IMG/VR virus record: IMGVR_UViG_3300008259_000247
Location: 1-38,745 of that record
DNA length: 38,745 nt
Source of the DNA: a virus
Taxonomy: Duplodnaviria; Caudoviricetes
Direction: 5' to 3' (one strand)
Of the stretch, positions 1-38,745 are shown in pieces. A program made the position numbers and the translations under genes. The notes beneath the pieces were generated by a model. The model made no database searches, was not told the origin of the DNA, and worked only from the letters and a program-made list of their open reading frames with translations. The first letter of the stretch is position 1. Each line of letters opens with the position of its first letter.

Positions 1-40
1 ACGGTGGAGAATGATGTTAGGCTCATAAAAAAGGAATAAC

Positions 41-445
41 ATGAAGTCAATAATTTTAAACCTACTTAAACAAGGATACGATTTCTTTGCCGTGGCATTG
101 ACAACTGGCTTTATATTTTCCTTCTTTTTCCCGATTAAACATTTCCTTCTATTCACCATCGCAGTTGTAATAGCGGACACAATCACGGGAATCAAGGCAG
201 CAAGGAAAGAAGGCAAGGCGATAACAAGCAAAGGGCTATACAGGACAACGGAGAAGATAGTGGTATATTTTACATCTATCCTTATCTTTCACGGTGCGCA
301 GCTTACCTTTGCAATCCCAGTACCAATCGTTTACCTTGTAAGCTCGGTCATCGCTGGAACAGAGTTGTTCAGCGTGGCGGAGAATGTTAAGCGGATAACG
401 GGAGTAAATCTTGGCACGGTAATAGTTAGATTTTTTAGACGTTAA
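41..445 (+). CDS. Phage holin (phage holin family 4 / TcdE-like)
   Basis: 134 aa with 2-3 hydrophobic helices; D-x-I-T-G...K...ITSKG and E-x-x-S-x-x-E-N motifs typical of this family; lies upstream of an amidase. Confidence 0.85.
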   Translation: MKSIILNLLKQGYDFFAVALTTGFIFSFFFPIKHFLLFTIAVVIADTITGIKAARKEGKAITSKGLYRTTEKIVVYFTSILIFHGAQLTFAIPVPIVYLVSSVIAGTELFSVAENVKRITGVNLGTVIVRFFRR

Positions 446-457
446 AAACAAATAATC

Positions 458-751
458 ATGCAGACTAATTTAAAAGAAGCATTGAAAAATGCAGATGGGA
501 TAAAGTCACCAATGGGTGACATCGCTTGTTATTCAATGAACTTTGCCGAGTTAGCATCGGAAATCAATGTTCATTTGGAAGGAAACAAGGTAAAATTTAC
601 TTGGAGGGAATATATCCAGTTGGCTCAAATCATTTGGAATAAAATTAAAGAGACAAGCCGTGAATGTTCTGGAAAAGAAATTTCGGTGACTTTACCCCCA
701 AAATTATCAATCGTAGGGGCTGCTTTCGCGCTCATAGGGTTTAAGTTATAG
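458..751 (+). CDS. Hypothetical protein in lysis module, hydrophobic C-terminus
   Basis: 97-aa ORF between holin and endolysin; A-rich start region. Confidence 0.7.
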   Translation: MQTNLKEALKNADGIKSPMGDIACYSMNFAELASEINVHLEGNKVKFTWREYIQLAQIIWNKIKETSRECSGKEISVTLPPKLSIVGAAFALIGFKL

Positions 752-785
752 GCGCAGCAGAGTAACGCTACCTTATGCGACTGTC

Positions 786-813
786 AGGGCGATGCATTGA
801 TTTGCGTCGCCCT
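786..813 (+). promoter_or_regulatory. Strong stem-loop just upstream of the endolysin start
   Basis: agggcgatgca-ttgatt-tgcgtcgccct, 11-bp stem with one G-U pair and no U-tract on +. Confidence 0.45.
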
Positions 814-828
814 TAAAAATATAAAAAT

Positions 829-1491
829 ATGAAAGCAAATAAATTTTGTGTTTTCCTTGACGCGGGACATGGCGGCGTTGACCCGAAGGTAAAATTGCCA
901 AATGGTTACACAACTTACCCTTCAAAATGTTCTCAGCATAACAACGGGGTTTTCCATTCCTACGGCTGGTTCTTTGAGGGCGTGTTCAATCGTGCCGTTA
1001 CCGAGTTAATTGGGCAGTATCTCAATGACTGGGGCTTTTCAACTATGAAAGTTTACGACCCTGTTACCGATGTATCCCTTGGCAAAAGGGTTGCAAAAGC
1101 TAACTTTGCGGCAAAGACCTTTGAGGCTTCGTTGTACCTAAGCATTCACGGAAACGCGGCGGCAAGCAAAGAAGCACGGGGTTGGGAAGTCTTTACCTCA
1201 GTCGGGCAAACACGGTCGGACATTTACGCTGAGTTTCTTTTCAAAGAGGTCAAAGAGGCTTTTCCGAAATGGATATTCAGAAGCGACTTATTAGACGGCG
1301 ACCATGACAAAGAGGAAAGGTTTTACGTTTTAACCCAAACGGATATGCCAGCGGTTTTATCGGAAAACGGTTTCTTTACAAATTACCACGACGCACGCAT
1401 GATGTTTGACCCGACGTTTCAAAATACCTTAGCTTTGTCTCATGCTCGGGCGGTGGTTGATTACGCAAAGACGCAAGGGGTGATATTTTAA
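829..1491 (+). CDS. Endolysin, N-acetylmuramoyl-L-alanine amidase (Amidase_3)
   Basis: LDAGHGG, FEGVFN, SIHGNA and PAVLSENGFFTN zinc-amidase motifs. Confidence 0.93.
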   Translation: MKANKFCVFLDAGHGGVDPKVKLPNGYTTYPSKCSQHNNGVFHSYGWFFEGVFNRAVTELIGQYLNDWGFSTMKVYDPVTDVSLGKRVAKANFAAKTFEASLYLSIHGNAAASKEARGWEVFTSVGQTRSDIYAEFLFKEVKEAFPKWIFRSDLLDGDHDKEERFYVLTQTDMPAVLSENGFFTNYHDARMMFDPTFQNTLALSHARAVVDYAKTQGVIF

Positions 1492-1492
1492 A

Positions 1493-1529
1493 ATGGAAAG
1501 GGTTGACGCCAATGCCAACCCTCTAATTT
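1493..1529. terminator. Intrinsic terminator between convergent arms
   Basis: On the minus strand agggttggc-loop-gtcaaccct followed by ttccatttt; sits at the convergence of the lysis genes and the leftward arm. Confidence 0.6.
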
Positions 1530-1551
1530 CACCACTTTTAACTAAGATTTC

Positions 1552-1839
1552 CTAATTTATAATTTGATTTATAATCTTCAATGATAAATTGGTGACCGCG
1601 TCACCGTCCGTGCTTCTATACAACCGATAAGCGATAGTCAACATTCGCCCTTTGTCCATTGCCTCAATAGGCGGCTTTGCGTTGGGAAGGATTGGCTCAA
1701 GATAAAATTTTAAAACTGCTATTTTGCTATTTAATCCGTCAACATATCTAATCGGTTTCGGGTAGGTTTTAGCAATCATTTCAATTTCACGCCATGTGCT
1801 TTCTTCTATGCCGTCAATTAATTCGTTACTTTTTTTCAT
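1552..1839 (-). CDS. Hypothetical protein
   Basis: ORF 1552-1869; ATG at 1839 (MKKSNEL) overlapping the upstream gene end is the likelier start. Confidence 0.65.
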   Translation of the reverse strand: MKKSNELIDGIEESTWREIEMIAKTYPKPIRYVDGLNSKIAVLKFYLEPILPNAKPPIEAMDKGRMLTIAYRLYRSTDGDAVTNLSLKIINQIIN

Positions 1840-2308
1840 GCTTAATATAATTTTTTGCCATAAGCGCAAGGAAAAACGCGTCGATTTCGTCTTGACTTAT
1901 TTTGGCTGGTTTAAAATGTGGTTCAAATTTCAATCGCTCTTGAGCAGCAACTTTCATAAATACGTCTTTATTAAACTTTTTCCCCTTTGCCTCAGGGCTA
2001 ATATTGTAAGCTTCAAAACCGTTGTCCTTTATCCATTCGTAGGCGATTCTTGAGGCGGCTTGGTTCATACCAACGTTGCGGGACATTCGGGAAAGAATTG
2101 CGCGGTTGATTGAATTATTAAAGGTTACATTCTGGAGGCTTGAATCTTCGACGAGAACAACAGGGTTAAATTGTGACCAGCTTGGAACGTCGTTTATAAA
2201 GTCAACAAACCTTATATATTTTTTAAAAATCATGGTGCGGTCTGCGATGATGCAAACTGCCATTCCTTTGATTCTTAACGCTGGGTCAACCCCTATCAAT
2301 GTCCTCAT
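1826..2308 (-). CDS. RuvC-like Holliday junction resolvase
   Basis: IGVDP at the N-terminus, VLVED and DEIDA(FFLAL) acidic motifs of the RNase H fold. Confidence 0.8.
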   Translation of the reverse strand: MRTLIGVDPALRIKGMAVCIIADRTMIFKKYIRFVDFINDVPSWSQFNPVVLVEDSSLQNVTFNNSINRAILSRMSRNVGMNQAASRIAYEWIKDNGFEAYNISPEAKGKKFNKDVFMKVAAQERLKFEPHFKPAKISQDEIDAFFLALMAKNYIKHEKK

Positions 2309-2841
2309 AAAGTAATCGTTTGAAACGAAGTTACATAAGGTTTAAAATCTTTTGGCGCTTCTTCCTTGATTATTTTTACAACTGGCTTTCTCTTGCGGCG
2401 TTTGATAACCTTTGGCTCAGTCAAACCGTATGCCTCAACTCCTTTGTTAACGAAGTTTATCTCAAGTAAGTACCCGAAGCAAACGATTGTACCCACGAAA
2501 AAGAACATGGTTATAAATTCGCTACCAGAATATTTGTCTTGTAATCCAAAGAACAATTCTATCAAAGCGATTATAGTCGCTCCTAAGGCTATTTTAGGCG
2601 GATAAGGGCTTCTACCTTTGGTCGGGTTGAGAAAGTCCATGAAAACGACCGCAAAGCGCCCTAATTGAAGAATGCTGGTGGCTGCAAGTGCAACCCAAAA
2701 ATTAATCGGTAAAAATATAGCGGTCAAATACGCATTGACGCCGTAGGTGAGGATAATCGTTAAAAGCATGATTGTAGGGATATTGTCCGCAATGCTTTCA
2801 AATGTCCATTTAAACTGGATATTGGTGAAATTCTTTTCCAT
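2305..2841 (-). CDS. Multi-pass membrane protein (about 4 TM) with basic C-terminal tail
   Basis: Four long hydrophobic segments; ATG at 2841 preceded by an A-rich leader. Confidence 0.75.
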   Translation of the reverse strand: MEKNFTNIQFKWTFESIADNIPTIMLLTIILTYGVNAYLTAIFLPINFWVALAATSILQLGRFAVVFMDFLNPTKGRSPYPPKIALGATIIALIELFFGLQDKYSGSEFITMFFFVGTIVCFGYLLEINFVNKGVEAYGLTEPKVIKRRKRKPVVKIIKEEAPKDFKPYVTSFQTITL

Positions 2842-2921
2842 TTTGTTTTTTGTTAAGTGGTGAAAAAAGTTGCCGTCTTTCCGAGCTGTCAACCCTGTAC
2901 GAATACTGTGGGATTTTTTTC

Positions 2922-3203
2922 TTATTTACTTTTATTGTTAATTTTATAACTTTTAGTAATTAACCTTACAACCATTTTTTCTAATTTCTCAATTATAATT
3001 ACTGGAATATTTGAACCGTTTTTTGCAGTCCATTGTAAAGGTGAACTTAAGCCGTTTAAAATTGCTATTCTTTGACCGTTGTAAATTACGTCAATTAAAA
3101 AATCCATTTGCGGAAAGTTAACCATTTCAGCTTCTACCGTCTTGCGAAATTTAAAAGTGTTTGTGTCTGATAATAACTCTGGTAAAATTGCTAAATTTCT
3201 CAT
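2922..3203 (-). CDS. Hypothetical protein
   Basis: MRNLAIL start at 3203 just downstream of the promoter repeat. Confidence 0.65.
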   Translation of the reverse strand: MRNLAILPELLSDTNTFKFRKTVEAEMVNFPQMDFLIDVIYNGQRIAILNGLSSPLQWTAKNGSNIPVIIIEKLEKMVVRLITKSYKINNKSK

Positions 3204-3241
3204 TTTGTTTGTTTTTAAAGTGGTAAAAATCGTTTTGTTTG

Positions 3242-3310
3242 TTTCGATATGTAAATATATAAATAAATAAAACAACAAAAAAATATTTACACAATTATTT
3301 TAAAAAAAAG
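3242..3310 (-). promoter_or_regulatory. Repeated leftward promoter element, copy A
   Basis: Shares TTTC(A/G)ATATGTAAAT...AAATATTTACA...TTATTTTAAAAAAAA with 4671-4739 and 8242-8309. Confidence 0.7.
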
Positions 3311-3311
3311 A

Positions 3312-4157
3312 TTAAAAAACATTTGTTTCTTTTTTCAAAGGGAAGTTGTCCCGTTTGATTTGCCAGTACTCAGCCATGAGCGATGCACGAAATTTGTAAT
3401 CTTTGTCCGTGTGATAACCTGACTTGTAAATGCATTTACAAATGGATTCGTACAACTTAATCCCCTTTATCTTGTAATTAGCCTTTTTGCAATCGGCGTA
3501 TCTTCCTGAGTTCAAAACGCCAGCCCAAAGTTTCATGCCTTCTTCCGTGCTGGATGCCTTCATGAACTTTGCCTTAATGTACTTATCCCTTCCTCGAATT
3601 ACCTCGCGTGTCCTGTATGTAACAGATTTGCCGTTCTTTAATGCCTTTACCCCGCCAGCGTTGGCGTGTTTGCGCCAGAGTTCCGTTTCGATTCCTTGAG
3701 CAGTTGCTTCTATTATAAAGAAAGAATAAATCATTGAAATCGGGAAGTCGGTTAATAGGTGTACATTCATCAACATGGATTCGTAGCAATAGGCAATATA
3801 TATTCGACGCAACTTTGCCCTATCAACCTTTGCAAGGTTACGAAAGCCGCGTCCTTCCAGCGTTTGCCTTAGTTGGTTGCCTGATAACTTGCGCACCTCG
3901 TACCCGTAGGAACGTGACCCGTAGGCGCTTTCGTCAATCTCTTTATCCTCAGCCTTAGCGGGAAAGGTCAACGTCGTAATTTTATGAACGTACACCGTGT
4001 CATGCTCAATGATTGGCACGAATGAGGTATAATTGTACTGGGTATTAATCGGGGAATAAATCAACCCGATGACAAAGGCAATGCCGATTCCAGCGGCTAC
4101 CTGATACGGCAGCCGCTTATTTTGTGGAACGTAGGTTTCAATGATTGGTTCTTTCAT
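3312..4157 (-). CDS. Membrane-anchored GH73 (FlgJ/glucosaminidase-like) peptidoglycan hydrolase
   Basis: N-terminal TM helix; FIIEAT catalytic Glu; NAGGVKA; T-R-E...K-A-K-F hairpin; GYHTD (YxTD) motif. Confidence 0.75.
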   Translation of the reverse strand: MKEPIIETYVPQNKRLPYQVAAGIGIAFVIGLIYSPINTQYNYTSFVPIIEHDTVYVHKITTLTFPAKAEDKEIDESAYGSRSYGYEVRKLSGNQLRQTLEGRGFRNLAKVDRAKLRRIYIAYCYESMLMNVHLLTDFPISMIYSFFIIEATAQGIETELWRKHANAGGVKALKNGKSVTYRTREVIRGRDKYIKAKFMKASSTEEGMKLWAGVLNSGRYADCKKANYKIKGIKLYESICKCIYKSGYHTDKDYKFRASLMAEYWQIKRDNFPLKKETNVF

Positions 4158-4159
4158 GG

Positions 4160-4423
4160 TTATCCTACTACTTTTTCAGCGTAAAAATGACCACCGTCGT
4201 ATTCAATTGTTTCGTCTCCTGGTCTTGCAATAATATTGCCATCCATGTCTTTTACAATATGACCCCAGTCAAACTCATCAACAGGAAAGTAATTCTCATT
4301 TAACATTTGAGCGTAAAATCTTTCAACCGCTTCGCGCTTTGTAAACGCTGCAATCTCTTGGTTAAGGTCTTGGTATCTCTTGGCGTTGCCAAAATACATA
4401 ACTGCAAAAATCTTCTTTTCCAT
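4160..4423 (-). CDS. Hypothetical protein
   Basis: 87-aa ORF in a tightly packed leftward operon. Confidence 0.65.
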   Translation of the reverse strand: MEKKIFAVMYFGNAKRYQDLNQEIAAFTKREAVERFYAQMLNENYFPVDEFDWGHIVKDMDGNIIARPGDETIEYDGGHFYAEKVVG

Positions 4424-4435
4424 TTTTTTTGTTTT

Positions 4436-4654
4436 TTAGTTAAAAGAAATTTCAAATTCTACTAAGCCTGACTTAGATAACATATTTTCAATATCAAGAC
4501 AAATGTCTTCCGTGTCTTCCTCAAACGTGGTAAAAGTCCAACAGTTTGAAGCAACTTGTTCTTCTTGAATATCAAAAATACAGGCAATGTTAAGGTCTCT
4601 AATAATATCTTGAGCCTTTAATGTTTCTCTTAGTGAAGTTGTTAAAGTAATCAT
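4436..4654 (-). CDS. Hypothetical acidic protein
   Basis: 72-aa ORF directly after promoter copy B. Confidence 0.65.
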   Translation of the reverse strand: MITLTTSLRETLKAQDIIRDLNIACIFDIQEEQVASNCWTFTTFEEDTEDICLDIENMLSKSGLVEFEISFN

Positions 4655-4670
4655 TTTGGTTGTTTTTTAT

Positions 4671-4739
4671 TTTCAATATGTAAATTTAATTATAAATATT
4701 TACAAATAAAAATATTTACAACATTATTTTTAAAAAAAA
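4671..4739 (-). promoter_or_regulatory. Repeated leftward promoter element, copy B
   Basis: Near-identical to 8242-8309; minus strand TAAATTTACAT resembles the Bacteroidota -7 box TAnnTTTG. Confidence 0.7.
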
Positions 4740-4762
4740 TCCCGTACCAATGAGATACGGGA
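4732..4762 (-). terminator. Intrinsic terminator
   Basis: tcccgta-N9-tacggga followed by a T8 tract on the minus strand. Confidence 0.7.
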
Positions 4763-4781
4763 CAAAATCAACCTAAATGAA

Positions 4782-4913
4782 TTAAAATGAAGCAATACTT
4801 ATTTCTTTCTCAGGAATATCAATTCCCATTTCCTTAAACTTCTTAATCGCTTCCTCAACGCTTGCAGCATCGGTTATAATTCTTCCGCTCTTCCATTTGA
4901 TTTCGTATTTCAT
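4782..4913 (-). CDS. Small hypothetical protein (43 aa), not in ORF track
   Basis: MKYEIKWKSGRIITDAASVEEAIKKFKEMGIDIPEKEISIASF; ATGA overlap with the upstream ORF. Confidence 0.6.
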   Translation of the reverse strand: MKYEIKWKSGRIITDAASVEEAIKKFKEMGIDIPEKEISIASF

Positions 4914-5041
4914 AAGTACCATTTTTTTATTAGGTCAACGATGAAATAAATGGCGAAAGCAAGGGTTAGGATTCCACCAGCGGCTACAAAGATACTGGCG
5001 GCGTCCCTGATTAATTTTTCTCTTTCTCGTTCTGTAAGCAT
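4910..5041 (-). CDS. Small single-TM membrane protein (43 aa), not in ORF track
   Basis: MLTEREREKLIRDAASIFVAAGGILTLAFAIYFIVDLIKKWYL. Confidence 0.6.
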   Translation of the reverse strand: MLTEREREKLIRDAASIFVAAGGILTLAFAIYFIVDLIKKWYL

Positions 5042-5283
5042 TTTTTTTCTTTTTGTTTTTGGCGGTACGCCTTTGCGTATGCCTTGATTCTATCAATGTT
5101 TTTTAAATAACTGCGTCTGTTTTCCTCTTTTCGTTTTGCCTTTTCTTCGGGCGTCTTATCGTGGTATTTCTGTTTTTTTTGTTCAAGATTCTTTAAACGT
5201 CGTTTTTCCTTTTGGTAGCGGGAAAGGTTCTTGTAATAATTTTTCATGTATTCCCTTTTTTTTGCTCTTTGTTCTTCGGTCAT
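5011..5283 (-). CDS. Lys/Arg/Tyr-rich helical hypothetical protein
   Basis: 90 aa, very basic, repeated K/R...Y pattern. Confidence 0.6.
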   Translation of the reverse strand: MTEEQRAKKREYMKNYYKNLSRYQKEKRRLKNLEQKKQKYHDKTPEEKAKRKEENRRSYLKNIDRIKAYAKAYRQKQKEKKCLQNEKEKN

Positions 5284-5295
5284 GGTTGTAAGTTT

Positions 5296-5892
5296 TTATG
5301 ATAAATAAATATTATAAGCGTGACTTATTTCTTTGCAAGTTTCCTCAATCAAAACAATGGCTTTTAGCAAATCGTCCATTTCAAAGGTATGTCTAAGTTC
5401 ATGACTTTCGCCCGTGAAAGATAAACCGTTTTTGGTTCTCTTTGTCCCTAACCAGTTGATTTGACTTTCGGGAATTGATTCCCCGTTGACAAACATTGCC
5501 AGCGCGTAGACTTTCATTTGAAGGCTATCTTTCAGCGTGTCCATTGTCCACGGTCTGCCTGAGGTTTTAAAATCAATTACCCTATTATTTGCCACGTCCC
5601 ACGCATCGATAAAACCTTTTACCTGAATGTCATTAATGGAAAGGCTAATTTCTTTCTCAGCCTCGCAACCTTTGAAGGCTTGAATTTTGTCAATGTAAAA
5701 ATCTGGGAAGGTTTCCATGATGATTCCATTTTTAATAAACGCTTCCGTGTCCTCGGCAAAGCGCTTGCCAAAATCCATGTAAATAGATGGTTCTTGGGGA
5801 AGGTTACAAAAGTAACGTTCCATGTACTTTTTGCGGTCGGAATGCCAAAGGTTTATTTGGCTGACTGATATGTATTTTTTTGGAAGGAGCAT
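5296..5892 (-). CDS. PD-(D/E)XK nuclease (RecB/Cas4-like phage exonuclease)
   Basis: ISVSQIN, KGFIDAW, VIDFKTSG and LQMKVYA motifs. Confidence 0.85.
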   Translation of the reverse strand: MLLPKKYISVSQINLWHSDRKKYMERYFCNLPQEPSIYMDFGKRFAEDTEAFIKNGIIMETFPDFYIDKIQAFKGCEAEKEISLSINDIQVKGFIDAWDVANNRVIDFKTSGRPWTMDTLKDSLQMKVYALAMFVNGESIPESQINWLGTKRTKNGLSFTGESHELRHTFEMDDLLKAIVLIEETCKEISHAYNIYLS

Positions 5893-5894
5893 GG

Positions 5895-6110
5895 TTATTT
5901 GTATATAGAGATTCCTAAATTTGCGCGTTCAACGTATCCTCGAGAATAACCCTTTTTAAAGGCGTTTTCAATTTCCTCAGCATACATTTTCTTTGCCTCA
6001 TTCAAAGCATCAAGAATATCTTTGTATTCTGATTCGTAAAACTCTGAGGCGTCCAATACCTTGTCATAAAAGTATTCCAACGACGTTTCTTTTTCTTCTT
6101 GGTTTATCAT
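5895..6110 (-). CDS. Hypothetical protein
   Basis: 71 aa; C-terminal AFKKGYSRGY motif. Confidence 0.6.
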   Translation of the reverse strand: MINQEEKETSLEYFYDKVLDASEFYESEYKDILDALNEAKKMYAEEIENAFKKGYSRGYVERANLGISIYK

Positions 6111-6122
6111 GATTATTTGTTT

Positions 6123-6341
6123 TTAAAATGGGAATCTTTCGTCGCTTATAAGTCCATCGGTATATTTAACACCTTCTTCATAGCCTTTTTCAAAAGCTAC
6201 TTTTAAAGATTGTTCGTGTTGCTTTTCTAATTCAACTAAATCATTTTCAAGTTCCTCAATTTTTTCTGTAAGCATATAACAAATATCAGCAACCTCTGAT
6301 AAAACGTTATTTAATGCTCTTTCTAATTTTTTGTCGTTCAT
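6123..6341 (-). CDS. Hypothetical coiled-coil protein
   Basis: MNDKKLE start at 6341; C-terminal AFEKGYEEGV motif. Confidence 0.6.
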   Translation of the reverse strand: MNDKKLERALNNVLSEVADICYMLTEKIEELENDLVELEKQHEQSLKVAFEKGYEEGVKYTDGLISDERFPF

Positions 6342-6363
6342 TTCTTTTGTTTTGCGGTGCGGT

Positions 6364-6391
6364 AAAACCCCAGCCATATTTCAGGCTGGGG
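6364..6391 (-). terminator. Intrinsic terminator
   Basis: ccccagcc-N8-ggctgggg perfect 8-bp GC stem followed by tttt on the minus strand. Confidence 0.7.
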
Positions 6392-6409
6392 AAAAACGAA
6401 CCATATTGA

Positions 6410-6868
6410 TTAAAAAAACTTTCCGATTTGAATAAAGATTGTCGCCGCCGCTGGTTGTGCTTGCGCTGGTTCTAAACCTGAGGCTTGCAACTGGTGAAAT
6501 ATGTCGGCATAAACCGAGGTCATAAACGTGGCTTTCTCGGTTATCTCATCTGGTGTTAGCTTACCGTTGTTTTTAGGGGCTACATTTGCCGCCTGTTGCA
6601 CGTTTGCGCCTTCGGTGGGTGTATTTGCCTTCTCAGGCATTTCATCGGCGGTAATCATGTCAAATGCGACCTTGTAACTTTTGCCGTCGTGAATAATTGT
6701 TACGGCGTCGTCTTTTTTAAGCGCCTTCAATTTTTCATCGTCGGCTTTTCCGTAAACGCGTACCTCAGTACCGTTGTCTAATGTAATAACGGCGTTAATG
6801 GATGGTCCAAATTGACCCTCAAACACTTTGCCCGCCGTATATTTAACCTTGCCTTTTAGAATATTCAT
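6410..6868 (-). CDS. Hypothetical protein, beta-rich N-domain (possible OB-fold nucleic-acid binding)
   Basis: 152 aa; beta N-domain, flexible linker and helical C-domain; near the exonuclease gene. Confidence 0.55.
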   Translation of the reverse strand: MNILKGKVKYTAGKVFEGQFGPSINAVITLDNGTEVRVYGKADDEKLKALKKDDAVTIIHDGKSYKVAFDMITADEMPEKANTPTEGANVQQAANVAPKNNGKLTPDEITEKATFMTSVYADIFHQLQASGLEPAQAQPAAATIFIQIGKFF

Positions 6869-7100
6869 TTCCCGTTTGAATTTGAAAATTTAGTGAATCG
6901 TACCACATTTGTTTTTTATGGTCGCTTATTGTTTTCCAGTTGATTTCGTCATCGTATTTTATCTTCTTCCCTGTACAAAAGTATTTTTCAAGTTCGCCGA
7001 CCCCACGTTGCCTCCACCATCTTTTCAGGTGAAGGGGCTCAACGATATGGGAAGGGCAAACGGTTAATGAGGCGTTCAACGCAAATTCTTGGATGTTCAT
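6843..7100 (-). CDS. Hypothetical protein
   Basis: MNIQEF start overlapping the upstream stop (ATGA). Confidence 0.6.
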   Translation of the reverse strand: MNIQEFALNASLTVCPSHIVEPLHLKRWWRQRGVGELEKYFCTGKKIKYDDEINWKTISDHKKQMWYDSLNFQIQTGNEYSKRQG

Positions 7101-7447
7101 CTTGCTGCGGTTATTTGTTGACATTTAATAATCGCTTCTTTGCAACGGGCAATAATCTCAAGTCTTAGTTTGTTTATCCCAGTATCAAGCATTTTTTCTT
7201 CGTGGTATTCCAAGCTTTGTAAAATTGTTTTAATCATGTCAATATAATGGTCATGGTTTGAATCCTTATGAAACATTACATAAGTTTCAATAATACGCTG
7301 GGCGTAAATCCAAAAGTCTAAGACGGTTAAAAAGTCAGCTCGCGCCTCATTCCTTAACCTTTCGTTTTCGCCTTGAAGATATACGATGCGTTCTTCGTAA
7401 TACCGTGTTAAGCCGTTGTCTGTTAACGTGTTTTTTAAAGCTTCCAT
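7097..7447 (-). CDS. Hypothetical helical protein
   Basis: 116-aa ORF with an AACCAAAA-ATG leader. Confidence 0.65.
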   Translation of the reverse strand: MEALKNTLTDNGLTRYYEERIVYLQGENERLRNEARADFLTVLDFWIYAQRIIETYVMFHKDSNHDHYIDMIKTILQSLEYHEEKMLDTGINKLRLEIIARCKEAIIKCQQITAAR

Positions 7448-7468
7448 TTTTGGTTGTTTTTAAAGTGA

Positions 7469-7720
7469 TTAATTATTAAGTATTACCCAGTCCATTTCAT
7501 GCTCATCTACAAGGGGCATGAGATTAAAACGGGTGATTTGTGGATACAATTCAAGGTCAATGTCATGCGGCTCAAATGTCCAGCCGTGGATTTCAATATT
7601 ATCGTCTTCGTGGTGAGGTTTATTTGCGCCGTACAATCCAAAGCCGCTGGAAAAAATAACGTGGACAAAGTGCTGGCGCTTTTTATCAAGGCAACATTTG
7701 ACGGTGTATTTTGTAATCAT
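7469..7720 (-). CDS. Hypothetical protein
   Basis: MITKY start at 7720; His/Cys-rich. Confidence 0.6.
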   Translation of the reverse strand: MITKYTVKCCLDKKRQHFVHVIFSSGFGLYGANKPHHEDDNIEIHGWTFEPHDIDLELYPQITRFNLMPLVDEHEMDWVILNN

Positions 7721-7730
7721 GTTGGTAGGT

Positions 7731-7967
7731 TTAATTCTTAGCAATAAAATTTAATTCGTCATAAGACAAAAACTTGTAAACCCTTTCATCTATTCTGGCT
7801 GGTACTTCATCTGTTGTAAAAAAATAAACGCCAGTGCTTGAAAATTTTAAAATAATATCAGTTCCGTTGTACCTTTTTAACAAATCTACTGGCATTGTTT
7901 TTGACATATTTATAACGTCTTTTGCCATTTTTTTGTCAATTGTAATTTCTAAAGTTGATTCCTTCAT
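7731..7967 (-). CDS. Hypothetical protein
   Basis: 78-aa ORF. Confidence 0.6.
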   Translation of the reverse strand: MKESTLEITIDKKMAKDVINMSKTMPVDLLKRYNGTDIILKFSSTGVYFFTTDEVPARIDERVYKFLSYDELNFIAKN

Positions 7968-8004
7968 TTGTTTTTTTTTAAGATTTAAAAATTGAGCAGT
8001 ACTC

Positions 8005-8223
8005 CTACTGCCATGATTCTTTAATTTGTTTAATGTCTTGGTCTAACTTGTTTAAATACTCATTAGCCATTCTTGCAGTAATAGGCATTTTGTTTGCCTC
8101 CCATTCCTCGTCTGTGCAGCCCTGTGATTTTACTGCCAGATATACAGTTTTTACAAAAGCTGGGTCAGCTACTAATTCATGTACTTTGTCAAAGTGGTTG
8201 CATAATTCTTTGTAAGTCATCAT
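8005..8223 (-). CDS. Hypothetical protein
   Basis: MMTYKEL start at 8223 after promoter copy C. Confidence 0.6.
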   Translation of the reverse strand: MMTYKELCNHFDKVHELVADPAFVKTVYLAVKSQGCTDEEWEANKMPITARMANEYLNKLDQDIKQIKESWQ

Positions 8224-8241
8224 TTTGGTCGTTTTTGTTAT

Positions 8242-8309
8242 TTTCAATATGTAAATTTATAAATAAATATTCATAAATAAAAATATTTACAACATTATTT
8301 TAAAAAAAA
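8242..8309 (-). promoter_or_regulatory. Repeated leftward promoter element, copy C
   Basis: Near-identical to 4671-4739, with similarity extending to the downstream start codon. Confidence 0.7.
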
Positions 8310-8332
8310 GTGAGGACTAATTTTGTCCTCAC
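8302..8332 (-). terminator. Intrinsic terminator
   Basis: gtgaggac-N7-gtcctcac followed by T8 on the minus strand. Confidence 0.75.
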
Positions 8333-8366
8333 CCAAAGAAAACCAGATAGTATAAAGCACCAATGA

Positions 8367-9104
8367 TTAATCCCTTAATAAAACCTTGCGCCAGACGGCT
8401 AACTTAAACGCCAACGCCTTCGCCCGTGGAATATTCCCTTCCTCAATCTTGCGCAAATGATTCTTGCGGTCAATTAAATTATCTGAATCAGGCTTTAATT
8501 TCAATGCAAATTCCTTAGCCTCTTCCCATAGCTTTTCCTTTTCTCCGTCCTCCCAAACAATATAGCCACGCTTAACGCAAATATCAAACCAAAAAATAGG
8601 AATGTCCTCAAAGTTCGGCGACTGAAAGTTTTTTAACTTATTATCAAAATCCTTGTCGTATTCCTCAGCAACTTTTCCCAGCCGTTTCAATCGGTCTTCC
8701 TCTTCCTTCTTTGCCTGTATATCGCTATCCATTGCAAAATATATCTTTTGCCTCCAGTTAATATAAGCGGTAAGGATTCGCCCGATAGCGTGTAAGTCAA
8801 CTTTACCGTAAAGTTTATGGTCGTTAATATCCAATTCCTGTTTGGCAAACTTTTCAAATGCCAGCCTTATTTCATCGACCGAAATCAATTTGTAGGTTGA
8901 TATAAATTCAGTTAACTCAAGCAAATGTTCTTCCTTTGCCTCAATGCCATACACGGGCAAGAGTTGATACAGAACCTGAGTTATCTTCGGGATGGCTTCC
9001 TTTGCCCCGATTTTCATAATACGTTTGTCGCGGTTGTCGATTACAAGTTGAACGTCCTGTATCTTTTCTTCCACGCGGTTTGCAATCATTGGTAAATTAT
9101 TCAT
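8367..9104 (-). CDS. Replication-associated protein (possible helicase loader, position analogous to lambda P)
   Basis: 245 aa helical protein directly downstream of the initiator; function inferred from position only. Confidence 0.45.
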   Translation of the reverse strand: MNNLPMIANRVEEKIQDVQLVIDNRDKRIMKIGAKEAIPKITQVLYQLLPVYGIEAKEEHLLELTEFISTYKLISVDEIRLAFEKFAKQELDINDHKLYGKVDLHAIGRILTAYINWRQKIYFAMDSDIQAKKEEEDRLKRLGKVAEEYDKDFDNKLKNFQSPNFEDIPIFWFDICVKRGYIVWEDGEKEKLWEEAKEFALKLKPDSDNLIDRKNHLRKIEEGNIPRAKALAFKLAVWRKVLLRD

Positions 9105-9115
9105 TTTGGTTGGTT

Positions 9116-10105
9116 TTAATCTTGATACTTTGCCATTCTTTCGGCTAACAATTCCTGAATCCTGTCATACCTTTTCTTTTCCACGGCTTCTGGGCTGGTC
9201 GTTTGGTACGCGGTAAATATCTTTGAGGACTGGCTATGTAAAATTGACGGGGTAAAGTTAGCCTTTATCCATTTATCATTTAACTTCCATGCCGCATTTA
9301 AAAATACTTTTAACGCGTCTGTCGTATTCCCTGAGCGGTCAACTTGCTCAATAAAACGCATAAGGTAAACCATACCGCCCGCATCTTTGCCGCTCATAAT
9401 GTAATGCCCGTTTTTATCGGTCGGGTACGCCGCGCCTGATAACTCTTCAAAGGTTTGGCAAAACACGGTAAAGGCTTCGTAGGTTGGGTTGGGCTTGCGC
9501 TCGGCTTTTTCTTTTTCTTTCGCGGAACTTTCTTTTTCTTTTTCAACATTTGCAATCAAGGTAAACGGGTTTACTTTGGGGCTTTGTGAATCATTAATTG
9601 TAACCTTTGAAAAGTGCGAAAACTCGTTTTCAATAATAACTGGGTTAGTAAATGTTTTTAGTACTTGGTTAGCAACTGGTATTGGTTCGCCTTTTTGAGC
9701 AAATCGATTTGCCCTTTTGGGAATATCCATTTGCCCATTTGGTAAAATGGTGTTGCCCTTTTGGTCTAATCCATTATCTGGCAAATGAAAATTGTCTGAA
9801 AGATATAAATCTTCATTAGTAAAGGCATACCAAATGGTTCTGTCATAACCAATTTTATTGTAATTACCTTTAAGTAAAATACCTTTATCAACAAGGCTTT
9901 CAATAATTCTTCGTACTTGCTTTTCACTCCAAAAGCTAAAATACAAAGTAAGTGACTTATTTGTATTATAAGTCCAATACTTGCCATCATTAAAATTATT
10001 TCCATTTGCCTTATTTAGCCTTATCCAAAATTGGAAAGATTTAATCATAATGGCTTCGTCAATACCGTAACGATTAGCAAATTCAACATTAAACGAAAAC
10101 TCCAT
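9116..10105 (-). CDS. Phage replication initiator / replisome organiser
   Basis: N-terminal winged-helix pattern (YGIDEAI...DGKYWTYNT...WSEKQVRRIIESL..KG..LKGNYNK...DRTIWY); internal iterons. Confidence 0.8.
   Translation of the reverse strand: MEFSFNVEFANRYGIDEAIMIKSFQFWIRLNKANGNNFNDGKYWTYNTNKSLTLYFSFWSEKQVRRIIESLVDKGILLKGNYNKIGYDRTIWYAFTNEDLYLSDNFHLPDNGLDQKGNTILPNGQMDIPKRANRFAQKGEPIPVANQVLKTFTNPVIIENEFSHFSKVTINDSQSPKVNPFTLIANVEKEKESSAKEKEKAERKPNPTYEAFTVFCQTFEELSGAAYPTDKNGHYIMSGKDAGGMVYLMRFIEQVDRSGNTTDALKVFLNAAWKLNDKWIKANFTPSILHSQSSKIFTAYQTTSPEAVEKKRYDRIQELLAERMAKYQD
9686..9765. repeat. Four iterons, putative origin of replication
   Basis: TTCGCCTTTTTGAG, TTTGCCCTTTTGGG, TTTGCCCATTTGGT and GTTGCCCTTTTGGT at 9686, 9708, 9730 and 9752 (exact 22-bp period). 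Confidence 0.8.
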
Positions 10106-10110
10106 AATTT

Positions 10111-10211
10111 AAAAATAAAAAACCCAGAAGGTGCAAGACAACTGGGTTTAGGTGAAACAATGCGGAATTGTCTCAAAGTTCTTTTGAATGACTTGCACCT
10201 CGTTCAAAAGA
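10111..10211 (-). ncRNA. Three-hairpin kissing-loop leader RNA with terminator, copy 1
   Basis: Hairpin 1 loop AGGUGCAAG is complementary to terminator loop CUUGCACCU; TAAATTTG promoter box at 10218-10225. Confidence 0.7.
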
Positions 10212-10214
10212 GTT

Positions 10215-10718
10215 TTACAAATTTAACAAATTTTCCTTAGGTATTACATTTAATTGGGCAAATTCACCATGATACTTTAAAGCAGCATAATTATACGCTT
10301 TGGCGGCATCATTTATATTTTTATAATAACCTAAATTAACTTTATTTTTATTATACATAATTTCAGCCTTCCAAGTGTTGTTTCGTTTCCAATGAATTAC
10401 GCCCTTGTACCCGCTTAAATTTTTAACTGTTTTATTCCTATTCATTAAATTTTGACTATGCGTACAAATTCTAAGATTCTCTTTTTGATTATCAAGGGTA
10501 AAATGGTTAACATGGTCGACAACATATCCCTTTGCTGGTTTCATTATAAATCGATGCATGGATATTTTTTCATAATTACCATTTACGTTTTTTATATTTC
10601 TATATGCATAAAAATTATTTGAATCTTTACAAACGTGCCACTTAAACTGATTCAAATACTCAAACATATCATCGTCGACCAGCGCGACCTTGCCTTGAGT
10701 TAATTGTATTTCTTTCAT
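10215..10718 (-). CDS. HNH homing endonuclease with AP2 domain
   Basis: IQLTQGKVALVDD, MHRFIM, VDHVN..TLDN..ENLR..T..QN and GYKGV...W.A.I...NLGYY..INDAAKAYN.AA...HGEFA. Confidence 0.92.
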   Translation of the reverse strand: MKEIQLTQGKVALVDDDMFEYLNQFKWHVCKDSNNFYAYRNIKNVNGNYEKISMHRFIMKPAKGYVVDHVNHFTLDNQKENLRICTHSQNLMNRNKTVKNLSGYKGVIHWKRNNTWKAEIMYNKNKVNLGYYKNINDAAKAYNYAALKYHGEFAQLNVIPKENLLNL

Positions 10719-10725
10719 AAGTTAT

Positions 10726-10824
10726 AAAATAAAAAAACCCGTTAAAGGCACTACTCTTTACGGGTTTAGTGAGGTAAATGATTTCCTCAAATACCTTTTG
10801 CGGGGTAGTGCTTCCAGCAAAAAG
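10726..10824 (-). ncRNA. Three-hairpin kissing-loop leader RNA with terminator, copy 2
   Basis: Hairpin 1 loop GCACUAC is complementary to terminator loop GUAGUGC; TATATTTG promoter box at 10830-10837. Confidence 0.7.
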
Positions 10825-10951
10825 TTTTACAAATATAATAATTTTCCTTTAAATTATACATTTTTTTAAACGTATCGAAATCGACACCTTTTAAAATTAC
10901 ACCGTTCCATCCCTTTATCAACACACGGTGCAGCATTGCTCAACCTTCGGG

Positions 10952-11030
10952 TGGTAAGTACAAGGGTGGGATTTGAACCCACAATATCAGCCGCGGTCGC
11001 CGCTTTGCGCTACCTATCCGCTACCTTGCG
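10952..11030 (-). tRNA. tRNA-like element or pseudo-tRNA with atypical anticodon arm
   Basis: T arm GTGGG-TTCAAAT-CCCAC; acceptor GCAAGG/CCTTGT; T8-A9 and D arm GCG-GATAGGTAG-CGC; no U33 and poor anticodon stem. Confidence 0.55.
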
Positions 11031-11033
11031 CCT

Positions 11034-11097
11034 CAAAGATAGAAATAATTTTGCTAAAAATAATATTTAATTTATAAAATAATAAAGTTTATCTTTG
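11034..11097. promoter_or_regulatory. Divergent Bacteroidota-type promoters
   Basis: TATCTTTG on the minus strand (11034-11041) and on the plus strand (11090-11097), separated by an AT-rich spacer at the strand switch. Confidence 0.75.
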
Positions 11098-11101
11098 CCC
11101 T

Positions 11102-11803
11102 ATGAATTACCTAGTTATTACCTCAATTACTGGAAACAAAGACGTTTTGGTTGACCCTGATAGCACCTTTGATAATTGTACCTACGTCGCCTTTGTCGAT
11201 GAAATTAACCACAACCTTAACGTCTGGAATCAGGTAAAGAACCATGAGTTTTCCATGATTGACCCGCTGAGGCATAGGCGCAACGCGAAGGCTGAAAAGA
11301 TACTTTGCATTCCTCAGGTAATGGACACGGCTTTTGATTATATCATTTGGCATGATGGCACGCACCAACTGGCGATGAACCCAGCAGATATTATAAAAGA
11401 ATATGGCGACGCTGATTTGTACCTTTTTCGCCATGCGCAAAGACGTTGTTTATATCAGGAAATTGCCGCCGTGCTTGAGGCAAAGTTGGATAATGAAGAC
11501 CTCGTTAAAAGCCAAATGGAATTTTATCAGCGCGTTGGAATGCCGCCCTACTTTGGGCTTTATGAAATGGGGTGCTACATTCGAAAGGTAAATCAAGTGA
11601 CGATTGACTTTGGCTTGGCTTGGTTTGAACAAGTATGCAAGTATTCCAGCCGCGACCAACTTAGTTTCCCTTTCGTGTTATGGAACTTTGAGGAAAAGCT
11701 GAGGGTAAAAATCCTTAAAGGCAACTGTTCAAAGTATATCGGCACGCCGTTTGAAAATGAGGGGAACAAATATTTTACTAACCACGCAAACCATATCAAA
11801 TGA
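11102..11803 (+). CDS. DUF616 (TOD1/MUCI70-like) glycosyltransferase
   Basis: TSITG..D.L, K-I-L..P, YIIWHDG, FRH..R.CLYQE and SRDQLSFPFVLW motifs. Confidence 0.8.
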   Translation: MNYLVITSITGNKDVLVDPDSTFDNCTYVAFVDEINHNLNVWNQVKNHEFSMIDPLRHRRNAKAEKILCIPQVMDTAFDYIIWHDGTHQLAMNPADIIKEYGDADLYLFRHAQRRCLYQEIAAVLEAKLDNEDLVKSQMEFYQRVGMPPYFGLYEMGCYIRKVNQVTIDFGLAWFEQVCKYSSRDQLSFPFVLWNFEEKLRVKILKGNCSKYIGTPFENEGNKYFTNHANHIK

Positions 11804-12909
11804 TACCATTATTCAAAGTAGCGATGAACCCAACGGCAGATAAATCGGTGGGAAAAGTTTTGTCCTCAGGCTTCATCGGTCAGGGCGAAGTCGTTGAAAA
11901 ATTTGAATTAGATTTAAAAATATGTTTTAATAACCCTTACCTCGTAACGGTAAATTCTGGAACGTCTGCCTTAACCTTGGCATTAAGGATAATTAAGGAC
12001 AAACACCCAGAAAAGAAATACATTATATCAACCCCGTTGACTTGCACGGCGACCAACTGGGCAATCTTAGCGGCTGGGTTTGAAATCATTTGGGCAGACA
12101 TTGAACCAAACACTTTAAATATTTGCCCTTTGTCGGTTGCTAAATGCGTGACTCCTTTAGTCGCAGCCGTTATGGTTGTTCATTGGGGCGGGGCAGCGGC
12201 AGACGTAAAGAAAATCAAGGCATTAACGGGGTTAGATATAATCGAGGATTGCGCCCACGCCTTCGGGTCTTATTATGAATTGCCAGCGACTCAGGACGAA
12301 GGCACAAAGGTTGGTAACTCAGGAAATTATTGTTGTTTTTCCTTTCAGGCGATAAAACATCTGACCACGGGTGACGGCGGAATGTTAATTTTACCAAACG
12401 AGGAAGAATATAAAAAGGCAAAGTTGCTTCGGTGGTATGGTATTGACCGTGAAGGCGACCGAAAGGACTTTCGTTGCGAAGAACCAATAAAGGATTGGGG
12501 CTATAAGTTTCACATGAATGACATAAACGCCGCTATTGGTATTGAGAATTTAAAAATAGTTGGCGATAATATCAGAAGGCATATAAACAACGCTGGGTTT
12601 TACGACTATTGGCTAAATGCAAATGACACAAAAATAAATACTTTGGATTACGACGAAGGTTCGGCTTATTGGATATATTCTATATTGGTTGAGGATAGAG
12701 ATAATTTCCAGCGGGCGATGAAAAACCGTGGCGTTATGACCTCGCAAGTCCATGAGCGCAACGATTTACACCCATGTGTAGCAAAGTACAGAACAGAACT
12801 GCCAAACCTTGAAAAGGTTATTGGAAAACTTAGCAGCATTCCCGTTGGTTGGTGGGTGACGGACGAGGATAGAGAATATATTGTTGAACAGATAAAAAAA
12901 GGTTGGTAA
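11800..12909 (+). CDS. DegT/DnrJ/EryC1/StrS PLP-dependent sugar aminotransferase
   Basis: VNSGTSAL, IIEDCAHAFG and FSFQAIKHLTTGDGG (PLP lysine). Confidence 0.93.
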   Translation: MIPLFKVAMNPTADKSVGKVLSSGFIGQGEVVEKFELDLKICFNNPYLVTVNSGTSALTLALRIIKDKHPEKKYIISTPLTCTATNWAILAAGFEIIWADIEPNTLNICPLSVAKCVTPLVAAVMVVHWGGAAADVKKIKALTGLDIIEDCAHAFGSYYELPATQDEGTKVGNSGNYCCFSFQAIKHLTTGDGGMLILPNEEEYKKAKLLRWYGIDREGDRKDFRCEEPIKDWGYKFHMNDINAAIGIENLKIVGDNIRRHINNAGFYDYWLNANDTKINTLDYDEGSAYWIYSILVEDRDNFQRAMKNRGVMTSQVHERNDLHPCVAKYRTELPNLEKVIGKLSSIPVGWWVTDEDREYIVEQIKKGW

Positions 12910-13160
12910 TGGAACATAATTTATTATTTTATGTCAATGTTTTCGAAGAATTTCATTTAAAATTTAAACAACCAATGACAAGATTTGCAATGATTTACGG
13001 TATTAATTATTTTACTGAGGATGAAATAACAAAAATAATTATACTATCAAAAATATCAAATCAAAAAAAGATTAATGCAAAAAAAACATATAGACGAATA
13101 AAAACAAAGGTTGACAATTTTTATATAGGGTTTGAAAATTACTTAAAACAAAAAGCATGA
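12909..13160 (+). CDS. Hypothetical protein, very AT-rich
   Basis: TAATG overlap upstream and ATGA overlap downstream. Confidence 0.55.
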   Translation: MEHNLLFYVNVFEEFHLKFKQPMTRFAMIYGINYFTEDEITKIIILSKISNQKKINAKKTYRRIKTKVDNFYIGFENYLKQKA

Positions 13161-13540
13161 TTAAATTAATTGTTTCGGGTCGCGTCGGTCAGGACGCTGA
13201 GGTTAAGAACGTGGGAGATAACACAGTTTGTTCTTTTTCCGTTGCACACACGGAAAAGGTATACGGGGCGACACCGTCGGAAAAGACGATTTGGGTGACT
13301 GCCTCAATTTGGGGTGAACGTGGAATTAAGCTTGCACCTCACATTCTAAAAGGTACTTATGTGGTAATAGAAGGTTCTGGCAGCGTTAATGGATACCTAA
13401 ATAAAAATACTGGAACGGCTGAGGCGGTTATAAGATGTATGGTTAATTCACTTGAATTTGGCGGTAAACCAACGGCGGGGGAAAGTCCTAAGGTATCAGA
13501 GGCAACAACTTTTAAAGCTGAATCAGATTTCCCTTTCTAA
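13157..13540 (+). CDS. ssb: Single-stranded DNA-binding protein
   Basis: GRVGQDAEVK, FSVA, W...W G...L.KG..V.IEG and acidic C-terminal DFPF tail. Confidence 0.92.
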   Translation: MIKLIVSGRVGQDAEVKNVGDNTVCSFSVAHTEKVYGATPSEKTIWVTASIWGERGIKLAPHILKGTYVVIEGSGSVNGYLNKNTGTAEAVIRCMVNSLEFGGKPTAGESPKVSEATTFKAESDFPF

Positions 13541-14079
13541 TGGCATATTTTAACTACAACATACCCTCAAGTTACCAAAAGAATAACATTGGTAAAACCC
13601 TTTACAACACGGTTCTTACAATGAATCCAACTTGGATAATTGAGTTCGGCACGTTGCACGGTTATTCAGCCGTCGCAATGGCTCAGGCTTTACGGGATTT
13701 AGGAAGCGATACGGTTATAATGTGTCATGACCTTTGGCAAAATTACCCGTACAAACATACGTCAATGGAAAAGACGCAATACACCATTGATAAATTGGGA
13801 CTTACAAAATATATTGAGTTGGTTGAACTTGATTTTTATAATTGGACGCCATACCCTTTTGACTTGATGCACTTTGATATAAGCAACCACGCGGGACACT
13901 TAAAGTATTTGAAAAGTTTGAAAGAATATCATTTTTTAAATGGGACAATTCTTTTTGAAGGCGGGAGTAAGGAAAGGGACAAAGTAGAATGGATGAAAGA
14001 TTTTCAGCCAATTAATTCATCGGGTATAAACTTTATTACGATTAACGAGGACTTCCCTTCTTTATCTTTGCTTTTATGA
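13540..14079 (+). CDS. Class I SAM-dependent methyltransferase (Methyltransf_24-like)
   Basis: IIEFGTLHGYSA motif I, acidic residue after strand 2 (HDLW), FDLMHFDISNH. Confidence 0.8.
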   Translation: MAYFNYNIPSSYQKNNIGKTLYNTVLTMNPTWIIEFGTLHGYSAVAMAQALRDLGSDTVIMCHDLWQNYPYKHTSMEKTQYTIDKLGLTKYIELVELDFYNWTPYPFDLMHFDISNHAGHLKYLKSLKEYHFLNGTILFEGGSKERDKVEWMKDFQPINSSGINFITINEDFPSLSLLL

Positions 14080-14780
14080 AATTAGCCGTTGTTGCCTCAG
14101 GTTGGCATTTCCCCTTAGATTTCTATGAATCAGTCGCACGGCAAATCGTGGTCAAAGACTGGCAGTACGATTTGTTTTGCATCTCACACCGTGACCCGAA
14201 GTATTCAAAGGAAGAAAAGAAAGATTTGAACCTAAAGGATTTGGACACGATTCTTTATAAAGACATTGCAACGATTGAGCAGATAAAACACTTGGGTTGG
14301 AATTATAAAGAATACCCAAACACGGTCGGGGACTGGGGTTGTTCAAACCAATGGTTGGAAGAACACAATTTCACGGAATACGATTTGCTTTTGTTTACTC
14401 ATGATGACAATTTCATTCATAATTATAAATGGTTTGGCAACATCATTCACTTTATGAACGGGGACTGGGAAATACTTAGTAATTCGTGCGGCGACCCTGT
14501 TGGGTGGCTTCGTGGGTCATGCGAGTTCTTTAAACCGTCTTTGCTTCATAAGATAGGCGGCAAGTTTGATTTATCCTTAGTTGACCTCAATCGGGAAGGG
14601 GAAATATATTCGCCTGATAAATGGGCGGATTTGTTTGACTGGAACAACACGGTACACCCGTTGATGAAATTTATATCAGACAATAAGATAAGCGTTGGTC
14701 ATTTGTCAAAGACATACCGACATTCAATGTTTGTGTCTGAGGGTGAGCGTGGATTTATTTCCCCTATTTTAAAAAAATAA
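14076..14780 (+). CDS. GT-A fold glycosyltransferase-like protein
   Basis: PNTVGDWG...N and YDLLLFTHDDN (DxD-like) motifs; located in the sugar cluster. Confidence 0.6.
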   Translation: MKLAVVASGWHFPLDFYESVARQIVVKDWQYDLFCISHRDPKYSKEEKKDLNLKDLDTILYKDIATIEQIKHLGWNYKEYPNTVGDWGCSNQWLEEHNFTEYDLLLFTHDDNFIHNYKWFGNIIHFMNGDWEILSNSCGDPVGWLRGSCEFFKPSLLHKIGGKFDLSLVDLNREGEIYSPDKWADLFDWNNTVHPLMKFISDNKISVGHLSKTYRHSMFVSEGERGFISPILKK

Positions 14781-14809
14781 TATTATATTTGTATAATAAT
14801 TTAAAAAAA

Positions 14810-14980
14810 ATGAACACAACGAAACCTCAGGAAATGTACGGGGTAACCTTTAGAAACAAGGTTATAAGGCAGCGGCTACTTGACATTCAATACGATTTAT
14901 GGAAGGCAACAGGGCGCAAGCACTCAATGGAGTTGGTACTGGAAGTCTTATTAGATTCCTATAAAAACCGCCATAAATGA
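14810..14980 (+). CDS. Small basic protein, possible ribbon-helix-helix regulator
   Basis: Beta-alpha-alpha pattern (YGVTFR / helix / SMELVLEVLL); TATATTTG box at 14784-14791. Confidence 0.45.
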   Translation: MNTTKPQEMYGVTFRNKVIRQRLLDIQYDLWKATGRKHSMELVLEVLLDSYKNRHK

Positions 14981-15981
14981 GAATAGGCATTGTCTGTAAT
15001 CTAAGCAGCCCAACGACCGACTATTATCGCACGGTTAATCCATTTATTAGGCTTAGGGAAGTCTTCCCTCAGTTCGTCATAAAGATGATTAACCCTGACA
15101 CGGTCAAGTGGTACGATTTTTATGACGTCGATGTTGTTATCTTTCAGCGTGCCAACGGCAACGATTTACTTGGCATGATTAATGAGGTCAAGCGAATGGG
15201 TAAGAAAATTATCTTAGACCATGACGACCTATTGCACGAGGTAAGCGCGGCGAACCCAGCAAGCCAACATTTCAACAAGCCTCAGGTAAAGGAATCAGTC
15301 GAAAAGGCTTTTAAATACGCTGACTGGGTTATGACCTCAACCCCGTACTTAAAGGAATTTTACTCCCAGTTTTACGATAAAGACAAGATTACGATTGTCC
15401 CCAATGCGATTGATTTCACGGTGACACCGATGCAGCCCGTGAAAAGGGATAAGTTGATGGACGCAAAGAAAAGGGTCATTTGGCGGGGAAGTCAAACGCA
15501 CTTGGAAGACCTTGCCACGGTTAAAAACTTTTGGGTTGAGTTGCAGAAAAACGATAAGGTTGAATTAGGAATGGTCGGATTAGCTGATTGGCTTGGCAAA
15601 ACATTGTATCCCAAAGCAATTATTGTGCCGTGGAACAATTCCTTATTCCAGTATTTTGAAATGGTGAAGAACTCAGCGCCGCACTACGGCGTATTCCCGT
15701 TGACGAACGACAATTTTAATCAGGCAAAGTCAAATAACTTTGCGATGGAAATGTTGGTTGCGGGTTGTATTTCCTACGCGCCTGAGGAGATAAAGGAATT
15801 TAACATTGCTGGGGTGCGCACATACAAAAACGAATTGGATTTAATCCACAAATTTACTAAGGCATTGGATAAAGATGATGCGTACTTTGTTGACTTAGAG
15901 GCTGGGCGCAAGTGGTTGCAAGAGGAAAGGGACTTAAAAAAGATAAATATTTTAAGATTGGCAATAATGGAAAGTATATGA
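14977..15981 (+). CDS. GT-B fold (GT4-like) glycosyltransferase
   Basis: YYR...P, DVVIFQR, ILDHDDL, ADWVMTSTPYL, IVPNAID, WRGS.TH..D and PL..DNFNQAKSN...E. Confidence 0.82.
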   Translation: MRIGIVCNLSSPTTDYYRTVNPFIRLREVFPQFVIKMINPDTVKWYDFYDVDVVIFQRANGNDLLGMINEVKRMGKKIILDHDDLLHEVSAANPASQHFNKPQVKESVEKAFKYADWVMTSTPYLKEFYSQFYDKDKITIVPNAIDFTVTPMQPVKRDKLMDAKKRVIWRGSQTHLEDLATVKNFWVELQKNDKVELGMVGLADWLGKTLYPKAIIVPWNNSLFQYFEMVKNSAPHYGVFPLTNDNFNQAKSNNFAMEMLVAGCISYAPEEIKEFNIAGVRTYKNELDLIHKFTKALDKDDAYFVDLEAGRKWLQEERDLKKINILRLAIMESI

Positions 15982-16190
15982 GCAAAAAAGAAAGCACGGT
16001 TGAGGATTTGTATAATTTGCATAAGTCTGGGGGAAATGAACCACAATGCTCAGGTGGTTTTTATGACTCTGAACAAGAAAGACGGTGGAAAGAAAGGGCG
16101 GCTGAAATTAATGCACAAAGGCGGTTGGAAAAGAAAATTGAAACAAAGATTTACAAGCGATTAATTAAAGAGTTGCTAAAGAAAATATGA
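15978..16190 (+). CDS. Hypothetical protein
   Basis: MSKKEST start with ATGA overlaps on both sides. Confidence 0.55.
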   Translation: MSKKESTVEDLYNLHKSGGNEPQCSGGFYDSEQERRWKERAAEINAQRRLEKKIETKIYKRLIKELLKKI

Positions 16191-17374
16191 AGCTAAAAGA
16201 TATTAAACCAAACCCGAACAACCCACGCGTCTTAAGGGACGAAAAGTTTCAAAAGCTAAAGCAAAGTATCACGGAGTTTCCTAAGATGCTTTCGCTTCGC
16301 CCAATGGTCATTGACGAAAATAACGTGGTTCTCGGGGGAAACATGAGGCTTAGGGCTTTGCAAGAACTTGGTTTCACGGACGTGGACGAAGCATGGGTAA
16401 AGCGAAGTAGCGACTTAACCGAGGAGGAAAAGAAGCGGTTCATCATTGCGGACAATGTAGCCTTTGGCGAATGGGACTGGGATACACTTGCGAACGATTG
16501 GGAGGTGGTAGACTTGGAAGCGTGGGGCTTGGAGATACCGCAGTTTGAAAATGAGGCTGAGGAACTTGAGGCAAGTGAAGACGATTACGACGTTCCCGAA
16601 GGGGGCATTGAAACGGATATTGTCATTGGTGACTTGTTCGAGATTGGGGAGCATAGGTTGCTTTGTGGGGATTCAACGGACTTGGACGCCGTGGCGCGGT
16701 TGATGAATGGGGAAAAGGCGGACATGGTATTCACAGACCCGCCGTATTTAATGGATTTTACAGGAGGTATTCACGCAGATGGAAGTAAAAGTTATAATTC
16801 AAAACACGGTGGCATAAAAAACGATAAAATGTCAAAAGAAGATGGATATGATTTTCTTGACGCTATTAATTCAAATATTCAATTATTTGTCAAAGGTGCA
16901 TTTTACATTTGTTTTTACAGATTAAAATTGGGTGAGTATTTTGAGAGTTTAAAAAGAACTGGATTAGAGGTTAGGGCACTAATAACTTGGAATAAAGGGA
17001 ATCATACTTTAAGTAATTCTGATTACATGTCGAAGTGTGAGCACATTTTTTACGGATGGGTAAGTGAACATAATTTTTACGGTGGAAATAATGGAATGGA
17101 TATCTGGGAAATACCAAGAACTAAAAAAAACGAATTACACCCAACTATGAAACCAATTCCTCTGTGCGAAAAAGCAATAGAAGACGCAAGTAAAATAAAT
17201 GACAAGGTCTTAGACCTCTTCCTCGGTTCAGGCTCCACCATGGTTGCCGCGCACCAACTAAAACGCAAGTGCTATGGCATGGAACTTGACCCAAAGTATT
17301 GCCAAGTTATCATTGACCGCATGAAGAAACTTGATTCAACATTGATTATTAAACGCAACGGAGTAGTTATATAA
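16187..17374 (+). CDS. ParB-N domain fused to an N6A/N4C DNA methyltransferase (beta class)
   Basis: IKPNPNNPR...GGNMRLRAL...IADN; HRLLCGDS, VFTDPPY, HPTMKP and LDLFLGSGST. Confidence 0.92.
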   Translation: MKLKDIKPNPNNPRVLRDEKFQKLKQSITEFPKMLSLRPMVIDENNVVLGGNMRLRALQELGFTDVDEAWVKRSSDLTEEEKKRFIIADNVAFGEWDWDTLANDWEVVDLEAWGLEIPQFENEAEELEASEDDYDVPEGGIETDIVIGDLFEIGEHRLLCGDSTDLDAVARLMNGEKADMVFTDPPYLMDFTGGIHADGSKSYNSKHGGIKNDKMSKEDGYDFLDAINSNIQLFVKGAFYICFYRLKLGEYFESLKRTGLEVRALITWNKGNHTLSNSDYMSKCEHIFYGWVSEHNFYGGNNGMDIWEIPRTKKNELHPTMKPIPLCEKAIEDASKINDKVLDLFLGSGSTMVAAHQLKRKCYGMELDPKYCQVIIDRMKKLDSTLIIKRNGVVI

Positions 17375-17376
17375 CC

Positions 17377-18009
17377 ATGAGAACAAAGACCAGCGATAAT
17401 TGGAATTTTAAAGCAGGCACTTGGGATGCATTGAAAACAAGTTACATTGACTTTGAAGATTATCCTCTCATTGGTTCTCAGATTACTATTGAGCAGCAAA
17501 CAGAAACAATCTTGTGCATCGAAACAAAAAATATTAATGAAAATTGTTTGATTAATATGTTTGTCGATGATTATCGCCTTGAGCGTTACTGGAATAGAAT
17601 AGATTATTACGCTAATATATTTAAAGCAGCCAAATACGTTATGACTCCTGACTTTTCTGCATTGGTTGGAATGCCAGAGGACATGATTAAATGGAATATT
17701 TACAGAAGTAGGCTAATAGGTCACGTTTACGAAAAATATAAAATAAATGTAATTCCTACCATAACTTGGACAAATTCAGAAAGTTATCCATATATTTGTA
17801 AGGGAATTAAACCTAAAAGCACTATTGCCGTTTCAAATATAGGCGCAAGAACTGACAAGGCGATAAGTATTTTTAACGCTGGGCTTCAAGAGGTTATAAA
17901 GCAGATTGAGCCAACGCAAGTAATTATTTGTTCAAACAATAAATACAAAGATATGTATCAAGACGCACTTTATTATCACATTAAACCTTTTTGGAATGGG
18001 AGGGCGTAG
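17377..18009 (+). CDS. DUF4417 domain protein
   Basis: FVDDYRLER.W, TPDFS, WNIYRSR and VIPTITW motifs. Confidence 0.8.
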   Translation: MRTKTSDNWNFKAGTWDALKTSYIDFEDYPLIGSQITIEQQTETILCIETKNINENCLINMFVDDYRLERYWNRIDYYANIFKAAKYVMTPDFSALVGMPEDMIKWNIYRSRLIGHVYEKYKINVIPTITWTNSESYPYICKGIKPKSTIAVSNIGARTDKAISIFNAGLQEVIKQIEPTQVIICSNNKYKDMYQDALYYHIKPFWNGRA

Positions 18010-18643
18010 TGGACAATCAACAGGAGGAGGAGGAGGTCTTGGAAAGACATTTGCCTATGCGCCCAGCGACGCGGATGTTCCAATAAGTGAATTGGGTGAC
18101 ATTGATGACGATTATAGCTTTTATAAAATTAAAGGAAGAAGTGATGAATCAGTACAAAATTGGGAAAAATTTGTAAATACCTACACAAAACATGGGTATA
18201 AAGTGAATAGTAAAATAATTGATGATAATTTAAATGCAACTGATATTAAATACATTAAAGGATTAAATGCTTCATTAGATAAAATTGCATCAACAGAAGG
18301 AACATTTGAAAGAGGGATGAAGCTAACACAAGGGTCAAGAACGGAGAAGTTGGTGAATAGCTTGCTTAATAATGTAGGTAAAAATATAACCATGACTACA
18401 TTTTTAAGTACGTCCTCTGATAAAGCTACTTCTAAAAGTTTTGGAACTACTGGCGGTACTCCTGTATTATTTACCGTAAAAGGCAAGAATGGTAAGTCGG
18501 TTGAAAGTTTATCTAATTATTCAACTGAAAAAGAATTTATGTTTAAAGCTGGGTCAAAGTTTAAAGTGAACTCGGCTGTAAAAGAATACGACGCAAATTT
18601 TTCAAAAGAAATTTACAAAATATCATTAACAGAAAAACCTTAA
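17996..18643 (+). CDS. ADP-ribosyltransferase (R-S-E clade, VIP2/Alt/Mod-like)
   Basis: YT..GY..VN, FERG, FLSTSS and EKEFMF..GSKFKV catalytic motifs; Gly-rich MGGRSG N-terminus. Confidence 0.8.
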   Translation: MGGRSGQSTGGGGGLGKTFAYAPSDADVPISELGDIDDDYSFYKIKGRSDESVQNWEKFVNTYTKHGYKVNSKIIDDNLNATDIKYIKGLNASLDKIASTEGTFERGMKLTQGSRTEKLVNSLLNNVGKNITMTTFLSTSSDKATSKSFGTTGGTPVLFTVKGKNGKSVESLSNYSTEKEFMFKAGSKFKVNSAVKEYDANFSKEIYKISLTEKP

Positions 18644-18647
18644 TATT

Positions 18648-18779
18648 ATGGCACTTGAAAGAAGAAACAACGACGATGGCTTTGGCTTTACTTATGATGA
18701 CGATAAGAAGTCACCTAAAAAGAAAACTGTAAAACAGGAGAAACCAAAAGAAACAAAGCCAGCGCCTAAAAAAAAATAA
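18648..18779 (+). CDS. Small protein (43 aa), acidic then Lys-rich, not in ORF track
   Basis: MALERRNNDDGFGFTYDDDKKSPKKKTVKQEKPKETKPAPKKK fills the gap between the ART and terS genes. Confidence 0.5.
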   Translation: MALERRNNDDGFGFTYDDDKKSPKKKTVKQEKPKETKPAPKKK

Positions 18780-18797
18780 CAGACGAAATACAGACGC

Positions 18798-19112
18798 ATG
18801 GCTTTTCCGCATGATGGTAAGAAAATGAAGAAGGGCGAAACATTGAACCCCAACGGCAGACCTAAGAAACTCCCAGCCCTTGACCTTATCATGGCAAATG
18901 TTATGGGGCAAGAAAAGGACGGCATCACGGCGGCTGAGGCAATTATAATGAAGCTCAGGGAACAGGCGGCAAAGGGTGACATTAGAGCGGCTCAATTGCT
19001 TTTAGACCGTGCCTATGGCAAAGCAAAGCAAGATATAGACATTACAACTCAAGGTGGCAAGGTGACCGTGCCAACAATTATATTTACTAAAAATGAAGAT
19101 AGAAGTCAATGA
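18798..19112 (+). CDS. Terminase small subunit (DUF5681-like)
   Basis: KKGETLNPNGRPKK and A.KGD.RAAQLLLDRAYGK; precedes the large subunit. Confidence 0.8.
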   Translation: MAFPHDGKKMKKGETLNPNGRPKKLPALDLIMANVMGQEKDGITAAEAIIMKLREQAAKGDIRAAQLLLDRAYGKAKQDIDITTQGGKVTVPTIIFTKNEDRSQ

Positions 19113-20322
19113 GATTTACGAGGCGCTTTGGCAACCCAAAACCCGATACTTTATTATCACGGGTGGACGTGGTTCAGCCAAATCGTTTACTATTGCTCTT
19201 TGGGCTTGTAATATGCTATTATACAATAAAGACTGGAAGATACTTTATACGCGATATACGCTTTCATCGGCTAATATATCCGTTGTACCAGAGTTCCGTG
19301 AAAAAATAGATTTGCTTGGCGTTGGCGATGAATTTAAAATGGCAAATTCATTGATAAGCCATAAGGTAACCAAGAGTGAAATAATATTCTCAGGAATCAA
19401 GACAAGCAGCGGAAACCAAACGGCAAAGTTAAAATCGATACCAGCGTTAAATGTTTTTATTGTTGACGAGGCAGAGGAATTTATTGATGAAAATGATTTT
19501 AATACCATTGACGAATCGATAAGAATGCCAAACGTACCTAACCTTGTAATCTTGGTGATGAATCCTCAGGACGTGGAGCATTGGATTTGGAAGCGCTGGT
19601 TTGAAAAATCCCATGTTATGCGAGACATTGAAGGACAAATGATACCAATAAGCACACACCCAGAAATCACGCATATACATTCAACCTATTTAGACAACAA
19701 ACAGAATTTAGGCGCTGACTATTTAATGAAAATTGAAAACATTAAAAAGCAAAACATTGAGGCATACGCGCATAGATTCTTAGGTAAATGGTTGGATAAA
19801 AAGGAAGGGGTAATATATCCTAATTGGATTGAAGGCGAATTTGATTCAAGCCTACCTTTTGCCTACGGGCTTGACTTTGGCTTTTATCCCGACCCCTTGG
19901 CATTGGTAAAAGTTGCGGTTGACAAAGGGGCAAAGAAAATATATATGCAAGAAGTCATTTACAAGCAATCACTTAGCTATGAAAACGTAATTGATAAAAT
20001 GAACAACTTGGTTCAAGTTAATAGCATGATTATCGCAGACACCAGCGAACCCAGATTGGTAGATGCATTACAACAAAAAGGGTTAAACATCCACAAAGCG
20101 GACAAGCACGCTGGGTCTGTTATTGAAGGAATAAAGAAAATTTTGGATTATACCATAGTTGTAACACCTGAAAGTTGGAATGCAAAATACGAATTAAGGA
20201 ATTACATTTGGAACGATAGAAGAAGCAGCACGCCAATGGACGCAGATAATCACATTTGCGATGCCTTCCGTTATGCGGCGATGCGTTTATTAGAAGGCAG
20301 CGATTTATTGGCTTACAATTAA
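19093..20322 (+). CDS. terL: Terminase large subunit (PBSX family)
   Basis: GGRGSAKS Walker A, IVDEAEE Walker B, MNP, YGLDFG and NHICDAFRY. Confidence 0.95.
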   Translation: MKIEVNEIYEALWQPKTRYFIITGGRGSAKSFTIALWACNMLLYNKDWKILYTRYTLSSANISVVPEFREKIDLLGVGDEFKMANSLISHKVTKSEIIFSGIKTSSGNQTAKLKSIPALNVFIVDEAEEFIDENDFNTIDESIRMPNVPNLVILVMNPQDVEHWIWKRWFEKSHVMRDIEGQMIPISTHPEITHIHSTYLDNKQNLGADYLMKIENIKKQNIEAYAHRFLGKWLDKKEGVIYPNWIEGEFDSSLPFAYGLDFGFYPDPLALVKVAVDKGAKKIYMQEVIYKQSLSYENVIDKMNNLVQVNSMIIADTSEPRLVDALQQKGLNIHKADKHAGSVIEGIKKILDYTIVVTPESWNAKYELRNYIWNDRRSSTPMDADNHICDAFRYAAMRLLEGSDLLAYN

Positions 20323-20333
20323 AATAAAAAGAT

Positions 20334-20594
20334 ATGACAGATAAAGAAAAGGCGGTTATCATTATTGACCTTATCGAAAAGGTTACGCAAGAAATAATTG
20401 ATAAGCCGCAACACCGAAAAAAATACTTGCAGATGCGCGGACACCTTGAAAAAGCCGTGAAGCTTACAGGCAACGGAATCAAAAGGGAATGGTCACGACC
20501 GCCCAGCCTTCCAATTTTCCAGCATGAAAAGGGAACGGCAAAGCCATTTGAACCCGAGACAAGCGGCGACGTATTGGCAGGCGGTAAGGTATGA
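20334..20594 (+). CDS. Hypothetical protein
   Basis: 86 aa with an A-rich leader; overlaps the next ORF. Confidence 0.6.
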   Translation: MTDKEKAVIIIDLIEKVTQEIIDKPQHRKKYLQMRGHLEKAVKLTGNGIKREWSRPPSLPIFQHEKGTAKPFEPETSGDVLAGGKV

Positions 20595-21435
20595 ATACCC
20601 TGAAACGGCAGCGGATATAACGCTGGAGCAATATATTTATTTTATCAAATTCCTTTTGCCTCAGCACCCAAAAGCAGAACTTGAAGCGATTCAATACATG
20701 AATGAACGGGACACGGTCTATGAGAAAATAAAACCGTACGCACGGAAGTTGAAGGTTTCGACAAAGGACGAAAACCAAGCAACCGTTGTAAGGCAACTTA
20801 ACACAATCCTCGAAACAAATGAGGTAAAGGACAACGTACGCCGTTTCCTTCCAGCCTTGATTACCCAATGGGAAACCAATAACGAAGAGTTACGGATTAG
20901 GTTAGAAATCATGGACAAGGTTTGGGAATCAAAGGAACGTTATCCGTACATGGCAAAGGTGGTAAGCTATTTTACTGGCATTCCCTTAGATGCTTGTTTT
21001 GGTAGGGTTGCAAATAGCTTAGAATTAAAATACTTGGTTTACATTTATACCAAGATAATGAACGCCATTAACACGCCCACGGAAACGACTTATAAGCAAC
21101 TGTACGATTTTAACGGTAAGGTTTACACGTTGCCCGAAAAGTTAATGGAAAAGTCAACGCTGCTTGAATTTACAATGGCGGCACAATACGACAAGGCGGT
21201 TAAGCAAATACAAGGCGGTGAGGCTGAGGGGTTGCTAAATGTCATGGCGGTGCTTTTAAAACCATTGAACGAGGAATATAGCGACGAACTCTTTGAGCAA
21301 AATAAGATTGACTTTTTACAAATGCCTTTGCAAACATCGTTTGAGGTTGCTTTTTTTTTGACCAAGTTAAGCGAGAAATATACCTTAGGTTTGCAGACCT
21401 CTATGCTGCAAAGGGCGATGGAAAATCTCAATTAG
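20524..21435 (+). CDS. Putative tail assembly chaperone (frame-0 product); start uncertain
   Basis: YPETAADITLEQY and a later P...TLLEF repeat; AFFL encoded over a T9 slippery run near the 3' end. Confidence 0.6.
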   Translation: MKRERQSHLNPRQAATYWQAVRYEYPETAADITLEQYIYFIKFLLPQHPKAELEAIQYMNERDTVYEKIKPYARKLKVSTKDENQATVVRQLNTILETNEVKDNVRRFLPALITQWETNNEELRIRLEIMDKVWESKERYPYMAKVVSYFTGIPLDACFGRVANSLELKYLVYIYTKIMNAINTPTETTYKQLYDFNGKVYTLPEKLMEKSTLLEFTMAAQYDKAVKQIQGGEAEGLLNVMAVLLKPLNEEYSDELFEQNKIDFLQMPLQTSFEVAFFLTKLSEKYTLGLQTSMLQRAMENLN

Positions 21436-21632
21436 CAAGCGAAAGATTAAATGAAAGATACGGTTGGTATCTGACAATTAAGAAAGTGGCTGAGTCTGGA
21501 TTGTTTAATTTGAATGGATTTACCCCTATGGAATCAGCAGAAAAAGCAAAATTGTATCAAGTGTTTCAATACCTTGCAAGCAAAGCGGCAGAAGAAAAAG
21601 TTATCGATGATATATCTAAAAGCAAAAAATGA
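21351..21632 (+). CDS. -1 frameshift extension of the putative tail chaperone
   Basis: T TTT TTT slippery site; -1 frame open for 93 codons (FFFDQVKREIYLRF...RYGWY...VFQYLASK...) ending in an ATGA overlap with the next gene. Confidence 0.7.
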   Translation, partial: FFFDQVKREIYLRFADLYAAKGDGKSQLASERLNERYGWYLTIKKVAESGLFNLNGFTPMESAEKAKLYQVFQYLASKAAEEKVIDDISKSKK

Positions 21633-22084
21633 GTTTAATAGATTTAGCAAACATATTCGAGGCAGCCACAGATTCAGTAAACGGGCTGAACGGCTTTTCC
21701 TTCGGCTGGGCTTCCGACCGCGTCCGTTCGCAAATCTATACAGAAGAAGGCGAAAATAGTACAAACATATTCCCACGGGTATTCTTTGCCGTGCCAACCT
21801 TAACAAACAACCCAGTCACGCGGAGAGATACTTATCAAGTGACTTTGTTCTTTGATGACTTATTGGGATACAATGAACAAGGGGACGTTGATACAACTTT
21901 GCAGATAACAAAGTGGTCGAACCTGATTGCCTTTGCTGAAAAGTTTGTTTTGCATTTGACAACCACGAAAACAACGAATAGCATTCCCGAAGAAGTAAAC
22001 TTAACCTTAGATTCCTTTACCTCGATTCAAAGATTAATAACGGTACAGGCGACGTTTAATATTTCAATCAAATCGGAATGTTAG
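21629..22084 (+). CDS. Putative tail completion/terminator protein
   Basis: 151 aa with FPRVF and alternating beta strands; position in the tail block. Confidence 0.5.
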   Translation: MSLIDLANIFEAATDSVNGLNGFSFGWASDRVRSQIYTEEGENSTNIFPRVFFAVPTLTNNPVTRRDTYQVTLFFDDLLGYNEQGDVDTTLQITKWSNLIAFAEKFVLHLTTTKTTNSIPEEVNLTLDSFTSIQRLITVQATFNISIKSEC

Positions 22085-22605
22085 AAGGATTACAAAAACT
22101 TGCGGACGATATAAGCACCTTAGCCATTGAAGTCATTGCGATGGAATGGCGGGCGCAAGGTCATGAGTTAACAGGGTCAGCGGTTAAGCAAATGGAAACG
22201 ATGGTTAAATTTGAAATCAATACGCTTGTCATTGAGGGGCTTGTTCCCGATTACATGGCAATAAATAACTCAGGGGTCACAGCGGCACGGATTCCATATA
22301 CACCCAATAGCGGGAATAAAACGAGCAAGTATATATCGGGTCTGATTGAATATGCAAAAAAACGAATGGGCAAGAGTGACAAAGAAGCCAAGTCGGTTGC
22401 CTTCGCGATTGCATCAAAACATAAACGGGAAGGAATGCCAACGAAAGCAAGTGCAAGGTTTTCAAGCACGGGCAGACGTACAGGGTTTATTGAAATAGCT
22501 TTGGAAAAGAATAGTCAAAAGTTTATAGAACTCATTGAAGCTTCGATAAGGTTCAGCGTTGAGGCAACGATTGAAAGTTTTTACAAATCAATATTGAATA
22601 GATGA
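22078..22605 (+). CDS. Putative neck/tail completion protein (HK97 gp10-like)
   Basis: LTGS..., DY...N.G and AFAIA.K..REG pattern; basic. Confidence 0.5.
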   Translation: MLEGLQKLADDISTLAIEVIAMEWRAQGHELTGSAVKQMETMVKFEINTLVIEGLVPDYMAINNSGVTAARIPYTPNSGNKTSKYISGLIEYAKKRMGKSDKEAKSVAFAIASKHKREGMPTKASARFSSTGRRTGFIEIALEKNSQKFIELIEASIRFSVEATIESFYKSILNR

Positions 22606-23738
22606 GTTAGGTTCAGCAGCAAGTCGACGTTTACGTTGGTGGCACTTTAGCGGGGTCATTCTTAGCCGCACAAACGGGCACGTCTGGGAGTAGCGCCGTG
22701 TTTGATACCAATGTTCAATCGTTCCTTTACTCAGACGTTGCACCCGTCACGGGGTCAAAAACAAGCATCTTTGGAACGCTTGATACTTATTCCTTTACAA
22801 CCAATACAGATGTTTTAAAATCAATTTACGCGGTGGCAAAGAATCAAACGGTTTCAACCGCTGGTTTTCTTATCACCGCAACGGCGGGACAATATAGCGC
22901 CACGGCTTACGTTATCCCGTCACAATTTTACGGGGACGATAACGACTTTAATCTAAGCGACTTTTATCAACCCTCAGCAAGTCCCTTTAGATTCCTTACC
23001 ACCAACAACCAAGACAGGCGATGCAACACAGACGGAAATATATTTCTATCCTTTGTCGGTAAAGGGGTGAACGCTGGGAGAATTGTATTCACGGACAACG
23101 GGGGAACGACGGCTGAAAGTATCATTGACTTTGTAAACACAACCGCCAACAACGATATGTATTCCATTTCTGTTGGAGCGGCAAATGTTTTTGGAAGTAC
23201 CGCCGTGTTTCACGTTGGCAACTTTCCCACATCGCCCACGGCTTACAATTATTATTCCGTTTCCGTTGGTTATTACGACGGGACATATACCGCACGGTCT
23301 GAGGTCATTGACATTAACCTTGAGCCAACTTGTAACGATGACGTTGAATTGCATTGGTTCGGGAAATATGGCGGGGCTGAAAGTTACCAGTTTAGAGGAT
23401 TGATTCAAGACCTACAAAACTCCAATGCGGATATTATAAACATATCGCAGCCGTGGAACGTGGCAACCACACCACGGGCAAATAGTTATGATAAAACGAT
23501 TATTAAGACCAATCAAAGAGTAAATAAGCGAAAGCAAATTAAATGCAACATACCGCACGAGGACGCCGTTTACGTTGCCTCTTTGTTTTATTCCCCTGAG
23601 GTGTACATAATCGAGGGCGGGAAATATGTAAACGTAACCATTTCTAATGCTGAGATATTGACAGACGATAACAGGGCAACGGATATCGAAGTTAACTTTG
23701 AAATTACTTACCCTAATAAACCAACCGCCCAGTTATGA
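22602..23738 (+). CDS. Virion structural protein (distal tail-like); amber codon at codon 3 or later start at 22698
   Basis: Beta-rich; C-terminal W.GKYGG.ESY.F and LFYSPEVY motifs; ATG-AGT-TAG followed by an open frame. Confidence 0.6.
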
Positions 23739-26158
23739 TAAAATTATTCATAGGCGGGCAAGAAGTTGATTTAAACCAAGACGAGGTTAACGTGACTATT
23801 GATTATTCAATTGAAAACCTTGACCTTGGAAATATATCGGGTGCGCACTCAAAGCGAAACGTCACCCTTCCAGCAACGAAAACAAATATAAGCATATTTC
23901 AAAATATAACCGATGCTGGGGCGATTGTTACCAGCGCTTATAAGTTACTATCGGCAAGGCTTGAAGCCGACGGCGTGCCAATACTTACGGGAAAAGCACG
24001 GCTTGAGGGTGCAGATTTACAGGCGATAAACTCAGGGTTCTTGGCATCAAGTTTCAAGGTCTCATTGATTGGAAACAACGCTGATTGGTTCGCGGACGTT
24101 GGCAATATATTAGTCAGGGATTTAGGGTGGGACGATATTGAAATAAACACGGCAAATGTAAAAACCAATTACGACCCGTTGACGTCTGAACATTGCTATA
24201 TCTTGATGAAGTGGAAGGCGTGGGCAAACGAAACCTATATTGTTAATAATGAAATGACCCCAGCCATTTTTATTTGGCAGATATTGGAAAAGGCTTTTTC
24301 AAACAAAGGCTATCAACTTAATAGCATTTTTAAGACTGACCCGTTTAACCGTTTAATTATTCCAATGGGGTTGGAACTTGGCGCAGATTATCTTAAAGAT
24401 TTTGTAAACCTCAGGGCGTCAATACCAAGTCCTGGATTATTTAGTGCTTTTGAGCCATCCCCAGTTCTTATAACATTTACGGACGAAACGACGTCGCCTA
24501 ACTTTGACACGGGAGGCAACTACTCAAGCGGCGTTTATACCGTGCCAATTACGGCAACCTACACCTTAAAGGCTGAATTAAATATTTTAATTACCTTTTA
24601 TACTCCTACGCCAACATCTGAATTATTAGTAGGCTGGGAAATAAACGGGATATTTGAGGAAGGGGAAGACCTATCACAAGAGGCAGATTTTGACGATTCA
24701 GTAAGCATTGAATTTTTAACGGATTTAGTTGAGGGTGATTTGGTTCGATTTGTTGTTATACACAATAACGCTGCGTTTAATATGAATCTAAACGGTTCAA
24801 TAGATATCATTGGAAGCAAAGCGGTATTTGAAACAGGCAGAACATTTGACTTACAATACGTCATTCCTATTTCATGGTACGTCCGTGACGTGATTGCCGA
24901 CCTTACTACGGTGTTTAATCTTGCATGGGAAACTAACGTACAAAGTAAGCAAGTTTACGCGTACCCGAAAGACGATTATACGATAAGGTACAGGGCAGAT
25001 GCTACGGGAGCAATTAGCCTCACAACCTTTGAGGGGTTTTTCAAAGGCTCAGATAAATATGACTTAAACACCCGTGACCTTGATGGCTCAGAATTTCAAA
25101 TCTTAGACGGATATAAAAGTAGTCAGGTATTGGCATACGCCACGGACGACGACACGACGAACAAAGAGGAAGCAAGGCGCGGGGTAAACATTTATTCGGG
25201 CGGCTACAATTTCCCCTCGGATAGATTTGACAACGGTGTTGAATTTATATATACAAAATTCTTTGCCAAAACCATACATATAAGCGACGTTGATATAACC
25301 AGCGGCGGTATTTACGGGGCGCAGATGCCTCTTCTCTTTGGCGATGATTACAACACGGTTACCGATGCTGAACCCAATTACAACTTAGCACCTCGTTTGC
25401 TTTATTACGCGGGAAGACGCAGCGGTTTAGATGGTTACATTCGTTTATACGACGAGGCAAGTTCAGCCGCCTCAGCATTTGATTTTCCAGCGGCTTTCAT
25501 GGTTAATTACAATGACCCAAGCGGCGGGGATTTTAACCTTTCTTTTTCCGACGAGGTTACCAATTATACTAATGTAATGCAAGGGATTTTTAAGACTTTT
25601 CACTTGCAGACTTACAAGCGCATTGAACTTGGCAAGGTATATACCACGTTTGCCAAAGTAAAGCCAAAGGATATAACCCAGCTTTCATTTAGACGCAAGG
25701 GAATCATTGGTTCGTCGAATTTTATAATACAAAGTATTGAATACAACCCAAAGTCAAATAGTCCAGCCAAAACGGTTTTGCTTTACGATGAAAAGCCAAA
25801 TGTAAATGACCTTACCAAAGTTTCAAATACAATTACCTTGGCTGGTTCAACGCCTCAATCGGGAACGGTCACAGGGTCGGGCAGCGGCTTAGTAGGGGCA
25901 AACGGGGCAACGGTGAATATTCAGTTGTCTTATACGCCGTTCATTAACTCAATGACAAATGTTTTAATTTTATCGCCTAACTCAGGAATCACTCAGGTGA
26001 GCAACACAAATGCAAATGTACTTGTATTCCAGAATGGTCAAAAGTTGATACCAACCATTCAATATATAATAAGCGGCTCAACCGTTGGAATCAATGTAAA
26101 CACTCATTACGATGGGGCAAATTATGAAGTAGTTGTTAACGGCGTAACAAAAGGATAA
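23735..26158 (+). CDS. Tail tip/baseplate structural protein
   Basis: 807 aa; LFIGGQEVDL...SKRNVTLPAT..N..IF N-terminus typical of Bacteroidota phage tail proteins; precedes the tape measure gene. Confidence 0.7.
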   Translation: MIKLFIGGQEVDLNQDEVNVTIDYSIENLDLGNISGAHSKRNVTLPATKTNISIFQNITDAGAIVTSAYKLLSARLEADGVPILTGKARLEGADLQAINSGFLASSFKVSLIGNNADWFADVGNILVRDLGWDDIEINTANVKTNYDPLTSEHCYILMKWKAWANETYIVNNEMTPAIFIWQILEKAFSNKGYQLNSIFKTDPFNRLIIPMGLELGADYLKDFVNLRASIPSPGLFSAFEPSPVLITFTDETTSPNFDTGGNYSSGVYTVPITATYTLKAELNILITFYTPTPTSELLVGWEINGIFEEGEDLSQEADFDDSVSIEFLTDLVEGDLVRFVVIHNNAAFNMNLNGSIDIIGSKAVFETGRTFDLQYVIPISWYVRDVIADLTTVFNLAWETNVQSKQVYAYPKDDYTIRYRADATGAISLTTFEGFFKGSDKYDLNTRDLDGSEFQILDGYKSSQVLAYATDDDTTNKEEARRGVNIYSGGYNFPSDRFDNGVEFIYTKFFAKTIHISDVDITSGGIYGAQMPLLFGDDYNTVTDAEPNYNLAPRLLYYAGRRSGLDGYIRLYDEASSAASAFDFPAAFMVNYNDPSGGDFNLSFSDEVTNYTNVMQGIFKTFHLQTYKRIELGKVYTTFAKVKPKDITQLSFRRKGIIGSSNFIIQSIEYNPKSNSPAKTVLLYDEKPNVNDLTKVSNTITLAGSTPQSGTVTGSGSGLVGANGATVNIQLSYTPFINSMTNVLILSPNSGITQVSNTNANVLVFQNGQKLIPTIQYIISGSTVGINVNTHYDGANYEVVVNGVTKG

Positions 26159-26161
26159 ATC

Positions 26162-29100
26162 ATGGCAGAAAAGGTAATAGGTTTTAAGATACAGATTGAA
26201 GGTCTTGCGGGAACAATCGAAACGGCAACGGAATTAAAAAAAGCCATAGCGCAAGTAAACGCTGAGTTGAAAAAAACTGGCGATACTAATGAGATTAAGA
26301 AGTTAGAAAAACAACTTGTTGATTTAAAAGCCGCTCAATCTCTTGTCAATGACATAACAAAGGAACAAATAAAGTTAAGGAAGGAAGAACTTAATGCAAC
26401 AGATAAATCAGAAGGGGCTTATCGCCGTTTGTCAAAACAATTAAACGACCAGCGTAATCGATACAAAGACCTTGCCGCAGCGGAACAGGAATCAACTCAG
26501 GAAGCTAAGGATTTATTAATTTCCATTGACGCCTTAGATAAAAAATTAAAAGGCATTGACGCAACCGTGGGACAATTTCAAAGAAATGTTGGCGGTTACA
26601 CTCAGGCACTGGGTCAATTCTTCCCAAAACTTGGCGGAACGGTTGGTCAGGTAACTGGCTTAATAGGTGATTTGTCAAGTGGATTTGCAAATCTTAAAGG
26701 CGTGTCTGGTGGCATACCAAAAGGCTTAGGGGCTATTGGTATTGCCTTAACTGCCTTTCAAGGGATATCCTCAATTTTTTCAGATTTATCACAGGCGGCA
26801 AATGAATTAAGAAATGTCAGTAATAATATATCAAATTTTGTTCAAGTAACCGACGAGCAATTAACAAGTTTAGCGGTAAAGACTAAAACAATAGCTGACA
26901 CTTACGGTAAAGATGTAAACGAAATATCAAGAGCAGCCAACACGGTATCAAAAGAATTAAACGTTTCTTTTTCTGAAGCTTTAGATAATATTGAAATTGG
27001 TTTTCGAAAAGGAGCAGACGCAAACAATGAATTTTTAGACAACCTTAGGGAATACCCAGCGCAATTTGCAGCCGCTGGTTTAAGTATTAAACAATATTTA
27101 GCCGTTGCTATTGCAGCAACAAATCAAGGTATATATTCTGATAAAGGTTTAGACGTAGTTAAGGAATTTGGTTTAAGAATAAGAGAACAAACCAAAACAA
27201 CCAAAGACGCATTGATTGATGCTTTTGGTGAAGATTTTAGTAATTCTATATTTAACTCATTAAATGACGGTTCTATTTCAACGGCAGACGCTTTGGCAAG
27301 AATTACAGACAAAATGGGGGAAACTGGACTTGCTGGGAATAAATTACAAACGGTAATTGCCGACGTATTTGGTGCGGCTGGTGAAGATGCTGGTTTAAAA
27401 TTTATATTATCATTAAAAGATGTAATTAAAAATTCAGCAGATGTTGATAAAAATTTAACTAAACAACAAAAAAGTACAGACGAATTATATAATGCTAATT
27501 TACAATTAGCCGAAAGTCAGGCTAAAGCAAATTTAGCTATTGCGGATACCTCAAAGCAATTAAGTTTAGCCACTACAAAAGCAAAAATTTATTTTAATGA
27601 AGTCATAGCAAGTGTATTTGCCGCAAATGATGCAGTTGATAAAGCAGCGCCAAAACTTGGGTCAGTTGCAAGCATGAGTTTTGGAAGTACAACTTTAGCA
27701 AGTATTGAAAGCAATATTAAACAAAGTGAAAGATTTGTAAAAAAAGTTGAGGACGATAGGAAAAAGAAAGCAAATGAGGCTGCAATTGCGGAACAAAAAA
27801 TTAAAGATGCAAATAAAAAAGCACAAGATGATTTTAAAAAGGCACAACTTGAGAAAATTGCATTATTAAAAACGGAAGGCGGCATTGAAGCAGAGTTGTC
27901 AAAATTGCAAGACAAGAGAAAAACATTAGCTTTTGATTCTAAGCAATTTAAACAAATCGACATTGAAATTAAAAAACTTGAAAAGGAATTAGAAAAATTT
28001 GACCCGAAAGAACCCGCGGCAAAAGGTGGAGAAAAATTTGTTAAATCATTTGCTGAAGGTTCTCTTGCAGCCCTTGAGGAAAAACGCGGAGAATTACAAA
28101 CGGCTTTTTCCAATGCCGTGGTTAGCTCAGATACGCAAAAAGAAATAGCAGTAAAATTAAACGAGGTTAACGCCCAGATTAAAACGGCGGTTGATATTCA
28201 AAACGAAATTCTTGGCAAGTCAGATGAGGAAAAGAAAAAAATTGCTATTGACAATATAAACCAGAATTTTAAAGTTGCGCAATCAGTTATTGAACTTGAA
28301 AGAATAAAATCAGATTCATCTTTAAGTGAAATTGAGGACATAAAAGAAAAGCGCTTTATTCTTAATGATGATTATAACGCTAATATCCAAAGATTAGATT
28401 CTTTATTAGCGCTTGAAAAACAAGGCTCAATAGAGGCTCAAAATATTTTAATAGAAAGACAAGCGGCTGAGGCAAATTATATTAAAAGCAAAGCAGATTT
28501 ACAAAAGCAAGAAAAGCAAATATATGATAATAGAATAGCCGCAGAAAAGAAGTTTAGTCAAACAATCAAACAATTAGAAATTGATTCTATTAAAGATGAA
28601 ACGCAAAGGCAAATTGCATCAATAAAAAATAAGTTAGACAATGACCTTGAAAACCTTGAAAAGGATAAGGATTTTATTTTGCTTGCAGAACTTGAAAAAG
28701 CAAAGTTAAGAAAGTTACTGATTGATAAAACAGATAAAGAAATACAGGCTATAATCGACAAAAAAGAACAAGACGAAAACACTAAAAGAAAAGAAAATGC
28801 TCAAAAATTAATTGATTCAATCGGCGATTCTATACTTTCGGTTACTGAGCTTATTTCAAGTTTCCAAAAGGCGCGCGCGGAAAAGGAAGCCGAGGCAATT
28901 AATGAGCAAATAACCAACACGGAAAATAACATTGCAGACCTTGAGGCAAAGGCAGAAAAAGCATCTGGAATAAGAAAGAAAAGAATTGAAAGGGATATTG
29001 CAAATCAAAAGATTTTACTTGAGCAACAACAAGCCGAAGCAGAAGCCATACGATTAAAGGCAGCGAAAGAGGATAAGAAGATTGCCATTATTCAAGCAAT

Positions 29101-29611
29101 TATTCAAGGCGCTTTAGCGGTTCAAAGGGCGTTGGCTTCCGTGCCTTTCCCAGCAAATTTACTTGCAGCCATTCCGACGGGTATTGCAGCCGCCGCTCAG
29201 ATAGCAACCATAGCAGCCCAGCCTCTTGCTGAGGGTGGCGTTGTAACTGGGCAACGGGTAAATCAAAAACAAAATATACCTACCCGTTCAAACGGTGATA
29301 ACGTACTTGCCTATGTGAAACGTGGTGAGGTTGTGTTGAACCAACGCCAACAAAGTTTATTAGGCGGTTCGCCTACCTTTAGGCGTATCGGAATCAAAGG
29401 GTTTGCGGACGGTGGAATTGTCCCGCCAATATCTGCACCTTTATCAGCCATTTCAAGCGACAACGGGTTAAGCAAATACCTACAAGTAATTGAAGCAAAG
29501 ACCGACGCTATAAACAATCGAATCGACCGATTGCAAGCCTATGTTGTTTCCGATGATATAGCAAGAGATTTGGCTGAAGGAAATAAGTTAAAAGTCAAAG
29601 CAACTTTATAA
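26162..29611 (+). CDS. Tail tape measure protein
   Basis: 1149 aa coiled-coil; FQRNVGGY, LREYP.QF, DKGLDVVKEF and C-terminal AEGG...GEVVLN...GFADGG. Confidence 0.88.
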   Translation: MAEKVIGFKIQIEGLAGTIETATELKKAIAQVNAELKKTGDTNEIKKLEKQLVDLKAAQSLVNDITKEQIKLRKEELNATDKSEGAYRRLSKQLNDQRNRYKDLAAAEQESTQEAKDLLISIDALDKKLKGIDATVGQFQRNVGGYTQALGQFFPKLGGTVGQVTGLIGDLSSGFANLKGVSGGIPKGLGAIGIALTAFQGISSIFSDLSQAANELRNVSNNISNFVQVTDEQLTSLAVKTKTIADTYGKDVNEISRAANTVSKELNVSFSEALDNIEIGFRKGADANNEFLDNLREYPAQFAAAGLSIKQYLAVAIAATNQGIYSDKGLDVVKEFGLRIREQTKTTKDALIDAFGEDFSNSIFNSLNDGSISTADALARITDKMGETGLAGNKLQTVIADVFGAAGEDAGLKFILSLKDVIKNSADVDKNLTKQQKSTDELYNANLQLAESQAKANLAIADTSKQLSLATTKAKIYFNEVIASVFAANDAVDKAAPKLGSVASMSFGSTTLASIESNIKQSERFVKKVEDDRKKKANEAAIAEQKIKDANKKAQDDFKKAQLEKIALLKTEGGIEAELSKLQDKRKTLAFDSKQFKQIDIEIKKLEKELEKFDPKEPAAKGGEKFVKSFAEGSLAALEEKRGELQTAFSNAVVSSDTQKEIAVKLNEVNAQIKTAVDIQNEILGKSDEEKKKIAIDNINQNFKVAQSVIELERIKSDSSLSEIEDIKEKRFILNDDYNANIQRLDSLLALEKQGSIEAQNILIERQAAEANYIKSKADLQKQEKQIYDNRIAAEKKFSQTIKQLEIDSIKDETQRQIASIKNKLDNDLENLEKDKDFILLAELEKAKLRKLLIDKTDKEIQAIIDKKEQDENTKRKENAQKLIDSIGDSILSVTELISSFQKARAEKEAEAINEQITNTENNIADLEAKAEKASGIRKKRIERDIANQKILLEQQQAEAEAIRLKAAKEDKKIAIIQAIIQGALAVQRALASVPFPANLLAAIPTGIAAAAQIATIAAQPLAEGGVVTGQRVNQKQNIPTRSNGDNVLAYVKRGEVVLNQRQQSLLGGSPTFRRIGIKGFADGGIVPPISAPLSAISSDNGLSKYLQVIEAKTDAINNRIDRLQAYVVSDDIARDLAEGNKLKVKATL

Positions 29612-29878
29612 ATGTGTAATTGTATGAAAGTAGATTCTATTTGGGCTGAACTGGCAACCCGTATCCCTGAGGAATATAAGACGCAAGTCATGGCAGCGGT
29701 GGACAGGACTTACCGTGTTTTATCCATTGACCCCGTGGATATGGATTACTTATTTCATATTTATAACAATTTTGTCAACCATTACGAACCCGAAAGAAGG
29801 AATTGCCCAGCGTGTCGGACAAAGGTAGTGGGCAAAATGAGGCAAATCGTACAATACTGGCGCGATGGAAACCAATAA
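29612..29878 (+). CDS. Hypothetical protein with CxC and CxxC motifs
   Basis: MCNC...NCPACR, possible zinc binding. Confidence 0.6.
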   Translation: MCNCMKVDSIWAELATRIPEEYKTQVMAAVDRTYRVLSIDPVDMDYLFHIYNNFVNHYEPERRNCPACRTKVVGKMRQIVQYWRDGNQ

Positions 29879-30218
29879 AAGGGAAATAGACAAGCAATTA
29901 TTAATTGAATTTCAAGAAAGCGTCTTGTATAAATTCAAAGCCTTATGCGAAAAGGACGGGATAACGCCCGACTTTTATACCCTGATTGATTTCCTTTTCC
30001 AAACCAACATTATAAAAGATTTAACCATTGCAAAGTTCATGGTAATGGAATTGTATCCAGCGGCATTGTTTGAAAATGAAAGCAAGATGAACGCCATTAT
30101 GGATATAAGCATTAGTACGGGGTTGAGTGAAAAAACCGTGTACAACATGATTCAGCACCCTGAGTCGTTTGGCTATGGAATCAGCAAAAAAAGGAATAAG
30201 AAAAATTATAATAAATAA
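29865..30218 (+). CDS. HTH-containing protein, possible transcription regulator
   Basis: C-terminal AIMDISISTGLSEKTVYNMI helix-turn-helix pattern. Confidence 0.5.
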   Translation: METNKREIDKQLLIEFQESVLYKFKALCEKDGITPDFYTLIDFLFQTNIIKDLTIAKFMVMELYPAALFENESKMNAIMDISISTGLSEKTVYNMIQHPESFGYGISKKRNKKNYNK

Positions 30219-30227
30219 ATTTACATC

Positions 30228-31613
30228 ATGACATACGCTGACTACCCAGACACGGCAAAGAATAACGCAAAGAAAGCGTTACAACACAAGAAGGACAACG
30301 GCTCTTCGTGTGGCACGCGTGTCGGTTGGTTAAGGGCAAATCAAATCGCAAACGGCGAAGGCTTGAGCGAGGATACCGTGCAGCGGACATACTCATTCCT
30401 TTCCCGTGCAGAAGTCTACGACCAAGGCAAATACTTTGACGAAGACGGAAAAGAACTCTGCGGAAGCATCATGTATGACGCTTGGGGCGGTAGTGCGATG
30501 AGGGACTGGGCTGAGGCGAAGTTTAAAAAAATTGAAAGAGAAAAGGAAAGCAAAGCAATGGCGAAATTTAATATTGATATTTTAGGGGAAATTTCTGAAT
30601 CTGTTAATTCGTACACAAAGGTACAAAGAGAAATTAGCAGCGCAATGGGTAAAGAATTAAACTTGGTTATTTCATCTGGTGGTGGCTCAGTCACCGAAGG
30701 AATGGCGATAGCTGATTTGATTACCAATTATCCCGAGGAAACCACGGCAACAGGAATCGGCTTGGTAGCAAGCATTGCAACGGTTGTACTGTTGTCAGCG
30801 GATAAAGTTAAGATGACTGAAAATGCTTTTATGATGATTCACCGACCTTGGAGTTACACGATGGGTAATTCCGACGAACTTGAGGCAACGGCTGAATTGT
30901 TAGACAAAATGGAGGCAAAGTTACTTGACATTTATGCGACATCGGTTAATAAGCGCAGAGGATATCAGAGCAACCTAAAAGAAAATATTACAAAAATGAT
31001 GGCAGCTGAAACATGGCTGACCGCACAAGAGGCTTTAGAATTTGGCTTCATTGATGAAATTGTAAAAGTTGGCGAAAAAAATATTGATTTATTACCGTTG
31101 CAAAATAGCCTCAGCAAGTTCATGAATGTTCCAGCCGCATTATTAACAAATACAAAAAAAGACGATGACATGGGTAATTCCATTTTAGAAAAAATCAAAT
31201 CTTTGCTTAACAATATGGACGAGAAAGAAGAAGTCACAAATATTGTTGAGGAAGAAAAAGTAATTGAAGAAGAGCCAAAAAACGACGAGGTGGAAGTTGC
31301 GATTTCCATGCTTAAAGAAATGGGCTACTTTGTTATGTCGCCTGAGGAAATGGATGCTATTCACACCAAGCAAAAAGAGGAAATGGAATCCATGTACAAA
31401 AAGAGTGATGAGCAAAAGAACTCAATCGGTGAAATCGAAAGCGTTCTCGAAACCTTATCAACCGAACTGGTGGCATTAAGAAACCAAGTAAAAAAAGGCG
31501 TTGGTCTTCCTTCGGGCGGGACAACATCTGAAAAGATTATTGAAACAAAAGCAAAATCGAGTCATTTTGATTCTTTTGCTGGATTAGTTAAAAACAAAAT
31601 TGCACAAAGATAA
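30228..31613 (+). CDS. ClpP-type prohead protease with N-terminal accessory domain and C-terminal scaffold-like region
   Basis: ISSGGGSV.EG, ASIAT (Ser), MIHRP (His) and ETWLTAQEALEFGFIDEI; acidic coiled-coil tail. Confidence 0.9.
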   Translation: MTYADYPDTAKNNAKKALQHKKDNGSSCGTRVGWLRANQIANGEGLSEDTVQRTYSFLSRAEVYDQGKYFDEDGKELCGSIMYDAWGGSAMRDWAEAKFKKIEREKESKAMAKFNIDILGEISESVNSYTKVQREISSAMGKELNLVISSGGGSVTEGMAIADLITNYPEETTATGIGLVASIATVVLLSADKVKMTENAFMMIHRPWSYTMGNSDELEATAELLDKMEAKLLDIYATSVNKRRGYQSNLKENITKMMAAETWLTAQEALEFGFIDEIVKVGEKNIDLLPLQNSLSKFMNVPAALLTNTKKDDDMGNSILEKIKSLLNNMDEKEEVTNIVEEEKVIEEEPKNDEVEVAISMLKEMGYFVMSPEEMDAIHTKQKEEMESMYKKSDEQKNSIGEIESVLETLSTELVALRNQVKKGVGLPSGGTTSEKIIETKAKSSHFDSFAGLVKNKIAQR

Positions 31614-32086
31614 TGGCATTCAATCCAACCGCCCAGAATGTGAACAATTTTGACAACGATAATACATACGTCGGTCAAAATAGTTTAACCAGAACGAACC
31701 CTTACGCGAACGTTGACGGCTTAAATGCTGAAAAGTTGTACGGGGTTGATACCTTTGAAGACCGTATTCCTATTTCCGTGACATACGCAATCGCTTCAGC
31801 GGGTGACAGAACTACGATTACGCCTATTTACGGTGTAACAAGTGCTTCCGATTATTTAAAGTTTAATTTGATTGACGAAAGTGGTAACGAGGCTTATGGA
31901 CGCTGGATATCTTCAGCACCTTCAGCAGCCTTTGATATTACAACAACCGCGTTAAACACGGCAAACGATTGGAAGGCTTTCTTTGCCACGGCTAAGGCTG
32001 GAGCAAAAACCGAGTTCTCATTTAAAATTGAATCGGCAGCGGTGTTGACTAACACGACTGCTACGATTACTTACGCTAACATTTAA
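31613..32086 (+). CDS. Putative head decoration/structural protein
   Basis: Thr/Ala/Asn-rich beta protein between the protease and capsid genes. Confidence 0.5.
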   Translation: MAFNPTAQNVNNFDNDNTYVGQNSLTRTNPYANVDGLNAEKLYGVDTFEDRIPISVTYAIASAGDRTTITPIYGVTSASDYLKFNLIDESGNEAYGRWISSAPSAAFDITTTALNTANDWKAFFATAKAGAKTEFSFKIESAAVLTNTTATITYANI

Positions 32087-32097
32087 AATTAATTAAA

Positions 32098-33081
32098 ATG
32101 CCAATAACAGAGGTAAGCCAATTAGACGTATCGTTCAGAGGTACGGAGGCGAATAACATATTTTTAGAGCCAGTTTTCTTTGATGATGATTTAAGGGGTC
32201 AATTCCGTATCCTTGGAAACGTTGCCAATAAAAAGAAAATGGTTTTCGTTCAGCAACTGGAAAACATTGTAAGAAAATACTCGGGCTGCGGTTTTAACCC
32301 CGTGGGCTCAGTATCTATCTACGATAGAACAATCGACGTTGAAAAGATGAAGGTTGATTTAGAAATGTGCTGGGACGAATTTGAGGACACAGTTTTTGAG
32401 GAGTTGTTGAAAACGGGTACGCGTCTTCCTGATGTTTCGGGCACGTTGATTGAAAATATTCTTTTAACCCGTACACAACAGGCGATTCGTCAAGATGTTC
32501 AGCGTTTAAGCTACTTTGGTCAGCAGTCTTCAAACAATCCAAACTATGATGCTTTAGACGGTCTTTGGACGGTTTATTATCCTCAGTTGGTTACCGATGC
32601 CTTAGTGCCAAGAACTAACACGGGCTCAGGGTCTGACCTTGCTTCGGGTGATGGCTTTGCAATCCTTAGGTCTATTTACGACCAAGCGCCTTTGCAGTTA
32701 AAAGGATTACCAGCGGCGCAAAAGGTGTTCAATGTTACGGGTTCAGTTTACACTCAGCTTCGTGAAGACATTGAGAACGGCGGCGGCGGTGACTACGGTC
32801 TATTGCAGTTAATCAACGGGGTTGAGCAATTTACTTTCCGTGGTGTTCCTGTTGTGGCTCAATGGAGATGGGACGAGATTTTGACTAATCTGGGAACAAC
32901 AAAGCCTCACTATGTGGAATATACAACGCCACAAAACAAGGTACTTGCAACCGATACTTTAAGCCCTGAGACGGCTTTGGAACTTTGGTACGACCAGAAA
33001 GACGAAAAGGTATATATTAAGGCTCGTTTTAAAATGGGTGTTAATTATATTCACCATTCCTTAATCAGCTTAGGCTACTAA
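32098..33081 (+). CDS. Major capsid protein
   Basis: 327 aa after the protease; GCGF.P, E.C..EF and DGL motifs seen in Bacteroidota phage capsid proteins. Confidence 0.8.
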   Translation: MPITEVSQLDVSFRGTEANNIFLEPVFFDDDLRGQFRILGNVANKKKMVFVQQLENIVRKYSGCGFNPVGSVSIYDRTIDVEKMKVDLEMCWDEFEDTVFEELLKTGTRLPDVSGTLIENILLTRTQQAIRQDVQRLSYFGQQSSNNPNYDALDGLWTVYYPQLVTDALVPRTNTGSGSDLASGDGFAILRSIYDQAPLQLKGLPAAQKVFNVTGSVYTQLREDIENGGGGDYGLLQLINGVEQFTFRGVPVVAQWRWDEILTNLGTTKPHYVEYTTPQNKVLATDTLSPETALELWYDQKDEKVYIKARFKMGVNYIHHSLISLGY

Positions 33082-33091
33082 TCCAAAATAA

Positions 33092-33640
33092 ATGAGTAGT
33101 ATAACAAGCGGTTGGCTTAACCAATGCGTCGATGGAACTTGCGCTGGTGGTATCGGTAAACTTTATATTGCGAATGCAAATCAAGTTACGGGTTTCACCG
33201 CCAATGCCACGGCGGCGGTTACGGCAATCACAATGACGTCAACTGCCTCAGTATTTTACGAGGTAGAATTTAGGGACAATTCGGGCGCGTTCACGGAAAC
33301 GGTAACGCAAGACCCAGACACCTTATCGGTTGCCGTTGAGCAAAGTTTAGTTGGTATTATAAATTGTCGCGACCAAGAGTTAAGAAACCTTATCCAAGAT
33401 ATGGCGAATCAGGCTTGCGGCTTGGTTTGTGTACACGTTGAAAATACGGGTAACTATTGGATTTGGGGTGCTGAAACGGTAGGGGCAAAGAAAAGACCAG
33501 CAAGGTTAACAAGTTCAGAAGGCTTGTCAGGTGCTTTGTTTACCGATTCAAACCAAGAAACATTAACCCTTTCTTGCCGTACTACAAACAAAGCGAGATT
33601 TATTGTTGACGGTGCAACCGTGATGGGAGCATTAGATTAA
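33092..33640 (+). CDS. Putative major tail tube protein
   Basis: C..GGIGKLYI, FYEVEF, VENTGNYWIWG and SG...DSN..TLTL pattern. Confidence 0.65.
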   Translation: MSSITSGWLNQCVDGTCAGGIGKLYIANANQVTGFTANATAAVTAITMTSTASVFYEVEFRDNSGAFTETVTQDPDTLSVAVEQSLVGIINCRDQELRNLIQDMANQACGLVCVHVENTGNYWIWGAETVGAKKRPARLTSSEGLSGALFTDSNQETLTLSCRTTNKARFIVDGATVMGALD

Positions 33641-33650
33641 ATAATGAATT

Positions 33651-33875
33651 ATGATAGTTAGAGAAAAAAGTAAGTTGATGATTTACGTTGGGGCTGACCC
33701 AACGGGAAAGGCGGGAATACTTAAGAAGGCTATCGGAGATTTTACACAAGCAGAATTAAGGGGTTGGTATAGTGCCAACCCCGTATCTGTTAGCCAACAC
33801 GTCATTTTTACTCCTGAGAAAAAAACCTATGAGCCAATTAAAGAAGACAATTCAAGCGACACCGAACAGGGCTAA
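33651..33875 (+). CDS. Hypothetical protein
   Basis: 74-aa ORF overlapping the portal start. Confidence 0.55.
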   Translation: MIVREKSKLMIYVGADPTGKAGILKKAIGDFTQAELRGWYSANPVSVSQHVIFTPEKKTYEPIKEDNSSDTEQG

Positions 33876-35259
33876 TCGAAATTTAAAAAGAAATCAAAGC
33901 CCTTTATTGGCTTCGGTGACTTTAGATACCTCTAACACCATGCTTGTTCAAGAGGACATTTTTAATGAACCTTCAAGGGAGCGGCTTGATTTCACGGGGG
34001 CAAAGTGGGTAAGATTTTTTACGCAAAAAGATGACTTTCTTAAAAGTTTAATTGCGATTGTAAATAATTCGCCAACACTAAGGCGTATTATTGAAGATAA
34101 AGTAAACATGGTTGTAGGTGACGGATTTATACCTATGAAAGGGAAATCCAACACTTTGCTTACAACCTCAATGAAAGGCGAAGTAATAACTGACGATAGC
34201 TTAAACGATATTGAGGAAGTTATAGGTCAGGTTAATTTACACAGCCAAAATTTACAAGAAGTTTTAGGTGCTTTGGCTTTTGATTATGATGCTTTTGGTA
34301 ATTGTTTTGCAGAAATTGTAAGGGGAAAGGTTGGCAGTCAACCTTTCACTTACATTTATCACGTTCCCGTATACAACATTGGCATCAGGAAAGCAGAGGC
34401 TGACCAGATTATTCGTTCTATTGGCATTTATGACAACTGGGAAGAAGTCCCGTTGACGACTGAGGGGACGTATTATGAGAATGAGGGCTTTAGGGAAATA
34501 CCGATTTACCCTGAGTTTAAAAAATTAGAGGACGGCACGGAGCGTTCGATTATCCACGTTAAACAATACGCGGCTGGGTATTTTTACTTTGGCTTACCTG
34601 AGTGGATTGGCGCGAAGATGTGGGCTGAAATGGAATACCGTATTCAGCGGTTTAATACCAGTAAATTTGAAAATGGCTTTATGCCTTCGGGTATTTTACA
34701 GTTCTTCGGTTCAATGACGCAGACGGAAGCTAAAAGCCTTGTCGAAGGCATTGAGTCAAAGTTTACAGGTATGGGCAATAATCATAAATTGTTTGTCCAG
34801 ATTTTACGAGATGAAAAATTAAAAGCAAATTGGATACCCACTTCAAAAGAAAACGAGGGCGAATTTCTAAACTTGCAAAACTTGGCAGCCTCAGCGATTG
34901 TCGTGGCTAACCGTTGGTCAAAGTCCTTAGCGGGGTTTGCAACGTCGGGACAACTTGGCACAAATCAGCAGATACGCCAAGAAATGGAATACTTGCAAAA
35001 CACGGTTATCAAGCCACGGCAAAACCTTTTGTTATCTAAAATTATTAACCCCTATTTAAACGAAATAAGCGCTTATAATCCAGCGTTTGTTGATGTTACC
35101 TTTGGCATATCTAACACGTTGCCCGTGTCCTTTATGGGAGATATTGCAGTTGAGCAGAATTTATCAGTTAACGAGAAAAGAGAAATATTAGGTTATGCGC
35201 CTATCGAAATAGAAACAACTACAACCCCAACCAATGAGCCAACTGATACAACCGAGTGA
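33829..35259 (+). CDS. Portal protein
   Basis: SPT..RII..K...V.GDG, DYDAFGN.F.E, YFGLPEW, FENGFMPSG, VIKPRQ and LSVNEKREILGY. Confidence 0.9.
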   Translation: MSQLKKTIQATPNRANRNLKRNQSPLLASVTLDTSNTMLVQEDIFNEPSRERLDFTGAKWVRFFTQKDDFLKSLIAIVNNSPTLRRIIEDKVNMVVGDGFIPMKGKSNTLLTTSMKGEVITDDSLNDIEEVIGQVNLHSQNLQEVLGALAFDYDAFGNCFAEIVRGKVGSQPFTYIYHVPVYNIGIRKAEADQIIRSIGIYDNWEEVPLTTEGTYYENEGFREIPIYPEFKKLEDGTERSIIHVKQYAAGYFYFGLPEWIGAKMWAEMEYRIQRFNTSKFENGFMPSGILQFFGSMTQTEAKSLVEGIESKFTGMGNNHKLFVQILRDEKLKANWIPTSKENEGEFLNLQNLAASAIVVANRWSKSLAGFATSGQLGTNQQIRQEMEYLQNTVIKPRQNLLLSKIINPYLNEISAYNPAFVDVTFGISNTLPVSFMGDIAVEQNLSVNEKREILGYAPIEIETTTTPTNEPTDTTE

Positions 35260-35773
35260 AGTAATAGCTGGCGGCGTGGCACGACCAACCCCAGCGGATA
35301 TAAGAATTGATAAATCACTTATTAGCCCTCACATTCAAGATGCGGAGTACCGTTGGATTGTTCCCGCTATTGGCGTATCGTTTTATGATACATTGGTTGC
35401 AGCCAAAGGAAGTTCAACGGCTTTTAGTTCAACGGCTTACCAGCAACTTTGGGACAGTCAATTAAAATCCTTTTGCGCAAATGCCGTGCTTTACGAGGCG
35501 TCGCCTTATATCGTAATGCAGATGGGTTCAAATGGGCTTTATACCCTTGATAATGAATACGGGCAAAACGTGGGCGTTGAGGGATTGAAATTTTATCAAG
35601 ATACTTTATTGCAAAGGCTTGACGTAAAGAAGAAAAGGATTAAGGATTATTTGTGTTCATGCGCTGCGGGGTTAACGGGATTTGTTTCAACCGCTATTGG
35701 TTGCCCTGATTCAACTTGCGATGAACATGAAGAAATAACAGACATTTACAATACTTTAGGCATTGTGCTATGA
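35234..35773 (+). CDS. Putative head-tail adaptor
   Basis: I.P.IQDAE...I.P.IG..FYD.L pattern; follows the portal gene. Confidence 0.6.
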   Translation: MSQLIQPSEVIAGGVARPTPADIRIDKSLISPHIQDAEYRWIVPAIGVSFYDTLVAAKGSSTAFSSTAYQQLWDSQLKSFCANAVLYEASPYIVMQMGSNGLYTLDNEYGQNVGVEGLKFYQDTLLQRLDVKKKRIKDYLCSCAAGLTGFVSTAIGCPDSTCDEHEEITDIYNTLGIVL

Positions 35774-38562
35774 TAGAGAAACCAAAGAAAGAAAGGCGAT
35801 TCCTAAAGGCATTGGGGCGCGTCGGTGAAATACTAATTCAGGAGGTTTTAATTAAAATAGGGAGTAATTTAATCAAGAAGATTGGAGGCAAAAAAACTTT
35901 GCCTTCAATTCTTTTTTTACTCGCTTCCCTTAGCCTCTTCGCCCAGTACCCAAACACGGGCAACAAACAAAGGCTTGGATTCCAGACCACGGGCGACGGT
36001 TTGACTTGGCGCGGGTCATTATCGGACACGGCTGCTATTCAACCAACAAACAATCAAAACGCATGGGTCATTCTTGATACCGTTAACCTTAAAATATATT
36101 CCTTTGACTTTACTTCCAACGTCTGGAACTTGGTTGGTGGCGGTGGTTCAACGATTGACACGGCATCATTAAGCAATCGGATTAATTTAAAGCTAAATAT
36201 TTCAGATACTGCGGCAATGCTTTTGCCTTACGCAAAAAAAAGCTATGTCGATACGGCTGGTAGATTTTACGCACGTCAAGACTTTTCCAACGTTTCAACC
36301 TCAACCTTAACTTGGACGCAAACCGACACCTTAGTTCCAGCGGGTGTAAATGTGGTTCAAGTTTACCGCAACGGACAAATTCTTTTGCCTTCTCAATACA
36401 CTATTCCAACATCAACCAGCGTGGTTATTGGGACAACCTCTTTTAAAGTAGGGGAAAATTATACAGTTATATTTCCTAAAGGCGGTGGCGGTTCTGGTGG
36501 CGGTTCGGGTTCATTAACCTCAATCTCGGGCGGCACGGGAATAACGGTATCACCCGACCCAATTACAACCACGGGAACGGTATCGGCTGACCTTTCTGTT
36601 TTAATGGAATTATCGGACACGGCTTCATTGTCAAATAGAATTAATACTAAATTAAATATCTCGGATACCTTATCAATGCTTTCGCCTTATTTCCGTGACG
36701 CTGATACCTCGTCTTTAAATCTTACCTCAAGGTTTGCATTAAAATTAAACGCAGCGGACACGGCATCATTATCCAATAGGATAAACGCAAAGGGCACGGG
36801 CACGGTTACAAGTGTTGCCACGGGTTACGGGTTAAGCGGCGGAACGATTACCTCAACGGGCACTTTGGTTCTTGATTCAGCGGTTGTATTTTCTCGGATA
36901 CGGGATTCGATTGTTGACGTTGCTATCGGGAATGATACCATCAAGATTTTAAAACAGGAATACGCACCAGCCACAACCAGCGTATTAACGTGGACAATAA
37001 CGCCAAAATTCCCTATTCAATTAAAGGTATATATTTTAGTTTTTAGAAATGGGCAGTTACTTATCAATGACCAATACAATTTAACCGACACAAATAAAAT
37101 TACTATTGTTTCCAATTCCTTTAAGGTCGGGGCTAATTACACGGTGGTCACGGTGTCAGGTATTGGTTCGGTCGGTTCGGCTCAAGGGAATCCCGTTTAC
37201 CCTGAGGCTGGGATTGCAATAAGCACGGGGACAACGTGGACAACGTCTATTCCCAATAATTCAGCAAATTGGAATATTGCCTTTAATGATAAAATAACAA
37301 ACGCAGCCTTCTCAGGGACAAATACAAAAACCTTGACTTTGACGCAGTACGACGGTGGTACATTTGCGCCAACGTTTACCGATTTGCAAGGCGTCACTGG
37401 TTCGGGAACAATAGATTATATTCCAAAATTTAGCACAACGACCGAGGTAACCAATTCCGTGATTCAAGAAAGCAGCGGTAACATTGGTATAGGAACAACA
37501 CCTACATCAAATTTAGAATTAGCAAGAGGTAAATTTATTACTTTAAATAGTAGAGAATCAGGCTTTCCAGAAGATTCATCAGGAATAATGATATATGAAA
37601 CAGGAACTAAAACTGCTACGGACATAAATTTTGGTGCAAAAATTATGTACAATTCAGTATCTGATAATTTTGAAATAAAAATGAAAAATAATAATGGTAC
37701 AACATTATTTAACCCGCCAGTATCAATTTCGATACCTCGAGGAACTGGCGTAGTTAATATAGGAACATCTTTAGCGGTCACGGGCAACATTACCGAAGGC
37801 GGCAACAATGTCTTAACCAACCTTGACACGGCATCATTATCAAGTAGGATTGACCTTAAATTAAATAAAACCGATACTGCATCTTTATCAACGAGAATTG
37901 ACTTAAAATTAAATAAAACGGATACTGCATCTTTATCAAATCGTATTAATGGTAAAGTATCGTTAACAGGAGATGAATATATTAATGGTCAAAAAACTTT
38001 TGGCGGTTTAATTATACCATCAAACGGAATGCAATTAACTGCAACTGGTAGCAACTCAAATAAACTAATTGGAATTAATGCAAGTAGCTTTGTTGGTGAG
38101 GTAACACTTGGCACGGGATTAACACTTACAAGCAATGTTTTAAACGCAACCGAAAGATATTATTTTGATTTAGGTATTGTTGCTGGAGCTGCTGACAATT
38201 CGGCTTCAACTTATGATTTTACCTATGGTTCAAACATATTTATAGTTCCAACAAGTTTAAATGGTTATTGTATTGATAGTGTTTATATTCGTGCTATTGG
38301 TTGTTCGACTTGTCCGCCAGTTTCACCTGACCTTGATTATTATGTAGGTGTTTATAAAGCCAATGCTGGTTCAAGAGTTGCCACATCTGGTGCAACTTTA
38401 GTAGGTTCACAGATAACAATGAATGAGTACGATTTAAATGAAGTCAATAGAAATGATACATTATCAACTGGTGAGGCATGGTGGGTATATTTAAACGGAA
38501 CTTATACGTCGGATTTAGCCTATGTTACGGCTGGATTTATTGTCAAAAAAACTTGTAATTAA
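35770..38562 (+). CDS. Large fibre-like protein with Sec signal peptide and DTASLSxRI repeats
   Basis: KKTLPSILFLLASLSLFA|QYP; GTVTSV, IPKF and GNIGIGTT fibre motifs; coiled repeats. Confidence 0.7.
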   Translation: MIEKPKKERRFLKALGRVGEILIQEVLIKIGSNLIKKIGGKKTLPSILFLLASLSLFAQYPNTGNKQRLGFQTTGDGLTWRGSLSDTAAIQPTNNQNAWVILDTVNLKIYSFDFTSNVWNLVGGGGSTIDTASLSNRINLKLNISDTAAMLLPYAKKSYVDTAGRFYARQDFSNVSTSTLTWTQTDTLVPAGVNVVQVYRNGQILLPSQYTIPTSTSVVIGTTSFKVGENYTVIFPKGGGGSGGGSGSLTSISGGTGITVSPDPITTTGTVSADLSVLMELSDTASLSNRINTKLNISDTLSMLSPYFRDADTSSLNLTSRFALKLNAADTASLSNRINAKGTGTVTSVATGYGLSGGTITSTGTLVLDSAVVFSRIRDSIVDVAIGNDTIKILKQEYAPATTSVLTWTITPKFPIQLKVYILVFRNGQLLINDQYNLTDTNKITIVSNSFKVGANYTVVTVSGIGSVGSAQGNPVYPEAGIAISTGTTWTTSIPNNSANWNIAFNDKITNAAFSGTNTKTLTLTQYDGGTFAPTFTDLQGVTGSGTIDYIPKFSTTTEVTNSVIQESSGNIGIGTTPTSNLELARGKFITLNSRESGFPEDSSGIMIYETGTKTATDINFGAKIMYNSVSDNFEIKMKNNNGTTLFNPPVSISIPRGTGVVNIGTSLAVTGNITEGGNNVLTNLDTASLSSRIDLKLNKTDTASLSTRIDLKLNKTDTASLSNRINGKVSLTGDEYINGQKTFGGLIIPSNGMQLTATGSNSNKLIGINASSFVGEVTLGTGLTLTSNVLNATERYYFDLGIVAGAADNSASTYDFTYGSNIFIVPTSLNGYCIDSVYIRAIGCSTCPPVSPDLDYYVGVYKANAGSRVATSGATLVGSQITMNEYDLNEVNRNDTLSTGEAWWVYLNGTYTSDLAYVTAGFIVKKTCN
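37825..37950 (+). repeat. 48-bp tandem repeat (about 2.6 copies) encoding DTASLSxRIDLKLNKT
   Basis: Units start at 37825, 37873 and 37921; related units occur near 36157, 36616 and 36757. Confidence 0.85.
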
Positions 38563-38574
38563 AAAAACATAAAC

Positions 38575-38745
38575 ATGAAACAACTCCTTTTCCTCCTCCT
38601 TTTCCCTTGCCTTGCCATGGCACAGTACCCTGGCAACGGTAACCAAAAGATAACATTGGGCGAACAAACTAGTGCCGACGGGCTGGTGTATCGAGGCGTG
38701 GCATCTATTGACACAGTCACGGCAACAAGTAAAATCACACGGGCA
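38575..38745 (+). CDS. Second exported fibre-like protein (partial, runs off the window)
   Basis: MKQLLFLLLFPCLAMA|QYPGNGNQKITLGEQTSADGLVYRG, paralogous to the N-terminus of the upstream protein. Confidence 0.7.
   Translation, partial: MKQLLFLLLFPCLAMAQYPGNGNQKITLGEQTSADGLVYRGVASIDTVTATSKITRA

Follow-up and report, generated by a model that had tools for sequence, protein, structure and literature searches.

A fibre-like protein of an uncultured lake phage with a predicted signal peptide and an excess of Bacteroidota O-glycosylation sequons

Tailed-phage particles are generally regarded as being assembled wholly in the cytoplasm. TSP1-4 of phage CBA120 are cytoplasmic proteins, and in glycosylated mycobacteriophage virions phage-encoded glycosyltransferases reportedly modify the capsid or tail tube in the same compartment. 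As described in the accessible part of the source, the CBA120 branched tailspike complex has a primary fibre with small β-sandwich domains for docking further spikes (PMC8825819). The MAT fibres of Bdellovibrio are presented, in the portion available, as chromosomal cell-surface adhesins of a predator (PMC10769870). Bacteroidota O-glycosylate non-cytoplasmic proteins at D-(S/T)-(L/I/V/T/A/S); according to the accessible text, about 90% of glycoproteome sites fall within that +2 set, Ser is slightly preferred and glycan function is largely unknown (PMC12871550). Within the literature on phage fibres, export, glycosylation and XD domains, mostly the main texts of freely available papers, we found none that describes exported tail fibres, and the accessible parts of PMC12014285, PMC8143477, PMC3338817 and PMC11946311 hold nothing on them.

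Seven signal-peptide proteins of the cultured Cellulophaga phages phi18:3 and phi10:1 are annotated in GenBank as structural by MS/MS. They are encoded by consecutive genes 5' of the lysis genes (gp085-087 and gp091-094, respectively), carry a signal peptide with Gln at +1 and contain 8 sequons against about 21 expected, that is, no excess. These proteins could be co-purified. No such leader was found in 20 ORFs examined from phi14:2.

A cassette of predicted exported proteins and its signal peptides

The window analysed here is the whole 38,745-nucleotide stretch and derives from an uncultured lake phage, a probable Bacteroidota siphophage. Its tail-fibre slot, 5' of the holin, is occupied by three genes for predicted exported, sequon-bearing proteins, all with signal peptides and Gln at +1: F1, which comes first, the fibre F2 and the 200-aa F3. 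F1 (35770..38562, + strand) is a 930-aa fibre-like protein composed of a long signal peptide, an N-module, sequon-rich stalk repeats, two XD-like domains and a swappable head. The start of F2 (38575..38745, +) encodes a 16-aa signal peptide and is interrupted at the contig end. The last 12 codons of F3, about 200 aa long in relatives, occupy 1..39 (+), and genes for a holin, a 97-aa protein and an amidase lie immediately 3' of the cassette (41..1491, +). Most of F2-F3 is absent from the contig, which probably represents a circular genome. A leaderless tail protein of 807 aa is encoded at 23735..26158 (+).

A genome scan found no fibre-like genes besides F1, F2 and F3, and no integrase was detected among 39 ORFs scanned. 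The position of F1 in the tail-fibre slot, its mosaic body and its swappable tip are all three observed, as for a phage tail fibre. The window F1 matched no Pfam, PHROG or NCBIfam family and has no match in cultured phages; tail-fibre PHROGs and Peptidase_S74 were matched by F1 of the close homologue L007 and by F2 relatives. The Peptidase_S74 chaperone lies at the C-terminus of full-length F2 relatives in 6 of 9 members of one set and 17 of 28 of another. A fold search with F3 yielded no convincing match, its best hits being small β-barrels at Z up to 7.5. The family includes 1484 F1-like and 815 F3-like clusters, and the same F2/F3 are used in both short-tailed and long-tailed phages. The family occurs in lake and freshwater runs, and no RNA holder is among the sources listed for it.

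A Bacteroidota host, implied in the initial annotation, is likely on indirect grounds. Shine-Dalgarno use is lacking (the motif precedes 3 of 41 starts against a background of 6.4%, with A-rich positions -12/-11), and the best cultured matches are Bacteroidota phages, those of Riemerella, Bacteroides and Elizabethkingia; the best plasmid match of the amidase is Chondrinema. The bin labels disagree with this host: bins with relatives are labelled Actinomycetales, Alphaproteobacteria, Actinobacteria or Richelia, none of them Bacteroidota, and the Actinomycetales label is carried by two short contigs of one genome bin. Such bins, with short contigs or conflicting labels, are probably misbinned.

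Signal peptides were called from hydrophobicity, motif and conservation. The F1 leader (35770..35943, +) is of the Sec/SPI type and spans 58 aa. A 42-aa cationic amphipathic extension precedes the hydrophobic core at residues 47-57, where the hydrophobicity of the protein peaks, and LFA is followed by Gln at 58/59, with cleavage predicted before Gln59. Gln at +1 is typical of Sec/SPI substrates of Bacteroidota. The Sec signal peptide ending in this motif that had been proposed initially is confirmed by these criteria, although the extension departs from the plain short form. The leader is found in 114 of 120 homologues; the core is present in all 114, A/G then Gln in 100, and Ser at +1 in the other 14. 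Purifying selection acts on the extension itself: over 32 loci, 270 codon differences are synonymous and 143 non-synonymous. Leader conservation and purifying selection make the proposed export through Sec/SPI well supported.

Architecture of F1 and the XD-like domains

The N-module (residues 59-125; 35944..36144, +) shares homology with the N-terminus of mature F2 and is likely an anchor and trimerisation module; its Atlas lead is PF26696 PTL_trimer (present in 41% of the top cluster, with a score of 0.87). Because of this lead and the S74 domain in F2, we infer that F1 is a homotrimer. The stalk contains three repeat blocks. Block 1 (36145..36258, +), helical in the model, has sequons at 130, 146 and 161; block 2 (36607..36798, +) has sequons at 283, 299 and 330 and a DTS at 312; and block 3 (37816..37959, +), a 48-bp tandem repeat, has sequons at 686, 702 and 718. 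Structure comparison places XD-like docking domain 1 (residues 164-238; 36259..36483, +) between the first two blocks and domain 2 (residues 391-466; 36940..37167, +) between the second and third. The C-terminal head (38140..38559, +), one of four interchangeable types, contains Cys834, 845, 848 and 929. Distant versions of this head retain only the first and last Cys, which are likely to form a disulfide. The cysteine head occurs in 23 of 120 homologues and the mature part is devoid of Cys in 60, so C-terminal cysteines were rejected as a family trait, and the earlier suggestion that they fit periplasmic disulfides applies to this head type only.

Models of the XD-like domains have pLDDT values mostly of 70-92, and their top matches are phage attachment chains at Z 6.5-8.0, under the safe mark. 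For the internal domains of F1, the best structural alignments are with fibre-attachment and neck chains of phages (Z 7.1-7.4, with an rmsd of 2.3-2.8 over 65-70 residues). Scores for the XD assignment amount to Z of 8 or less and a best Foldseek E of 1.6e-3, with pilin folds also reaching Z of about 6; neither the F1 head nor the XD-like profile gave anything significant against solved-structure sequences. As modelled, the F1 domains resemble phage fibre-docking (XD-type) modules. A third copy forms the end of the leaderless 807-aa tail protein, the last 82 residues of which (25910-26155) are a candidate virion docking site. A leaderless XD protein was not found in 26 kb of the crAss-like relative L087.

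Among distinct loci, F2 follows F1 in 28 of 28 with XD-like domains and in 0 of 14 without, a genomic dependence of the second fibre on the docking domain. The XD/F2 state switches 4-5 times on three trees. Mere physical linkage is weakened as an explanation by the heads between XD-like domains, which in 11 of 14 cases are found in both classes. Since the F1 XD-like domains occur exactly with F2, the pattern points to a branched F1-F2 fibre.

Sequon enrichment

A recount confirmed exactly what had been estimated by eye: 17 of the 44 Asp residues of F1 lie in D-(S/T)-(A/I/L/V), about four times chance (a mean of 4.4 after shuffling, with 17 reached in none of 2000 shuffles). In the 807-aa tail protein, the 2 triplets ascribed to it are present, in 56 Asp and against 3.5 expected, and the 48-bp (16-aa) repeat at 37831-37939 carries its DTA triplet. 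The excess persists when repeats are collapsed: 11 sequons vs 3.4 expected with one stalk block retained (1 of 20000 shuffles), 8 vs 3.1 without any stalk repeats (167 of 20000) and 7 vs 3.0 when a hairpin site is also removed (498 of 20000). Sites are dense in the proximal half of F1 and sparser towards the tip.

The enrichment extends to homologues. In 119 distant relatives it is specific to Asp (D 3.67x, vs E 0.53x, N 0.78x and Q 0.85x), the +2 residue is A/T/S/I/V/L in 2474 of 2763 D-S/T sites (89.5%), and Thr is dominant, DT exceeding DS by about 4 to 1. Substitutions at F1 sequon columns remain inside the permitted set. In F3, with an unrelated fold and identity down to 14%, the sole invariant residue in 20 sequences is a sequon Asp. 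In two cultured relatives, the fibres encoded at the syntenic position lack a leader and have no sequon excess. Family-level ratios of short genes (holin 6.7x, DUF6712 2.6x) were set aside because one or two conserved sites are counted many times. Selection for the Bacteroidota sequon in the F1 family is well supported by these comparisons, and F1 is likely O-glycosylated along its stalk; D-T could partly serve as a helix cap.

Proposed assembly route and comparison with known systems

With a probability of roughly 0.56, we read F1 as a fibre-like late protein that is exported by Sec, O-glycosylated on its stalk and docked at lysis onto a tail built in the cytoplasm. Host-type export signals together with the roughly fourfold sequon level make finishing and glycosylation outside the cytoplasm likely. 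Host signal peptidase would cleave the F1, F2 and F3 leaders, the fibres would trimerise in the periplasm, where this head would form disulfides, and the host general O-glycosylation system would fill the D-S/T sites. By domain logic, the N-module common to F1 and F2 would bind XD-type domains: F2 those inside F1, and F1 the XD-like end of the leaderless tail protein, so that the receptor-binding fibre would be branched. The cytoplasmic and periplasmic pools would meet only once holin and amidase open the envelope. Glycans would stiffen and protect the stalk, with few on the tips. Because the sequons crowd the base, this role is favoured, as the most likely one, over the glycan cloak first proposed, which is weakly supported given the thinning to the tip and the cultured exported structural proteins without excess. 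The full two-compartment line, in which head and tail are cytoplasmic and the branched fibre is exported, disulfide-bonded and O-glycan-coated in the periplasm before meeting XD-type sockets at lysis, is held tentatively, at a little under even odds.

The exported, glycosylated proteins might instead never reach the virion and remain at the surface of the infected cell, or outside it, where they would act as adhesins, decoys or receptor blockers. Exported proteins that look chromosomal, P0311 (5.1-Mb contig) and P0387 (3.6 Mb), share the stalk repeat, the MAT fibres are exported phage-like fibres working on cell surfaces (PMC10769870, accessible part), and F2/F3 are common to phages of both tail lengths. 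F1 was nevertheless rejected as a member of the MAT group, since it lacks the conserved, beta-rich N-domain that follows the signal peptide in that family: neither F1 nor F2 matched NF053851 Bdello_MAT_N, and P0266 did so only below threshold (26.7 bits, cut-off 60). The cassette also supplies the only fibre-like genes found, in the tail-fibre slot, the leaderless tail protein bears the same XD-like domain, the scanned ORFs include no integrase, and two cultured phages have proteins with signal peptides that carry a structural annotation by MS/MS. We consider cell display unlikely; of the two fates in the initial annotation, both predictions here, joining the virion is by analogy the better supported.

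Rather unlikely, too, is that export and post-lysis docking are real while the D-T motif is structural or came from host fibre genes, the glycan being incidental. As the stalk repeat also occurs in exported proteins that look chromosomal, sequons may be inherited; 9 of the 17 F1 sites sit in this one repeat common to bacterial proteins, and the preference for DT and the Cellulophaga counts point the same way. Against it, the excess extends outside the repeats and to the unrelated F3, 14 of 114 homologues with a different mature N-terminus gain a new sequon there, and all 31 leaderless matches among 150 distant relatives proved on inspection to be fragments, mis-called starts or borderline leaders. 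Cytoplasmic fibres, with translation starting inside the leader or the leader tethering them to the membrane without being translocated, would accord with the unusually long n-region and with a TTG at residue 44 of the window F1 preceded by a GGAGG motif. An internal start there was rejected, since TTG occurs at codon 44 in 15 of 32 loci only and the extension evolves under purifying selection; no internal start codon is conserved within it in those loci. The leaders of F2, F3 and the crAss-like F1 are short and textbook, and the conserved cysteine pair and sequon selection are sensible only outside the cytoplasm, so that cytoplasmic fibres are very improbable.

Were the periplasmic route true, phages would gain host disulfide and glycosylation machinery and lysis would become an assembly step. 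Host-recognition gear would wear a host-derived, non-heritable sugar coat, each virion bearing a glycan specific to the species of its last host, and adsorption or host range could be shaped without genome change. The cassette would be transferable between short-tailed and long-tailed phages, and exported phage fibres would offer a handle on the function of Bacteroidota O-glycans.

Like the reported mycobacteriophage virions, the F1 phage would be a sugar-decorated tailed-phage particle, a prediction in its case; it differs in that a host periplasmic system would modify exported fibres. The Cellulophaga proteins share with F1 the leader, Gln at +1 and the position before the lysis genes, but they have no detectable homology to it, no XD-like or N-module match and no sequon excess, and the two phages are unrelated to the F1 phage. 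F1/F2 resemble MAT fibres, as far as the accessible text goes, in having a signal peptide followed by a conserved N-domain, a mosaic and, for F1/F2, predicted trimeric fibre with variable tips, and both S74 and non-S74 members, and differ in lying in phage late operons and having sequon-rich stalks (PMC10769870). The F1 +2 spectrum agrees with Bacteroidota general protein O-glycosylation, although the substrates discussed in the available part are host proteins and those considered here are predicted phage virion parts (PMC12871550). Unlike the CBA120 TSPs, F1/F2 carry signal peptides and sequons, and the fold match is weak, with no sequence-level match to solved structures; like the CBA120 complex, in the accessible description, F1 has two domains that align to TSP4-N and other fibre-attachment chains and that occur together with the second fibre (PMC8825819).

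Leader and sequons of F1

The leader of F1, the 930-aa fibre-like protein encoded at 35770..38562 (+), is 58 aa long and is complete in 114 of 120 homologues, the other six being fragments or having later start calls. In 100 homologues Gln follows the predicted cleavage site, as the initial annotation proposed for F1. In fourteen others the N-terminus differs and brings in an extra sequon (D-(S/T)-(A/I/L/V), the Bacteroidota O-glycosylation motif). A 42-aa leader extension (35770–35895) is cationic, amphipathic and under purifying selection. It is kept across siphophage F1 proteins and absent from crAss-like F1, which has a short ordinary leader. An internal translation start within the leader was considered and rejected, as none is conserved. 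The extension may resemble phage membrane-disrupting peptides, and its role could be to slow export or to affect membranes.

F1 contains 17 sequons among 44 Asp residues, as first counted by eye, against a shuffle mean of 4.4 (17 was reached in 0/2000 shuffles). The excess persists when the stalk repeats are collapsed (11 versus 3.4 expected; 1/20000 shuffles) or all removed (8 versus 3.1; 167/20000). The 120 best homologues average 17.3 sequons versus 5.2 expected, and no other window ORF above 200 aa exceeds chance. The proposed enrichment is confirmed against shuffled sequence and the other ORFs, and is found in homologues as well.

A review of Bacteroidota O-glycosylation (PMC12871550) reports Asp before Ser/Thr, L/I/V/T/A/S after it at ~90% of sites, and confinement to non-cytoplasmic proteins. 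Among the best 150 of 898 matches to F1 residues 59–342 (E up to 0.001), 119 have a hydrophobic leader; the remaining 31 are, by inspection, fragments, mis-called starts or borderline leaders. In the 119, where repeats dominate the counts, D-(S/T)-hydrophobic is enriched 3.67-fold, the motifs with E, N or Q replacing Asp give 0.53-, 0.78- and 0.85-fold, and the +2 residue of D-S/T sites is A/T/S/I/V/L in 89.5%. The D-T motif could be structural or inherited instead of selected as a sequon: the Thr to Ser ratio is 4 to 1, D-T might be favoured in the stalk as a helix cap, and the stalk repeat is also found in apparently chromosomal exported proteins. Substitutions in F1 sequon columns move among allowed residues, and F3, a third exported protein whose predicted fold differs from that of F1, has subfamilies 14–25% identical in which the sole invariant residue in 20 sequences is a sequon Asp. 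Fibres without a leader that occupy this gene position in the cultured phages TCUEAP1 and BS-TP3 have no sequon excess (4 versus 5.2, 3 versus 3.3 and 4 versus 2.4). Glycosylation of F1, F3 and the second exported fibre, F2, appears likely.

Four apparently bacterial exported fibre-like proteins (P0311, P0266, P0387 and P0319) carry very long arrays of the F1-type D-T stalk repeat, with 62 sequons in P0311, and are candidate host glyco-fibres.

The exported cassette and its candidate docking domain

F3 lies before the holin in 39 of the 41 loci that extend to the holin (duplicates included), and F2 is optional. F1 and F2 share an N-module (F1 residues 59–125). F2 ends in Peptidase_S74 in six of nine tested and matches tail-fibre PHROGs. 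The F1 heads are of four interchangeable types. The earlier suggestion that C-terminal cysteines form disulfides stands in part: distant versions of the cysteine head retain the first and last Cys only, which likely pair, but this head occurs in just 23 of 120 homologues. At 37400–38563, single-sample contigs have alternative segments and differing sequences joined directly upstream of F2, as would be expected if heads are exchanged within populations. An HK97-like siphophage group and a crAss-like phage also have F1-type genes followed by F2 and F3 genes that closely resemble those here. The latter (L087:10001–18921) shares with the siphophages the N-module and F2, along with a pair of F3-like genes, indicating that the cassette crosses tail morphotypes.

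A 75-aa domain is present twice in F1 (residues 164–238 and 391–466), with a third copy closing the 807-aa tail protein, which has no leader. In the HK97-like group a copy forms the end of a 123-aa protein, also without a leader, encoded immediately before F1; a search of 26 kb at the crAss-like locus turned up no copy in a leaderless protein. The F1 domain models are confident and align best with phage attachment chains, with all scores below the safe mark: the DT57C neck (Z 7.4, rmsd 2.8, 70 residues), the Carin-1 and LME-1 tail complexes (Z 7.1, rmsd 2.3–2.4) and CBA120 TSP4-N (Z 8.0 but rmsd 20.6).

In PMC8825819 the TSP4 XD domains are described as binding the other spikes, from which we predicted beforehand that F2 would occur only where F1 has the 75-aa, XD-like domain. 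The 82 loci included 55 in which F1 was closed and a next gene was present; 13 duplicates among these were dropped. F2 follows in 28/28 loci with the domain and 0/14 without it, a result that holds on recheck without filters and agrees with five further loci. The state switches 4–5 times on three trees, with 2–4 switches forced by strong branches. Heads, which are situated between the domain and F2, are common to both classes in 11/14 cases, so simple linkage does not fully explain the association.

Most F1 proteins without XD-like domains (12/14 distinct loci; L047:10001–12478 and similar) have another domain of ~135 aa, which may resemble capsid-decoration folds; some F1 proteins have both.

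Genome context and probable host

The window is a single contig of a long-tailed phage, ordered as holin and amidase, a replication block, terminase, tail genes, tape measure, ClpP-type protease, capsid, portal, DUF6712 and, last, F1. Its 3′ end falls within F2, a signal-peptide gene starting at 38575, and comparison with relatives identifies its 5′ end as the final 12 codons of F3; the genome is probably circular, with ~2 kb absent. The phage is present in 20 lake or freshwater runs from 14 studies, and in four of the runs contigs span every one of the 30 bins of 35400–38745.

Shine–Dalgarno motifs occur at 3/41 starts (background 6.4%) and A predominates at −12 and −11, the Bacteroidota pattern. 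The terminase is nearest to Riemerella phages (44%), the capsid protein matches only one Bacteroides and one Elizabethkingia phage, both similar in gene order, and the best plasmid match of the amidase is Chondrinema (Bacteroidota). Bins containing relatives bear four different labels, all non-Bacteroidota, which we read as misbinning.

Around the holin and amidase (41–1825), a lipoprotein spanin pair is not obvious, and the two genes flank one for a conserved 97-aa protein whose C-terminus is hydrophobic. A FlgJ-like muramidase (3312–4157, −) has an N-terminal membrane anchor and then a DTV sequon, making it a probable second periplasmic glycoprotein. A sugar-modifying cluster (11102–15981; MUCI70-like glycosyltransferase, DegT aminotransferase, methyltransferase and GT4-like enzyme) in this small phage could serve to remodel host glycan, or its target could be the capsid or DNA. 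An ADP-ribosyltransferase-like protein (PF03496; 17996–18643) is encoded immediately upstream of the terminase genes.

Proposed assembly and comparison with known fibres

Signal-peptide proteins of cultured phages bear on attachment. Database annotation lists phi18:3 gp085–087 and phi10:1 gp091–094, the latter between tail and lysis genes, as structural by MS/MS; all have signal peptides and Gln at +1. They are possibly co-purified with virions, and no such protein was seen in 20 ORFs from half the genome of phi14:2. None of the seven shows homology to F1 or an excess of sequons; glycosylation is therefore not a requirement for export. Near-identical leaders and N-termini suggest that phi10:1 gp093/094 (L110:44100–47391) and phi18:3 gp086/087 (L085:9545–13584) are another exported cassette common to unrelated phages.

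Most likely, F1, F2 and F3 would be made late and exported by Sec, with cleavage, folding and O-glycosylation taking place in the periplasm; F2 would bind F1, and F1 would join the tail once lysis mixes compartments. Export is very likely, and attachment to the virion, argued by analogy, is probable; we place the three steps jointly at about 0.56. In 41 proteins, 37–53% of the Asp residues in the N-terminal half of F1 belong to sequons, compared with 5–21% in the C-terminal half. This gradient fits a stalk that is stiffened and protected, ending in a bare tip, better than the glycan cloak initially envisaged.

Branched XD fibres, the exported MAT fibres of Bdellovibrio (PMC10769870) and Bacteroidota O-glycosylation are known kinds. 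Their combination in a tailed phage was not found in open-licence literature. The contribution of this locus is the strict co-occurrence of candidate docking domain and second fibre, together with the phi10:1 example; the observation is real and probably represents a novel form of phage fibre assembly.
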